In this document: positions 1 to 64,000 of the stretch, in pieces
How the letters are laid out: each line of letters starts with the position of its first letter
Numbering within the stretch: position 1 is the first letter of the stretch
Assembly (NCBI GenBank): GCA_963771075.1
Contig: CAVYSE010000023.1
Coordinates: 32,001-96,000 of the forward strand
Direction of reading: 5' to 3'
Length of the DNA: 64,000 bases
From: a candidate division FCPU426 bacterium
GTDB lineage: Bacteria; Oederibacteriota; Muellerivitia; Muellerivitales; Muellerivitaceae
Notes under the pieces: generated by a model
Database searches by the model: none
Told to the model about the DNA's origin: nothing
The model's input: only the letters and a program-made list of their open reading frames with translations
Program-made: the position numbers and the translations under genes

Positions 1-366
1 CACGAGGATATCTACGAGCAGTTAAAGGCCGAGGCTCAGGGCATGAAGATCCTGATGCATTGCTACTCCGCGGGTGAGGAATATGTGAAAAGATTCATGG
101 CCTTGAATTGTTATTTTTCAATTGCAGGTCCAGTCACATTTAAGAACGGCCAGGATATCCGCCTTTCCGTTTCCTTGATACCGCTAGATAGGCTGGTAGT
201 TGAGACGGACGCGCCTTACCTGACTCCCCATCCCCACCGAGGAAAGCGTAACGAGCCAGCCTATGTGAAACTTACCGCGGAAAAGGTTGCGGAAGTAAAG
301 GGGATTGGCTTTGACGAACTGGCCCGCCAAACGACCGAAACCGCCCGCCGATTTTTCAATCTTTAA
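1..366 (+). CDS. tatD: TatD-family hydrolase/DNase, 3' part (open to window start)
   Basis: Motifs MHCYS, VETDAPYL and GKRNEP; frame is open from base 1. Confidence 0.9.
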   Translation, partial: HEDIYEQLKAEAQGMKILMHCYSAGEEYVKRFMALNCYFSIAGPVTFKNGQDIRLSVSLIPLDRLVVETDAPYLTPHPHRGKRNEPAYVKLTAEKVAEVKGIGFDELARQTTETARRFFNL

Positions 367-410
367 TGGGCAATTAGGGTTTAAGAGGATGAAACTACCC
401 TAGGTTCAAC

Positions 411-1462
411 CCCCAGTTCAATAACGAAGTGCAACACTTAGGCCCGGCAGAACCCGGGGGTTATCCTAAGTTTCATGAAACAATCCTACAGGCATCTATT
501 GTTAGCCGAACGTGAAAAAATCTCTATTTGGAAGGCTCAAGGCCTTTCCCTGCGAAAAATCGCCAAACGCCTTGGCCGTGATGTTTCCAGCGTTTCCCGA
601 GAGTTGAAGCGCAACGCCCCTCCCTTACGTCCCGGCCGGTATCTTCCTGCCAGGGCTCACGATCGGGCCATCTTGCGCAACCAGATCTCTCGAACTCACT
701 TTCGGCTCAAGAAACCCGAACTGCGCCGGTATGTCTTGCGTAAACTTCGGCAAGGTCTTTCACCCGAACAAATCGCCGGTCAACTTCACCAGGAGAAATC
801 CAAAATCTCCATTTCCCACGAGGCCGTCTACCAGTTCATCTATAGCAAAGCTCGGCATCTCATTCCCTTCTTGGCTCGCTCCCATCGAAAACGACTTCGG
901 CGATGGCATTCCCACAATCACCGCAAAAGCCATATCCCACAACGCGTTTCAATCACCCAACGCCCTGCCATCGTCAAGGCACGGGACCAATACGGCCACT
1001 GGGAGATGGACACTATCATTTCCAGGCAGAGCAAAGCTTCTATCTTGGTCATGGTCGAAAGAAAGAGCCGACTGGTAAAACTTGCTTGGCTGCCCCAGAA
1101 ATCCGCGTCAAATACCCGTATGGCTATCAATCGTCGCCTCGGTCAATTTTCCAAGGGACTCCGCAGGACCATCACCTATGACAACGGCTCGGAGAACGTC
1201 GAACACCTCCAGGTCAATGCCGTTTTGGGCACTAGGTCTTTCTTCTGCCTGCCATTCCACAGTTGGGAAAAAGGCACCGTGGAAAACACCAACGGTTTGA
1301 TTCGACGCTTCTATCCGAAGAAAACCGATTTTGCTAACATAACCCCAGCTCAAGTCAGGCGCGTGGAACGGATTCTCAATGGTCGTCCCCGCAAGTGTCT
1401 TGGCTTCAAAACGCCGGAGCAAGTCTTTCGCCTAGGTGTTGCACTTACTGGTTGAATTCAGC
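411..1462 (+). mobile_element. IS30-family insertion sequence
   Basis: Imperfect inverted repeats TTCAATAACGAAGTGCAACACTTAGG (417-442) and CCTAGGTGTTGCACTTACTGGTTGAA (1431-1456). AAC flanks both inferred ends (408-410, 1463-1465), a possible 3-bp target duplication. Confidence 0.85.
475..1455 (+). CDS. IS30-family DDE transposase
   Basis: N-terminal HTH (LSLRKIAKRLGRDVSSVSRELKRN), GHWEMDT, TYDNGSE, WEKGTVENTNGLIR, RPRKCLGFKTP. Confidence 0.95.
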   Translation: MKQSYRHLLLAEREKISIWKAQGLSLRKIAKRLGRDVSSVSRELKRNAPPLRPGRYLPARAHDRAILRNQISRTHFRLKKPELRRYVLRKLRQGLSPEQIAGQLHQEKSKISISHEAVYQFIYSKARHLIPFLARSHRKRLRRWHSHNHRKSHIPQRVSITQRPAIVKARDQYGHWEMDTIISRQSKASILVMVERKSRLVKLAWLPQKSASNTRMAINRRLGQFSKGLRRTITYDNGSENVEHLQVNAVLGTRSFFCLPFHSWEKGTVENTNGLIRRFYPKKTDFANITPAQVRRVERILNGRPRKCLGFKTPEQVFRLGVALTG

Positions 1463-1735
1463 AACAAGAATCTTTATCCCTTAGCTTAAATGGGACTCGG
1501 AACAGATATCCATTCCAGTTGGCCTTGATTTCCGCGAAGGTTCAGGCGGCCTGGAAAGAACATGAAACATAAATATGGGAAATAAAAAGCCCAGAGAATA
1601 TACTTCCGTATTTTTTTATGCACTGATTTAGCAACAAATATCGGTAAAACCGACTTTAGTTCTAAAACCAACAGCCTTGGAAAACGAAGAGGGACAGGTA
1701 CAATAACCCCTCCTAGTTTGATAAAGGCGGTGTTC

Positions 1736-2761
1736 ATGATTCGGGAAGCTCTTTCCAAATTATCCCAAAAAAAATCTCTGACCGAGAAGGAAGCCTATGC
1801 TTGCATGATCGAGATCCTGGAGGGAACGGCCCTTCCTACCCAGGTGGCGGCCTATCTGGCCTTCTTGAACCTGGAATTCGAGACTCCCGCCGAGGTGGTG
1901 GGGAGCGTAAAGGCCATGCGTGACAAGATGGTGCGATTGAACGCCGAGGGGATGGATGCCATTGACGTTTGCGGGACCGGTGGGGACCACCGGGGAACAT
2001 TTAATATCTCTACCGCCGCCGCCCTAGTTCTGGCGGGTGGCGGGGTAAAAGTGGCCAAACATGGAAACCGCGCGGCTTCAAGCCAATGCGGGAGCGCTGA
2101 GGTGCTTGAGGCTTTGGGTGTCAAGATCGATCCCTCAATCCCTATCCTCGAAAAGTGTCTTAGGGAAGCGGGAATGGCCTTTTTATTCGCCCCCCATTTT
2201 CATCCGGCCATGAAAAACGTTGGGCCCATCCGCAAGGAACTGGGCATCCGGACCATTTTTAATGTGCTTGGGCCTATGAGCAACCCGGCTTCGGTGAGGC
2301 GCCAGGTGATTGGGGTTTTCGATGCCGAGAGGGCCCGCGTCATGGGCGAGGCCTTGATGGAGGCGGGCATGGACAGGGTGGTGACCTTGCATAGTAAGGA
2401 TGGACTGGATGAAGTTTCCAATGCCGATGAAACTTTTTTCTGGGAACTAGAACGGATGAAGGATGGAACCCTCAAGCGCTCGGTTGGCGTGCTACAACCC
2501 GAGCTTTTCGGTTTGTCACGCCGCAGCCTGGACGCCATCAAGGGGAGCGACGCCCCATCTAACGCTAAGATTTTGATTGGCATCTTAAACGGCGAAAAGG
2601 GCCCTCACCGCGATGCGGTCGTGATGAACGCTAGCGTGGGTTTCTACGTGGCGGGGAAATGCAATGCCATTCCCGACGGCCGGGCCCTCGCAGAGGAATC
2701 CATCGATTCAGGCAAGGCCCTGATCGTTTTGGGTCGTCTGAAGAAGGTTTCCAACGAATGA
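1736..2761 (+). CDS. trpD: anthranilate phosphoribosyltransferase
   Basis: DVCGTGGD, NISTAAA, KHGNRAASS, GLDE motifs; ATG at 1736 preferred over TTG at 1718. Confidence 0.95.
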   Translation: MIREALSKLSQKKSLTEKEAYACMIEILEGTALPTQVAAYLAFLNLEFETPAEVVGSVKAMRDKMVRLNAEGMDAIDVCGTGGDHRGTFNISTAAALVLAGGGVKVAKHGNRAASSQCGSAEVLEALGVKIDPSIPILEKCLREAGMAFLFAPHFHPAMKNVGPIRKELGIRTIFNVLGPMSNPASVRRQVIGVFDAERARVMGEALMEAGMDRVVTLHSKDGLDEVSNADETFFWELERMKDGTLKRSVGVLQPELFGLSRRSLDAIKGSDAPSNAKILIGILNGEKGPHRDAVVMNASVGFYVAGKCNAIPDGRALAEESIDSGKALIVLGRLKKVSNE

Positions 2762-3534
2762 GCATCCTTCAAAAAATCACCGAGACCAAAAATAGGGAAG
2801 TAGAGCGTCTTAAAAGAGAAAGGGGACTTCTTTCCCTCCGGGAAGGGGCCAAAAGGCAGGATCCGCCCAAAGATTTTCTATCTGCCGTTTGCCGGCCGGG
2901 AAAACTTTCACTGATCGGGGAACTCAAAAAAGCCAGCCCTTCAAAAGGGGTGTTGCGCTCGGATTTTGACCCGGAAGCAATTGCGAAAACCTATCATGAA
3001 GCTGACGCCCAAGCCCTCTCGGTTTTGACCGACGAGACCTATTTTCAAGGCCATCTATCCTTTCTAGGAATGGCCAAAAGAGCCTCGGCCCTGCCCGTCT
3101 TGCGTAAAGATTTCATCATTGACGAACACCAGGTGTACCAGGCCCGGGAAGCGGGGGCGGATGCGATCCTCCTCATCGTGGCTATGCTCGATGACGCCCG
3201 GCTGACGCAATTTCAGGATTTGGCTTGGTCCCTTTCCATGACGGCGCTGGTGGAGGTGCACAACGAACTGGAAATGGACAGGGCCTTAAGGTCCGGAGTA
3301 AAGCTTTTGGGGATTAACAACCGAGACTTAAATGAATTCTCCGTTTCTCTTCAGACCACTTATAAATTGCTTCATAAAGTCCCTAAAAACTTGCCAGTGG
3401 TAAGCGAAAGCGGGATAAAAAACCGGGAGGACGCTCAAACGTTGTGGCAAAAAGGAGTGACGGCCTTGCTGGTGGGAGAAACCTTCATGACTTCCCCGGA
3501 TATAGCTGCGGCCGTAAAGGCCTTGATGCCTTGA
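2758..3534 (+). CDS. trpC: indole-3-glycerol phosphate synthase
   Basis: ELKKASPSKG, LRKDFII, GINNRDL, SESGI; ATGA overlap with the trpD stop. Confidence 0.95.
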   Translation: MSILQKITETKNREVERLKRERGLLSLREGAKRQDPPKDFLSAVCRPGKLSLIGELKKASPSKGVLRSDFDPEAIAKTYHEADAQALSVLTDETYFQGHLSFLGMAKRASALPVLRKDFIIDEHQVYQAREAGADAILLIVAMLDDARLTQFQDLAWSLSMTALVEVHNELEMDRALRSGVKLLGINNRDLNEFSVSLQTTYKLLHKVPKNLPVVSESGIKNREDAQTLWQKGVTALLVGETFMTSPDIAAAVKALMP

Positions 3535-3541
3535 GGAATCC

Positions 3542-4165
3542 ATGTTTCGAGTGAAAATTTGCGGTTTAACCCGGGACAAAGACGTGCGTTGGGCCGCTCG
3601 TGCGGGTGCGGACGCGCTTGGGTTCCAGATGTCGCTTGGTCCCCGAAAACTTACGCCTGAGTCCGCTCGAAAACTTGTGAGGGCGGTTCCTCCTCTGGTG
3701 GTTCCGGTGGGAGTCTTTTTCAACGAACCGCTTGCAAAAGTCAAAAAGCTCGTGCGTTATTGCGGTTTCCTGGCCGTACAGCTTCATGGGGAAGAATCGC
3801 CGTTCTATTGTTCCCAAATGCACGTGCCGGTCCTGAAGTCCGCGCGTATGCGCTCTGCCGGGGCTTATAAACCTCTCCGGTCCTTCAAGGTTGCGGGCTA
3901 TCTTTTAGATTCTTATAATAAAAAGGCAGTAGGCGGCACGGGCATTAGTTTCGATTTTAAATGGGCCCAGGCCGCGGTTGAGGCCCTTCCCGCCCCGGTC
4001 ATCCTGGCGGGCGGTTTGAACCCAAGGAACGTCCAGGAAGCCATCCGTCTTTCGAAGGCTTTCGGGGTGGATGTGTCCAGCGGGGTTGAAAGCCGGCCCG
4101 GAGTCAAGGATCCCCGTCTCGTATCCCAATTTATCCGGCTCGCCAAGAGAGCCTTTAAGCAATGA
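3542..4165 (+). CDS. trpF: phosphoribosylanthranilate isomerase
   Basis: VKICGLT, QLHGEE, LAGGL, DVSSGVE. Confidence 0.95.
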   Translation: MFRVKICGLTRDKDVRWAARAGADALGFQMSLGPRKLTPESARKLVRAVPPLVVPVGVFFNEPLAKVKKLVRYCGFLAVQLHGEESPFYCSQMHVPVLKSARMRSAGAYKPLRSFKVAGYLLDSYNKKAVGGTGISFDFKWAQAAVEALPAPVILAGGLNPRNVQEAIRLSKAFGVDVSSGVESRPGVKDPRLVSQFIRLAKRAFKQ

Positions 4166-4183
4166 AAGGACCTGTCAACCTCC

Positions 4184-4768
4184 ATGGCTGACCAGAAATC
4201 GCTCATTATCAAACTGGCCCATATCTACTACCACACCGGCAGTTGGGATAAGGCCATCCTGGAATATGAAAAAATCATCGCCCTGGATCCCAATGACATC
4301 AACGTGCATTTGACTCTGGGGGAGCTTTACCAGAAAAAAGGTGATTTGGACCGGGCCTACAAGGAATACGAGCTTTCCGCCAATGGTTTTTTAAAGGAAA
4401 AAAACATCCGAAAGGCGTCAGCGGCATTCAGGGAGTTGGCCGGCTTGGTGCAAAAAATGGTGGAGCCGCAGGACTTGGACCGGGCCATTGAGATTTACAA
4501 GGCCATGCTTTCCAAAATCCCGGATTCACAGGAAGTCCTTACCAATTTGCGGGACCTTTACCTTCGACACAATCAAATGGAGGATGCTTTGAGCCGAACC
4601 CTGGAATTGGGGGATATGTACAACCAGTTGGATTACGTGGATAAGGCCATGGAGGAATATACCAAGGCCTGCTCCATCGATCCCGGCCATGAGGGAGCTC
4701 GGATGAAGCGTGACAAACTTAAGAATGACCTCGCCTCGCCACCGCCGCCCGCTGAACCGGGGAATTAA
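4184..4768 (+). CDS. tetratricopeptide-repeat protein
   Basis: Repeated helical TPR patterns (AILEYEKIIALDP, LGELY, LGDMY, YTKACSIDP). Confidence 0.85.
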   Translation: MADQKSLIIKLAHIYYHTGSWDKAILEYEKIIALDPNDINVHLTLGELYQKKGDLDRAYKEYELSANGFLKEKNIRKASAAFRELAGLVQKMVEPQDLDRAIEIYKAMLSKIPDSQEVLTNLRDLYLRHNQMEDALSRTLELGDMYNQLDYVDKAMEEYTKACSIDPGHEGARMKRDKLKNDLASPPPPAEPGN

Positions 4769-5977
4769 ATGGCCACTTATCCAGATTCCCAGGGTTATTT
4801 CGGCGTTTTCGGGGGCCGTTACGTTCCCGAAACGCTGATGGTGGCGCTAGATGAACTGACCAACGCCTATCAAAAGGCGAGGAAAGACCCGGATTTTAAA
4901 AACCGCTACCAAGAGCTTTTGAAAAATTATGACGGCCGTCCAACTCCCCTGACTTTTGCCCGAAACCTATCCAAAAAACTGGGTGGGAGCAGGATTTACC
5001 TGAAAAGGGAAGACCTGAACCATACGGGGGCCCACAAGATCAACAATTGCCTTGGACAGATCCTCCTGGCCGTCAAGATGGGGAAAAAGCGGATCATCGC
5101 GGAAACAGGGGCGGGTCAGCATGGGGTGGCGACGGCCACGGTCTGCGCGCTCTTCGGCCTGCCCTGTGAGATTTACATGGGCGAAGAGGACGTCCATCGG
5201 CAAGCCCTTAATGTTTTTCGCATGAGGCTCCTGGGCGCGAAGGTTCATTCCGTGACATCCGGAACCCGGACCCTGAAGGATGCTATGAGCGAGGCCATCC
5301 GCGACTGGGTAACCAACGTCCGCACGACCTATTACTTGATAGGCTCCACGGCCGGGCCGCATCCTTATCCCATGCTGGTGAGGGATTTTCAGCGGGTCGT
5401 GGGCGATGAGGCCAAAAGGCAAATTCGGGAGGCGGAGGGGCGATTGCCGGACGCTTTGGTCGCCTGCGTGAACGGTGGGTCAAACGCCATTGGACTTTTT
5501 TATCCTTTCTTGAGAGACCGGAATGTAAAGATGGTGGGTGTCGAAGCTGCGGGGGATGGAGTTGAAACTAAAAGAACCGCCGCGACCATGGCCAAGGGAA
5601 AACCGGGTATCCTTCACGGAAGCTACAGCTATGTGCTTCAAAGCCCGGAAGGACAAATCGCCGAAACCCATTCTATTTCGGCTGGCTTGGATTATCCGGG
5701 GGTGGGCCCCGAACATGCTTGGCTCAAAGACACCGGACGGGCCCAATATGTCTCTGCAACTGACCGCCAAGCCCTGAAAGCCTTCCAAACTCTTGCAGCC
5801 ACCGAGGGAATCCTGCCCGCTTTGGAAAGCGCCCATGCGGTTTTTCACGCCATGCGGATGGCACCCCGAATGAGCCGGAAATCCATCATTGTGGTCAACC
5901 TTTCCGGGCGTGGTGACAAGGACGTCAACACGGTTCTGGCGAAGCTGGGGATGGAATTAAAGGGAAGCAAGCCATGA
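4769..5977 (+). CDS. trpB: tryptophan synthase beta subunit
   Basis: [39 protein letters not shown]. Confidence 0.97.
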
Positions 5978-6771
5978 ATGATACGCTAAACCGGGTATTT
6001 GAGGATGCCCGACGCGGCCGGAAAGCGTTGTTTTTTCCATATATCTGTTTAGGTTATCCGAGTTATTCCCTTAGCCTAGCCTGTGCCAGATCGGCTTTGA
6101 GGGCGGGGGCGGCGGGATTGGAACTGGGGTTGCCTTTTTCTGATCCCATCGCGGATGGTCCAACCCTTCAAATGGCTACCCAGCAAGCATTGAACCGGGG
6201 GACCAAGCCCGCGGATGTTTTCAAAGTGATTCGAACCCTTCGCCAAGAGGGATTTCAACAGCCTCTGTTGGTTATGAGTTATGCCAATCTTTTGGAGCGA
6301 ATGGGGTGGAAATACTTCGCCAGCCAGTTGGAGAAGGTGGGCGGGAGCGGAGCCATTGTTCCCGACTTGCCCCAGGAGAAGTTCAGTACCATCGGAAAGC
6401 CCCTTTTTGAACGTAATTTGTCATTAATACCCTTTGTGGCCCCCACCTCTGATCCGAATCGAATTCGTAAGGTCGATGCCATGAAGGCCCCCTTTTTATA
6501 TTATGTTTCGGTAACAGGTGTGACCGGGGCCAGGAAAACCCTCCCCGTCGGTCTTTTGAACGATCTGCGAAAGATTAAAAGGAAGATTCGCACCCCCCTT
6601 GTAGTCGGATTCGGCATATCAACCCCCCTTCAGGCCGCCCAAATCGGGAAAACGGCTGACGGGGTCATTATCGCCAGCGCCCTCATTAAGTTGATTTCGA
6701 AGATGCCAAGTGGACGTGTTTCCTTCGGGGTGGAGCGGTTTTGCCGGGACGTTTTGCGGAAAATGAGTTAA
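5974..6771 (+). CDS. trpA: tryptophan synthase alpha subunit
   Basis: [29 protein letters not shown]. Confidence 0.95.
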
Positions 6772-6844
6772 GTTTAGATTTAGGAGAACGAATTAAGGAG
6801 TCTTTTTCTAACTTTAGAAACGCGCTCATTTTTGGAGGCATCCA

Positions 6845-7693
6845 TTGGTTTGGTACAAAACACTCAAAAAAGCTATCACACAAACCCCGGTCGAGAACAA
6901 GGCCGTCCAGGTACCCGAAGGTCTTTACGCCAAGTGCAAGGGCTGTTCTGAAATTCTTTATAACCGGGACCTGGATAAGAACTTGCGGGTATGCCCGAAG
7001 TGCGGTTATCACTACCAGCTTTCGGCCCTCGAGCGGTTATACCTGACGTTGGATTCGGGAACCTTCCAGGAATTCGACGAGAAACTAACCTCCCTGAACC
7101 CCTTGGGGTTCCCTGAGTATGAGGCGAAGATCAAAAAGGGCCAGGACCGAACCAAAATGCTGGAGGGCGCGGTGACCGGATTGGGAAAGATCAACGGGCA
7201 AAACGTATCGATTGCCATCACCGATTTCCAGTTCATGGGTGGTAGCATGGGCAGCGTGGTGGGTGAAAAAATCACTCGGGCCGTGGAAAGAGCCATTTTG
7301 AGAAGGGTGGGTACGGTAATCATATCCTCTTCCGGGGGTGGGGCTCGGATGCAGGAGGGGATCCTTTCCTTGATGCAAATGGCCAAGATCTCAGCGGCCC
7401 TTTCCCGCTTAGGTGAGGCGGGACTGCCCTATATCTCGGTCCTGACCGATCCAACCGCTGGAGGCGTGGCCGCATCCTTCGGTATGCTGGGGGACGTCAA
7501 CTTGGCCGAACCCGGCGCCATGATCGGCTTCGCCGGTCCAAGGGTTATCGAGCAGACCATCCGGCAGAAACTTCCCAAGGGATTTCAACGCTCAGAGTTT
7601 CTGCTTGAGCATGGCTTTATTGACGTGATTGTCCCACGGCAGCAGGTGAAAGCAACGGTGGGTCAGTTCCTCAAATTCTTCCACCACAACTAA
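6845..7693 (+). CDS. accD: acetyl-CoA carboxylase carboxyltransferase beta subunit
   Basis: C4 zinc finger, FMGGSMGSVVGEKI, GGARMQEG, GFAGPRVI; trpA-accD-folC synteny. Confidence 0.95.
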   Translation: MVWYKTLKKAITQTPVENKAVQVPEGLYAKCKGCSEILYNRDLDKNLRVCPKCGYHYQLSALERLYLTLDSGTFQEFDEKLTSLNPLGFPEYEAKIKKGQDRTKMLEGAVTGLGKINGQNVSIAITDFQFMGGSMGSVVGEKITRAVERAILRRVGTVIISSSGGGARMQEGILSLMQMAKISAALSRLGEAGLPYISVLTDPTAGGVAASFGMLGDVNLAEPGAMIGFAGPRVIEQTIRQKLPKGFQRSEFLLEHGFIDVIVPRQQVKATVGQFLKFFHHN

Positions 7694-7698
7694 AAACT

Positions 7699-8982
7699 TT
7701 GCGCCTCAATCTGGATTCCCTGGAACGCCTTGGTTGGCGTTTTGGTTTGGAAACCACCCAAGCCCTGCTAGAGGCATTAGGCAATCCCCACCTGGGCCTT
7801 CGTATCGTGCATGTTGCGGGAACCAACGGCAAAGGGTCCACAAGCGCCTTTACCGCTTCCATCCTTAGGGAAAACGGGTACAAAACAGGTCTTTATACAT
7901 CCCCCCACCTTTGGGACGTTCGGGAAAGGTTCCGAATCAACGGCGTTTGGATTCCCCAAGCTGATTTTCGACGGCACTCCGGAAGGGTACTGGCCGCTTG
8001 CGGATCAGTTCAAAAACGGATGGGGCATTTACCCACTCAATTTGAGGCCCTTACCGCGGTGGCCTTCTTGTGGTTCAAGGAACAAAGGGTTGATTGGTTA
8101 GTGCTGGAAGTGGGACTGGGAGGACGTTTGGACGCAACCAACGTCATACCGGCGCCCGAGGCGGCGCTCATTACGCCCGTGGGGTTGGAGCATCGGGAAA
8201 TTTTGGGCAACAGCCTTCGACAGATTGCCCAAGAAAAAGCCGGGATTCTCAAAGCGGGGGGGCTGGCCGCAACGATTCAATCCCAACCAGAGGCTTTGGA
8301 ATCGGTGCTGAATATTGCAAGGCAAAGGGGTGTCGGTCTTTGGGTGGGAGGCAGGGATTTTCAATACCGCCGGGAGGGAAACCAATTCCACTGGGAAGGA
8401 CCCGGTCTCCACCGGTCCTTTCAGCTTCCCAGGTCTCCCGAGTTTCAAACCATGAACGCGGCTTTGGCCGTCGCGGGAGTGCAGATACTCCAAACCAGTG
8501 GAGCGAAGTTATCGGACGACAAGATTCAAAGGGGCCTCTCCGATATGCGTTGGCCGGGTCGGTTGGAACGGCTTCAAGCCGATCCATTGACGCTCTTAGA
8601 TGGGGCCCATAACCCGGAAGCGGCCAAGGCCCTTGCGTCGGCATTGAAAAGAGCCTATCCCCATCGAAAGATGATCCTCCTGAACGGATTTTTGAAGGAT
8701 AAAGACTATGCTTCTTGCGCGATGATCCTGGCCCCCCATACCCAATTGGCGGTGGTTTCAACCCCTCCCAGCGATCGTGCGGCGGAAGGACAAACGATCG
8801 TGAAAGGTTGGGAAGCGGCCGGGGTTCGTGCTCTTTGGGTCAACGATTGGAAACATGCGCTCGCGTTGTCGCGATCGCTCGCAAGACAAAAAAAGTGTCC
8901 CCTTTTGATCATGGGATCACTCTACCTGGGTGGGGCATGCCGCCATGAAATAATTGGAAACCGGGGGTTGGCTCGGATATAA
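7699..8982 (+). CDS. folC: folylpolyglutamate synthase/dihydrofolate synthase
   Basis: HVAGTNGKGS, YTSPHL, EVGLGGRLDATN, WPGRLE, DGAHN. Confidence 0.95.
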   Translation: MRLNLDSLERLGWRFGLETTQALLEALGNPHLGLRIVHVAGTNGKGSTSAFTASILRENGYKTGLYTSPHLWDVRERFRINGVWIPQADFRRHSGRVLAACGSVQKRMGHLPTQFEALTAVAFLWFKEQRVDWLVLEVGLGGRLDATNVIPAPEAALITPVGLEHREILGNSLRQIAQEKAGILKAGGLAATIQSQPEALESVLNIARQRGVGLWVGGRDFQYRREGNQFHWEGPGLHRSFQLPRSPEFQTMNAALAVAGVQILQTSGAKLSDDKIQRGLSDMRWPGRLERLQADPLTLLDGAHNPEAAKALASALKRAYPHRKMILLNGFLKDKDYASCAMILAPHTQLAVVSTPPSDRAAEGQTIVKGWEAAGVRALWVNDWKHALALSRSLARQKKCPLLIMGSLYLGGACRHEIIGNRGLARI

Positions 8983-8997
8983 ACCAATTGGTCTACT

Positions 8998-9747
8998 TTG
9001 TTATACTTGCAGGACATGCAGTTTGAAGGAGGACCCCGGTTGGCCAAATCAATGAAATCCCCCACCCTTTCCATCATCGTGCCGGTTTTCAACGAGGCAA
9101 AAACACTCCTGGCACTCCTGGATAAGGTTCAAGCGGTCAAGTTGAGGGGCCTGAAAAAACAGATCCTGGTGGTTGACGATGGTTCAGCGGATGGAACCAG
9201 GGATGTACTTAAAAAACTTCGAAAAAGCAGCATTGAGATTTATTTTCACGAAAAAAACCGTGGTAAAGGGGCGGCCATCCGAACGGCCATTCCCCATACC
9301 AAAGGGGATTACGTGGTGGTCCAAGATGCCGACCTGGAATATGATCCGGCGGATTATGAAAAACTTCTCGGACCTCTTCTGGAAGGGAAGGCGGATGTGG
9401 TTTATGGTTCACGGTTCATGGGTACCCATCAAGCCTTTGTTTTCTCCCATTACCTGGGGAATATTTTCTTAAGCTTTGTGACGACCCTTTTATATGGGAC
9501 TGTTTTGACCGATATGGAGACTTGTTACAAGGTTTTTAAGGGGGACATTCTGCGCGGGTTGACCCTTCGTTCCAATCGTTTTGAGTTCGAACCAGAGGTC
9601 ACCGCAAAGATTCTTAAAAAGAATTTCAAGATCTACGAGATGCCAATCTCCTACCACGGCCGAGGATTTTCGGAAGGGAAGAAGATTACTTGGAGGGACG
9701 GAATCACGGCTCTTTGGTGCCTGATTCGTTACCGGATATCGGATTAG
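8998..9747 (+). CDS. GT2 glycosyltransferase, polyprenol-phosphate sugar synthase-like (start may be downstream)
   Basis: IIVPVFNE, VDDGSADGT, NRGKGAA, QDADLEYDP, DMETCYK. Confidence 0.9.
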   Translation: MLYLQDMQFEGGPRLAKSMKSPTLSIIVPVFNEAKTLLALLDKVQAVKLRGLKKQILVVDDGSADGTRDVLKKLRKSSIEIYFHEKNRGKGAAIRTAIPHTKGDYVVVQDADLEYDPADYEKLLGPLLEGKADVVYGSRFMGTHQAFVFSHYLGNIFLSFVTTLLYGTVLTDMETCYKVFKGDILRGLTLRSNRFEFEPEVTAKILKKNFKIYEMPISYHGRGFSEGKKITWRDGITALWCLIRYRISD

Positions 9748-9793
9748 AAACACCGTTCAACAAAGTTCAAATATTCAATCCGGAAAACAAAAA

Positions 9794-11371
9794 ATGAACC
9801 GTCCGCCTTTGGCTGACCCAATCCGAAGCGTTCCCTTTAAAATCACTCTGGCTTTGTTGAGGCTGTTGCGCATACTAGCGGCTGTTGATTTTTTGGCTTT
9901 GATGCTTACTGGCGGCTATAAGATTCCCTTCACTCCCTTGCGGTCCCTTTACCCTTGTACTTCCCTATTTCTTATTCTTCTCACGACCCTTTTCATCCAT
10001 TGGGCGGGGGGGGATATGACTCCGGGAAAAAAGGATTGGCTGGGAACCGACGGAAGGATTCTCATCATCATTTGGATGGTGTTTTTGGGCAATTTCCGTT
10101 GGAGGGGAAGCGGTGATGTGGTGGCCGCTAGCCTACAGCCCTTCGCCCTTTTGGAGCACGGGCATTTGTACCTTGATGAATATTTCACGATACCGATTGA
10201 TGGGGATGTGAGCGGAGTTTACCGCCGGGGAGGCCACATCCTCTCCAAGTATTCCAGCGCCGCGGGTCTTTGTCTGGTGCCCTTTGACCTGATCCCCGGC
10301 CTGGCGGGAGTCGTCCCAACGGATCTTTTTCTGCACCAAACCCAGAAGATTGGCGCCTCCTTCATGGTGCTTCTTTCTGTTTTTTTTCTTTTGAAAACCC
10401 TGTTCCTTTTTCTTCCCCGCCGGGAAGCCTGGTTTCTGGCCCTCGCCTATTCCTTTGGCACATCGGCTTTGAGCCTCACCAGTCAGGCTATCTGGCAGCA
10501 TGGGCCGGGACAATTGGCCCTCAGCCTTGGCTTGTGGGCTGTGCTGAAAGGCGTGGAAGCTGGAGAAAAAGAGGGGAAGAACTCCCCCGCCCAGTATTTT
10601 GCCATTGGCGGGTTTGCCTTTGCCATGGCGGCCTGGTGCCGATATACCGACATCCTTTTTTTCCCCGCGCCATTGGCCTACATGGTCTTTAAGAAACGCC
10701 GCGGCCTCATCCCTTTTCTTCTCGGTGCCGTCCTGCCCTTCGCGGCCTTGGCGGCAGACAATACATTTCATTCCGGCATTCCTTGGCAGACGGGTTACCC
10801 CGGAAGGGAAACCGAATTCACACGCCACTGGTGGAGGGGTTGGCGGGGATTCTTTTTAGCCCCGCGCGGGGGCTTTTTTTATATTCCCCTTTTCTGGTTT
10901 TACGCTTTCTACGGATTTTACCGCAAATGGAGAAGTAACAACGATGCGTTTCTCTTTAGGGCTCTTATCGATTTCAGCCTTCGCGCTTATTATTCTTATT
11001 TCAAAGTACATTCAATGGTCTGGAGGATTTTGCTTCGGCCCCCGTTATTTGGCGGACATGGACCCGATCCTTGTTTTTGCCTGCGTTCCGGCGGTGTCGC
11101 TGTTGAAATGCGGGGATGGGGGGAGTTCTTCTGCCTGAACGTTGTATTTTCCTTCCTTATCCATTGGATGGGCGCTTACTTGACATGGAAATGGGAAAAT
11201 GAACCTTTATGGTCCCCCTTCCACCATCCCGTTCTATATCTTTTGATAGGAGGGGAAAGCCTGGACGCTGGTACTCGAATTCTATTAACGTCTTCAACCG
11301 CTCTCGTGCTGGGGCTGGCGGGATGGTTTGCCCTGCGTTGGGCCCGGAGTTTCAGGATTCAAACTGCCTGA
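9794..11371 (+). CDS. multi-TM GT-C-like membrane glycosyltransferase with apparent internal compensating frameshifts
   Basis: Many TM segments; family-like motifs SPARGLFLYSP and WSGGFCFGPRYL lie in alternative frames at 10858-11100. Confidence 0.65.
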   Translation: MNRPPLADPIRSVPFKITLALLRLLRILAAVDFLALMLTGGYKIPFTPLRSLYPCTSLFLILLTTLFIHWAGGDMTPGKKDWLGTDGRILIIIWMVFLGNFRWRGSGDVVAASLQPFALLEHGHLYLDEYFTIPIDGDVSGVYRRGGHILSKYSSAAGLCLVPFDLIPGLAGVVPTDLFLHQTQKIGASFMVLLSVFFLLKTLFLFLPRREAWFLALAYSFGTSALSLTSQAIWQHGPGQLALSLGLWAVLKGVEAGEKEGKNSPAQYFAIGGFAFAMAAWCRYTDILFFPAPLAYMVFKKRRGLIPFLLGAVLPFAALAADNTFHSGIPWQTGYPGRETEFTRHWWRGWRGFFLAPRGGFFYIPLFWFYAFYGFYRKWRSNNDAFLFRALIDFSLRAYYSYFKVHSMVWRILLRPPLFGGHGPDPCFCLRSGGVAVEMRGWGEFFCLNVVFSFLIHWMGAYLTWKWENEPLWSPFHHPVLYLLIGGESLDAGTRILLTSSTALVLGLAGWFALRWARSFRIQTA

Positions 11372-11397
11372 TAAATTATTTATTGATTTTTCCCCAA

Positions 11398-12576
11398 TCA
11401 AGTATTTGTGTGTTGGATAAGTTTTTCTTTATTCCAAAGCCCCAGTTGAAGCCCTATAAGGGCAAATTGAAGGTACATGAACTGCTGGGCAAAGGTGAAC
11501 TCGGTCAGACCCCATGCAAGAGCCGCTATAAAACAACAGGTCATCGTCCAATTCAGGTTCTGCTCGTTCAGGTCTTTACCTTTAAAACGGATGGCGTTTA
11601 AAAAAAAACAAAAAATCCAACCCAGGTAAACAGTTAAACCTTGCCAGCCGTTTTGGACCGTGATTTGAAGGAAGTTGTTGTGCAAATGAGGTTCGGTCAC
11701 TTCTACCAGCCCTTTCGGATGGTATCGGGGAAAGATCACGCCGATATTACCCTGGCCTATTCCCCAGGGATAATCCCGGATGATACGCAAACCCGAATCC
11801 CAGATCAGGATGCGGGTTTGGTCGCTGTAGTCCACCTCGTGTTTTTCGTCAAAGTGGGTTTCCACGCGGGTAATGCTTTTGATCTTGTCCTGTAGATAAA
11901 CCGGCATGAAGAAGTAACCCACAATGCCGGCCATCAACCCCGCAAGAAGCCACTTTCGGTTGAGGCGGCCGCCTAAGATCAAAAAACCGGCTGCCAGCCC
12001 AACCCATGCCCCGCGGGTTTCAGTTAAAAGAAGCGCTGCGAGGTTGAGCACTACCCCTGCCCAGAGGGGTAGATTCTTAGGTTGCAGCATGAGGAAGCCC
12101 AATTGAAGGATAAGGGCAGTCATGAGCAGGCCACCGAAGACGATTTTGTCGCCGGAGAATGAATCGATTCGATCCTGATGCAACCAATAATGTTTCCCGA
12201 TTCCGCAAACCGCGCAAAAGACGGTTCCCCAGATGAAAAAAGCCAGAATTTTGCGGATTTCCACCGCCGCCAGACCCATGGATCCGACAAAAAGGATTAG
12301 GAGAATAGTCAGGTAACGGTGAACGGTTTCAAAGCTATTGGCCTGATTGACGCCGAGCAAGGCACCTAGGTAAAAAGTGAAGACCCATAAAAGTGTAAGG
12401 ACCAGAAATGGATCCCAGCGGATAGGGGTGTGGGATGGGTCCCGGAAATAAAGCCAAAGGATCCAAAGTGCCGGGAGCCAGACCAGGTTTTGTAGCGCGA
12501 TGGAAGCTGTGGAAACGAAGAAGAAAAACGCCAAGGAAAAGAAAAAGAACCGGCGGGAGGTTGGAGGAATATTCAT
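11398..12576 (-). CDS. O-antigen ligase (WaaL/Wzy_C) family protein
   Basis: Multi-TM; LTETRGAW, TRILIW...GIG, HLHNNFLQ motifs. Confidence 0.85.
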   Translation of the reverse strand: MNIPPTSRRFFFFSLAFFFFVSTASIALQNLVWLPALWILWLYFRDPSHTPIRWDPFLVLTLLWVFTFYLGALLGVNQANSFETVHRYLTILLILFVGSMGLAAVEIRKILAFFIWGTVFCAVCGIGKHYWLHQDRIDSFSGDKIVFGGLLMTALILQLGFLMLQPKNLPLWAGVVLNLAALLLTETRGAWVGLAAGFLILGGRLNRKWLLAGLMAGIVGYFFMPVYLQDKIKSITRVETHFDEKHEVDYSDQTRILIWDSGLRIIRDYPWGIGQGNIGVIFPRYHPKGLVEVTEPHLHNNFLQITVQNGWQGLTVYLGWIFCFFLNAIRFKGKDLNEQNLNWTMTCCFIAALAWGLTEFTFAQQFMYLQFALIGLQLGLWNKEKLIQHTNT

Positions 12577-12585
12577 GGGATTAAA

Positions 12586-14124
12586 TTATAAACGCTTTTG
12601 GGAAGTGCAAAAAGAGGATGGGGTTGTCCCTCGAAGCGGGATCAAACGGTAAAGAATCAGGATGGATTTATCCGGCAGGTCATAGCGCGCGACCAAGCTG
12701 TAACCGGCTGGGGCAGGCCCGATGAAATCCTTGCGTTGGGCGACAAAAGAAGCGTTTTCGTTTTCCGTTTTTAATAAAGAAACCCCATATTTCAAGGCGT
12801 AGTAGGTAAATCCCCAGCCGTTAAAAAACATGGTATCCAGGCAATCAGTCCTTAAGTTCCTTTCCTTTTCCGGAAAACGCGAAATGACCTGGAAGAGTTC
12901 CTCCTGGTGCCATTGTTCATGGGTGGGAGGACTCGCAGTGGTATAAACGGATTGGGCGAAAACCTTAACGGGACCCCAGCTTATTTCTTGGGGAAGGAAG
13001 CTAAATCCGAAACTCATGACCCAGAAGGATAAGACGCAATAAGAGACGATCCCGGTCCGCGCCAAAGACTTCAACCAAGGGGTTTTAATCAGTGAAACCC
13101 AATAAACGGAAATTATCGAAACTCCCACCATCATAGGCATGATGTATCTCACATCCCTGTGAGATGGCAATAAAAATACATAATTCCCAATAATCAAAAG
13201 TAGGGGAAGACGATTCGCCTTATGCCGTCGTGAAAAGCCGATGACTAGGCCGAGAACAAATAAAGCGGTTGGGCAAAGGTACGTCTGGATGGTTTCAAAC
13301 ATGACAGGATAGCACAGGAGGTTAGGGATGCTATACCAAGGGCCGACCAGGGTGATGGAAGAATTGCCCGACAGATCATTTATTAGCATTCGCGGGTGAT
13401 TACCGTACCAGAGTAGGGTGACGCAAAAAGCTATAAGGGCCGACCGAAAGACGTTCCAGAGAATCGTGGACCTTACGGGCCCTTTAACACCTCTGGCGAT
13501 CCAAATTTCGTGGGCCAAGGGCAACATCATGCAATGGATGAAGGTCCATTTGGTGAGCATCCCGAGACCGAAGATGAGGCCAAAGATCATCGACTTCCGA
13601 TAATCCGTGAAATGTCTCGTCCTAATCAGAGCATACAAGCTCCACGCCACCATGGCTGAAAGCTCGACATCAAGTTGGTATTCCTTGAATTGGGAAACGA
13701 ACATGGGTAGAGAAAGTACGAAAATCGCGGATAACAGGCCGGTTGAGCGATTCCAGAGATCTATGCCGATCCCGTAAATCGAGAAAGCCAGTATGGCAAT
13801 AAAGACCACGTTGCTCATGATTGCGACCGTCATGGAGGTTCCGAAAAGAAGATAGAAGGGAAGTGTGGTCCAATACCGGAAGGGGGGATAAAAGTAATAA
13901 TTCGTCCATAAGTGATAAAAGGTTCTCGGCTGCAACTCGTGAAGATACAAGAGACTTGTCCATAGGTGACGGGCCTCATCCCAATGGGGCGGTCTCGTCT
14001 CCGCTGTAACATAAAAATAATTCAATACGCTTACTAATCCGATCAAGAGCGCGAGTAGAAAGACGTCCCTGGACGGCCAGCGGGGTGAATCAGAAAGGGT
14101 CAGGTTGGAGCCGTAATTTTCCAA
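12586..14124 (-). CDS. ArnT/PMT-like (GT39/GT83) membrane glycosyltransferase
   Basis: WDEARH, YPP, GLGMLTKW, RY motifs; multi-TM. Confidence 0.8.
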   Translation of the reverse strand: MENYGSNLTLSDSPRWPSRDVFLLALLIGLVSVLNYFYVTAETRPPHWDEARHLWTSLLYLHELQPRTFYHLWTNYYFYPPFRYWTTLPFYLLFGTSMTVAIMSNVVFIAILAFSIYGIGIDLWNRSTGLLSAIFVLSLPMFVSQFKEYQLDVELSAMVAWSLYALIRTRHFTDYRKSMIFGLIFGLGMLTKWTFIHCMMLPLAHEIWIARGVKGPVRSTILWNVFRSALIAFCVTLLWYGNHPRMLINDLSGNSSITLVGPWYSIPNLLCYPVMFETIQTYLCPTALFVLGLVIGFSRRHKANRLPLLLIIGNYVFLLPSHRDVRYIMPMMVGVSIISVYWVSLIKTPWLKSLARTGIVSYCVLSFWVMSFGFSFLPQEISWGPVKVFAQSVYTTASPPTHEQWHQEELFQVISRFPEKERNLRTDCLDTMFFNGWGFTYYALKYGVSLLKTENENASFVAQRKDFIGPAPAGYSLVARYDLPDKSILILYRLIPLRGTTPSSFCTSQKRL

Positions 14125-14297
14125 GATTGAATACCTTCAATTATTTTTGGCGGACAAGCCGTGCGTGCTTGATTCGCGATTTGAAAGGGAAAAAGGCATG
14201 TTCTTCCATGATTAGATCACTTGTCGGGAAGGATTGCGTTAAGGATTATAAGGCTAATCGAATTAGGTCCGAATGATCCTGTTGATCAGATTGTTCG

Positions 14298-14326
14298 TTG
14301 ACAGCCCCTGTGGTGAATGTTTAAAT
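14298..14326 (+). promoter_or_regulatory. putative sigma70 promoter for the ABC ATPase gene
   Basis: TTGACA (14298-14303), 17-bp spacer, TG-n-TTAAAT (extended -10-like). Confidence 0.5.
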
Positions 14327-14491
14327 ACTCAAGGTTTTTCAGGGTTTTCGGAGGAACTTTGGGCCGAAACCCATGCTGGTTCTGAAGCGTTCCCGTTCGA
14401 CGGCTCCCCTTTTTCATATCCATCAGGGGGGCGCGCAGCCCCTGGAAACAGGAGTCTCGAGGCGATTCGGTCCCTATCTTTGGAGGAAATC

Positions 14492-15598
14492 ATGGCGAAG
14501 GTCGTCCTAAAGAACGTGAATAAGGTTTACGGCAACAACGTGGTGGCCGTGAATAACGTCAATATCGAGATCGCGGACAAGGAATTCTTGATTCTGGTGG
14601 GCCCCTCGGGCTGTGGCAAATCGACAACCCTTCGCATGGTCGCTGGTCTTGAAGAACTCTCTGGGGGTGAGATTCGCATTGATGATGTGCTGGTCAACGA
14701 CGTTCCTCCCAAGGACCGGGACATTGCCATGGTTTTCCAAAACTACGCCCTTTACCCCCATATGACGGTGTTCGACAACATGGCGTTCGGCCTGAAACTG
14801 CGGAAATACCCTAAGGAAGAGATTAAGCAAAGGGTTTACGAGGCCGCTAATATATTGGGTATTCAAGAGCTTCTGGCCCGTCGCCCCAAGGAACTATCCG
14901 GCGGTCAGCGCCAGCGCGTTGCGGTGGGCCGGGCCATAGTGCGCAAACCGAAGGTGTTCCTGTTCGACGAGCCCCTCTCCAACTTGGACGCCAAACTTCG
15001 AGTGCAGATGCGCGCTGAAATATCAAAGCTTCACACCCGCCTTCAGGCCACGATGATTTACGTGACCCACGACCAGTTGGAAGCCATGACGATGGGCGAC
15101 CGCATCGCGGTTATGAAGGATGGGTTCGTCCAGCAGATTGCCGATCCCCTGACCCTTTACGAGAAGCCCGTCAACAAGTTCGTGGCCGGCTTCATCGGCA
15201 CCCCCGCCATGAACTTTATGGAAGGGACCCTCAACAAAAAACGCACTGGAATTTATTTCAATGAGGAAAATTTCGAGATCAAGTTACCCGACCAATTCGC
15301 GCCCCAAGTGGAAAGCCACGTGGGCCGGGACGTCATTTTAGGAGTGCGGCCTGAGGATATCCACGACAAGATGGATGCCGCCAACGCTTCTCCCGACAAC
15401 ACGATTAGCGCGACAGTTGAAATCATCGAACCTCTCGGCGCGGAGGCCTATTTGTACCTGACCACGGGCAAAAGTCCATTTATCGCCCGTGTTTCCAGCC
15501 ACGATCAAATCGAGATCAACCAGGATATCGAGCTGGTCTTTAACATGCAAAAATCGCACATCTTCGACAAAGAAACGGAGAAGTGCCTGACCACCTAA
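14492..15598 (+). CDS. MalK/MsmX-type sugar ABC transporter ATP-binding protein
   Basis: GPSGCGKST, FQNYALYPH, LSGGQRQR, DEPLSNLD, C-terminal TOBE; GGAGG RBS at 14482-14486. Confidence 0.95.
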   Translation: MAKVVLKNVNKVYGNNVVAVNNVNIEIADKEFLILVGPSGCGKSTTLRMVAGLEELSGGEIRIDDVLVNDVPPKDRDIAMVFQNYALYPHMTVFDNMAFGLKLRKYPKEEIKQRVYEAANILGIQELLARRPKELSGGQRQRVAVGRAIVRKPKVFLFDEPLSNLDAKLRVQMRAEISKLHTRLQATMIYVTHDQLEAMTMGDRIAVMKDGFVQQIADPLTLYEKPVNKFVAGFIGTPAMNFMEGTLNKKRTGIYFNEENFEIKLPDQFAPQVESHVGRDVILGVRPEDIHDKMDAANASPDNTISATVEIIEPLGAEAYLYLTTGKSPFIARVSSHDQIEINQDIELVFNMQKSHIFDKETEKCLTT

Positions 15599-15624
15599 GC
15601 CTTCGGGGAGTTGGATTCTTATTG

Positions 15625-15655
15625 AAAACCGGAGCGGGTAACCGCTCCGGTTTTT
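15625..15655 (+). terminator. intrinsic terminator (possibly bidirectional)
   Basis: AAAACCGGAGCGG-GTAA-CCGCTCCGGTTTTT perfect stem with U-tract. Confidence 0.85.
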
Positions 15656-15705
15656 GAGTTTATAATGGGGTCTTCAACCTTCTTTTACCTCGTGAGGGAG
15701 TATTT

Positions 15706-17013
15706 ATGCGGATCGCGGTGGTAGGTACGGGATATGTGGGTTTGGTGACGGGTTCCTGTTTCGCGGACCTGGGCAACCAAGTCATTTGCGTGGACGTGGA
15801 CCGCAAAAAGATCAAGGGCCTGCAAAAGGGCGTGGTCCCGATTTTTGAACCGGGTTTGGAAGAAGTTGTCCATCGAAATATGGGCAACCGCCTTACCTTT
15901 ACAACCGACTTGGCCAAGTCGGTCCGGGAATCCGACTTCATTTTCATCGCGGTCAGTACTCCCCCGGGCAAGGACGGGGAGGCGGATATCACCAATGTAA
16001 AGGCGGTAGCCCGTGGAATCGCCAAGGCCATCAATCGATACAAAATCATCATCAATAAAAGCACTGTTCCCATCGGCATGGGAGATGTGGTCACCCAGAT
16101 CATCATCAAGAACGGCCCTAAGGACGTTGCTTTTGACGTGGTTTCAAATCCTGAGTTTCTAAGGGAAGGTTCGGCGGTCATGGACCTTTTGCACCCCGAC
16201 CGGGTGGTCATCGGAGCCACCCGCCGATCGGCGGCCCAGAAGGTTGCGGAAATCTACAAACCCCTCAATAGCCCCGTTCTTATTACTGACCTGAAAAGCG
16301 CGGAGATGATCAAGTACGCCTCTAACGCTTTCTTGGCCACGAAGATCTCCTTTATCAACGAGATCGCTAATCTTTGCGACGCAGTGGGAGCGGATATCGG
16401 ACAGGTGGCCAAGGGAATGTCATATGACCCGCGTATCGGCGGCCAGTTCCTGAATGCCGGGTTGGGTTTCGGCGGGAGTTGCTTCCCGAAAGACGTATCC
16501 GCCCTTATCAAGATTGGTCAGAAGAGCCGGGCAGCTTTTCGGATCCTGCCCCAGGTAATGGATGTGAACCAAAACCAAAGATCCCTGTTCCTTCAAAAAA
16601 TTCGCCAAGTGTTGGGCCCCGTGAAAGGCAAAACTCTCGCGGTATGGGGCCTTTCGTTCAAGCCCAATACCGATGATATGCGCGAGGCCCCATCCCTGAC
16701 GATCATCCCCGCCCTCCTAAAGGCCAAGGCCAGCCTGAGACTATATGATCCCGTGGCAATGGAGAGGGCGAGGGACCATTTCAAGGGCGTAAGATTCGTC
16801 AAAAACCCCTATGAGGCCGCCCAAGGCGCCGACGCTGTGCTTGTTCTCACGGAATGGAATGAGTTCAAACAGGTGGATTTCAAGAAGCTTCGGGGGATCA
16901 TGCGACGGGCGGTGGTCATCGATGGGCGTAACATGTACGGCAGCGAGGAATTGACCGAAGAGGGATTCGCCTATTACGGCATGGGCCGGGGCGAGGTACT
17001 GGATTTCGGCTGA
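15706..17013 (+). CDS. ugd: UDP-glucose 6-dehydrogenase
   Basis: GTGYVG, KSTVP, NPEFLREG, GFGGSCFPKD, KPNTDDMRE. Confidence 0.93.
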   Translation: MRIAVVGTGYVGLVTGSCFADLGNQVICVDVDRKKIKGLQKGVVPIFEPGLEEVVHRNMGNRLTFTTDLAKSVRESDFIFIAVSTPPGKDGEADITNVKAVARGIAKAINRYKIIINKSTVPIGMGDVVTQIIIKNGPKDVAFDVVSNPEFLREGSAVMDLLHPDRVVIGATRRSAAQKVAEIYKPLNSPVLITDLKSAEMIKYASNAFLATKISFINEIANLCDAVGADIGQVAKGMSYDPRIGGQFLNAGLGFGGSCFPKDVSALIKIGQKSRAAFRILPQVMDVNQNQRSLFLQKIRQVLGPVKGKTLAVWGLSFKPNTDDMREAPSLTIIPALLKAKASLRLYDPVAMERARDHFKGVRFVKNPYEAAQGADAVLVLTEWNEFKQVDFKKLRGIMRRAVVIDGRNMYGSEELTEEGFAYYGMGRGEVLDFG

Positions 17014-17034
17014 TACCCGAGAGAAAGGCGTTCA

Positions 17035-17907
17035 TTGAAAATCGCTCTATTGGGATCAACGGGAATGCTGGGTTCGCGGGTGGCCCAGGAACTTTCCCGC
17101 CGTTCGCATCAGGTCCTGACGCCCAATCGGGACCAGGCGGATCTCACACGGCCTCTTTTACTGGAGAAGTTCTTCCGAGAAAACGATTTTGAGATATTAA
17201 TCAACTGCGCTGGCTATACGCGGGTGGATTTTTGCGAGGAACCCTCCCAGTTCCCCATCGCGCAGGCCGTAAATGGTTCCGGAGTAGCTTGGCTGGCTCG
17301 GTTTTGCCGTCAAACGAAACGGTTCCTTGTCCATTATTCCACCGATTACGTTTTTGACGGTTCCAAGGATGGCCCCTATGAGGAGTCGGATAGGCCCCAT
17401 CCGCTGAACGCCTACGGGCGTACCAAGTGGGAGGGGGAAAGGCTTTTGATGGCCGAAAACCCAAATTATTACATTATCCGAACCTCTTGGCTTTTCGGCC
17501 CGGGAGGCCGGAAACATTTCGTGACCTCGATGCTGGATATTTTCCGCACCCGTCCAAAGGCCGAGGTTGTTTCCGACCAGGTTGGCGCGCCCACCTATGC
17601 TCCCGACCTTGCCTGGTTTACCCTGGAGCTGTTGGAACGGAAAATTCCACCGGGAATCTTTCATTTTGCAAATAGGGGTTTTGCCTCATGGTTTGACTTT
17701 GCCGTATCGATCCAGGCAAAGAGCGGTTTGACCCAATGCCGGCTAGTGCCTGCCCTTACCGAGTTCGTATTCCGGCCCGCAGTTCGTCCCTCCAATTCCC
17801 GATTCAGCCTGGACCGTGTGGAGGGAATCCTGGGTAAACCAATCCGTCCTTGGACCGAGGCGTTGGACGAATATCTCACCAAGGAACTCGGAATTGAAAA
17901 AGCTTGA
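17035..17907 (+). CDS. rfbD: dTDP-4-dehydrorhamnose reductase
   Basis: GSTGMLG, STDYVFDG, YGRTK, DQVGAPT. Confidence 0.9.
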   Translation: MKIALLGSTGMLGSRVAQELSRRSHQVLTPNRDQADLTRPLLLEKFFRENDFEILINCAGYTRVDFCEEPSQFPIAQAVNGSGVAWLARFCRQTKRFLVHYSTDYVFDGSKDGPYEESDRPHPLNAYGRTKWEGERLLMAENPNYYIIRTSWLFGPGGRKHFVTSMLDIFRTRPKAEVVSDQVGAPTYAPDLAWFTLELLERKIPPGIFHFANRGFASWFDFAVSIQAKSGLTQCRLVPALTEFVFRPAVRPSNSRFSLDRVEGILGKPIRPWTEALDEYLTKELGIEKA

Positions 17908-18640
17908 TCTATCGGTGGTGATACCGGTTTATAACGAGGAAAAACGCCTCCCCAAGACCTTGGATGAGTCCTTAAGCTACTTGAAAAAATCCAAATTGAG
18001 CCATGAAATTCTTATTGTCGATGACGGCTCCAAGGACTTGACCTTAGAAAAAGTGGAATACTTCCGAAAAAAAGGGGGAGGCAGAGCTATTCGAGTTCTA
18101 AAACAGGAAGTTAATCAAGGCAAAGGGGCGGCGGTTAAAAGGGGTGCTTTGGAAGCGCAAGGAGAGATCATCCTTTACATGGACGCGGATAACGCGACCC
18201 CGCTTGATCAATTTGAAAGATTTCGACCCCAGTTCAATAAGGGGACCGATGTGGTCGTTGGGAGCCGGGCGATTGACCGAAGTATGGTGAAAGTTCATCA
18301 ACCCATTTATCGGGAAGCCATGGGTAGGTTTTTTAATGTTTTGGTTCAGTTAGCGGCCACTCCGGGCCTGCAAGACACCCAATGCGGGTTCAAGGCCTTT
18401 CGGCGCAGGGCCGCCCAGGCGGTATTTCCATTGCAAACGATCCACCGGTTTGGCTTTGACGTTGAAGTCCTTTATATAGCGCGCAAACAAGGCTGGTCCA
18501 TGACCGAGACGCCGGTGGAATGGTTCGACGCCCCTGGATCAAAAGTCCACGTATTCCGGGATTCCTCGACCATGTTTCTGGACCTGCTACTGATCCGCTA
18601 CAACGATCTTGCGGGCCGATACAAATCAAAACCCTCCTGA
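17894..18640 (+). CDS. GT2, dolichyl/polyprenyl-phosphate beta-glucosyltransferase-like
   Basis: VIPVYNEEKRL, VDDGSKD, NQGKGAAV, DADNATP, DTQCGFK, FGFDVE; TTG start inferred. Confidence 0.88.
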   Translation: MKKLDLSVVIPVYNEEKRLPKTLDESLSYLKKSKLSHEILIVDDGSKDLTLEKVEYFRKKGGGRAIRVLKQEVNQGKGAAVKRGALEAQGEIILYMDADNATPLDQFERFRPQFNKGTDVVVGSRAIDRSMVKVHQPIYREAMGRFFNVLVQLAATPGLQDTQCGFKAFRRRAAQAVFPLQTIHRFGFDVEVLYIARKQGWSMTETPVEWFDAPGSKVHVFRDSSTMFLDLLLIRYNDLAGRYKSKPS

Positions 18641-18651
18641 AAGGCCTCTCC

Positions 18652-20103
18652 ATGGATTCCGCGGAAGGCCGGGCCCGCCGAATCGGTCGAAACACACTTT
18701 TTCTCCTTTCCACGGACGTGGCGGCCCGTCTGTTTTCATGGGCAGCCCTAGCTTTTCTTTGGCGTCAATGGACGGTTGAGACCTATGGCCAGTACGCCCT
18801 AATCAAAAACCTAGTGGCGGTATTCGCGACCGCTAGCGACATGGGATTGAACGCACTCACCATCCGAGAAGTGGCTTTCCGTAAGGATTTAGCCGGGTTT
18901 TATCTGCGTAATGTTATGGGAATCCGTGTGCTCTTTTCCTTAATTCTCATCGTGATACTTCTCTCCACTGGATATGTTTTGGGTTATGAGAAAACCATTC
19001 AAATTGGACTATTGATTATGGGCCTGAGGTTGCTTTTGGATTGTTCCTCGGGAGCCTATGTTTACCTTCTCCAGGCGCATGAACGGATGGGAATTCATGG
19101 GAGCATCATTATGGGAGCCAGTTTGTTTCGATTGGTAGGTACCGTCTTGGTGGTCGCCTTGGGCGGGGGTTTGACTCCGGTTTGTGCTGTTTGGGTCTTA
19201 AGCAGTGGGGTGACCTTGTTTGTGTTGGGAACCATGGGTACCCGAATGGGCTGGAAACTGGAATTTTCCATTTGGAACTGGGAAGAGGCCTACGGGGTGC
19301 TCCGGAACGCGCTTCCTCTGGCGGCTTTTGGGGCCTTTCAAATGCTTTATTACAGAGTGGACTCCATATTGCTGAAGAGTTTGAAAGGAAACGCATCGGT
19401 GGGCCTCTACGACGCTGCCGCGACTTTCTTGCTGGTGATTCTTTCCTTTTCCCAACATTTTGGGCTCTCAACTTTTCCCGTTTTTTCGACCGACCAAAAC
19501 CAAAAATCGGAATTTAAGAGGTTGGCCAGGAGATCTGTAAAATTTCTGATGGTTATGGGGTTTCCTATTTCCGTTGGCGGATTCCTCCTTGCCGGGCCCT
19601 TGATGTCTTTCGTCGGTGGCTCGAAATACATTTCCTCGGCACCCGGTTTTTCCATTTTGGCCCTTTCAACGGTTCCTTTTTTTCTTTCCAATGTTTATGT
19701 GAACGTGCTCATGGTGCGAAAGCCCAAGGCGTTGGTTTATCTTTATTTATTTCTCTTCGCGTTGAATGTGGGGCTTAATCTTTTATTGATTCCACGGTGG
19801 GACACCGTGGGCGCTGCTTGGGCCACTGTATTATGCGAGATTTTTGGCGTAATGCTTGGTTTGGGTCTGATTCGAAATGACCTAAGGCTGGAAGGTTCCA
19901 AAGGTTTTTTATGGTCATTAGTCGCTTCGGGTTTGGCGGCGGGCCTAATGGGACTAGGCATCAATTGGGACCCGCGCCTCTATTGGCTATTCCTGGGACC
20001 ACTAGTTTACGGCTTCGCCTTTTGGGTTTTGGGTGGTGTGGAAAAGGAGGATTGGCGGGCTCTTCGGAGTTTTGCGACCGGTAGGAAGGCTACCGTCGAT
20101 TAA
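18652..20103 (+). CDS. Wzx-family flippase
   Basis: Multi-TM; YGQY, DMGLN, YYRVDSILL, VGLY, GAAWAT motifs. Confidence 0.88.
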   Translation: MDSAEGRARRIGRNTLFLLSTDVAARLFSWAALAFLWRQWTVETYGQYALIKNLVAVFATASDMGLNALTIREVAFRKDLAGFYLRNVMGIRVLFSLILIVILLSTGYVLGYEKTIQIGLLIMGLRLLLDCSSGAYVYLLQAHERMGIHGSIIMGASLFRLVGTVLVVALGGGLTPVCAVWVLSSGVTLFVLGTMGTRMGWKLEFSIWNWEEAYGVLRNALPLAAFGAFQMLYYRVDSILLKSLKGNASVGLYDAAATFLLVILSFSQHFGLSTFPVFSTDQNQKSEFKRLARRSVKFLMVMGFPISVGGFLLAGPLMSFVGGSKYISSAPGFSILALSTVPFFLSNVYVNVLMVRKPKALVYLYLFLFALNVGLNLLLIPRWDTVGAAWATVLCEIFGVMLGLGLIRNDLRLEGSKGFLWSLVASGLAAGLMGLGINWDPRLYWLFLGPLVYGFAFWVLGGVEKEDWRALRSFATGRKATVD

Positions 20104-20905
20104 ACGGGGTGAGGTTGGATATTCTTGGTTTGGTGGCCGCGCAAAAGAGGGATAACCCGATGGGCTTCGGAAGGAACTTTTCGACATGCTGGGAAAACCA
20201 AACCACCCGGTCATAAAGCATCATCTGGGATCGGGGGATGATCTTTCGCCTTAAAACCTTGCCGTTCAGCCACCAGCCGAAGATTCCCAACAGGTTCAAG
20301 AAGCGGCAATACTCCACTTGAAAACCAGCCCTCTCCATTTTTTGATAAAGATCCTTTCGGTCGTAACGCCGGAAATGACCGTAACTTTCATCCATTGATC
20401 CATATAAATAGGGAAGAGCCGGGACAAAAAACATCAATCGGCCGCCTGACGGGAGCAATTTATAGCATTCGGTTAAGACCTTTTGATCATCGGCGATGTG
20501 TTCCAAGACATTGACACAGATGATGCTGTCAGGTTTGAAAGAGCGTAGGTGAGAAAGGGAATGATTTAAATCGATCTTTTGATAGGAAAGATTGTCATGT
20601 TCCCTCAACCGCTTTTTTGCTGAATTCAAATAGAGTTGATTGACGTCCGTGGCCAGAACCTGGCCGTGTCGGGCCAAAAAACCGGTGATATTGCCTGTGC
20701 CACATCCGATTTCCAAGATCCGATTTCCAATATAAGGGCGCAAAATACCGTAGATCCATTGATTGTAGTTGATCGCATTGGATAGATCGTCCAGGGTTTC
20801 CCTTTGACCGTCCCACCCCCTGTCATTGGGCCTATTTTTTTTCGATTTTTGGGATTTGTGATGAAGCGGCATTCGGTTTTCGCTTTCGCCATGGCATAAA
20901 AACAA
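20090..20905 (-). CDS. class I SAM-dependent methyltransferase
   Basis: ILEIGCGTG, NVLEHI, GHFRRY. Confidence 0.88.
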   Translation of the reverse strand: MFLCHGESENRMPLHHKSQKSKKNRPNDRGWDGQRETLDDLSNAINYNQWIYGILRPYIGNRILEIGCGTGNITGFLARHGQVLATDVNQLYLNSAKKRLREHDNLSYQKIDLNHSLSHLRSFKPDSIICVNVLEHIADDQKVLTECYKLLPSGGRLMFFVPALPYLYGSMDESYGHFRRYDRKDLYQKMERAGFQVEYCRFLNLLGIFGWWLNGKVLRRKIIPRSQMMLYDRVVWFSQHVEKFLPKPIGLSLFCAATKPRISNLTPFNRR

Positions 20906-21136
20906 TTGGTTGATTGGAATGAGGCATCATAACATCGAGTGGGAATCAAGAGCCTGTTTTCCCTTTGTTTTCATTTGGAATTAAACACAAGGTTGGATTT
21001 TTAATCCCCTTTTCCTTGCGGCTTCTAGTCTTGGCCTGCGATAATTCAGGCTTCCTTTCGGGAACGGATGAATAATAGTGGCATTTTGGTCCCTGGATAG
21101 CGATAAAGTCATTTCAACACGGAGCGATTCAATCCA

Positions 21137-21910
21137 ATGAAAGCGGTCATACTCGCGGGGGGGCTGGGTACCCGCATCACGGAAGAAACCCATCTCAAAC
21201 CCAAACCCATGATTGAGATCGGCGGAAAGCCCATTCTTTGGCACATCCTGAAGATCTATTCCCACTACGGTATCAATGATTTTGTGATCTGCTGCGGTTA
21301 TAAGGGTTACCTTATCAAGGAATATTTCGCCAATTATTTTCTTCACATGTCTGACGTGACCTTCGACATGGCCCATAACAAAATGGAGGTTCACCAGCAG
21401 AAGGCGGAACCATGGCGCGTGACCTTGGTCGATACGGGGGAGGAAACCATGACCGGTGGCCGCTTGAAGAGGGTGGCTGGCTACATCCAAAAAGAAGAAT
21501 CTTTTTGCTTCACCTATGGGGATGGCGTCAGCGACGTGAATATCAAAGAACTGGTGGCCTTCCATAAAGCCCAAAAAGTAAAAGCCACCATCACCGCAAC
21601 TTTGCCTCCCGGCCGTTTCGGAGCTTTGGATATCCAGGGGGACAAGGTTCGCAGTTTCAAGGAAAAGCCAAAAGGCGACGGAGCTATGATCAATGGAGGT
21701 TTTTTTGTCCTTTCGCCATCGGTTCTTGATTTGATCCAGGATGACAAAACGCTTTGGGAAAAAGAACCCCTGGAAAAATTGGCCGAATCCAACCAACTTG
21801 CCGCATACCACCATTCTGGCTTTTGGCAGCCCATGGATACCTTGCGGGATAAGGACCATTTGGAGAAGTTATGGTCTTCCGGCAAGGCTCCCTGGAAGGT
21901 CTGGGCATGA
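21137..21910 (+). CDS. rfbF: glucose-1-phosphate cytidylyltransferase
   Basis: [31 protein letters not shown]. Confidence 0.95.
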
Positions 21911-22986
21911 ACCCGGGTTTTTGGGCTGGTAAAAGGATATTTCTCACGGGCCATACCGGTTTTAAAGGCTCCTGGCTTTCCCTTTGGCTGCAACAGTTGG
22001 GGGCCCAGGTAACGGGTTATGCCCTTCAACCGCCCACGAATCCCAGCCTGTTTGAGAGCGCCAAGGTTGCCGAAGGCATGAAGTCCGTCTTCGGGGATAT
22101 CCGCGACTTGAGCGCCTTGAAAAAGGCCATGGGCGAGGCGAAACCTGAGATTGTGATCCATTTGGCGGCCCAGTCCTTGGTTCGGGAATCCTACAATTTT
22201 CCCGTGGAAACCTACGAGATTAACGTGATGGGGACGGTCCATCTCCTGGAGGCCGTGCGCCAAACCCCCGGGGTTAAGGCGGTGGTCGTGGTCACAACGG
22301 ACAAATGTTATGAGAACCGCGAGTGGGCCTGGGGCTATCGGGAAAATGATCCCATGGGCGGGTTTGACGTTTACAGCAACAGCAAGGGTTGCGTGGAACT
22401 GGTCTCCGCGGCTTACCGCTCTTCCTTTTTTAATCCCCAAAGCTACCAAACCCATGGGGTTGCGGTGGCCACAGCCCGAGCGGGAAATGTCATTGGGGGA
22501 GGGGATTGGGCGAAGGACCGATTGATTCCCGATATTCTCTCCGCCTTTGAGTCGGGTCGGCCTGTTTTGATCCGTTCGCCCCATTCCATCCGTCCCTGGC
22601 AGCACGCGCTTGAGCCTCTTCGGGGCTACCTGACCCTGGCTGAGAAACTTTATCTGGATGGGCCCCTCTACGCTGAGGCTTGGAATTTCGGCCCTCAAGA
22701 TGAAGATAATCTTCCGGTGGAATGGCTGGTGAAGCGTTTGGCCGAGCTTTGGGGCAAGGGCGCCCAGTGGCAAATCGACAAAGGCGAACATCCCCATGAG
22801 GCTGCATTCTTAAAGTTGGATATTTCAAAGGCCCGGACCCGGTTGAATTGGCACCCAACCCTTCGTTTGGACAAGGCCTTAAGCCTTACGGTGGATTGGG
22901 CAAAGAAAAAGGCGGAGGGTAGAGCGCCGAAAACCCTTACCTTGGAGCAGATTCAAGCCTATCAATCGCTTATCTTGGAAAACTAA
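21907..22986 (+). CDS. rfbG: CDP-glucose 4,6-dehydratase
   Basis: [35 protein letters not shown]. Confidence 0.95.
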
Positions 22987-23011
22987 ATAATATGTTTTTA
23001 TTGAGGTTCAT

Positions 23012-24334
23012 GTGACCCAACCTAGTGATGAACTGCGCGCCCAAATACTGGCACTCTCCAAGCGTTTTCACAACACCCAATGGCCCCATAAGGATTTTGT
23101 GCCGGGAGAAAACCAGGTTCCCGTAAGCGGAAAAGTTTTCGATGGCGAGGACCTGTCCAATTTGTTGGACGCCTCGCTTGATTTCTGGCTGACCACCGGC
23201 AGGTATGCCCATGAATTTGAGAGGGGCTTTGCCGAGTTCATGGGGGTCCGTTATGCGATTCTGACGAATTCGGGATCCAGCGCCAACCTGCTGGCAGTAT
23301 CATGCCTGACCTCTAAAACGCTGGGGGAGAGGCGCTTGAAACCCGGGGACGAGGTCATCACTGTCGCGGCGGGGTTTCCGACCACGGTGAACCCGATCCT
23401 GCAAAACCAATTGGTGCCTGTTTTCATAGACGTGGAGATACCGACTTATAATATCGACCCGAATCAACTAGAAGCCGCGCGAAGTCCTAAAACCCGCGCG
23501 GTTATGATGGCCCATACTTTGGGAAACCCCTTCAATGTTGAGGCAGTCCAGGCTTTTGTCAAAAAATATGACCTGTGGCTCATCGAAGATTGCTGCGACG
23601 CGGTGGGTGCCCAATATGACGGGACCAAGTGCGGGACCTTTGGCCATATCGCTACGACCAGTTTTTATCCCGCCCACCACATCACGATGGGTGAGGGCGG
23701 AGCGGTTTTGACCAGTGACTCCAAGTTGAAAAAACTTATCGAGTCATTCCGAGATTGGGGACGGGATTGTTGGTGTGAGACCGGGCATGACAATACCTGC
23801 GGCAAGCGCTTTGATTGGAAACTGGGTGACCTGCCCCAAGGTTATGACCATAAATACACCTATTCCGAAATTGGGTATAACCTCAAAGTGACGGATATGC
23901 AGGCCGCCATCGGTGTTTCCCAGCTCAAGAAATTACCGGGTTTTATCCAGAAAAGATTGGAAAATTTCGAATATTTAAGTAAAGGTCTCTCCGGCCTGGA
24001 GGACTATTTGATACTACCCGCGGCCACCCTGAATTCCCAACCCAGCTGGTTTGGTTTTCCCCTCGCGGTCAAAGAAAAGGCGCCTTTTACTAGGGAGCAA
24101 TTGATAGCCCATCTTGACCAGGCCAAGGTCCACACCCGGCTACTGTTCGCGGGTAACATGACCCGCCAACCTGCCTATAAGGGGCTCGACTTCCGAGTGG
24201 TGGGGGACCTTCCGAATTCCGATTTCGTCATGAACCGGGTTTTCTGGATCGGGGTTTATCCGGGGTTGACGAAACCCATGTTGGAATATGTCATTGCGGT
24301 TTTTACCGCTTTTATCCAAAAATTGAAGAAATAG
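23012..24334 (+). CDS. rfbH: CDP-4-keto-6-deoxyglucose 3-dehydratase (E1)
   Basis: [28 protein letters not shown] (His in place of the aminotransferase Lys), RDWGRDCWC. Confidence 0.93.
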
Positions 24335-24366
24335 GCCGGTAAGAGACCGAGGAGCCTTTAAAAAAC

Positions 24367-26202
24367 ATGGCTAAAATTCAAAAAAACAAACAAATCAAGG
24401 TCACTGATTACATTTTCAGCCATTTAGTGAAGATCGGCGTACGGGATATCTTCATGATTTCCGGCGGGGGAGCCATGCATCTGGTGGATTCAGTGGGGAA
24501 ACAACCCGGACTGAATTACTATTGCCCCCATCATGAACAGGCGGCTGCTATCGCCGCGGAAGGCTACGCAAGGGTTTCGGGCAAGATGGGAGTTGTAGTT
24601 GTGACCAGCGGCCCGGGCGGTACCAACACCCTCACTGGGCTCATCGGCCAATGGCTTGATTCGGCGCCATGCCTTTATCTTTCCGGCCAGATCAAGCAGG
24701 AAACCTCCATCGCCTCTTTTCCCGGTTTGGGACTCCGGCAACTGGGAGACCAGGAAATCAACATTGTGGATATGGTCAAGCCCGTAACCAAATACGCTGT
24801 AATGCTCAAGGACCCCAAGACCATCCGCTACCACTTGGAAAAGGCTGTTTATTTGGCAACCCATGGCCGGCCAGGTCCTGTATGGCTGGATATGCCGTTG
24901 GATATCCAAGGTGCCATGATCGATCCGGATGACTTGCCCCCTTATGATCCTAAAGAGGACGAGTTAAGGACAGATGAGTTTGAACTTAAAGAAAAGGTTT
25001 CGAAAACCATCGAGCTACTGAAAAAAGCCCAACGGCCCGTCTTTCTCGCGGGAAACGGAATCCGCATCAGCGGGGCGCAAGACCTGTTCCTGAATCTGCT
25101 GAAGGATCTTCCCATTCCCGTTCTTTCCACCTTCAATGGATTTGATCTGATCGATTCCGAGAATCCGCAATATATAGGCAGGATCGGCACAATTGGTAAC
25201 CGGGCCGGCAATTTCGCCCTTCAAAACTCCGATCTTCTTCTCTGCGTTGGTTCCCGAAACAACATCCGGCAGATCAGCTATAACTGGAAGGCCTACGCTC
25301 GGGTGGCGAAAAAGGTAGTCGTGGATATCGATCCGGCCGAACTGAAAAAGCCCACCATCAAGCCGGACCTAGCCATTCAGGCTGACGCGAAGGCCTTTCT
25401 TTCGGAACTCCAAAAACAGTTGAAAAAATCATCCCTTCCCGAATTTTCCGATTGGTTGAAATGGACGCAAAAAAGGAAGAAACAATACCCAATCATCCAT
25501 GCGGAGCACATGAAGACCAAGGACAAGGTTGATCCCTATTATTTTTCCAAGGTATTAAGCGAATTATTGGGCCCCAAGGCCGTAGTCGTAACGGGTAACG
25601 CCACCGCGAGCGTTGCTTATTTCCAGGCGGGTGAAGTGAAGCAGGGCCAAAGGGTGATCTGGAACTCGGGCTGCGCCTCCATGGGTTTCGACCTCTCTGC
25701 CTCCATCGGCGCCTGCGTGGCGAACCATCAAAAAGATGTGGTCTGCCTCGCGGGGGAGGGAAGTCTGATGATGAATATTCAGGAACTTCAGACCGTCTCC
25801 CACCACCGGTTTCCCATTAAGCTCTTTGTCCTGAACAATAACGGTTACGTATCCATCAAGCAAACCCAGGAAAGTTTTTTCCAGGGCCACTACGTGGCCA
25901 CCGGCCCGAAGAGCGGGGTGACCTTCCCCGACATGGCCAAGATCGCCAAGGCTTTCCGCCTGCGTTATGAGCGAATCAAGGATCAAAAGGGTTTGAAAGC
26001 GAAATTGAGAAGCGTTCTCCGCAAAAAGGGACCGGTCTTGTGCGAGGTAATCCTGCCCGAATCCTATATCTTCTCGCCGAAACTTTCTTCCCAGCGCCTG
26101 CCGGACGGAAAGATGGTCTCCAAACCCTTGGAGGATATGTTCCCTTTCCTGGACCGGGAGGAGTTCAAGCGGAATATGCTGATCCCGGAATGGGAAGGAT
26201 AG
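24367..26202 (+). CDS. thiamine-diphosphate-dependent enzyme (YerE/acetolactate-synthase-like)
   Basis: HHEQAA, TSGPGGTN, GEGS...LNNNGY ThDP motif; directly follows rfbFGH. Confidence 0.88.
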   Translation: MAKIQKNKQIKVTDYIFSHLVKIGVRDIFMISGGGAMHLVDSVGKQPGLNYYCPHHEQAAAIAAEGYARVSGKMGVVVVTSGPGGTNTLTGLIGQWLDSAPCLYLSGQIKQETSIASFPGLGLRQLGDQEINIVDMVKPVTKYAVMLKDPKTIRYHLEKAVYLATHGRPGPVWLDMPLDIQGAMIDPDDLPPYDPKEDELRTDEFELKEKVSKTIELLKKAQRPVFLAGNGIRISGAQDLFLNLLKDLPIPVLSTFNGFDLIDSENPQYIGRIGTIGNRAGNFALQNSDLLLCVGSRNNIRQISYNWKAYARVAKKVVVDIDPAELKKPTIKPDLAIQADAKAFLSELQKQLKKSSLPEFSDWLKWTQKRKKQYPIIHAEHMKTKDKVDPYYFSKVLSELLGPKAVVVTGNATASVAYFQAGEVKQGQRVIWNSGCASMGFDLSASIGACVANHQKDVVCLAGEGSLMMNIQELQTVSHHRFPIKLFVLNNNGYVSIKQTQESFFQGHYVATGPKSGVTFPDMAKIAKAFRLRYERIKDQKGLKAKLRSVLRKKGPVLCEVILPESYIFSPKLSSQRLPDGKMVSKPLEDMFPFLDREEFKRNMLIPEWEG

Positions 26203-26261
26203 AACTTAGACACGCAGGCTCAAATAAGCTGAATCACTTTTAAATGTGAAGGGGTGCGACG

Positions 26262-27350
26262 ATGAGAAGCGACATATTCGAGGACCTGTTCGTGCTGGAG
26301 ATGGCCAACAACCATTGGGGCAAACTAGAGCGTGGAATGAAGATCATCACCGATTTTGCCCGGATCGTTCGCTTCAACAATGTCCGAGCTGCGATCAAAC
26401 TCCAAGTCCGGGACGTGGACCAATTCATTCACAAGGATTTTCGGAACAGCGATATCCGCTACATTAAAAAGACCCTCGATACCAAGGTTTCCATCGCGGA
26501 CCTGACCCAAATGGCCCAGGCTGTCCGGAAAAGCGGCTGCATCCCCATGGCCACACCTTTTGACGAGCATTCGGTGGACATGTGCATGGAAATGGGGATC
26601 CAAATCATCAAGGTCGCCAGTTCCGACCTCAACGATTGGGTGTTACTGGAAAAAATAGCCAAGACCAAGAAACCCGTCATCGTCTCCACGGGCGGGTCCT
26701 CCCTGAAGGACCTAGACGACCTGGTGACCTTTTTTGAGAATCGCAACATTCTTTTGGCGATCAACCATTGCGTTTCGGTCTATCCTTCCGAGGACAAGGA
26801 ATTGGAGTTGAACCAGATCGATTTCCTGAAAAACCGCTATCCGAACCATATCATTGGTTTTTCCACGCATGAGTATCACGACTGGATCTCTTCCATTATG
26901 ATGGCCTATGCGAAAGGGGCTCGGACCTTCGAGCGACACATCGACATCCAAGCCGATAACATCCCGGTTTCGCCCTATTGCTCGCTTCCCGAGCAGGCTG
27001 ACCTATGGTTTAAAGCTTACCAAAAGGCAAAGGAAATGTGCGGGGCGAGCGGGGCCTCGAAGCGCAACCCGTCGGAAAAGGAGATCACCTACTTGGACGG
27101 ACTGGTGAGGGGAATCTACGCCAAGCGCGATCTGCCTGAAGGCCATATGCTTTTGCATGAGAGGCTGGAAGAGGACATTTACCTGGCTATCCCCCTGCAA
27201 AAGGGCCAGATTTCCTGCCGGGAATTGATGAGCGGAGAGGTATTACTGAAGGCCGTCAAAAGGGATCAGCCGATCCTGATCGATTGCATCGACAGCCCTT
27301 ACAGCAATAGTCCGGACTTAAAACAAATCATATACAACCGAGGAATTTAG
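26262..27350 (+). CDS. NeuB-family (N-acetylneuraminate synthase-like) PEP-condensing enzyme
   Basis: EMANNHWG, TPFD, KVASSD, STGG, HCVSVYP, GFSTH, FERH; C-terminal SAF-like region. Confidence 0.85.
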   Translation: MRSDIFEDLFVLEMANNHWGKLERGMKIITDFARIVRFNNVRAAIKLQVRDVDQFIHKDFRNSDIRYIKKTLDTKVSIADLTQMAQAVRKSGCIPMATPFDEHSVDMCMEMGIQIIKVASSDLNDWVLLEKIAKTKKPVIVSTGGSSLKDLDDLVTFFENRNILLAINHCVSVYPSEDKELELNQIDFLKNRYPNHIIGFSTHEYHDWISSIMMAYAKGARTFERHIDIQADNIPVSPYCSLPEQADLWFKAYQKAKEMCGASGASKRNPSEKEITYLDGLVRGIYAKRDLPEGHMLLHERLEEDIYLAIPLQKGQISCRELMSGEVLLKAVKRDQPILIDCIDSPYSNSPDLKQIIYNRGI

Positions 27351-27396
27351 CCCCGCCCCAAACTCCCGTAAGAATGACTTTATTTAAAGGTGCGAA

Positions 27397-28338
27397 GTGA
27401 CGGACCCAAAATTAAACCTTTTCATCACCGGTGCGAATGGTTTCGTCGGTAAAAACATCTCGGAATATATCCGGTCGGTCTTCCCAGGCCGATACGCCGT
27501 CTTTGGACCTGCCCACCGGGAATTGGACCTGCTGGAAGCCGATAAGGTCGAGGCCTTCATGCGGGAAAACCGCATTGATCGCGTCATCCATTGCGCCAAT
27601 GTGGGGGGATCCCGAAAAACGGCTTATGATGCCGGAACCATCGATGTGGTGGAAAAGAATTTGCGAATGTTTTTCAACCTTGCGAGGTGCCTGGGTCCGG
27701 CGCGAAAAATGATCCACTTTGGGTCCGGCGCCCAATATGGCATGAAGCACTATCGGCCCGCCATGATGGAGGATTATTTTGGACTCCATGTCCCGGAGGA
27801 CTCTTACGGGTTCTCAAAGTATGTTATTTCCAACTATATCCAAAAGACCGATCGAATCCTGGAACTGAGAATTTTCGGGATGTTCGGAATATACGAGGAT
27901 TACGACTACAAATTCATTTCGAACGCCATCGTCAAGAACCTGTTCCATCTGCCTATTGTGATCAACCAAAATGTCTATTTTGATTATATGTATATCAAGG
28001 ACGCGGTGAAGTTAGTCGAGCGGTTTCTTTCAGCCGACCCGGCGCATAAGGCCTACAACTTGACTACGGGCAAGACCGTGGACCTCCTTACGATCGCGAA
28101 TACGATCAATGAGGTCTCGGATTTCAAATCCGAGATCATCGTCAAGAATTCGGGCCTGAACGTCGAATACAGCGGGGATAACCAGCGGTTGATGCGGGAA
28201 ATGAAATTCGACTTCACCTCCCTGCGGGATTCGGTGAGGGAATTGGTGGGTTACTACCGGGGAATCATGCCCCAAATCGATAGGTCGCGGATCGAGACGG
28301 ACGAATTCATCAAGTTCTGTAAAATAGTTAAAAACTAA
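27397..28338 (+). CDS. NAD-dependent epimerase/reductase (extended SDR)
   Basis: TGANGFVG, YGFSK. Confidence 0.88.
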   Translation: MTDPKLNLFITGANGFVGKNISEYIRSVFPGRYAVFGPAHRELDLLEADKVEAFMRENRIDRVIHCANVGGSRKTAYDAGTIDVVEKNLRMFFNLARCLGPARKMIHFGSGAQYGMKHYRPAMMEDYFGLHVPEDSYGFSKYVISNYIQKTDRILELRIFGMFGIYEDYDYKFISNAIVKNLFHLPIVINQNVYFDYMYIKDAVKLVERFLSADPAHKAYNLTTGKTVDLLTIANTINEVSDFKSEIIVKNSGLNVEYSGDNQRLMREMKFDFTSLRDSVRELVGYYRGIMPQIDRSRIETDEFIKFCKIVKN

Positions 28339-28361
28339 ATTATTTGGAAGGCGTTCCGGAC

Positions 28362-29714
28362 ATGCGAAGCCAGGCTTTGAGGGTGACTCGGTTTCTCGGC
28401 ATCGACCGGGCGGTGGGGTTCACCATTTTAGGTCGCGTTTGGTCCCTGGCCACCAGCGCGGTCAGCTTATGGATGATCGTGCATTTTCTGAACAAGGATG
28501 AGCAGGGCTTTTACTATACCTTTGGAAGTGTTCTGGGCCTCCAGATCTTTTTTGAGTTGGGACTCAGCTACGTCATATTACAGTACGCGAGTCACGAAAT
28601 GGCAGACCTGAAATTCAACGAACAAAGACTGGTTCAGGGCGACGCAGTCGCGAAGGCACGCCTAGCCTCCCTCCTTTGGTTCGCGATGAAATGGTACGGG
28701 GTAGTCGCATTCCTCGTTGTTTTGCTGGTCCTTCCCTCCGGTTTGTGGTTTTTCAGCAGCCATTACCCCAGCGATTTAGGAGTGGTTTGGAAGGGCCCCT
28801 GGACCATCCTCAGCTTGGCCACCGCCGCATCCTTGTTTTTGAGCCCGCTTTGGTCGATCGTGGAGGGCGTTGGCCGGGTTGCGGAAACCGCGATGATGCG
28901 AATGTGCCAGGGAATTTTCTCCACCCTGGTGATGTGGGCCGCCCTGTTTTCAGGGTGCAGGCTATACGCCTCCCCGATCTTGAGCAGTTTGAACGTCTTA
29001 TTCGCCTCCGCCTGGCTGATAGTTCGTTTCGGGCCCTTTCTATTGGACTTAATGAGGTCCCGCACTCCCGTCTATGGCGTGCGTTGGTGGGAAGAAATCT
29101 TTCCTTTTCAATGGAAGATCGCAGTGAGCTGGTTGAGCGGGTATTTCATCACCCAGCTCTATAACCCCGTCATGTTCGCCTATCACGGGGCCGCGGAAGC
29201 CGGCCGGATGGGGATGGCCCTTTCGATGTCCTCCAGCCTGTCGGGCGTAGCCTTGTCCTGGCTCTCGACCAAATCCTCCCCCTTTGGCCAGATGGTAGCC
29301 CGCAAAGACTACGAGTCCCTTGACCGGGTTTTTTTCCGCAGTTTATGGCAATCCTTAGGCTTGCTGGTGATGGCGGCGGGAGGGGTTTTCGCCATTTTGC
29401 TCTATTTAAAATACATCCATCATCCCATCGGGCTTCGGGTATTGGACCCTTTGCCATTGGCTTTCCTTTTTACGGCGACCATTATTCAGCATATTGTCAA
29501 CGCCGAAGCGGTTTACCTGAGGGCGCATAAAAAAGAGCCCTTCCTTTGGACCTCGGTCGCGGGTGGTGTCATGACCGCTTTATCCGTGTATATATTGGGC
29601 AAACCCTATGGAGCCATGGGCCTTTGCTCGGCGAATTTGGTCCTCGTGGCCATTATCGGGTTCGGGGCGGGTACCGTCATCTTCTTGAAATGCCGCCGTG
29701 AATGGCACGGTTAG
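28362..29714 (+). CDS. Wzx-like O-antigen flippase
   Basis: EQGFYYTF...FFELGL; multi-TM; ATG at 28362 preferred. Confidence 0.8.
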   Translation: MRSQALRVTRFLGIDRAVGFTILGRVWSLATSAVSLWMIVHFLNKDEQGFYYTFGSVLGLQIFFELGLSYVILQYASHEMADLKFNEQRLVQGDAVAKARLASLLWFAMKWYGVVAFLVVLLVLPSGLWFFSSHYPSDLGVVWKGPWTILSLATAASLFLSPLWSIVEGVGRVAETAMMRMCQGIFSTLVMWAALFSGCRLYASPILSSLNVLFASAWLIVRFGPFLLDLMRSRTPVYGVRWWEEIFPFQWKIAVSWLSGYFITQLYNPVMFAYHGAAEAGRMGMALSMSSSLSGVALSWLSTKSSPFGQMVARKDYESLDRVFFRSLWQSLGLLVMAAGGVFAILLYLKYIHHPIGLRVLDPLPLAFLFTATIIQHIVNAEAVYLRAHKKEPFLWTSVAGGVMTALSVYILGKPYGAMGLCSANLVLVAIIGFGAGTVIFLKCRREWHG

Positions 29715-29723
29715 GATAGTGAT

Positions 29724-30641
29724 ATGAATAAAATTTTGGTTTCCATTTGTATCCCGACTTTCAACCGTTCCCATGAGCTCGGTATGACGCTCCAAAGCCT
29801 TGTCCGGCAGAAGGGGTTTGATTCCACCGTTGAAATTGTGATCGTGGATAACGCCTCCACGGACTCAACGGAACAAACCGCGAAAAAGTTTGCCCGAAAA
29901 CACAAGAACATTCGTTATGTCCGAAATAAGACCAACATTGGTTCGGACAACAACATGGTCAAGGCGGCGATGCTGGGAAAGGGGACCTATATCAAACTGC
30001 TTAACGACAACAAGTCCTTCACGGCGGGCGCATTACAAAGGATGAAATCGATTTACAACGACGCCGAGGAATGCGTGGTGTTTTTCAAGAATGTGGGCGG
30101 GCACGGCATTACCCGAACCGCCACGGTGGATGATTTTTTGAGGGACGTGTCCATCCACTGCACTTGGCTCGCAGGGGTTTCCTTCCGCCGAGACCTTTTA
30201 CACCGGGTCGGTATCACAAAAGAGGATTATCCACCCTATATGTCGCAAACCGGGGTGATGTTGAAGTTATTGAAAGCTCGTCCGACCGCGCTGGTCGTGA
30301 GCGGACAATACATGACAGAACCAGTTGTACCGATACGAACGGGATATAATTTTTATGAGGTTTTTGGCCCTATCTATATCGGGTATTTGTCCAAACTGTT
30401 GCGAGAAAATATTATCACAAAATCCACCTTCAAAAAGATGAAGAGGGACATTCTCCATCGTGTCATCTTCCCTTTTACATTCGAAACCCTGTTTAACCGG
30501 AGGCTTAACAAATTGGGGACTGACAAGGCTCTTTATCATTTGTTTAAGAATTATAAAAAAGACTATTTGTTGTATTTGTTTCCACTTTGGGTCTTGAGAA
30601 AAATGTTGAAGGGGGGGTTTAAAAAAGCCGCCGAAGTTTAA
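29724..30641 (+). CDS. GT2 glycosyltransferase
   Basis: SICIPTFNR, VDNASTDST, NIGSDNN. Confidence 0.9.
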   Translation: MNKILVSICIPTFNRSHELGMTLQSLVRQKGFDSTVEIVIVDNASTDSTEQTAKKFARKHKNIRYVRNKTNIGSDNNMVKAAMLGKGTYIKLLNDNKSFTAGALQRMKSIYNDAEECVVFFKNVGGHGITRTATVDDFLRDVSIHCTWLAGVSFRRDLLHRVGITKEDYPPYMSQTGVMLKLLKARPTALVVSGQYMTEPVVPIRTGYNFYEVFGPIYIGYLSKLLRENIITKSTFKKMKRDILHRVIFPFTFETLFNRRLNKLGTDKALYHLFKNYKKDYLLYLFPLWVLRKMLKGGFKKAAEV

Positions 30642-32109
30642 ACCGACACAAGTATGAATCGTCGAAAGTCGTTCTCCTCCTGGGCCGGATCGTGGTTTTT
30701 TTGGTTTTTTACTTATGTTTCGCGGCGAATACATTTTTATAACCTATTAAAATGGTGGCAAAGCCAACTTTTTCAGGAAAAGATTCAATATAGTCCAATG
30801 ATTTCCTGCGAAAATATTTGGGTCGAGAACTTAGTTGTTGTTCTTGAGTTTTTCAGAGGTTTCAGATTTTAACTTTTTCCTTCGTTAAATCTGGGGTTAA
30901 CTTGATCCCAGGCCCGCCCCATGGAAGGAGAGCTTTGCGGTAAGCCATTGGATATTCCTGCATTAGGATTTGTAATAGCTGGGTTGTCGGAAGATAATTA
31001 GATTCTAAAAATAATATTTCTTAACGAATTATTTGAAAATTAGTTCCTGGTTCAAAGGAATGTCATTGCGACTGGCAAATAAAATCGGCAATAAACTAAT
31101 TAAAATCATCCATTCCCAGCTCGTTCGTTCTGAACTGTGTTCGGACAAAAATTATATTCTTCAATCAGTGGAAGACGGTTTTGCACAAAAGCGAAACGAC
31201 GTACAGGACCCATTGATCTTTGAGCGAATCATCCGTTCTTATAACAAGGCGAAAGCGGTTCAGTTCGATTCCCCTGGGTTTTATCAGGTCAGTAACGAAT
31301 GGTTGCCGATTTTTGAGGTTTATCTGGGTGAGGTCATGGCCACCCTGAAAAATGGAAACGTCGATAGGCTGAAATCCATTTACAACAATTTCTTTCGAGA
31401 CCCTTGCAGTGTTGGCCTGCACGGATTGCCACTCGACATGTTCAAGTGTTTCTTTTCCGGACACATCAGCGATCGCCACAAAAAATTATTCCTCACCGAT
31501 GTTCTTTACCGCCACAGGCTATGGAAAAATTTGGTGGGACCGTCTTTTGGGATCGAATCCTTGGAATCGCCTCTAAGGGGTAACCCTTACGGTTACTATA
31601 TCGGCAGAACTTTTATCAAGGCTGGTTCCGAGTACCAACATTATTACGCTATCTTGATTGAGAAGCTGGTTCGCGGAGATTGCCACAAAACGGTCGTGGA
31701 ATTGGGAGCCGGTTATGGTGGCATGGCCTATTACTTGGTTAGAGATAACTCGGATTTGACCTACATTGACTTCGACCTACCAGAAAATGTCGCGCTCACT
31801 GCCTTTTATCTTTTGACATGTTTCCCTGATAAAAAAATTGCTTTATTCGGGGAAATGGACCTGTCCCAGGATAAGGTGGAGGATTATGACCTGATCCTGA
31901 TGCCCAATTTTGAGATCCACAAGGTGAAAGACCAAAGCGTGGATTTAACCTTCAACTCTTACAGCCTCGCCGAAATGTCCAAGGAAACAATCGAGAATTA
32001 TATTCATCATTTCAACCGTTTCACGAACAAGTTTATATTTCACGTTAACCATAACCGCAACAGTGTCGTGCGAGCGGATGAATTTAGCATTGACCTAGAT
32101 AAATTTGAT

Positions 32110-33522
32110 CACTCTTGTCCTAAATAAAGGACTAAAAAAAGACACCTCCGACTGAAGTAGAATTGGGTTAGTCGACAAGCCCAAAGCGACGGTTACCAGC
32201 CGTCGCTACTTCAAACATCCGGAGGCGTATTTCGATGGTACCACCAACCAGTCTTTTTGCCCAAGTGTTGAAAATTGTGGATCGCACGGCTTTTGAACGA
32301 ATTGTGCGGGAGTTTGAAGCCGAAAAACACGCCAAGGGGTTCAGTTGCTGGAATCAGTTTGTTTCCATGCTTTTCTGCCAGATGGGAGCCGCCCATTCCT
32401 TGAGGGAAATCTGTGGTGGCCTCCACACGGCCCTTGGGAAATTGACCCATTTGGGTCTTTGCGAAGCACCCACTAAATCCACCTTGGCTTACGCTAACGC
32501 CAACCGTCCTTGGCAGGTTCAGCAAAGTCTTTTCTACCATCTGCTATCGAAGTGTCAGCTACAGGCGGCCATCTCGAAGAGGAAATTCAAGTTCAAGAAT
32601 CCCCTCTACAGCCTGGACTCCAGCACCATTGATCTTTGTTTGTCAGTCTTCGACTGGGCAAAGTTCCGTAGGACCAAAGGGGCCATCAAACTCCATCTCT
32701 TGCTGGATCATCAGGGATACTTGCCCTGCTGGGGACTCGTAACGGAGGGAGGCGTGCATGACGTGAAAGTGGCTCAAAAGCTGGATTTTCCGGTGGATTC
32801 AATCGTAGTGATGGATCGGGGATATGTGGATTTCTTTCTTCTGGCCCGATGGACGTTCCAAGGCGTGTGGTGGGTGACCCGTGCCAAGATCAACATGGCC
32901 TACGAGGTGGTGAAGAACCTGCCGGTTCCGAAAACGGGCAACGTCCTGAAGGACCAAGTGATACGGTTAACAACGTTTCGGTCACAGGAAGCCTACCCGA
33001 AAGAGATGCGACGAGTGGTGGTATGGGACGAAGACCAGAAGCGGGAACTCGTATTCCTTACCAACCACATGGGTTTTGCTGCCTCGACGGTGGCGGCCAT
33101 CTACAAGGAACGTTGGCAGATCGAGTTGTTCTTCAAGGCTCTCAAGCAGAACTTACGGGTGAAGACTTTCGTAGGGACCACTGAGAATGCTGTTCAGACG
33201 CAGATTTGGACAGCATTGATTGCCATGCTGCTGTTGAAATTCCTTCAACTGAAGAGCCATATCGCCTGGAGCCTGTCCCACTTGGCGGCCATGCTGCGGA
33301 TGAATCTATTGACCTACCGCGATTTGTGGGCTTGGTTGGATGCACCATTCCTGGTGGCGAGATTGGAACCGGCGGAAAAACAGATGGAATTAATACCCTC
33401 GTGATTTGGACAGCATCCGGACGAAAGGGGGGGGCTTATCCCTGGAAATTCACAAACCTGTCCAAAATCGCTTGTTTTTCTTGGGGGGCAGCGGTCAGAT
33501 TGAGTTGTTTAGGATAGCAGTG
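32110..33522 (+). mobile_element. IS4-family insertion sequence with 9-bp target duplication
   Basis: Terminal inverted repeats CACTCTTGTCCTAAATAA and TTGTTTAGGATAGCAGTG; AAATTTGAT repeated at 32101-32109 and 33523-33531. Confidence 0.95.
32235..33404 (+). CDS. IS4-family transposase
   Basis: LDSSTI, MDRGY, YKERWQIELFFKALKQ (YREK motif). Confidence 0.95.
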   Translation: MVPPTSLFAQVLKIVDRTAFERIVREFEAEKHAKGFSCWNQFVSMLFCQMGAAHSLREICGGLHTALGKLTHLGLCEAPTKSTLAYANANRPWQVQQSLFYHLLSKCQLQAAISKRKFKFKNPLYSLDSSTIDLCLSVFDWAKFRRTKGAIKLHLLLDHQGYLPCWGLVTEGGVHDVKVAQKLDFPVDSIVVMDRGYVDFFLLARWTFQGVWWVTRAKINMAYEVVKNLPVPKTGNVLKDQVIRLTTFRSQEAYPKEMRRVVVWDEDQKRELVFLTNHMGFAASTVAAIYKERWQIELFFKALKQNLRVKTFVGTTENAVQTQIWTALIAMLLLKFLQLKSHIAWSLSHLAAMLRMNLLTYRDLWAWLDAPFLVARLEPAEKQMELIPS

Positions 33523-33630
33523 AAATTTGATCTAATAGTTCGCGCACCGGCCTTGTGGAATCTAGCGCTCAACGCCAACATGGATGAGTTCGAGTTTTTA
33601 TATAAGAATAAAAAGCTTACCTTTAGTTAA

Positions 33631-33845
33631 ACATCAACCACATTTCGATAGATGAATAGAAATATATTTCACCGCCTAATCTTTCCCTTTACCTTTGATT
33701 GGCTGTTGAACCAAGGAATATCAAGTTGGGGACCTGCCGGGCGGTCCATTATTTGCTCAAGAATTACAAAGAAGACTACTTATTGTATTTATTCCCGATT
33801 TGGGCGTTGAAGAAAGCCATGGGGGATGGATGGCGAAGGCTATAG
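33631..33845 (+). pseudogene. degraded copy of the C-terminus of the GT2 gene at 29724-30641
   Basis: Reads IFHRLIFPFTF / KLGT / LLKNYKEDYLLYLFPIWALKK versus ILHRVIFPFTF / KLGT / LFKNYKKDYLLYLFPLWVLRK, with a stop and a frameshift. Confidence 0.85.
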
Positions 33846-34051
33846 GGAATATTTAAAATTTCACCACGTGGACGCTGAAACACACACCGCATTTCCGTAA
33901 ATCTCATTACAATTGCGGTATAGTCCTGATTTCTTTGGCCCCAAAGACAAATGGGGACAGAGAAAGCCTTATTGTTTGTTATCGACAATCCCCAAAAGGC
34001 AATGATTAGAGGTGCCCTTAAGATGACGGTCAGGAAGAGGCCAATTTAGAA

Positions 34052-35044
34052 ATGAGCGAAAAGTACCTCCTCACCCTTTCAATACCGACCTATAACCGCG
34101 CGATCTTTTTGGAAACTTGCTTGGAGCATATCGGTAGGCAATTCCCGGGAAATGAACTTTTGATCGAATGGTTGGTCATCGACAATCATTCCTCGGATTC
34201 TACCCCGGCCGTGGTTCGCCGATATATCGACCTTGGATTTCCGATCCGATACATCCGAAACGAGGAAAACATCGGGGCGGACCGGAACATCCAAAAATGT
34301 TTTCGAGAGGCTCTCGGCAAATATGTCTTGATTTTCGGCGATGATGACATATTGCTCGACAGGGCTTTAATCAAAATCATTGATTTATTGCAAAAGGGGG
34401 AATACGGGGTTGTCTATTTACAATCCTATGGCTTTTCAAATGATTTTGAGAAAGAGAAACCTAAAAGAATACTAAAGCGAAATCGTACAATCGTAATGGA
34501 ACAAACGGACCGATTTGTTTCCGAGGTGAATTATTGGCTCACCTTTATTTCTGGAAACATTGTTAACAAAAGTTTGCTCAACGAAAATCGAGATTTTGAT
34601 AGGTTTCTGGACACTAATTTGATACAGCTTTCCTGGGTTATTCCCGCTTTGCTAAAGGCCCATCGAAATGCCGTGATGAACGAGCGGTTCATCGCCATGA
34701 AGACGGAAAATACAGGCGGATACCAATTGTTCAGGGTGTTTGGAACGAATATGAACCGCATCATGGATGCCTTTAGAGCGGAGGGTTTGTCGGAAAAGGC
34801 CATTCGTAAGGTCAACCAAAAGCTCATTCTTACTTTTTTCCCTTCTTTTATCGTCAAGTTACGTTCCGACAGGGGAATGTTCGGGATAGAGGATGGTTTC
34901 GCCGAGTTGTATCCCTTATACAAAAACTACTTTCTCTTTTGGATTTGTTTAGTCCCGCTTATAAGATTACCTTTGCTATTGGCCCGCCTTTGGCATTTCA
35001 ATATCAGGGTTGTCAATAAACTAAACAAGATGTTGCGAGGCTAG
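34052..35044 (+). CDS. GT2 glycosyltransferase (RfbV/abequosyltransferase-like)
   Basis: SIPTYNRA, IDNHSSDST, NIGADRN, GDDD, FISGNIV. Confidence 0.88.
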   Translation: MSEKYLLTLSIPTYNRAIFLETCLEHIGRQFPGNELLIEWLVIDNHSSDSTPAVVRRYIDLGFPIRYIRNEENIGADRNIQKCFREALGKYVLIFGDDDILLDRALIKIIDLLQKGEYGVVYLQSYGFSNDFEKEKPKRILKRNRTIVMEQTDRFVSEVNYWLTFISGNIVNKSLLNENRDFDRFLDTNLIQLSWVIPALLKAHRNAVMNERFIAMKTENTGGYQLFRVFGTNMNRIMDAFRAEGLSEKAIRKVNQKLILTFFPSFIVKLRSDRGMFGIEDGFAELYPLYKNYFLFWICLVPLIRLPLLLARLWHFNIRVVNKLNKMLRG

Positions 35045-35045
35045 G

Positions 35046-35687
35046 ATGATTCTCTTTCGCGCTTGGAATTTTCTCCGGCACAACGGATTGGCCCTTACGG
35101 TTAGAGAGTTGTGCCACCGATTCGCCAACAAGGTATTCAATTTCACCTTGGTTTTGGGTAGAACGGATATGAACATTGACCGTTCCGCGAGAATTTTAGG
35201 ATTTTCGCACATTAAAATCGGGAAAAATTTTTCCGCTGGAAAAGATCTGTGGCTCGAGGCCGTTTTAACCCATGGAAACACGCGTTATAACCCCTCGTTG
35301 GTCATCAAGGATCAGGTTTCCGTCAGGGATTTTGTTCATATCGGAGCGGTCCGCTACGTGGAAATCGGGGAAAATGTACTGATGGGGAGCCATATTTTCA
35401 TATCCGACCATAATCATGGTTCCTATTCGGGTGATCATCAGAGCGATCCCCGGGAGGTTCCGAATGGACGGAAGGTCAAGGGGGACCAAGAAGTCGTTAT
35501 CGGGGGCAATGTTTGGATAGGTGACCATGTTTGTATCCTGCCAGGCGTTCGAATTGGTTCGGGAAGCGTGATCGGAGCGGGCTCGGTCGTGACGAAAAAC
35601 ATACCTGAGGCGTGTGTGGCGGTCGGAAATCCGGCGAAGGTCATAAAAAGGTATAATCCCAATTCGCGAAAGTGGAAAAAAGTCTAG
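35046..35687 (+). CDS. hexapeptide-repeat (LbH) O-acyltransferase
   Basis: ISDHNHG, VWIG, IGAGSVVTK, GNPAKVIK. Confidence 0.9.
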   Translation: MILFRAWNFLRHNGLALTVRELCHRFANKVFNFTLVLGRTDMNIDRSARILGFSHIKIGKNFSAGKDLWLEAVLTHGNTRYNPSLVIKDQVSVRDFVHIGAVRYVEIGENVLMGSHIFISDHNHGSYSGDHQSDPREVPNGRKVKGDQEVVIGGNVWIGDHVCILPGVRIGSGSVIGAGSVVTKNIPEACVAVGNPAKVIKRYNPNSRKWKKV

Positions 35688-35752
35688 ATCGGGTCTTTTG
35701 GGGAGATAGCTAGAATTACCATCGACTTAGAATTTTTATCTAGGATCAATAA

Positions 35753-36822
35753 ATGAAAATACTCGTGACAGGCGGTGCCGGGTTCATCGGGTCGAATTTC
35801 GTCCGGTCGGCCCTCCGCCAGGGGCATTCGATCGTGGTGCTCGATTTGCTGACCTACGCGGGTCATGAGTCGACGCTCAATGACGTGAAAAATAACCCAA
35901 ATTTTTCTTTTGTGAAAGGAGATGTAGCCGACCGAGCCATGGCCCGCGAATTGATGGACCGGCATCGGCCCGACTCGGTCGTGCATTTCGCGGCGGAAAC
36001 CCATGTGGATCGTTCCATCGACGATCCTTCCCATTTTCTAAGGACCAACATCATGGGCACTTTCGAGTTGATGGAATCCGCCCGTCTTCAGAAGGGGTTG
36101 CCTTCCGGGTTCAAGTTTTTACTAGTATCAACGGATGAGGTCTATGGCACATTGGGGCCGACCGGCGCATTTCAAGAGGACAGCCCCTACGCCCCCAACT
36201 CACCCTATTCGGCCAGTAAAGCCTCGGCCGACCTATTGGCCCGCTCCTACCATGAAACCTTCGGATTCCCTGTGGTCATCACCAATTGCTCCAACAATTA
36301 CGGCCCCTATCAATATCCTGAAAAACTGATTCCCCTGATGTTGTTAAACGCGTTGGAGGGCCGGGAACTTCCAATCTATGGGGATGGAGGCCAGGTCCGC
36401 GACTGGCTGTATGTGGGGGACCATTGTGAAGCTCTTTTACTTGTTCTGGAGAAGGGACGGCCGGGCCGAAAGTACCTGGTAGGGGGAAGATCGAGAAAAG
36501 ACTAACCTTCAATTGCTGGACGCCTTTTTGGATTTGTTGGAGCAACTTCGCCCCGCCTCGAAAAATGAAGCCTTAAGGCCAAACAAATCACCCGTTACAC
36601 CGAACTCAAGCGTTTCGTCAAGGATCGGCCCGGCCATGACCGCCGTTACGCCATTGATCCCTCGAAAATGGAAAAAGAAATGGGGTGGAAACCCCGGCTG
36701 ACCTTCGAGGAAGGACTGCGGCAGACGGTTCAATGGTATTTTTCAAATCTGGATTGGTGCGAAAAGGTTCAGAAGGACAAATACGACCGCGGCCGTTTGG
36801 GGTTGAAGGGGGCAAGATATGA
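35753..36822 (+). pseudogene. rfbB: dTDP-glucose 4,6-dehydratase, frameshifted (real or sequencing error)
   Basis: GGAGFIGS, AAETHVDRSI, STDEVYG, YSASK; the C-terminus (DRPGHDRRYAID) continues in other frames after ~36495 and ~36575; end approximate. Confidence 0.85.
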
Positions 36823-37699
36823 AGGGAATATTATTGGCGGGTGGCGCCGGGACGAGGCTGCATCCCATCACGAAGGGCGTTTCGAAACAACTGTTGCCCC
36901 TTTTGACAAGCCGATGGTTTATTACCCCCTCACCACCCTGCTTTGGACCGGGGCCAAGGAAATAATGGTTATGACCACGACCCGAAGGACCAGCCTTCCT
37001 TTCAGCGGTTACTGGGGGACGGAAGCTGGCTGGGCATCAAGCTCCATTGGGCAATCCAACCCGAGCCGAAGGGCATTTCCCAGGCCCTCCTGATCGGCAA
37101 GGATTTTCTCGCCGGGGAGCCCTGCGCCCTGGCACTGGGGGACAACATTTTTTATGGCCATCGGCTGCCGGAATTCCTGAATAAGTGTTCCCAAAAGGCC
37201 GAAAAGGGGGCGACGGTTTTCGCTTACCAGGTCACGGACCCGGAGCGGTACGGGGTGGTGGAATTCGACGAAAAGGGCGCGCCCAAGGGAATTCTGGAAA
37301 AACCCTAGCGATGCCCCTTCCCGCTGGGCGGTAACGGGATTGTATATGTATGATGGGACCGCCGCCAAGCGGGCGGCGCGAGCTTGAAACCCTCCGCCCG
37401 GGGAGAGCTGGAAATCACCGATTTAAACCTGGATTACCTCAAGTCGCGCGATTTGCGGGTGGAAAAGCTGGGCCGAGGGATCGCCTGGCTGGATACCGGG
37501 CACCCCCACCGCCATGCTCCAGGCGAGCATGTTTATCCAGGCTATCGAGGAACGGCAGGGATTGAAAGTGTGCTGTCCTGAAGAGGTGGCTTTCCGCAAG
37601 GGTCTCATCAGCCAAGGGGAATTACTCCAGCAGGCCAAGGCTTTGGGCAAGAGCGAATACGGCAAGTACCTGCAGTCCCTGTTGGAGGAAAACGCATGA
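36819..37699 (+). pseudogene. rfbA: glucose-1-phosphate thymidylyltransferase with multiple frameshifts
   Basis: [58 protein letters not shown] and WLDTG are spread over different frames. Confidence 0.85.
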
Positions 37700-38238
37700 A
37701 CTTAAAGGTTGAAAAAACACCCCTTGAGGGGTTGCTGGTGATGGCCCCCCTCCATTTCGAGGATGCCCGGGGTTATTTATGCGAAACGTACCAAAGGGAA
37801 AAGTACGTACATTTCGGGGTGGCTTGCGATTTTGTCCAGGATAACCAGTCCTACTCGGTTCGTGGTGTGTTGAGGGGCCTTCATGCCCAGTTGAAACACC
37901 CCCAGGCTAAGCTGGTTCGGGCCGTGGCCGGTGAAATATTCGATGTGGCGGTGGATGCCCGGCCCCAATCAGCCACTTTCGGCCAATGGCACGCGGACTA
38001 TCTTTCGGGCTCCAATTTGAAACAATTGTTCATCCCTGCAGGATTTCTTCATGGATTTTGCGTGCTATCCGAAACGGCCATCGTCCATTATAAATGCTCG
38101 GATTTTTACGCACCGGACGATCAAATCGGAGTTCTTTGGGACGATCCCGATCTGGGAATAGAATGGCCCATCCAATCTCCCATCATTTCAGAAAAAGATC
38201 GGCAAAATATTTCCTGGAAACGGCTAAAGGAACTATAA
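37696..38238 (+). CDS. rfbC: dTDP-4-dehydrorhamnose 3,5-epimerase
   Basis: DARGY, FVQDNQS, LRGLH, DVAVD, GFLHGF. Confidence 0.95.
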   Translation: MNLKVEKTPLEGLLVMAPLHFEDARGYLCETYQREKYVHFGVACDFVQDNQSYSVRGVLRGLHAQLKHPQAKLVRAVAGEIFDVAVDARPQSATFGQWHADYLSGSNLKQLFIPAGFLHGFCVLSETAIVHYKCSDFYAPDDQIGVLWDDPDLGIEWPIQSPIISEKDRQNISWKRLKEL

Positions 38239-38242
38239 CCGC

Positions 38243-39463
38243 ATGATCCCTACCGCCGGTTGCACGATCGTCTCCAAGAATTATTTGGCTTATGCGCGAA
38301 CCCTTTGTGATTCGTTTAAACGGTTTAATCCGGATATGCCTTTTTATGTTTTGCTGGTGGACGAATTAGATAGCACGGAACCCGACCTGAAATCCGAACC
38401 TTATGAGCTGATCGAGGCCAGAAATATCGGTATTGATCATTTCCTGAACGCGGCCTTCCGGTTTTCCATCCTTGAACTCAATACCAATGTGAAACCCAGT
38501 TTTCTCAAGTTTTTGATAAAAGAAAGATCGGTTCAAAGAATCGCTTATTTTGACCCGGATATCCTTGTAACCCAACCCCTAAAACCTGTTTTTGATGCCT
38601 TGGATCAAAACCAGATCATACTTACACCGCATACAAACTCCCCGATATCCATGGATGGATTGCGTCCGAATGAACAGGATTTTTTATCCTCGGGTGTGTT
38701 CAACTTGGGTTTTGTGGGAGTAAAGAATGCCGCTGACTCGATCCGATTTTTGGATTGGTGGGAAGACCGTTGCCTAAAGCTCGGGTTTGAGGAAATCCGT
38801 TCCGGACTGTTCGTGGACCAAAAATGGTGCAATTTCGCCCCTTGCTTCTTCGATCCTGTCGGGATCATCCGGGACCTGGGTTGGAACATGGCCTATTGGA
38901 ATCTCCACGAAAGGACCTTGTCAAAAAAAGAAAACACATGGTTGGTTAATGGGCAGCACCCGCTCCTTTTTTACCATTTCAGCGGGATCTCCATAAACGA
39001 ACCCGATCAAATCTCACGCCATACCAACCGGTTTGACCTGAATTCCCGAGGGGACCTAAGGGAAATCTTTGATGATTACCGGCGGTTGTTGAAATCCAGC
39101 GGCATGGAGAGTTTTAAGAAACTGGCCTACAAGTATGGATGTTTCTCCAACGGAGAACCCATTACCCCCTTGGCCCGCAGATTGTTCGCCGCGAATGAAA
39201 GCGGAATCAGCGGAAACGATCCTTTTTCCGCTTCGGGGGCCGTTTACCATTGGTGCAAAAGAAGTGGTTTTTTGGGCGGGAAAGATACGACGGGGAACTA
39301 TACCGCCTCGAACTTCGAGTCGGCTGATTGGCGCGTCAAGTTCATCAGCGCTGGCTTGAGGCTTTTTCTAAAGGTTTTTGGAGTCGAGAAGTACAGCCTG
39401 CTTATGAAATACCTTTCCTATATCACGATTTTAAGAAACCAAGCCATCGTCCATAAGTTTTAA
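38243..39463 (+). CDS. putative glycosyltransferase (GT-A, DxD)
   Basis: YFDPDI, LTPH, GVFNLGF, FVDQKW, FYHFSG; context after rml genes. Confidence 0.7.
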   Translation: MIPTAGCTIVSKNYLAYARTLCDSFKRFNPDMPFYVLLVDELDSTEPDLKSEPYELIEARNIGIDHFLNAAFRFSILELNTNVKPSFLKFLIKERSVQRIAYFDPDILVTQPLKPVFDALDQNQIILTPHTNSPISMDGLRPNEQDFLSSGVFNLGFVGVKNAADSIRFLDWWEDRCLKLGFEEIRSGLFVDQKWCNFAPCFFDPVGIIRDLGWNMAYWNLHERTLSKKENTWLVNGQHPLLFYHFSGISINEPDQISRHTNRFDLNSRGDLREIFDDYRRLLKSSGMESFKKLAYKYGCFSNGEPITPLARRLFAANESGISGNDPFSASGAVYHWCKRSGFLGGKDTTGNYTASNFESADWRVKFISAGLRLFLKVFGVEKYSLLMKYLSYITILRNQAIVHKF

Positions 39464-39513
39464 CCCCGCATTTTCCGTGCCCCGCGGTGGTTGATCGCCA
39501 AGTACCCAAGTTT

Positions 39514-40956
39514 TCATGACAGGTTGCCTAAAAATATCGTCAAGGGGTGGCTATCCCAATAGCCATCCATGGCGCCTAAGGCATTGATGCTCAAGGAAAG
39601 CAGAATCAAGAAAGTAAAAGCCAATTGGTTCCACTTACTCCACCGCGAAAAGGACTGTAAATTGTAAAGGAGTGGGATCATCAAGAAGGGGAGGATGGGA
39701 ACGACCTGCCGGGGTCCGTAACACCAACATCCGTGCCAATCGATTTCCAGGTCCGCCATGAGGAGAAAATAAATGATGAATCCGGCGCCCCAAACTCGAG
39801 CTTCCGCTCCCTCCTTGAAAAGGAATTCCCTCCACGAAAACAGAACCGGCAGCGCGATAGGTGTAAAGGGTAATATTCCATGATTCCATGAAAACCATAG
39901 TCCGAAAAAGCCTTGAAAAATGCTTCCGAATTTTTGTACCTCACAAAAGTGCAATGGGGAGCCAAAAAGGGAATTGTTCAGGTATAAATAAAAGGAGAGC
40001 GCCATTCCCGGCCCAAGAGTCATCAGGAATAGGTCCTTCCAACATTTCCGAGCGATCCAGAGCGCTCCGATAGGGAAAATCAATAGGCAGAGAGATGGTT
40101 TGATAGCCATGCCGATGCCCAAAAGGATGCCGGACCAAAAGCCCGAGCGGGCTTGAATCGCGGCAAGGTATCCGGCTAAAGCGAAAAGGACCAGGAAAGG
40201 TTCGGTGAAAAGGGTCCGGCCATAGGCCCAAACCGGCGTACCGAGGAATACGATAAAGGTGGAAAAATTGACGATCCAAGGATTTTTCGTATAACGCCCT
40301 ATAACTTTTCGATAAAGAAAAGCCGAAAGGATCACGGCCAAATTCGCGAGAAGTAAGGCGACCGATTCCACGTAAGGGGTGTTACGAATAGGCCACAGGA
40401 CCAAAGCGAGTAAAAAAGGCATTCCATAGGGATGGGCGGGATAGGCGTGGAGGTCCGAACCTTCAATATTGGGTTTTAACTGGGGGATCAAGGATCTGGT
40501 TCCGGTTTTTTCCCAAGAGGATGGATCAGCATAAATATCAGTCCACCAAAAGGTTTTTCCTGATAAGACATACCAGGCATGCGGATCCAAGGGTAAGCCC
40601 GCGTATTTTTTCCCTGCCTGATTGGACCCTTCCCAGACCTGATCGTAATTGTTTTTTAAATCCCAGTCCCCATCTTTCAGAAGACTGTTGATCATAATGA
40701 GGTAATGGGGTTCATCCCCGCCCTTGACATAGGGGATCCCTGCGCGAAAGCCGTGGAAAAAAAGGGGAACAAATAGCAATAAAACCAGGCAGGACGCAAA
40801 AATTTTTCCGTTCGAGAACAAATTTAATACCCTGACGGTAATAGGGGATTCTAAGGCCGATCCGGGCTTGGAGTTTGAAGTCATATTGAGTTTGCCCCTC
40901 TTTGTTTTCTCGATTTTAGTGTAAATCAAAACACCAAATTTCAGGAGGGGAAACAT
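39514..40956 (-). CDS. GT-C-like multi-TM membrane glycosyltransferase (start may be ~40884)
   Basis: GDEPHY, FTEP, WCYGPR motifs; resembles the 9794 ORF. Confidence 0.65.
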   Translation of the reverse strand: MFPLLKFGVLIYTKIEKTKRGKLNMTSNSKPGSALESPITVRVLNLFSNGKIFASCLVLLLFVPLFFHGFRAGIPYVKGGDEPHYLIMINSLLKDGDWDLKNNYDQVWEGSNQAGKKYAGLPLDPHAWYVLSGKTFWWTDIYADPSSWEKTGTRSLIPQLKPNIEGSDLHAYPAHPYGMPFLLALVLWPIRNTPYVESVALLLANLAVILSAFLYRKVIGRYTKNPWIVNFSTFIVFLGTPVWAYGRTLFTEPFLVLFALAGYLAAIQARSGFWSGILLGIGMAIKPSLCLLIFPIGALWIARKCWKDLFLMTLGPGMALSFYLYLNNSLFGSPLHFCEVQKFGSIFQGFFGLWFSWNHGILPFTPIALPVLFSWREFLFKEGAEARVWGAGFIIYFLLMADLEIDWHGCWCYGPRQVVPILPFLMIPLLYNLQSFSRWSKWNQLAFTFLILLSLSINALGAMDGYWDSHPLTIFLGNLS

Positions 40957-41052
40957 GGATGTAATTCATCTTGCCTCATTCCTGTCCCGATATAATGTGA
41001 AGCCTTGTTCGAAGTGGTTGAATGGCACGGCCCTGAAAAAAGGAATGAATGC

Positions 41053-42148
41053 ATGAAGATCGCCATTGATACCCGCATGGCCTGGTCCTCGGGTGTGGGA
41101 ACCTATATTCGAAACTTGGTTCCAGCCCTTTTAGCCGCCAGGCCTGGGGACAGGTTTTTCCTGCTCGGAAGCAGGGGGGATATGGAACGTTGGCCTGGAT
41201 TCCATAAACCCAACGCGGTTTGGGTGGAGACCTCTTCGAAAATCTATACTTTTTCGGAACAGTGGGAAGTGGCCCGGAGGATCCCCAAGGATGCGGACCT
41301 ATTTTGGTCGCCCTTTTATAACGTCCCCCTGCTGTGGAAGGGCAAGCTCCTGGCGACCGTTCACGATGTATTTCATTTAGCCGGGGCCCGGGAAATATCG
41401 GGATTCCACCGGCGCTTATACGCAAGCTATATGTTCGGACACCTGGCCCGACGGGCGGACTCCATCATATCGTGTTTCCCAGTTCACGAAAAAGGAATTG
41501 TTGACCCGGGTGGGCGGGGATGCCCTGAAGATGAAGGTGATCCACAATGGCGTGGATACGAATCGGTTCAATATCAAAAAACGAAAACGCCCCCACCCGA
41601 AGCCCTATTTGTTATACGTGGGGAATGTCAAACCCCATAAAAATCTTGGCAGGCTTTTGCAGGCATTCGCTTTATTGAAGGATAGAATCCCCCACGACCT
41701 GGTCGTGGTCGGCAAAAAAGAGGGATTCCTAACGGGTGACCGGAAATCACTCGAAATAGCGAAGGGTTATGGAGGACGGATCCATTTTACCGGCCCCGTT
41801 GATGATGTAAGTTTAGGACAATATTACGTTTTTTCCGAAATGCTTGTTTTCCCCTCCCTTTACGAGGGGTTCGGTCTTCCCCCGCTGGAGGCGATGGCAA
41901 GCGGAATTCCCGTCGCAAGTTCCTCAGCAGCTTCTCTGCCGGAAGTCTGTGGTGAGGCGGTCCATTATTTTGATCCGTTTAATCCCGCCGAAATGGCAGA
42001 AAAAATAGTGGATGTGATCCAAGATGGGGCACTTCGAAAAAAGTTAATCCGGAAAGGTTTCCAAAGGGTCGAGCAATTTAGCTGGGCTCGATCCGCGAAT
42101 GAAACGAATAGGCTCATCGACGATTTGTTGGTTCCTACAAGAAATTAA
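41053..42148 (+). CDS. GT4 glycosyltransferase with one frameshift near 41465-41480
   Basis: SGVGTY and TVHD in one frame; YVGNVKPHKN and YEGFGLPPLEAMA in the next. Confidence 0.85.
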
Positions 42149-42160
42149 TTCAATGAAAAG

Positions 42161-43597
42161 TTAATCGGGATCTCGGTTCAGAAGCCCGAGGGCCATAAAA
42201 AATAGGATCCAATAATCCAGGCGGGGAAACGTTTGGCAAAGATTCATATTGATGGTGAAGTGGCAAACCAACGCACCCAAAACCAATGCTTTCACCAAGG
42301 TGGGTGGCCCGCCTTTCCAGGCCCTCTTGAGGGAACCGAAAAATCCCCACACAAAAGCGGTGAAACCCAATAATCCTGACTCCATCCCAACTTCCAACCA
42401 CATGTTATCGGTCGTAACGGTCACCTTGGCTTCACCGGAGGAATCTCGGGCCACCCCGTTTCCGAGGATGGGATGCTGCGCCCAATCCTTCAATCCTTGA
42501 AAATAGGTGTCGATCCTGCCCTTTTCGCTCTTGTGAGGATCTTGGGGCGGGCCGGTAGCAACTTGTCCCGTCGAAAGGCCTCCGATAAAGGACAAGTATT
42601 CTCGGGATGAGGGCGTAACCGCGAATACCAGGATGGCGAGAGCCGCCCCGGTTATGGTTATCAGAAGGCTTCTTCTAATTTCGGGAAGGGAAAACCGCAA
42701 GGAATATCCCCCGACGAAAAGTAACCCGACGAGAATACCAAGGAATCCGCTTCGGGATCCCACCAGGAGGATCGAACTAAGGATCAGGGCCGACCGAATG
42801 GGGATTTTCCGAGACTCCCATCGGGACTCGAGGGCCAACGATAAGGGAAATCCAAACGCCAAGGCGCATCCCGCGTAAGAGGGTTCGTAATAAAAGGCGC
42901 TCGGGCGGAACAGGAATTGATGAAGCCCAACCTGGGTTCCGGATTGGACAAATCCCAAGGGAAAAGGAAGGGGATGAACCAAAAAATTGAGCGGACCGGT
43001 AAAGCACCACTGGCCCAGGGGCGTTGTTGCGCCGAACCAATAGGCCGCAATGGCCTGGACCCATAGGGTTCCCGCAACGGCGAAAAGACCCCACGAGGCA
43101 CCCTGGAGGGCCTTGTCCCCGCTTTTCGGGTTCAAGAATACTAAGGCGGCACATGAAATGTTCATGAACCCCCAGCCCACTTTGATCAGGGTAATTTGAG
43201 TATTGCCGGAAAGGATGGCCGCCAGGGCATAGATCAGGAAAAACCATCCCCAATTCGTGAGTACCTGGATGGGAAAGCTTTGTTCCTTGGCTCGGTTGAA
43301 AAGAGAATTCCAGTTTTGCCCCAAGGAAAGCAGCGCGGGCGCCCAAAGGAGGATTTGGCCCCACCGAATATGGAACGGGCCCCATTTTGTGGAAAAATAT
43401 TGATCCGCGCAGCATAAGTAGAAAAGCAGGGCAAAAAAGAATACCGTCAGGAAACTTTCCGCTTTTTTGTTGAAGGAGAATGAAACGGGTGTCCTTGTAG
43501 GCCCGTTCGCGGGGTCCGCCTTATCGATACCCTGGAGGTTCATGGGTTCAAATCCATATTTAATCCTTCGAAAGCGAAGGTATACTACCAAAACCAT
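42161..43597 (-). CDS. O-antigen ligase/polymerase (Wzy_C-like) membrane protein
   Basis: Multi-TM; YEPS, GSRSG, HPILGNG, DNMWLEVGMESGLLG. Confidence 0.75.
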   Translation of the reverse strand: MVLVVYLRFRRIKYGFEPMNLQGIDKADPANGPTRTPVSFSFNKKAESFLTVFFFALLFYLCCADQYFSTKWGPFHIRWGQILLWAPALLSLGQNWNSLFNRAKEQSFPIQVLTNWGWFFLIYALAAILSGNTQITLIKVGWGFMNISCAALVFLNPKSGDKALQGASWGLFAVAGTLWVQAIAAYWFGATTPLGQWCFTGPLNFLVHPLPFPLGFVQSGTQVGLHQFLFRPSAFYYEPSYAGCALAFGFPLSLALESRWESRKIPIRSALILSSILLVGSRSGFLGILVGLLFVGGYSLRFSLPEIRRSLLITITGAALAILVFAVTPSSREYLSFIGGLSTGQVATGPPQDPHKSEKGRIDTYFQGLKDWAQHPILGNGVARDSSGEAKVTVTTDNMWLEVGMESGLLGFTAFVWGFFGSLKRAWKGGPPTLVKALVLGALVCHFTINMNLCQTFPRLDYWILFFMALGLLNRDPD

Positions 43598-43636
43598 GCG
43601 GCCTTAGGCCCGCGATTCAAGAAAAAGAGCCCTGTA

Positions 43637-44782
43637 ATGATTATCGGAATTGATGGAACATGCCTTTTGGGTGAGCGTACCGGCGCGGGTTGGTACCTGA
43701 CCCACCTATTGGAGGCTCTCTCCCATGTGCTGGAGGAGGATAGGGCCTATATCTGGATGAACAACCCGACCCCGGAAGAGAGGGCCCGGGTTTCGGAAAA
43801 CCGCTTTATTTCCCTGAACGTGACCCATTATCCCTGGGCCGCGCTCAAACTGACATGGAATACCCTGGGCACTCCCGCCATCGAAAACCTGATCGGCCGT
43901 CCCGCGGATGTCTATTTTTATCCTAACTTTTTATCCATCCCCCAGAAGCAGGGGAAAAAGGTCCTTTTTGTCCACGATCTCACCCACTTGACCCATCCCC
44001 AATGGGTTCCGGAGGAAACGGGAAAAAACTTGAAGGCTAATTGGGGGAAGCAGGAAGAAACCGCTGACCTGATCCTCACCGCTTCGGATTACAACCGGCA
44101 GGAAATACTATCCCATGCCCCCCGGCTGGGAGAGGGCAAGGTACGCGTGGTCCCCCATGGGGTTCCGTCGAACTTTCAACGGCCCGCGAGCCAGGACAAG
44201 GTCAGGACCGTGCGTGAGACTTATCGTCTCGCGAAACCCTATTTCCTTTTCGTTGGAAGCCTGGAACCTCGCAAGAATCTGTTGAGGCTGGTGCACGCCT
44301 TTCTCCTTTTCAAACAAAAGTCCCGAATGGACCACCAATTGGTTCTGGCGGGGCCGAAGGGTTATGTGGGGGACGAATTCATGGAATTTCTTTCCTCACC
44401 CCAGTTGGTGGATAAGGTGAGGTGGCTCCACTACATTCCGGAGGAGGACCTGCCGGCTCTTTATACGGGTGCCACGGCATTTGTCTTTCCCTCGCTTAAA
44501 GAGGGGTTTGGCTTGCCGCTGCTGGAAGCGATGGGTTGCGGGTTGCCCATCCTTTGCTCGAACACCGGGGCCATACCGGAAGTGGTGGGCGACGCCGCCT
44601 GGATGATGGATCCCATGAACGTGACGGATTGGGCCCGGGCCATGGAAAGAGCCGCCTCCGAACCAGCCTTTACGGGGATCCTTTCGGAGAAGGGGAGGAC
44701 GCGTGTTTCCCTTTTCCGGATCGACCAAACGGCCCGGCAGACCCTCGCTGCCCTTAAAATGACCTGTCAAACCTATGTCTAA
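43637..44782 (+). CDS. GT4 glycosyltransferase
   Basis: VGSLEPRKN, EGFGLPLLEAMGCG. Confidence 0.92.
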   Translation: MIIGIDGTCLLGERTGAGWYLTHLLEALSHVLEEDRAYIWMNNPTPEERARVSENRFISLNVTHYPWAALKLTWNTLGTPAIENLIGRPADVYFYPNFLSIPQKQGKKVLFVHDLTHLTHPQWVPEETGKNLKANWGKQEETADLILTASDYNRQEILSHAPRLGEGKVRVVPHGVPSNFQRPASQDKVRTVRETYRLAKPYFLFVGSLEPRKNLLRLVHAFLLFKQKSRMDHQLVLAGPKGYVGDEFMEFLSSPQLVDKVRWLHYIPEEDLPALYTGATAFVFPSLKEGFGLPLLEAMGCGLPILCSNTGAIPEVVGDAAWMMDPMNVTDWARAMERAASEPAFTGILSEKGRTRVSLFRIDQTARQTLAALKMTCQTYV

Positions 44783-46163
44783 GAACAAGGGAAAAAAGGG
44801 TCCGGGCGGGTTGCCCAAGCGCCCTGCCCCGGTCAAAAAGGGAAAAACCTCCCCTGTCCCAAGGACCCGATCGAAAGGGGTAAGAAAAACTTCCCCTCTC
44901 CCGCCTAAAACCAAGGCATCCGATTTCCGAAAAATTCCAACCCCACCCCCGGGGGGCGGGTTGGTAAGAAATGGGGACCCTCTTCGGCCCATCCCCGGGA
45001 GAAACACTGTTTTCGATCCCGCCTTCCGTTTTGGTTTGGAAGGGCGATTGGGCGATCCGAAAAGGCGTTTTGCCCAAGTCCTGGCGGGAAAACCCAAGGT
45101 GACGGCGGTGGTCATCAACCATAACGGGGCGGATCTGCTATGGAATTGTCTTTTCGCCCTTCAAACCCAGACCTATCCCCTGGATCAAATTATTGTCGTG
45201 GATAACGCCTCCACGGACGCCAGCCTCCCCTTCCTTGAATCCAATCATCCGAATGTCCGGATTCTGGAATGCCAGGAGAATTTCGGCTTTGCCCTTGGTT
45301 GCAACCTGGGGGCCCGAATGGCGGAAGGGGATCTGGTGGTGTTCCTCCACAATGACACGGTCGCCACCCCGGAATGGGTTTCCCGAATGGTCGCTGCGTT
45401 CCAGGAATGGGGGCCCGATACGGGAGCGGTCGCATCCGAGGTTCACTTGAGGAAGGGCAAGGGTGATACGGATAAGAAGAACGCCATGAATTTGTTGAGC
45501 CTTCCCTTGCGGGGGTTTTACATGGATCGGGACCTGAGGTTCGCCCCCACCGGATGCGCCTTTATGGTCTCCCGACTTCTCTTCCCGGAGGGGCCGTTTG
45601 AAGGTGACTATTTTTTGGGAGGGGAGGATGCCCAGGTGGGATTTCGGCTCCAGGACGCCCATCGCCCGGTCGTGCTCGCCCGGGGAGCCAAGGTATTCCA
45701 CGGGGAAGGTGAAAAACCATTCCGCCTGCCGGGCTGGAAAAAGGAATACTACGCCTTTCGAAACCGATACCTGACCCTTCTCACCTTTTACCGCCGGACC
45801 ACTCTCCTCAAGTTAACGCCTCTCTTGGCGATGGATGGGATTTCCCAATTGCTGATTGGACTTTTTCTTTCCCCGGAGAAATTCATTGGAACCCTGGCCG
45901 GAATGGTTTGGATCCTGACCCATCCGGGATGGTTGACCAAGAAACGGGCGGGGATCCAGGAGAAAAGGTCCGATGAGGACCGGGCGATTTTGGGAATGTT
46001 GAGCGGAAGAATTTTGGATGGAGAGGGCCTGGGAGCCCGGATCGCCAATTTACTGTCCCTGGTCTACTGCCGTTGGGCCTTTATACCCATCTTGGAATCG
46101 ATGGATCTCCCTTCCGAGGGGAATGAACGGAAAAACTTGGAAAACCCAAGTAAAGTTGGGTAA
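44775..46163 (+). CDS. GT2 glycosyltransferase with a long Lys/Pro-rich N-terminal extension
   Basis: VDNASTD, ENFGFALGCN, FLHNDT, GEDA. Confidence 0.85.
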   Translation: MSKNKGKKGPGGLPKRPAPVKKGKTSPVPRTRSKGVRKTSPLPPKTKASDFRKIPTPPPGGGLVRNGDPLRPIPGRNTVFDPAFRFGLEGRLGDPKRRFAQVLAGKPKVTAVVINHNGADLLWNCLFALQTQTYPLDQIIVVDNASTDASLPFLESNHPNVRILECQENFGFALGCNLGARMAEGDLVVFLHNDTVATPEWVSRMVAAFQEWGPDTGAVASEVHLRKGKGDTDKKNAMNLLSLPLRGFYMDRDLRFAPTGCAFMVSRLLFPEGPFEGDYFLGGEDAQVGFRLQDAHRPVVLARGAKVFHGEGEKPFRLPGWKKEYYAFRNRYLTLLTFYRRTTLLKLTPLLAMDGISQLLIGLFLSPEKFIGTLAGMVWILTHPGWLTKKRAGIQEKRSDEDRAILGMLSGRILDGEGLGARIANLLSLVYCRWAFIPILESMDLPSEGNERKNLENPSKVG

Positions 46164-46212
46164 ACTCGCATCCTACTTGTTCCAATGTGATTTCAAATCG
46201 AGGGCGTTGATC

Positions 46213-46545
46213 ATGGTTCCAACGAAAACACCGGGTTTCATCAACGACCCTAATCGTTGCCAGGTTTGCACGACGTTTTTGACCCTTTATCCGAAAAGTT
46301 TCGCGACCTGTCCCCATTGTCAGAAGGTGGTTTGCCGCAGATGCTGGGGTGAGGCCTACAATAAAAAACCCTATCCCACCGATTCCTGCGTCCACGAGGT
46401 CGAGGAAACCAATATCGAAAGGTCTCCCCTCGCCAGCCAGAGGAGCCAGGTTAAATGGGATTGGTTTCGCATGGGTTTTGTGGCGGTCCTGGTCCTTTTG
46501 ACCTTGGGAATATTATTCTTCCTCTGGAATATCTTCTTCGCCTGA
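46213..46545 (+). CDS. small Cys-rich zinc-finger protein with a C-terminal TM helix
   Basis: CQVC...CPHCQKVVCRRC...CVH and a hydrophobic C-terminal helix; fills the gap between GT genes. Confidence 0.65.
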   Translation: MVPTKTPGFINDPNRCQVCTTFLTLYPKSFATCPHCQKVVCRRCWGEAYNKKPYPTDSCVHEVEETNIERSPLASQRSQVKWDWFRMGFVAVLVLLTLGILFFLWNIFFA

Positions 46546-46587
46546 AAAATGGCCGAGCCGTGAATTTTCCCATAAGAAAGCTTTAAC

Positions 46588-47691
46588 TTGAAAATCGCCA
46601 TCGTTCACGACTGGATGACGGGGATGAGGGGCGGGGAGAAGGTGCTTCTCGCGCTCCTGGAGCTTTTTCCCCAGGCGGACCTTTTCACGCTGGTTTACCG
46701 GCCCGACAGGATGGACCCGGTTTTCCAAAAACGCCGGGTGACCACTTCCTTCCTCCAGAGACTCCCCTTCGGGCGTACTCGCTACCAGTACTATCTTCCA
46801 CTTTTCTGGGAACTGATGGGCGGCTTCGATCTTTCATCCTACGACCTGATTGTTTCCTCCAGCTCGGCCTGCGCCAAGTGGGTCCGCAACCCCAAGAAAA
46901 CCCTCCATGTCTGCTATTGCCATACGCCCATGCGGTATGTCTGGGATCTTTTTGACGATTACTTCGAGAAAGAGGCGAAGGCACCGGTGCGATGGGCGGC
47001 GCGGGCCTTCCGGTCCTACCTCCAGCGCTGTGACCTGAAATCGAACGAGGGAGTCACCCAGTTCCTGGCCAACTCCAACGAGGTGAAGGAGCGCATTCAA
47101 AGGCTCTACGGCCGGGAATCGGAAGTACTCCATCCGCCTGTGGACGTGGACCATTTCCGGTTGCGGGAAGGGAAGGGGGAATACTTCCTTGCCCTCTCGG
47201 CCCTGGTTCCCTATAAAAAAATCGAGTTGGCGGTGAGGGTTTGCACGAAAAGGGCCTGGCCTCTCTGGGTGGTGGGGCAGGGCCAGGAGGAAAATAAATT
47301 GCGAACCCTGGCTGGCCCCACGGTTTTCTTCAAAGGCTGGGCGAAGGAGGAAGAACTGCCGGATATTTACGCCCGCGCTAAGGCGCTGGTTTTCCCGGGC
47401 AAGGAGGATTTCGGCATCGTGCCGGTGGAAGCCATGGCCTGCGGGGTTCCCGTGGTGGCCTTTGGGGAGGGAGGCGTCCTGGATTCGGTCCAGGACGGCG
47501 TCACAGGCGTCTTTTTCCACAAGCAAACCGAAGAAGCGCTGGAGGAAGCCCTCGAGAAATTCGAGAAGATGGAATTTGATCCCAAGGTTCTCCGCGAGAA
47601 GGCCAACCAGTTTTCCAAGGCCCGGTTTTTGTTCAAGGCGCAGGTGTATTTTCGAAGACTGTTTGGCATCAAGCCAATTGGAGAAGAGTAG
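46588..47691 (+). CDS. GT4 glycosyltransferase
   Basis: HDWMTGMRGGE, CHTPMRY, EDFGIVPVEAMACG. Confidence 0.92.
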   Translation: MKIAIVHDWMTGMRGGEKVLLALLELFPQADLFTLVYRPDRMDPVFQKRRVTTSFLQRLPFGRTRYQYYLPLFWELMGGFDLSSYDLIVSSSSACAKWVRNPKKTLHVCYCHTPMRYVWDLFDDYFEKEAKAPVRWAARAFRSYLQRCDLKSNEGVTQFLANSNEVKERIQRLYGRESEVLHPPVDVDHFRLREGKGEYFLALSALVPYKKIELAVRVCTKRAWPLWVVGQGQEENKLRTLAGPTVFFKGWAKEEELPDIYARAKALVFPGKEDFGIVPVEAMACGVPVVAFGEGGVLDSVQDGVTGVFFHKQTEEALEEALEKFEKMEFDPKVLREKANQFSKARFLFKAQVYFRRLFGIKPIGEE

Positions 47692-47738
47692 TCGACAGTC
47701 AACAGTCGGCAGTCGACAGAAGGCAAACGACAAACGGC
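47690..47738 (+). repeat. 7-nt tandem repeat array 1 (forward)
   Basis: AGTCGAC AGTCAAC AGTCGGC AGTCGAC AGAAGGC AAACGAC AAACGGC. Confidence 0.85.
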
Positions 47739-47771
47739 AGACCAAAGTCGCCAACTCCAAAGGAACGGCGT

Positions 47772-48128
47772 ATGTCATCCGATCATGAAAAGTTGGACGT
47801 TTGGAAAAAATCGATGAAGCTTGTCACAGAGATTTACCAAATTAGTCAAAAGTTCCCAAAAGAAGAAATCTATGGTTTAACCAGCCAAATGAGAAGATCG
47901 GCCATATCCATACCTAGCAACATAGCCGAAGGTAAAGGACGCCACACGAACCCGGAATTTTGCCAATTTCTAATCCATGTGCGGGGATCATTATTGGAAC
48001 TGGAAACACAATTGCAAATCGCCTGTAATCTGGGCTATCTGGAAAGCCAAAAGATGGATGATTTAAAAGTTAAAACTGCGGAAATTGGTAAAATGCTAAA
48101 CGGTTTAATTAAAGCAATCGGCCGCTGA
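47772..48128 (+). CDS. four-helix-bundle protein (23S rRNA IVS protein/bAvd-like family)
   Basis: LDVWKKSM...FPKEEIYGLTSQMRRSAISIPSNIAEG...GSLLELETQL. Confidence 0.92.
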   Translation: MSSDHEKLDVWKKSMKLVTEIYQISQKFPKEEIYGLTSQMRRSAISIPSNIAEGKGRHTNPEFCQFLIHVRGSLLELETQLQIACNLGYLESQKMDDLKVKTAEIGKMLNGLIKAIGR

Positions 48129-48137
48129 GGTTTGGGC

Positions 48138-48165
48138 AGTAACCGTCGACCGTCGACTGCCAACT
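48138..48165 (-). repeat. 7-nt tandem repeat array 2 (reverse)
   Basis: AGTAACC GTCGACC GTCGACT GCCAACT; reverse complement reads AGTTGGC AGTCGAC GGTCGAC GGTTACT. Confidence 0.8.
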
Positions 48166-48180
48166 TTCTCGCGAGGTTTT

Positions 48181-49572
48181 ATGAGATTTCCACTCAAATC
48201 CCTTTTCGCTTCCATCAGCTTCGTGCTGGACGGCCTTTTGGTGGCCGGGTGCTTCATGCTGGCCGATTGGATCCGATTTCGATCGGGGTGGTTGAGGGTG
48301 GATGAACCCACCTATTACCCCCATTACCGGACTTTTTTGGCCGCGGTGATGAGTGTTTACTGGCTGGTTTTCAAGTATTTGGGCCTTTATCGAAGCCGCC
48401 GGGGTGTCTCCGTAGTGGATGAATTGGTTAAGGTCCTTTGGGGGTCCGTCATCGCGACCCTTTTGATCGCGGCCGGGACTTTCCTGGTGCATTTTTTCGC
48501 CTTTTCCCGGCTGGTGGTTACCTTCGCGGCCGGGTTGATCATTGTCAGCGTGTGGTTCGAAAGAACCCTATTGAGAAGGATACAAATCCTCCTCCGCCGC
48601 AATGGAGTGGGTGTCACCCGCGTCCTGGTGGTGGGTACGGGCGAGACCGCCAAGATATTCCTTCAGCGATTGCGGCATAACCCGGGCCTAGGCTACCGGG
48701 TAGTCGGGGTGGTTTCGGAGGGAAATAAAACCCTTGGGGAAGTGGAAGGGATCCGGGTATTGGGGAACCTGGCCCGTTTCGACCAAGTCATGTCCAAGCA
48801 CATACCCGACGAGGTGATTTTCGCCCTGCCCGCTTCCGCCCATGGGGAATTGCTTCCCCTATTGGTGACCCTTCAGGATACCCAGGTGAAATACAAGATC
48901 ATTTCCGACCTCTTTGGCCTGATCACCAATCCCCTGGAAAGCGACGTTCTTTTAGACATGCCTGTCTTCGAAATGAAGGAAGCCCCCTTGAACGCCTGGC
49001 ATAACCGGACGATCAAACGGACTTTTGATTTTGTTTTTTCCCTGGTGGCGATCCTGTTGTTGAGCCCGATCTGGATTTTGGTGGCCCTGGGGGTCAAGCT
49101 CACCTCGCCCGGCCCCATCCTGTTCCATCAAAAGCGGGTTGGGAGGGATGGAAGGGTCTTTCACATTCGGAAATTCCGCACCATGCAGGTGGGAACGGAA
49201 ACCGTGGCCTTTACCGCCCAAAAGGACCCACGGGTCACGCCTCTTGGCAAGTTCCTGCGCAAGACCAGCCTGGATGAGCTACCCCAGCTCCTGAACGTCT
49301 TGACCGGGCGCATGAGCCTGGTCGGGCCCCGGCCCGAGGTGCCAGGCCTGGTGGAGAAATTCCAAAAAGAGATACCCCGTTATTTTGAGCGCCATCAGGT
49401 GAAATCGGGTATCACGGGTTGGGCCCAGGTGAACGGCTTCCGAGGCAACACGTCCCTGACCGAGAGGGTGAAATACGACATCTATTACATCGAGAACTGG
49501 AGCCTTCTGCTCGACATCAAGATCATCCTAAGGACTGTTTTGGATATTTTGGAGCATGAGCATGCTTATTAA
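48181..49572 (+). CDS. undecaprenyl-phosphate glucose phosphotransferase (WcaJ-like)
   Basis: KRTFD, KFRTM, DPRVT, SLDELPQL, MSLVGPRPE, GITGWAQVNG. Confidence 0.92.
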   Translation: MRFPLKSLFASISFVLDGLLVAGCFMLADWIRFRSGWLRVDEPTYYPHYRTFLAAVMSVYWLVFKYLGLYRSRRGVSVVDELVKVLWGSVIATLLIAAGTFLVHFFAFSRLVVTFAAGLIIVSVWFERTLLRRIQILLRRNGVGVTRVLVVGTGETAKIFLQRLRHNPGLGYRVVGVVSEGNKTLGEVEGIRVLGNLARFDQVMSKHIPDEVIFALPASAHGELLPLLVTLQDTQVKYKIISDLFGLITNPLESDVLLDMPVFEMKEAPLNAWHNRTIKRTFDFVFSLVAILLLSPIWILVALGVKLTSPGPILFHQKRVGRDGRVFHIRKFRTMQVGTETVAFTAQKDPRVTPLGKFLRKTSLDELPQLLNVLTGRMSLVGPRPEVPGLVEKFQKEIPRYFERHQVKSGITGWAQVNGFRGNTSLTERVKYDIYYIENWSLLLDIKIILRTVLDILEHEHAY

Positions 49573-49575
49573 GGC

Positions 49576-49603
49576 AGTCGACGGTCCGCAGTCGACAGTT
49601 GGC
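49576..49603 (+). repeat. 7-nt tandem repeat array 3 (forward)
   Basis: AGTCGAC GGTCCGC AGTCGAC AGTTGGC. Confidence 0.8.
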
Positions 49604-49644
49604 AACAAAGCCGGTTCGAGTCCAAAGAGGGAACGGTTAATTAG

Positions 49645-50088
49645 ATGATTGATAAAGCATCCAGAAGAAAATTGACGGAAAAATTAAGACAGTTTGTGAG
49701 CGGTCGGATTACAAATTATCAGTATGAAGATATGACTCCGAGGCGGTCGCCCGATAAGGCGATTTGGGCAATTCAGCAAAGAGTTTGGACGGTTTACGAT
49801 GATTTACATGAACACATACTTACAGGTAAATGGGCACTGAATAAAGAAGGGAGGGCAATTGTTTCAAGGTATATTCTCTTTCTTCATTCGAATTTCGAAT
49901 ATGAGTGGCCCAAACATCCTTCGGAAAATATTCTGGGGAAGATTTTGTCTCTGTTTAGTCTTGGACTAATCCCAAGATTGTTTTGGAATAAAAAATGGAA
50001 TCAATCAGGAAATATTAAAGCGTGGCCTTTCATAAGCCAAAAAGACTTAAATAGGGCTAAAAGAAAACCCAGGTTATTAAATGGTTAA
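49645..50088 (+). CDS. hypothetical protein (AT-rich accessory ORF)
   Basis: 147-aa ORF with a purine-rich RBS-like segment upstream; visibly AT-richer than its neighbours. Confidence 0.7.
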   Translation: MIDKASRRKLTEKLRQFVSGRITNYQYEDMTPRRSPDKAIWAIQQRVWTVYDDLHEHILTGKWALNKEGRAIVSRYILFLHSNFEYEWPKHPSENILGKILSLFSLGLIPRLFWNKKWNQSGNIKAWPFISQKDLNRAKRKPRLLNG

Positions 50089-50153
50089 GGTTTTATTCGT
50101 AAAACTTCGAATTTTACGATTCGCAAATCGCAGAGAATGAGGAATGAACTAAA

Positions 50154-51071
50154 ATGAAAATCCTTGTAACTGGCGGCGCGGGGTTCATCGGTAGTCATGT
50201 AGTAGACGCCTATCTGGCGGCGAGGCACGAGGTGATCGTGGTCGATAACCTGTCCACGGGAAAGGCGGCGAACCTAAACCCCAAGGCGAAGTTTTACGAG
50301 ATGGATATCCTCAACGAATCCCTACAGCAACTCCTGCAAAACGAGAAAGTCGAAGTGGTAAACCACCACGCGGCCCAGATCAAGGTTAAGGCTTCCCTGG
50401 AAGACCCTTATTTCGATGTGAAGGTGAACGTGCTGGGATCGGTCCTTCTCCTCGACCTCTGCCGCAGAGCTGGGGTCCGGAAATTCATCTACGCTTCTTC
50501 CGGTGGGGCCCAATATGGTGAGGCGGAAGCGGGACCTTTTCCCGAAACCCAACCGGCCCGGCCATTTTCGGTTTACGGCGCCAGCAAATATTCGGTAGAA
50601 CTTTACGCGGACGTTTTCTCCCAGGCCTTTGGCATGGAAAGGGTCATCCTGCGTTACGCCAATGTGTACGGGCCACGGCAAGACGCCCTGGGGGAGGGAG
50701 GGGCGGTGGCCATCTTCACCCACGGGATGCTCCATGGGGGTGATTTCCAGATCTTCGGCGACGGCTACAACCTACGGGATTACGTTTATGTTAAGGATGT
50801 GGCCAAGGCCAATTTGCTGGCCCTTGAATACCCTCAAAACGGCACTTTTAATATCGGAACGGGGGTGGGGACGACTACTTCGGAACTTTTCCAAGCCCTG
50901 GCGAAAGCCACTGGTTATAAACTTCCAGCCCTGCATACGGTGGCCCGCCTGGGGGACCTGAAAAAAAGCTTGTTGGACCCCACCCTTGCTAAAAAGGACC
51001 TAAAATGGGAACCCGCCTATGACTTGGCGGCTGGGTTGAAAGAAACCATCGAATACTACAAATCCCGATGA
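50154..51071 (+). CDS. NAD-dependent epimerase (UDP-glucose 4-epimerase-like)
   Basis: GGAGFIGSH, SSGGA, YGASK, RYANVYGPRQ, RDYVYV. Confidence 0.9.
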   Translation: MKILVTGGAGFIGSHVVDAYLAARHEVIVVDNLSTGKAANLNPKAKFYEMDILNESLQQLLQNEKVEVVNHHAAQIKVKASLEDPYFDVKVNVLGSVLLLDLCRRAGVRKFIYASSGGAQYGEAEAGPFPETQPARPFSVYGASKYSVELYADVFSQAFGMERVILRYANVYGPRQDALGEGGAVAIFTHGMLHGGDFQIFGDGYNLRDYVYVKDVAKANLLALEYPQNGTFNIGTGVGTTTSELFQALAKATGYKLPALHTVARLGDLKKSLLDPTLAKKDLKWEPAYDLAAGLKETIEYYKSR

Positions 51072-51087
51072 GGTTTTAATTTGTTTT

Positions 51088-51161
51088 CCAAACTGCCAAC
51101 TGCCAACCCTTCGACTTTGCTCAGGGCCCTGAGGTTCTCGAAGGGCTGCCGACCGCGGACT
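51088..51161 (-). repeat. 7-nt tandem repeat array 4 (reverse) interrupted by a REP-like palindrome
   Basis: CCAAACT GCCAACT GCCAAC [palindrome 51107-51145] CT GCCGACC GCGGACT. Confidence 0.75.
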
Positions 51162-51169
51162 GAAGTACC

Positions 51170-52213
51170 ATGAAGGCAATCATCCTCGTAGGCGGCCAGG
51201 GAACCCGGATGCGGCCCCTAACGGACCGGCTTCCGAAGAACATCGCGCCCCTTTGCGGCACCCCCTTCCTCACCTACCAATTCGAGTTCTTGAAATCCGC
51301 CGGGGTCAAGGAAATCGTCCTTTCGCTTGGGTATCGTCCGGACGACATCCGCCAGATCTACGGCAACGGCCGAAAATTCGGCATGAAGATCTATTACGTC
51401 ATGGAAGACGCTCCCCTGGGAACCTCGGGGGCCATCAAGAACGCCGAGCGCTTCGTCAAGGGATCCCCGGTGGTGGTCATGAACGGGGACATCTTGACGG
51501 ATATCCCCCTGAAAAAAATGATCGCGGCCCATTACGAGGCCGGCAACCTGGCCACCCTGGGCCTGGTGCGGGTGGAGGACCCCAGCCCTTACGGCCTGGT
51601 GATTTTGAATTCCCAGGGGAAAATCCAAAAGTTCCTCGAAAAACCCAAGCCCGATGAGACGGTGGTGGACACCATCAACGCCGGGGTTTACGTCTTCGAG
51701 CCGGGGGTGATGGATTTTATTCCCTCCGGCGTCAACCATTCCGCGGAAAGAGGCCTTTTCCCCGCGCTGTTGCAGGCGGGCGTGCCCTTCGGGGGCTATG
51801 TTTGGAAAGGCTATTGGCAGGATATCGGCACGCCCCGCAAGTACCTCACCACCCAGTGGGATGTCCTGAACGGGGCCTTTCCCATCCATTCACGCGTGAA
51901 GAGGGGACCCAACCATATCTACCGGGGCAAGCGGGTTTGGATCGGCCGGGACGCGGTGGTGCAGGGACCCGTGCTTTTGGAAGAAGGATGCTTCATCGGC
52001 GACGGGGCTAAGATATTGCCCTATTCGGTGATCGGGAGAAAATGCATGATCGGGCCGGGAGCCGTGATCTCCAAAAGCCTTTTGTGGGATGGCGTCAAAG
52101 TGGGGAAAGACGCGAAATTGGAAGAAGCGATCCTGGGACGCAAATGCGTCGTTGGGGAAGGCGCCCAGCCTTCTCCCGGGGGGGTATGGGGGGACGAAAG
52201 TCAGGTTTCTTGA
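51170..52213 (+). CDS. NDP-sugar pyrophosphorylase (mannose-1-phosphate guanylyltransferase-like)
   Basis: ILVGGQGTRMRPLT, PLGTSG, NGDILTD, FLEKP, WQDIGTP, C-terminal LbH. Confidence 0.9.
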   Translation: MKAIILVGGQGTRMRPLTDRLPKNIAPLCGTPFLTYQFEFLKSAGVKEIVLSLGYRPDDIRQIYGNGRKFGMKIYYVMEDAPLGTSGAIKNAERFVKGSPVVVMNGDILTDIPLKKMIAAHYEAGNLATLGLVRVEDPSPYGLVILNSQGKIQKFLEKPKPDETVVDTINAGVYVFEPGVMDFIPSGVNHSAERGLFPALLQAGVPFGGYVWKGYWQDIGTPRKYLTTQWDVLNGAFPIHSRVKRGPNHIYRGKRVWIGRDAVVQGPVLLEEGCFIGDGAKILPYSVIGRKCMIGPGAVISKSLLWDGVKVGKDAKLEEAILGRKCVVGEGAQPSPGGVWGDESQVS

Positions 52214-52288
52214 TTTCATTTCTTCGCCCTTTGGGATGGCGGGCCCAATGGAAACCTCGCATTTGCACTAAGCTTCCGGTTTTGCGCA

Positions 52289-52317
52289 TTGACGGGTTTC
52301 TGCCCCTCCCTTAAAAT
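52289..52317 (+). promoter_or_regulatory. putative sigma70 promoter
   Basis: TTGACG, 17-bp spacer, TAAAAT upstream of the TPR gene. Confidence 0.6.
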
Positions 52318-52365
52318 CGTTCACCGGATCATTTCAAGGTGTTTATTTGCTCTTTAGGAGCCGTA

Positions 52366-53646
52366 ATGCTTCTTCGAATCAGCCTTTTTTCCTTTCTCTC
52401 CTCCCTTTTTTTCATGTCTTTTTGCCATCCCATCCCCTCTTGGGGCGCGGAGCCCGATAGCCAGTATTACCTGGATAAGGCCAATGTTTACCTGAAAGAG
52501 GGCAAATCCAGCGATGCCATTAATTATTTGAAAGAGGCGGTGGAAAGAAATCCATATAACGTGGAAGCCCGAAACAACCTTGGAAAAATTTACGCCCAGC
52601 GCGACCTTTATGACCAGGCCATGGAGCAGTTTGACAAGGCCCTTTCCGTCCAACCCAATTATGTCCAGGCCCTTTCCAACAAGGCTTACGTTTACTTGCA
52701 ACGCCGAGCTTATCCCTTATGCGTCCAATATGCCCAAAAAGCGTTGGTCCTGGACCCCAGTTTGGGATCGGCCCATTACAATTTGGGGCTGGCTTATTTC
52801 GCCCAAGAACGCTATCCCGAAGCCGTCCTTGAGATCAAAAAAGCGGTCAAGGCCTTCCCCGAGAATTCAGAGGTCTATGAGCGCCTAGGCGACCTCTACC
52901 AGGTTCAGTCTAAAAACGAGGAGGCCTTTGCCTATTACCGGCAGGCCTTGGATGTGAATCCGCTGAATACCTCAGCCCGGTCCAAATTGGGAAATGTTTA
53001 TTCGCAAGAGGGGTCTGATAAAAAGGCGGTCCTACAATACCAGGCCGCTGTGGACCTGAATCCTTCCGACATAGCCGCCCGTTACCAATTAGCCCAACAT
53101 GACGAGGATATCCGGGACTGGCCCAATGCCCGCAAACAATACCTGGCGATCCTTTCTTTGGATGACCGCCAGGCAGCGGCCCATCGGCAGGTCGCGAAAA
53201 TATGCGAACGAAACGATGAGATGGGATTGGCGCTTTACCATTGGGAAAAATACGCCGCCCTGAATCCGTCGGATACTAGCGTTCAAAAGCATATCGACGA
53301 CATTCGCAAGCCCCTTTTGACGAAGAAACAGGCCGAACAAATGGCGGCCTTCCAAAGCCAATTACAGCAGAAACAGCAGGCCCAGCAGACCCCGAGCCCT
53401 GTTCCTCCCAAGAATAATTTGTGGAGCGGTCCCAAACCCACGGATAATTCCAACCCGACCCCGGTGGTGCCCGTCGTGCCGTTGGCGGATCAGTCCACCT
53501 ATTCAAGCGCGTCTCACGCACCCAGCGCGCCTGCGCCGAGCGCCCCCTCGGCGGTGGTTTACGATACACCCACTCCTTCGGTTCAATTGGTGCCGGTGGA
53601 TATCGTTCAACCCACCCCTTCCGACATCGCCACCCTTCCCAAATAG
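52366..53646 (+). CDS. exported TPR-repeat protein with a Gln/Pro/Ser/Thr-rich C-terminal tail
   Basis: Signal-peptide-like N-terminus, about 8 TPRs (ARNNLG, AHYNLG, VYERLG), low-complexity tail; AGGAG precedes ATG 52366. Confidence 0.85.
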   Translation: MLLRISLFSFLSSLFFMSFCHPIPSWGAEPDSQYYLDKANVYLKEGKSSDAINYLKEAVERNPYNVEARNNLGKIYAQRDLYDQAMEQFDKALSVQPNYVQALSNKAYVYLQRRAYPLCVQYAQKALVLDPSLGSAHYNLGLAYFAQERYPEAVLEIKKAVKAFPENSEVYERLGDLYQVQSKNEEAFAYYRQALDVNPLNTSARSKLGNVYSQEGSDKKAVLQYQAAVDLNPSDIAARYQLAQHDEDIRDWPNARKQYLAILSLDDRQAAAHRQVAKICERNDEMGLALYHWEKYAALNPSDTSVQKHIDDIRKPLLTKKQAEQMAAFQSQLQQKQQAQQTPSPVPPKNNLWSGPKPTDNSNPTPVVPVVPLADQSTYSSASHAPSAPAPSAPSAVVYDTPTPSVQLVPVDIVQPTPSDIATLPK

Positions 53647-53738
53647 ACCGATTTTTCGAAGCTGCCGGATGGGGGTTTGCCATCTTGCGGGTTTTTCCAA
53701 CCGTTCGTTACCATCAACAAAGGGAGACGATCCTATAA

Positions 53739-54457
53739 ATGCGTTTTGCCATCCTTTTACCGGTCTATAACGAGGCTCCCACCCTGGAAAGGGTCGTCAA
53801 AAAACTTTCCGATTTCGCCGAGGCCGACGTGGTCGTGGTGGATGATGGTTCCACCGACGCCACACCCTCCATCCTGGAAAGACTCAAGGTCGCCGCGATT
53901 ATCCGCCATGACAAAAACCTGGGTTACGGCCAAACCCTGATGGACGCGTTCCGCTTCGTCATCGACCATGGATATGGTTCCTGTGTGACCCTGGACGCGG
54001 ATGAACAGCATGAACCGGCCTTTATCCCCCGGTTTTTGGAGGATTTGACCCGGTTCGACATTGTTTCGGGGAGCCGTTACCTCAACCCCCTGCTGGCGAC
54101 GGACCACCCCCCCCGGAACGGTTGGAAGTTAACGAAATTATCACGGCTAAATTGAAGCACTTGACAGGTTATAATCTGACCGACAGTTTTTGCGGTTTTA
54201 AGGGTTATCGCGTGGATGGTTTAAAAAAACTTCGACTGACAGAGACTAATTATGGTTTCCCGCTCCAACTCTGGCTCCAGGCCGCAAAAGTGGGTTTGAC
54301 AGTGGTTGAATGCGCCGTACCCTTGATTTACAAGGACCATACCCGGAATTTCAACAACCGATTCAATACCCGGGATGAGAGGTTGAATCATTATTTGGAA
54401 GTGATGGAACGGGAGGCGAAACTTTTGGGCCTTCCGCTGGCCACGAACCAAACTTAA
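53739..54457 (+). CDS. GT2 glycosyltransferase, frameshifted at a C8 tract
   Basis: LPVYNE, VDDGSTD, LDADEQH, GSRY, then DSFCGFK in the next frame; C9 at 54107-54114 would restore the frame. Confidence 0.82.
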
Positions 54458-54474
54458 AGTAAAAGGAGATTCCC

Positions 54475-56064
54475 ATGGGTGAAACGACCGGAAATATCCC
54501 GCAAGGACATGGGAGCCTTTACTTTAATCCGCCCCTGGCCCTGTGGAAGGAAGAAGCCCTCCGCAATCGGGAAAAGGCGGTCAAGGCCCTCGTCTGGGGC
54601 CAAAACGCGTTGAAGGTCCGGGCGGCCTTGAAGTTGCCGATCAATCAACCCCTCATTCTTTCGGGACACCAGCCTGTTTTCTTCCATCCGGGCCTATGGA
54701 CCAAATGCCTGGCCGCCTCCTACCTGGCCGAGTCTGTCCAGGGAACCGCCTGCCATAAGGTGACGGATACGGCCCTGGCGGCGGAATACCTGCATTACCT
54801 GCCGGAGGTGGAGGAGAACGGCAAGGCGCGCATGAAGACGCTCCGATTTTACAAAAACAAGGAATTCATCGATCAGGAAAAAACAACCCCCTATTGCCTC
54901 ATGCCCGCGCCCGATCATGAGGCGGTGAAGAACATCTTTTCCGAGGCTCAGGTCTATTGCCCCTCTTCGGTGAAAAACGCCATGCGGGGGGTCGAAAGTC
55001 AATTCATGGGAGGCCTTCTCAAGAACGCGACGTGGAACGAATTCCATCTCTCCACCCTCAAGTATTTGGATACCTTGAGCCAAACCCAGAGGATTTACCT
55101 GGAGGCCCACCGTCTTTGGGAAACCGATCCTTATTATGAATTCCTGGCCCATTGGATGTCCCACTTGCCCGAATTGACGGAAGCCTACAATAAGTCCCTG
55201 GATGATTACCGGACCCGCTACGGCATCAAGCACGATTTGACCCCCCTTCCCAACCTAAAATTCGAGAACTGGTGGTTCGAGATACCCTTCTGGGGAGTCA
55301 CCAAGTACAACCATCGGCAATCCCTTTGGGCCAAGGATGACGGAAAACACCTGGTGCTCAAGATCAAGGGCGGGGAAGGGACTTTCCAGGCCAGCCACGA
55401 GAACCTGAAAGGGGAGCTGATGACCCTTCCCATCAAGGTCTGGCCCAAGGCCCTGCCCCAGACCTTTTTCTGCCGCATGTACCTCTGCGACTTTTTTATC
55501 CATGGCATCGGGGGAAGCGCCTACGAGGAAGTGAACGACCTGTTCATTGAAAAGGTGTTGGGGATCAAACCCCCCGCCTTTGGCACGGCGACCGCCACCT
55601 GGTTGGTGGAACCGAAGGACAGCGAGGCGTTGGACAAGGTCGCCGGTTTTGAGGATAAAATTTTAAGCTGGGAAAGGATTCTGGAAAAAAATCCCGAGTA
55701 CCTTTTTTTGAAAGCGGAAGCCTGGAAAACCGAATTACCGGCATTCATGCATAGCGCCTTCCTGGCTTGTTTGAACAACGCCCCGCTCGCGGCCAAGGCC
55801 GCGGAAAAGGGGAAGTGGGTGGAGTTGTTGAAAAATCCCGCGAGAAAGGCCGAGGCTTCCCTGAGGATCAAGGATATTAATTCGATCTTGTCGGAAGGAT
55901 TGACGGAAGTCATGAAAGTGGTCTTAAAAGGAAAATTGGAGATCGAGCAGGTGAAGCAAAGCCGGGACGTGTTGTCTTACCGTAAGTATCCCTATTTCTG
56001 TTACAGTTCCGAAGCCTTTCTCGAATTGAAAGCCAAGGTTCGGGCCTTGATCCCCTCCAGTTGA
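54475..56064 (+). CDS. hypothetical protein, possibly distant BshC-like
   Basis: 529 aa; SGHQP and FIHGIGGSAY motifs at positions analogous to BshC motifs; helical C-terminus. Confidence 0.5.
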   Translation: MGETTGNIPQGHGSLYFNPPLALWKEEALRNREKAVKALVWGQNALKVRAALKLPINQPLILSGHQPVFFHPGLWTKCLAASYLAESVQGTACHKVTDTALAAEYLHYLPEVEENGKARMKTLRFYKNKEFIDQEKTTPYCLMPAPDHEAVKNIFSEAQVYCPSSVKNAMRGVESQFMGGLLKNATWNEFHLSTLKYLDTLSQTQRIYLEAHRLWETDPYYEFLAHWMSHLPELTEAYNKSLDDYRTRYGIKHDLTPLPNLKFENWWFEIPFWGVTKYNHRQSLWAKDDGKHLVLKIKGGEGTFQASHENLKGELMTLPIKVWPKALPQTFFCRMYLCDFFIHGIGGSAYEEVNDLFIEKVLGIKPPAFGTATATWLVEPKDSEALDKVAGFEDKILSWERILEKNPEYLFLKAEAWKTELPAFMHSAFLACLNNAPLAAKAAEKGKWVELLKNPARKAEASLRIKDINSILSEGLTEVMKVVLKGKLEIEQVKQSRDVLSYRKYPYFCYSSEAFLELKAKVRALIPSS

Positions 56065-56084
56065 ACGGCCCCTACCCCCGCCCC

Positions 56085-56534
56085 ATGGAACAACCCCTGT
56101 TGGAAATCGAAATACTTCCGGGTCAAGAGGACTTGGGCTTGCCCGCCTATGCCACGGAAGGCTCGGCGGGTTTGGACCTGAAGGCCGCCCTGGCGGCCGA
56201 TCTGGTATTGGCGCCGGGCGAGAGGGGAGTGGTTCCCACCGGTTTGAGGATGGCGATCCCTTCGGGCTTTGAAGGCTGTGTCCGGCCCCGAAGCGGGCTG
56301 GCCCTCAAATACGGGCTGACCCTCACGAACGCGCCGGGAACCATCGACTCGGATTATCGGGGCGAGGTAAAAGTCCTTATGGTCAATTTGGGCAAGGAGC
56401 CCGTGACCCTGAAAAGGGGGGACCGCGTGGCGCAATTGCTGATCTCTCCCGTGGCAAAGGCTCAGATTCGTCAGGTGAAAAGCCTCGATGAAACGGCGAG
56501 GGGCGAGGGCGGGTTCGGCCACACGGGAACCTGA
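56085..56534 (+). CDS. dut: dUTP diphosphatase
   Basis: SAGLDL, RPRSGLA, GTIDSDYRGE, RGEGGFGHTG. Confidence 0.95.
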   Translation: MEQPLLEIEILPGQEDLGLPAYATEGSAGLDLKAALAADLVLAPGERGVVPTGLRMAIPSGFEGCVRPRSGLALKYGLTLTNAPGTIDSDYRGEVKVLMVNLGKEPVTLKRGDRVAQLLISPVAKAQIRQVKSLDETARGEGGFGHTGT

Positions 56535-56614
56535 TTTCGCGGTCAGCGATTGGCAGACGGTCAATCCTTTAAAACCACCAGATGATGTTGAAGGCCCTTG
56601 GCGGGAACTCCTTA

Positions 56615-57199
56615 ATGAACTCACATAAAGATAAAAGACTTTTTATATCCGGTATTCCAACATCAGGAAAATCGTATTTGGCGGATAAGCTTGCCAAGGA
56701 AATAAACGGCATAGCCGTCCATTTGGATCATTACAGAATAGATTTCGCGAAAGAAGAAAAATACAGGAAATGGACGGATTTTCTGTTTGATAAAAATGAA
56801 TATGAATATTTAACTAAAACAACTCCGGATCATTTGTGGAAAAATCTTGTCGCCCAATCCGAAGGGTTGTGGCCGGCTTTTTCTAAAAAAATAGAAAAGT
56901 ACAAAGCGGAAGAAAAACCAGTGGTATTCGAGTGCGTCAATATACTCCCGCATATTGCGAAACAATATTTGGATTTCCCCGGTATTGTTCTAATTGGAAA
57001 TTCCTATGAAATAGTTCTCGAAAGAAATAAACAAGCTCCTCGTTTGGGAAAAACCCCTGAATTACAGGCATTGGAAGCAAGGTGGTTTTTTGAGGTGGAA
57101 CGGCCCCATTACAAGGCGGAAGCGGAAAAATATAAATACCCGGTATTTGAATCCGCAGATGAAGCGCTTGAAAAAGCACTTCAATTTCTCAAGGTATGA
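56615..57199 (+). CDS. P-loop NTPase/kinase-like hypothetical protein (AT-rich)
   Basis: FISGIPTSGKS Walker A near the N-terminus. Confidence 0.75.
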   Translation: MNSHKDKRLFISGIPTSGKSYLADKLAKEINGIAVHLDHYRIDFAKEEKYRKWTDFLFDKNEYEYLTKTTPDHLWKNLVAQSEGLWPAFSKKIEKYKAEEKPVVFECVNILPHIAKQYLDFPGIVLIGNSYEIVLERNKQAPRLGKTPELQALEARWFFEVERPHYKAEAEKYKYPVFESADEALEKALQFLKV

Positions 57200-57544
57200 C
57201 TTTAAACAAAAAGATCGGTGGCCTACCCGCGAAGGGGACCCATCGCGGACAGGCGGCCATTTCCAAGAGTGGCGTGGAGCAAGCCCGGTTTGCTGCGTTC
57301 CTGTTTTAACCCCTTGAATAGGGTTACAAACGGTCCAACCCATCCGGGTTGTCAAGATCCAACAAATCATTGGATAAATGAATCCATCGATGGACTTATA
57401 CATCTATTCGTATTTTTGACCTAAATGTTCCTCCCAAAATGCAAAAAATCTTACCAAGATACTTTCGCCGTCCTCAGTACCTATTTTCGAATCGCGGGGA
57501 AATGATCCGGACAAAAAAGCCTTGGCAATTCCAAGTGGCGGCGT

Positions 57545-57574
57545 TGAATATATGAATAGATTGGAATATATTCA
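57545..57574. promoter_or_regulatory. putative ArsR operator (inverted repeat)
   Basis: TGAATATAT-N12-ATATATTCA, 20 bp upstream of the ArsR start. Confidence 0.55.
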
Positions 57575-57594
57575 TTGAACCAAGGGGAGCCCTC

Positions 57595-57927
57595 GTGATC
57601 GATCCAGACTTCGTGTTCAAAATCAAATCCGACTTTTTGAAGGCCCTGGCCCATCCCGGCCGGCTCAAGATCATCGAGCACCTCAAGCGCGGTGAAAAAT
57701 CCGTCAACGAAATATGCAAGGCCCTGGAAATGGAACAGTCGGGCCTTTCCAAGCACCTGTCCATCCTGAAGCAGGCCGGCATCCTGAATTCCCGGCAGGA
57801 AAAGGTGACGGTGTTCTATTCGGTCCGGGACAAGGGGATTTACGACGTTTTAAAGCGCGTTTCCCTTTTCCTCAAAAAAAAGTTCAAGGAAAGCCAGGCC
57901 GTCCTGGACCACCTGGGCAAAAACTGA
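57595..57927 (+). CDS. ArsR/SmtB-family transcriptional regulator
   Basis: LKALAHPGRLKII, SVNEI, LSKHLSILKQAG. Confidence 0.92.
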   Translation: MIDPDFVFKIKSDFLKALAHPGRLKIIEHLKRGEKSVNEICKALEMEQSGLSKHLSILKQAGILNSRQEKVTVFYSVRDKGIYDVLKRVSLFLKKKFKESQAVLDHLGKN

Positions 57928-57971
57928 GATGAACCGAAGGCCCCATCCTTGCTTAATCACGGAGATCAAAC

Positions 57972-58631
57972 ATGCAGTGGACGGTTAAAGAAGCCTCGGA
58001 ATTCCTACAGATTCCGGAAGACACCCTCTTCGACTGGATCGATAAAAGAGACCTTCCGGCCACCCGTTTCAACGGCCGGTACCATTTCAACCGCATGAAA
58101 TTGATGGATTGGGCCCACGAAAACGCGGTTCCCGTTTTGATCCCCAATGGGGTCGATTTGCCTTCCTTAAAGGAGGCCCTGGAAGAGGGGGGAATTTATG
58201 AAAACATCGAGGGAGCGGATAAACCCGAGATTTTCAAGAATATAGTGAATTTCCTCAAAATCCCAGTGGAAGAGGATAAGGAACTGGTTTGCCAAATGAT
58301 CCTTTCCCGGGAAAGGGAAGGCTCCACCGAGTTGGGAAACGGTATCGCCATCCCCCATGCCCGGCACCCGATTTTGCTGCAAGTGGCAAAGCCCATGGTG
58401 GCCCTTTGCTATTTGAAGAATCCCGTCTTATTCGGGGAGGCCGAGCGGAAACCGGTTTCCGTCCTTTTCGTGGTCCTTTCCCCCAGTATCCGGATGCACC
58501 TGCATTTCCTGGAGCGGCTGGGTTTCGCGCTCCGGGACAAGGAATTTTCCGATTTGGTCCTGGAGCGCGCGCCCCAAACGAAAATCATGGAACGGCTGAC
58601 GGTTCTAAGGGATCAGTTGGAGAAACGGTAA
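57972..58631 (+). CDS. excisionase-type HTH fused to a PTS IIA (PtsN-like) domain
   Basis: TVKEASEFL...LPA HTH; RE...ST.LGNGIAIPHAR phospho-His motif. Confidence 0.88.
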   Translation: MQWTVKEASEFLQIPEDTLFDWIDKRDLPATRFNGRYHFNRMKLMDWAHENAVPVLIPNGVDLPSLKEALEEGGIYENIEGADKPEIFKNIVNFLKIPVEEDKELVCQMILSREREGSTELGNGIAIPHARHPILLQVAKPMVALCYLKNPVLFGEAERKPVSVLFVVLSPSIRMHLHFLERLGFALRDKEFSDLVLERAPQTKIMERLTVLRDQLEKR

Positions 58632-58654
58632 GGGTTTTGGTTTTAATATTCTCC

Positions 58655-58743
58655 CCTTCTCCCCTTGAGGGAGAAGGATGGGATGAGGGGGATTCCAGTC
58701 GCAAACGCCCCTCACCCTAACCCTCTCCCTCAAGGGGAGAGGG
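58655..58743. repeat. REP-like inverted repeat pair
   Basis: 36-nt arms 58655-58690 and 58708-58743 are reverse complements at 31/36 positions; each arm is internally palindromic. Confidence 0.85.
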
Positions 58744-58842
58744 TCAATTTATAAACCGCGCCAAGTGCATAGTGCCGATTGTTTTTGGACCGGGAATTAC
58801 GAAGGACGTCTTAGTCTGACGGGTTGGAAGTAGAAAGGAAGC

Positions 58843-60942
58843 ATGGTTTCTATGGGTTTGATTCTGGTTCTCCTCGCGCTTGCGGGCCTGGGTTTCGGCG
58901 AATTCGCCGCCCTTCCCTTCGGGCGCCACTCCAACCTCGGGCAGAATCTTGCCGCCGGTCTGACCCTCCTCTCCTCCCTTTGCGGGGGAATAGGTTTGGC
59001 AGTCTGGTTTTCCGTAGGGATACCGCTTTCCATCGGCATGCCCTGGCAGGTTCCCGGGGGCACTCTGGCCCTGGGGCTCGACGGCTTGACGGCATTTTTC
59101 CTGATTCCCGTTTTTCTCGTCTCCGCACTGGGGGCCCTTTTCGGCCTGGAATACTGGAAACAATCGGAGAATCCCGGATCCGGTCAATCCCTCCGGTTTT
59201 TTTACGGGTTCCTTTCACTCGGGATGGGGCTCTTGCTGATGGCCCGCAACAGCGTGCTTTTTTTGTTGGGCTGGGAAATCATGGCGGTGGCGGCCTACTT
59301 TTTGATCGTGGTGGAGGACAAAGAAAAAAACGTCCGGCAGGCCGGGTGGATCTATTGGGTTTCGGCCCACCTGGGGCTCGCGGCCCTCATGGTGATGTTT
59401 CTCCTGATGCGAAACCTGCTGGGAAGTTTCGATTGGTCGGTTTTGCCCCTGGACTCGCGGGAAAATTTACTCGGGTCCGCCCTTTTCTTGCTCGCCCTCT
59501 TCGGTTTCGGCTTCAAAGCCGGGCTCATGCCCTTTCATTTCTGGCTTCCCCGGGCCCATTCCAGCGCCCCCAGCCATGTCTCCGGCATCATGTCCGGCGT
59601 GATGCTCAACATGGGAATTTACGGGATCATCCGGATCCTGGGATACCTTCCCCAGCCCCCGGTGTGGTGGGGTATCCTGCTGTTGGTTATGGGAATCGCC
59701 TCGGGGGTTTTGGGAATCCTCCTGGCCATCTCCGAAAGCGACCTGAAGCGCATGCTGGCCTACAGCAGTATCGAGAATATCGGAATCATCTTCATGGGTT
59801 TGGGGTTGGCCCTGGTCGGGCGTTCCTCGGGCAACAACCTCCTACTCCAACTGGGTATGTTGGCGGCGCTCTTCCATGTCCTCAACCACAGCCTGTTCAA
59901 GACCGCGCTTTTCTACTGCTCGGGCTCGGTCTTGCACGCCTGCCACACCCGCCGGATGGACCACCTGGGGGGCTTGATCCCGCTTCTTCCCCTCACCGCT
60001 TTGGCCTTCGTGTTCGCCTCCTGCGCGGCCTGCGGCCTCCCCCCCTTGAACGGATTCATCGGCGAATGGATTCTCTACCAGGGGCTTTTCCACTTGTCGG
60101 CCGGGGGGTCCATCTTTCGCGCCCTCCTGGGCACCCTGGCCATCGGGGGATTGGCCCTGATCGGCGCATTAAGCGTGGTTTGTTTCGTGCGCTCCTTCGG
60201 CACCATCTTCCTCGGTTCGCCCCGGTTTTCCCTGAAGCCCCATGAAAAGGAAAAAAAGGGGTTCATGATCTTTACCCTGGCCCTGTTGGTGGGGGCCTGC
60301 ATGGGCGTGAGCTTTCTTCCCGGAAAGATCCTCTTCATATTAGGGAAGGCGATGGAAACCTGGGACACTGGCCTCTCCCCGGCTTCGCCCTCCCTTGAGA
60401 GCCTGGTTCCCCTGGGCGTCCTGGCCCTTTTGAACCTAACGTTATTTATTGTTTTGGGCGCCGGAATCGGGTGGTTTGTCTTGAGGAAACAAAAGGCGAA
60501 GCAGGCACAGCCCGCCGGGCTGGAACAGCCGATCGGGCTGGGACAGCCAATCGGGCTGGGACAGCCAATCGAGTTGGCACGACCCCACCCGCAGGGAATG
60601 GGATTGGAAACCTGGAGCTGCGGTTATATCGATCCCGCTTCTCCCCGGCTTCAATACACGGCTTCTTCCTTCGGCGAAATCCTCACGAAAACCTACCATT
60701 GGTTCATTCCCGCAAGGTCCCACCAGCCGGGCCCGGGGGGTGTTTTTGCCGGGAAATCGTGGTTTGCCACCCTTCCCTTTGACCGTATCCTCGGGGGATT
60801 CCTCATTCCTACCATCCGTTCCTGGGGGGACAAAATTTCAGTACTCTTGAAACTGCAACAGGGCCGGACTTCCATTTACCTTCTTTATATCGTGGTCATC
60901 TTCCTCGTGGCCCTTTGCTGGGGCAGTTGGAGCCTGCCATGA
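58843..60942 (+). CDS. HyfB/NuoL-like proton-translocating membrane subunit (copy 1)
   Basis: WEIM, KAGLMPFHFWLPRAH, KRMLAYSSIEN, HSLFK, PPLNGF, WSCGY. Confidence 0.9.
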   Translation: MVSMGLILVLLALAGLGFGEFAALPFGRHSNLGQNLAAGLTLLSSLCGGIGLAVWFSVGIPLSIGMPWQVPGGTLALGLDGLTAFFLIPVFLVSALGALFGLEYWKQSENPGSGQSLRFFYGFLSLGMGLLLMARNSVLFLLGWEIMAVAAYFLIVVEDKEKNVRQAGWIYWVSAHLGLAALMVMFLLMRNLLGSFDWSVLPLDSRENLLGSALFLLALFGFGFKAGLMPFHFWLPRAHSSAPSHVSGIMSGVMLNMGIYGIIRILGYLPQPPVWWGILLLVMGIASGVLGILLAISESDLKRMLAYSSIENIGIIFMGLGLALVGRSSGNNLLLQLGMLAALFHVLNHSLFKTALFYCSGSVLHACHTRRMDHLGGLIPLLPLTALAFVFASCAACGLPPLNGFIGEWILYQGLFHLSAGGSIFRALLGTLAIGGLALIGALSVVCFVRSFGTIFLGSPRFSLKPHEKEKKGFMIFTLALLVGACMGVSFLPGKILFILGKAMETWDTGLSPASPSLESLVPLGVLALLNLTLFIVLGAGIGWFVLRKQKAKQAQPAGLEQPIGLGQPIGLGQPIELARPHPQGMGLETWSCGYIDPASPRLQYTASSFGEILTKTYHWFIPARSHQPGPGGVFAGKSWFATLPFDRILGGFLIPTIRSWGDKISVLLKLQQGRTSIYLLYIVVIFLVALCWGSWSLP
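60507..60578 (+). repeat. in-frame 18-bp tandem repeat, four copies
   Basis: Units resembling ACAGCCAATCGGGCTGGG encode QPAGLE QPIGLG QPIGLG QPIELA. Confidence 0.9.
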
Positions 60943-62918
60943 TCCAAACCCTGTTTTATACCGCGATAGGACTGACCGCTTTCAGCGGCGTTCCCGGATT
61001 GTTTTTCAAACGCCCCTCCACGGGAGGGCAATTTCTTTCCATCCCGCTGTTTTGTTTGGGGTCGGCGGCCGGTTTGGCCACGGCTTTCCTTTCCTTGTTC
61101 CAAGGCGTGGGCGAAGAATGGACCCTGCCCCTTTCGGTTTGCGGGGGAAAAATTTCCTTCCTCGTCGACCCGCTCGCTTCCATTTTTTTGGCCAGCATCT
61201 TCCTCATTTCCTCTATGGGCTCTATCTATGGATTGGAATACTGGAAACAAATCCAACATCCCGAAAACGGCCGGAAGCTGAGGTTCTTTTACGGCTTCCT
61301 GACGGCGGGGATGGCCCTGGTGGTGGTTGCCCATGATTCCCTGTTTTTCCTTTTTTCCTGGGAGGTCATGGCCCTTTCGGCTTATTTCCTCGTCACCACC
61401 GAGGATGATAAAAAGGAAAGCCGGCAGGCCGGATGGGTTTATTTCGTCGCCACCCATTTTTCCACCCTTTTTCTTTTCGCCCTTTTCGCTTTTCTCCACC
61501 TGGCGAAGGGTTCCTTCGAAATCATTCCCTTCAAGGCGGGCGAAATCCCCCCCGCCGGGGCGGACGGCCTTTTCCTCCTGGCCCTGCTGGCCTTCGGCCT
61601 GAAGGCGGGGCTATTTCCCCTCCACATCTGGCTTCCCTCCGCCCACGCGAACGCCCCCAGCCATGTTTCCGCCGTCATGTCGGGCGTCCTGCTCAAGGTT
61701 GGGGTCTACGGCCTAATGAGGGTGTGCTGGCTTTTCGCGAACCCGCCTCTCTGGTGGGGAACGCTCCTGGTCGTGATGGGAATTATTTCATCTGTGCTGG
61801 GGGTGGCTTTCGCCCTCGGACAGCACGATCTCAAAAGACTGCTGGCCTACCACAGCGTGGAAAATATCGGGATCATCTTCCTCGGGTTGGGGCTGGCCCT
61901 CATCGGCAAAACCATGGGGAGGAGCGATCTGGTATTGCTTGGGATGGCAGGGGCCCTGCTGCACGTCTGGAACCACAGCTTGTTCAAGTCCCTTCTTTTC
62001 CTCGGCGCGGGTTCGGTGATCCACGCCCTTCACACCCGGGAAATCGACAAAATGGGGGGAGTGGGGAAGAAGATGCCCCGGACCTCCCTGTTATTCCTGG
62101 TGGGTGCGGCGGCGATTTGCGGCCTCCCCCCCTTGAACGGATTCATCAGCGAGTTTTTGATCTACCTCGGGTTTTTCAAGGCCATGAACCTCCCCGGGTT
62201 GGAATTGAATTGGAGCTTGTGGATGGGGGTGCCCGCCCTAGCCTTGACCGGGGCCTTGGCGGTCGCCTGCTTCACCAAGGTTTACGGGGCCGTTTTTTTG
62301 GGCTCTCCCCGGTCGACTTCCGTGCCCGAGGCGAAGGAATCGGGAAGGGCGATATTATTTCCCATGGTTTTGCTTGGGCTTCTGTGCTTCTGGATCGGCT
62401 TGTTTCCCCAAACGGTGGCGCCCCTTTTGGAATCCGCGGCCCGGTCTTGGGCGCCCCTTCAGGCGGTTACTATCACCCTGGCGGCTTGCGTCCCCTTGGG
62501 CGTTCTTTCCGCTATCGGCATTTCCCTTTGGGTGGTTTTTTTCATCGGAAAAGTTTTCCTCAGTCGGCGTCCCCAGGGCGGGAAGGCCCCTTCGCCTGTA
62601 TTGACCTGGGATTGCGGGTACATCCGTCCCACCCCTTCCATGCAGTACACCGCTTCCTCCTACGCCCAAACCCTGGTTGATTTTTTCAAATGGATTCTGG
62701 TCCCCGAAAAAAGCTCCGTCCAGGTCAAGGGAAATTTTCCCCATTTCGTTTCCTTCCACAGCCATGTGCCCGAAACCGTCCTGGACCGGGTCCTCTACCC
62801 CCTCGTGAGGGGTATCCAGTGGGTCTTTCAATGGTCCAAGTACCTGCAGGTGGGTTATTTGCAGGCTTATGTCTTTTACATTTTTCTCGCGCTGACCTTT
62901 TTCATTCTTTGGAGGTAG
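60939..62918 (+). CDS. HyfB/NuoL-like proton-translocating membrane subunit (copy 2)
   Basis: WEVM, KAGLFPLHIWLPSAH, KRLLAYHSVEN, WDCGY; ATGA overlap with copy 1. Confidence 0.9.
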   Translation: MIQTLFYTAIGLTAFSGVPGLFFKRPSTGGQFLSIPLFCLGSAAGLATAFLSLFQGVGEEWTLPLSVCGGKISFLVDPLASIFLASIFLISSMGSIYGLEYWKQIQHPENGRKLRFFYGFLTAGMALVVVAHDSLFFLFSWEVMALSAYFLVTTEDDKKESRQAGWVYFVATHFSTLFLFALFAFLHLAKGSFEIIPFKAGEIPPAGADGLFLLALLAFGLKAGLFPLHIWLPSAHANAPSHVSAVMSGVLLKVGVYGLMRVCWLFANPPLWWGTLLVVMGIISSVLGVAFALGQHDLKRLLAYHSVENIGIIFLGLGLALIGKTMGRSDLVLLGMAGALLHVWNHSLFKSLLFLGAGSVIHALHTREIDKMGGVGKKMPRTSLLFLVGAAAICGLPPLNGFISEFLIYLGFFKAMNLPGLELNWSLWMGVPALALTGALAVACFTKVYGAVFLGSPRSTSVPEAKESGRAILFPMVLLGLLCFWIGLFPQTVAPLLESAARSWAPLQAVTITLAACVPLGVLSAIGISLWVVFFIGKVFLSRRPQGGKAPSPVLTWDCGYIRPTPSMQYTASSYAQTLVDFFKWILVPEKSSVQVKGNFPHFVSFHSHVPETVLDRVLYPLVRGIQWVFQWSKYLQVGYLQAYVFYIFLALTFFILWR

Positions 62919-62923
62919 TTACT

Positions 62924-63835
62924 TTGACGATCCTTAATGACGTGATCCATTTGTTCATAGTCTTGTTCCTGTCGCCCCTGCTCTTGGGCGTAATCAACAA
63001 GACAAAGGCCCTGGTTGCCGGCCGGGTGGGGCCGCCGATTTTCCAGACCTATTTCGATTTATTCAAACTATTCCGGAAGGGAATGGTGTTCAGCCGCACC
63101 ACCTCCTGGGTGTTCCTCGCCGGGCCCTGGGTGGGATGGATCTCCATCTTCGCCGCCTCGCTCGTGGTGCCTCTGGGCCACCACCGGGCGCCCCTGGCTT
63201 TCCAGGGCGACATGATTTTCCTGGCTTACATCTTGGCCCTGGGCAGGTTTTTCACGGCCTGCGCCGCCCTGGATACGGGGTCTTCCTTCGAGGGCATGGG
63301 GGCTTCCCGGGAAGTTTCCTTCGCCTCTTTCGCCGAACCGGCCCTGTTTTTCGGCTTCCTCGCGCTCGCGCGCCTTTCGCAGACCTACAGCCTGTCGGAT
63401 ATGGTGTTGGGTGAAAACTTCAGGGTGGGGCCGGACAAGATTGCCTCGCTTATTCTCATTTCCGTCGCCTGGTTCATCGTGCTCTTGGCCGAGAACAGCC
63501 GCATCCCCTTCGACGACCCCAACACCCACCTGGAATTGACCATGGTCCACGAAGTCATGGTCTTGGACCATAGCGGGCCCGCCCTGGGGCTCATATTGCA
63601 CGGGTCCGCAATGAAGCTTCTTTTGCTGGGCGCCCTGGTGATGGACGTCGCCCTCCCCTGGGACACCTCGACCTTGGCGGATTGGGTTTCCTTCCTCGCC
63701 GAAATGGGGGCCCTGGCGGTCGGGATAGGCCTGACGGAATCCCTCATGGCGCGGTTGAGGCTCAAGTACATCCCCAACCTTTTGGTTTCGGCCTGCCTGT
63801 TGTCGGCCTTTGGTTTCATCCTTTTGGTGAGATGA
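62924..63835 (+). CDS. HyfC/HycD (NuoH-like) membrane subunit
   Basis: GRVGPP, GMGASRE, ENSRIPFDDP, ELTMVHE; GGAGG RBS before TTG 62924. Confidence 0.9.
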   Translation: MTILNDVIHLFIVLFLSPLLLGVINKTKALVAGRVGPPIFQTYFDLFKLFRKGMVFSRTTSWVFLAGPWVGWISIFAASLVVPLGHHRAPLAFQGDMIFLAYILALGRFFTACAALDTGSSFEGMGASREVSFASFAEPALFFGFLALARLSQTYSLSDMVLGENFRVGPDKIASLILISVAWFIVLLAENSRIPFDDPNTHLELTMVHEVMVLDHSGPALGLILHGSAMKLLLLGALVMDVALPWDTSTLADWVSFLAEMGALAVGIGLTESLMARLRLKYIPNLLVSACLLSAFGFILLVR

Positions 63836-63847
63836 TTCGATTCACGC

Positions 63848-63870
63848 ATCCCCCTCTGAAAGAGGGGGAT
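63848..63870. repeat. REP-like hairpin downstream of the hyfC-like gene
   Basis: ATCCCCCTCT-GAA-AGAGGGGGAT, perfect 10-bp stem. Confidence 0.6.
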
Positions 63871-64000
63871 GGAGGGGGAGTTAGGTTTTTGAACGATATT
63901 TGGAAAGGCTAATACCCCCTTGATCCCCCTTTTTCACCCCCATTTCACCATGGGGAATAAAAAAATGAAAATGGGGACGTCCACATGCCCCTTGCCATTT

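Follow-up and report, generated by a model that had tools for sequence, protein, structure and literature searches.

The window analysed here is a 64,000-nt stretch of one contig from a candidate division FCPU426 bacterium (source genome G000), and it contains a glycan operon with four core genes on the forward strand. These encode a GT4 glycosyltransferase (46588..47691; PF00534/PF13439), which is kept before wcaJ across the phylum, a wcaJ-like undecaprenyl-phosphate glucose phosphotransferase (48181..49572; TIGR03023 above cut-off), an NAD-dependent epimerase/dehydratase (50154..51071; PF01370) and a mannose-1-phosphate guanylyltransferase-like NTP transferase (51170..52213; PF00483). Two further forward-strand genes stand among them. 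A four-helix-bundle (S23p/IVP) gene of 118 aa (47772..48128; GC 0.40; PF05635, 140 bits; TIGR02436, 134 bits) lies between GT4 and wcaJ, and a hypothetical ORF of 147 aa (49645..50088; GC 0.37), with no Pfam or NCBIfam family, follows wcaJ. They belong to two separate elements in one operon, namely an array-framed four-helix-bundle gene and a one-gene cassette. Contigs from four low-depth DNA runs confirmed pieces of the sequence, including the arrays, and contained no joint skipping either gene.

A rescan of the window found four heptamer arrays at the places and in the orientations claimed by the initial annotation. Array 1, the left arm (47689..47719, forward), consists of the units TAGTCGA, CAGTCAA, CAGTCGG and CAGTCGA followed by CAG, giving five anchors; degenerate units trail to about 47744, and the first unit opens with the GT4 stop codon TAG. 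Array 2, the right arm (48139..48166, reverse), ends 14 nt ahead of the wcaJ start. Array 3 (49575..49605, forward) begins 2 nt past the wcaJ stop, and this array or a remnant of it is found in relatives both with and without the cargo gene. Array 4 (51089..51162, reverse; five units) precedes the NTP transferase start and is split by a 39-nt REP-like palindrome (51107..51145) inserted within one unit. More copies of this palindrome exist elsewhere in the genome, and a similar one splits array 3 of locus L004. The gene whose stop precedes array 4 is the core epimerase and not an AT-rich gene. Arrays 3 and 4 had been thought to enclose an accessory block made of the hypothetical ORF and the epimerase. 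The epimerase has a host-like GC content (0.55) and is the gene after wcaJ in 23 of the 29 loci compared in relatives, other families included, while the remaining six loci end, or have other genes, inside the 1.5-kb flank. In none of the 29 does the NTP transferase directly follow wcaJ. Because the epimerase is a core gene, we reject arrays 3 and 4 as one cassette; they are not partners but independent solo arms.

The four arrays belong to a family of 107 arrays of one heptamer (unit pattern C[AG]G[TC][CT][GC][AG]) in the 4.39-Mb genome, as revealed by the genome scan that had been proposed; the same scan of 2.0 Mb of 5th-order Markov control sequence gave no array. They are found in many kinds of operon, so the system is not special to the glycan locus, as had been supposed. 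Five anchors are present in 67 arrays, whereas two arrays have two anchors, seven have three, 19 have four, six have six, four have seven and two have eight. As many as 99 of the 107 arrays differ in sequence and are therefore unlike copies of a recently transposing element. The start of an array lies between −8 and +12 nt from a same-strand stop codon in 34 of the 107 cases and in the mirror orientation in none, while random intergenic placement (200 times) put a mean of 2.5 and a maximum of seven arrays near stops. Close pairs are convergent in 21 cases, tandem in nine and divergent in none, and the polarity after stops follows in part from this inverted design itself. Ten of 17 pair spacers contain a TTAA-type core, where 2.1 would be expected. 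The congeners G002 and G003 lack an array at eight of the nine array-bearing junctions compared, the spacers there being often coupled or short, and other relatives hold other repeat types at the junctions compared; no target-site duplication is visible at these junctions. By such comparisons, the gene-free inverted pairs behave as present/absent insertions at operon junctions. No nuclease or transposase linked to the arrays was found in the source genome. We also considered gene-free pairs as remnants of other clades' four-helix-bundle loci; 13 such loci were tried, nine of them mapped to five G000 junctions, and by eye none of the five has a CAGTYSR array, so this origin was rejected. GxxExxY genes were likewise discarded as partners of the CAGTYSR heptamer, as their arms are built of a different, octamer-like unit.

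The four-helix-bundle gene between arrays 1 and 2 is the one PF05635 match in the whole source genome. The idea that the gene and these arrays form an insertable unit is borne out by the relatives. The gene is found at the GT4–wcaJ junction in six of 22 family or order relatives, with inverted arms in all six, and the search for empty sites that had been suggested did recover empty GT4–wcaJ alleles in others; none of seven loci from other families has the gene at this junction. The junction genes cluster on the tree (two changes versus 6.4 when shuffled). By eye, the empty alleles hold a different, promoter-like spacer, and thus they are not clean excision products. At fourfold-degenerate sites, identity to the sister species G001 is 27/36 in the gene versus 195/431 in the flanking genes (Fisher p = 0.0008), and the gene has evidently been exchanged recently with this species. 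The high-identity patch extends into the start of wcaJ, and ordinary homologous recombination could account for the exchange. Array abundance appears mostly to track the gene. The seven genomes with the gene at the junction have 115, 94, 72, 61, 60, 27 and two matches to the heptamer pattern, and 16 of the 18 other family genomes have 0–10; within the genus, the counts are 115 and 61 with the gene versus six and two without it. Two exceptions have many arrays without the gene at the junction, namely G021, where the site is empty (65 matches), and G005, in which no wcaJ locus was found (32 matches). The third is G011, a 65% complete genome with the gene, a variant unit and only two pattern matches. 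This co-occurrence is overstated, because kin are not independent.

The explanation that we consider somewhat probable, on sequence evidence, is that a small insertion separates two core genes and consists of the four-helix-bundle gene with two heptamer arms that point inward, while the hypothetical ORF would belong to a separate serine-integrase cassette. The insertion is likely to be the gene-bearing copy of the family of about 100 arrays, which includes many gene-free inverted pairs of 70–110 bp at operon junctions. The protein may form a pentameric ring around one single-stranded five-anchor array, with one NAG anchor per subunit at a 7-nt pitch, and such wrapping could maintain the motif and help to copy or protect the elements. 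The arrays as candidate sites of an oligomeric protein would fit the five-anchor length and the co-occurrence of gene and arrays. Two features may make insertions tolerable: a stop codon can come from the first unit, and any two arms can pair loosely in the mRNA, so that the stop upstream would come close to the ribosome site downstream.

Three other explanations were weighed against this one. The arrays might be part of a host regulon that is immobile now, in which a domesticated RNA-binding regulator reads operators placed after stops and so tunes termination, stability or translational coupling. Such a regulon would agree with the five-anchor limit, with the position of arrays at stop codons, with the variation of array sequences around a kept motif, and with the solo arrays, 23 of which are forward after stops versus five reverse before starts (on crude gene calls that leave 53 arrays unclassified). 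It is nevertheless unlikely, given congeners that lack both the gene and nearly all the arrays, unrelated repeat families at the same junctions in other relatives, and a gene that itself appears to have moved recently. The arrays might instead be neutral repeats spread by slippage and gene conversion, with the gene riding along at one site. The high unit turnover in arrays between G000 and G001 and the two array-rich genomes without the gene at the junction are consistent with such spread, but array length peaks sharply at five anchors with no decay, pairs are always convergent with a central core in common, and most of the 27 four-helix-bundle loci inspected by eye have periodic arms of clade-specific sequence. 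We regard neutral spread as quite improbable.

The arms might also be RNA-processing stems as in rRNA intervening sequences (IVSs), in which RNase III excises the gene from the mRNA once arms 1 and 2 have paired, the protein being a passenger. The precedent is the Coxiella IVS, which in the part of its description consulted combines the same gene family with heptamer repeats and has a terminal stem of 28 bp that RNase III cuts (PMC4990558). Arms 1 and 2 do pair in the predicted structure, and at the GT4–wcaJ junction the own arm is the best partner in four of seven loci. However, the arm 1–arm 2 stem is short and interrupted. The folding and covariation analysis proposed by the initial annotation gave no sign of a tuned stem, since the whole region has a fold z of −0.77, with 24 of 100 shuffles as stable, and there is no partner-specific covariation. 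The 13/14 match between 47704–47717 and 48152–48165 that had been reported is real but does not single out this pair; in a comparison of 19 distinct gene-free pairs, an arm fitted its own partner no better than it fitted other arms (permutation p = 0.31 for identity, 0.86 for duplex energy). Furthermore, for 62 of the 107 arrays the next 150 nt downstream contain no partner arm, and a cut without ligation would part GT4 from wcaJ. Processing stems therefore seem a poor explanation, ranking a little below the regulon and above neutral spread. Because paired arms do not co-vary, the arms look more like candidate binding sites than tuned stems.

The hypothetical ORF can with good confidence be regarded as a separate one-gene cassette, likely inserted in trans by a large serine integrase targeting tRNA-Asn, at a detached copy of the tRNA end. 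A single-sequence structure model of its product was unusable (pLDDT 45), and an Atlas search returned unnamed clusters only. Upstream of the gene, site A (49613..49636, forward), the putative attB-type arm, is a degenerate detached copy of the tRNA-Asn(GTT) 3′ end, from the T-arm to the acceptor stem. Seven detached copies of this end are found in the source genome in addition to the tRNA gene. Site A is cargo-free in L004 and L016; that of the window is degenerate at the crossover. Downstream, site B (50098..50143, forward) is the putative attP-type arm, with a motif at 50118–50123, an 18-nt spacing and a GA at 50142–50143 that would be the crossover. A matrix derived from 33 sites in other genomes gives site B a score of 41.6 bits, and such sites are present in 22 of 31 family genomes and absent from the control. 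The hypothetical gene and site B recur in unrelated cassette arrays of G016 (79% nt identity) and G005 (76%), and homology to both copies stops at 50143. Of 17 A-type sites, 13 have a spacing of 13 nt between motif and crossover; of 54 B-type sites, 28 have a spacing of 18 nt, and the other 26 include six with 17 nt, 15 in which no core could be scored and several with a small insertion. Thus the motif of site B is 5 bp further from the crossover than that of site A, which is the attB/attP signature of large serine integrases. A resolvase–recombinase–zinc-ribbon integrase is encoded beside the same arms in G023, G014 and G024, and as a broken copy in G001; a search of the source genome with the G023 query found none. 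An inverted arm adjoins all four integrase genes, and none is evident right of the crossover in the cassette sites; the cassettes have a single conserved arm.

Other identities of this region were rejected. The region 50095–50150 is not a fifth heptamer array but site B, and site B is not the 28-bp palindromic cassette site of this genome, a family that has TGTCCACG arms. The attC sites of integrons are RYYYAAC...GTTRRRY hairpins, and site B was rejected as attC or dif-like on its consensus, in which attC is absent by eye. A tyrosine integrase is not favored as the cassette enzyme either, as none of the eight matches to PF00589, a generic model, lies beside an A or B site.

A wider reading, which we would sooner doubt than believe, is that PF05635 proteins are sequence-specific pentameric readers of five-anchor arrays. 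They would define undescribed, enzyme-less mobile elements, of which each genome has one gene-bearing master and about 100 copies that are gene-free or solo, and the excess of heptamer repeats seen in bacteria would thereby be accounted for; alongside them, the tRNA-Asn serine integrase would use one-armed donor sites to build integron-like arrays of single genes at portable copies of the tRNA end. The present analysis adds tests and separates the two systems. It offers a direct and cheap test for PF05635, a very large protein family of little-known function, by defining a candidate ligand of five NAG anchors at a 7-nt pitch. Genomes with and without the gene provide a natural contrast inside one genus, and clade-specific units are suited to swaps. 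If true, PF05635 would be tied to the dispersed heptamer arrays of Xanthomonas, Nostoc and Beggiatoaceae, which were described without any protein. For the cassette system, the analysis names an integrase and proposes the target arm, the donor arm and the position of the crossover; the system would be an integron-like way for a serine enzyme to capture genes at a distance from the tRNA gene.

Our literature search, which was light on subscription papers and excluded supplements, found no published description of either architecture outside rRNA. In REPIN–RAYT systems, one gene is framed by inverted repeats and many gene-free inverted pairs are extragenic. The present genome likewise has many extragenic inverted pairs that are polymorphic between relatives. 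However, the four-helix-bundle gene encodes no HUH transposase and has no known catalytic site; of the 20 PF01797 (Y1 transposase) matches in the genome, one lies no more than 500 nt from an array and none has arrays on both sides. Moreover, the arms here are degenerate tandem heptamers, while REPINs are fixed palindromes. The Coxiella 23S rRNA IVS with S23p, as far as the consulted description covers it, is similar in having a PF05635 gene, a low GC content, heptamer repeats ahead of the ORF, ends that are complementary and a sporadic distribution. It differs in that the gene here lies outside an rRNA gene, in an mRNA between the protein genes GT4 and wcaJ; the stem here is short and imperfect, and about 100 other arrays are present in the same genome. 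Heptamer arrays are described in Xanthomonas and Nostoc (GGGAATC, GGGGA(C/T)T; PMC4692102) and in Beggiatoaceae (TAACTGA; PMC4679880). In the text searched, these resemble the present arrays in being genome-wide heptamers, mostly of four units, in convergent pairs, sense after stops and antisense before starts, and neither text links the repeats to a four-helix-bundle gene. The present unit has no G-run and hence no quadruplex-type G-tracts like those of Xanthomonas and Nostoc. Avd of diversity-generating retroelements (DGRs) belongs to a related family (PF22296, 46 bits for the present protein). The sections consulted describe Avd as a pentameric nucleic-acid-binding barrel similar to S23 proteins, which takes flipped-out RNA bases between protomers (10.1101/2023.10.23.563531). 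The four-helix-bundle protein also matches PDB 2GSC, which has five chains (E 2e-30). It is nevertheless below the NF033474 equivalog cut-off (42 versus 80 bits), and the contig has no reverse transcriptase match, all 11 PF00078 matches in the genome being on other contigs.

For the cassette, the donor-arm motif of the large serine integrases LI and A118 is likewise described, in the portion consulted, as 5 bp further from the crossover than that of the target arm (PMC3783163), and relatives encode an integrase beside the site. The SCC/ECC cassette chromosomes, in the excerpt consulted, are also stacked units without their own recombinase (PMC6222049), and tRNA islands were compared for their partial tRNA copies, as far as their description was seen (10.1101/2020.12.28.424599). 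The present cassettes differ from all of these in being single genes with one conserved arm, arranged in integron-like rows; they differ from integrons in lacking attC from the site B consensus, and their rows begin inside operons, at detached tRNA-Asn 3′-end copies, and not behind the tRNA gene.

All four heptamer arrays that the initial annotation had noticed in the window are present as described: array 1 (47689-47719, forward), array 2 (48139-48166, reverse), array 3 (49575-49605, forward) and array 4 (51089-51162, reverse). Each array repeats the unit C[AG]G[TC][CT][GC][AG], in which an NAG serves as the anchor; the outermost unit often carries TAG or AAG. Profile matches give the gene order GT4, four-helix-bundle gene (47772..48128; PF05635, TIGR02436), wcaJ, a hypothetical ORF matching no family (49645..50088), epimerase and NTP transferase. 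We found wcaJ in 30 of 40 relatives and examined 29 of those loci. The epimerase gene comes next after wcaJ in 23, the NTP transferase gene comes next after the epimerase gene in 15, and wcaJ abuts the NTP transferase gene in none of the 29. Thus, arrays 3 and 4 lie at two separate junctions rather than enclosing an accessory block: the earlier observation stands for the arrays and falls for this bracket, and its interpretation is supported in part. Array 4 is a single five-unit array broken by a 39-nt palindrome. This REP-like palindrome (51107-51145) cuts heptamer arrays at a CAG, also in array 3 of a relative's locus (L004), and 6 of its 25 loose matches genome-wide are at most 90 nt from an array. 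Elsewhere in the window, the gene for a large membrane subunit contains an 18-nt in-frame tandem repeat (60516-60571, GLGQPI-like).

The genome scan that had been proposed revealed a family with stop-codon and convergent-orientation bias. Scanning with a weight matrix, we detected 107 arrays of at least three units in the 4.39 Mb source genome (G000) and 0 in a 2.0 Mb Markov control, so the window holds four of 107. In a motif-free period scan, 55 arrays had period 7, as compared with 3 for period 5 and 9 each for periods 10 and 11; the counts at periods 6, 8 and 9 were 321, 34 and 84. Judged against our own crude gene calls, 34 of the 107 arrays begin between -8 and +12 nt relative to a stop codon on their own strand, most of them at +2 to +5, versus 2.5 for random intergenic placement and 0 in mirror orientation. 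Neighboring arrays within 150 nt (30 pairs) are convergent in 21 cases, tandem in 9 and divergent in 0. A TTAA-type core occurs in 10 of 17 short pair spacers (2.1 expected), indicating that the pairs lacking a gene form a single family of elements about 70-110 bp long. Ninety-nine of the 107 arrays are distinct in sequence. The few identical arrays sit in larger duplicated segments of long ParB-like ORFs (G000 contigs C1, C3, C6, C9, C13, C21 and C28) and are not free copies.

A 17-base array pattern, with overlapping matches counted and kin genomes not independent, gave 115, 94, 72, 61, 60, 27 and 2 matches in the seven genomes having the four-helix-bundle gene between GT4 and wcaJ. Sixteen of 18 other family genomes have 0-10 matches, the exceptions being G021 (65) and G005 (32), and 16 genomes from outside the family have 0. 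We compared nine array-bearing junctions, from four G000 regions picked for carrying arrays, with five relatives. The array is absent from the two congeners (G002 and G003) at eight junctions, and a degenerate array is kept at one. At several junctions lacking the array, the genes are coupled through TAATG or ATGA overlaps or lie 10-30 nt apart, and in G003, G007 or G008 other repeat families occupy some of the empty junctions. One G000 junction retains the ancestral TAATG at the right end of the element, with a new TAG stop contributed by the first unit, just as the stop of GT4 comes from array 1. We saw no target duplication at the junctions compared.

The four-helix-bundle gene, the only PF05635 match in G000, occupies the GT4-wcaJ junction in 6 of 22 family or order relatives and in none of the 7 loci from other families. 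All six copies are flanked by inverted arms whose unit varies by lineage, and arm remnants are found in L016 and L017 (forward) and L023 (reverse). The proposed comparison of empty sites did yield alleles without the gene; GT4 and wcaJ are coupled in L020, L021 and most outgroups, and several empty alleles carry a promoter-like spacer. This spacer, TTGCCC...TAAACT, is common to L005, L006, L007, L011, L013, L015 and L018 and is absent where the gene is present. In a tree of 27 PF05635 proteins from the loci returned, which leaves out three weak sub-cut-off matches and many further ones, the seven proteins at this site need 2 changes versus 6.4 with shuffled labels. The gene may have a single origin at the site. 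Between G000 and its sister species (G001), fourfold sites are identical at 27 of 36 positions in the gene and 195 of 431 in GT4, wcaJ and epimerase genes (p = 0.0008), showing that the gene was recently exchanged at the same site, for which homologous recombination would suffice; in the five other genomes its fourfold-site identity is 0.26-0.54.

Stems between arrays had been proposed, and arms 1 and 2 do pair in the predicted fold of 47680-48190, but with z = -0.77 and with no partner-specific matching. Among 19 distinct pairs, arms match their own partners no better than others (15.6 versus 15.4 of 21, p = 0.31), nor do duplex energies differ (p = 0.86). Any two arms give a duplex of about -30 kcal/mol, so pairing is permitted, and what is conserved is the motif rather than a particular stem. 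The anchor count peaks at five (67 of 107 arrays), with six anchors in 6, about what a 9.6% chance anchor rate adds; the three-unit threshold trims the low end of these counts and not the high end. Five anchors whose 7-nt pitch does not match the helical repeat would fit a single strand wound around a five-membered ring, in the way that TRAP and Hfq wrap periodic RNA, and the peak at five supports this fit. The closest solved relative of the four-helix-bundle protein, 2GSC, has five chains, and Avd is described, in the portion of the report available, as a pentameric, positively charged barrel resembling S23 proteins, with flipped-out RNA bases between protomers (10.1101/2023.10.23.563531). 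A ring of the four-helix-bundle protein is inferred to bind the heptamer arrays, and the gene with its arms to be the master of a REPIN-like family. No enzyme for these elements was found: arrays bracket none of 20 Y1-transposase matches in the genome, and all 11 reverse transcriptase matches in G000 are on contigs other than that of the window. These 11 matches are spread over six contigs, and ten of them score identically, which probably reflects a recent burst of group II introns. GxxExxY genes were rejected as the source of an array enzyme because their arms differ; those at G000 C18:141632, C5:56717 and C18:120130 (two broken) have inverted arms of an octamer-like unit, a parallel design.

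The hypothetical ORF belongs to a system separate from the arrays. Seven bases past array 3 is site A (49613..49636), a degenerate tRNA-Asn 3'-end copy and putative attB-type arm, and downstream of the ORF is site B (50098..50143), a putative attP-type arm. G000 has seven detached tRNA-Asn 3'-end copies, the tRNA gene itself excluded. At the wcaJ-epimerase junction, relatives have site A alone before the epimerase gene (L004 and L016), site A, an unrelated ORF and site B (L005, L009 and L014), or another ORF and site B (L076). A third kind of insertion is seen there in L002, L003, L006, L018, L019 and L023, where a duplicate of the initial ~35 nt of the epimerase gene lies upstream, and a conserved stretch of ~60 nt comes after it (twice in L003). 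Of 31 family genomes, 22 have site B (control 0), which stands in rows of single AT-rich genes; site A frequently heads these rows. A matrix from 33 sites of other genomes finds seven B sites in G000, including two two-cassette rows on C22, and scores that of the window at 41.6 bits. The ORF with its site B recurs in unrelated rows of G016 (79% identity) and G005 (76%), both matches covering exactly 49643-50143, and this homology end at 50143 is the predicted crossover position. A ~30-nt hairpin element is inserted repeatedly at one point in site B, just 3' of CAAATC (L148:3620, 5355 and 6379; L077:2249; L149:2588; L014). A 389-aa transposase-like ORF with a common N-terminus, presumably IS4-like, lies ~300-350 nt past two detached site A copies (window 32235-33404; G000 C5:104755 and C24:88732). 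A multi-copy 28-bp palindrome with TGTCCACG arms in G000 has no relation to sites A and B.

Sites A and B share GGTTCG, followed by a spacer and a GA-type core; the spacer is 13 nt in 13 of 17 A-type sites and 18 nt in 28 of 54 B-type sites. In serine integrases, attB and attP are told apart by a 5-bp shift of the zinc-domain motif, according to the section consulted of PMC3783163. Two Latescibacterota loci (L154 and L159) have the same arm followed, 18 nt on, by a different tRNA-like end, an independent fit to this spacing; a Larkinella match (L158) is chance-like, inside a gene. Among 29 loci behind tRNA-Asn, one (G023) has a large serine recombinase gene, whose reading direction is toward the tRNA, across a B arm in inverted orientation. 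Recombinases of this type in G014 (65% identity) and G024 (63%) and a broken copy in G001 all have the same A-GA-inverted-arm junction. Site A is outside any tRNA gene in G014 and G024, where extra B arms flank cargo. Such a recombinase is likely the cassette enzyme, although a search of G000 with the G023 query found none. One-armed circles would insert at site A and recreate a usable A, so that rows would grow from the A end. The last codons of these serine recombinases are antisense to the tRNA 3' end (L130:2100-2170, L145, L146, L166 and L167), and more distant ones are likewise at tRNA-Gln. G000 also has four tyrosine integrases, 62-78% mutually identical (C7:97523, C7:108122, C27:55311 and C3:383213), three directly behind tRNA genes (Arg, Val and Ser) and one beside a tRNA-like remnant.

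Literature searches of partial coverage found no paper that connects PF05635 genes with dispersed heptamer arrays, nor one on rows of single genes at tRNA-Asn copies attributed to a serine integrase. As far as the excerpts of these papers go, the Coxiella IVS has heptamers upstream of the S23p ORF, within a stem cut by RNase III (PMC4990558), arrays of this geometry have been described in Xanthomonas and Nostoc with no protein attached (PMC4692102), and units stacked at att sites are known from ECC/SCC (PMC6222049) and tRNA islands (10.1101/2020.12.28.424599). New on the heptamer side are the five-anchor limit, the absence of partner covariation, the within-genus contrast and the recent exchange; on the cassette side, it is the rows beginning at detached tRNA-end copies.
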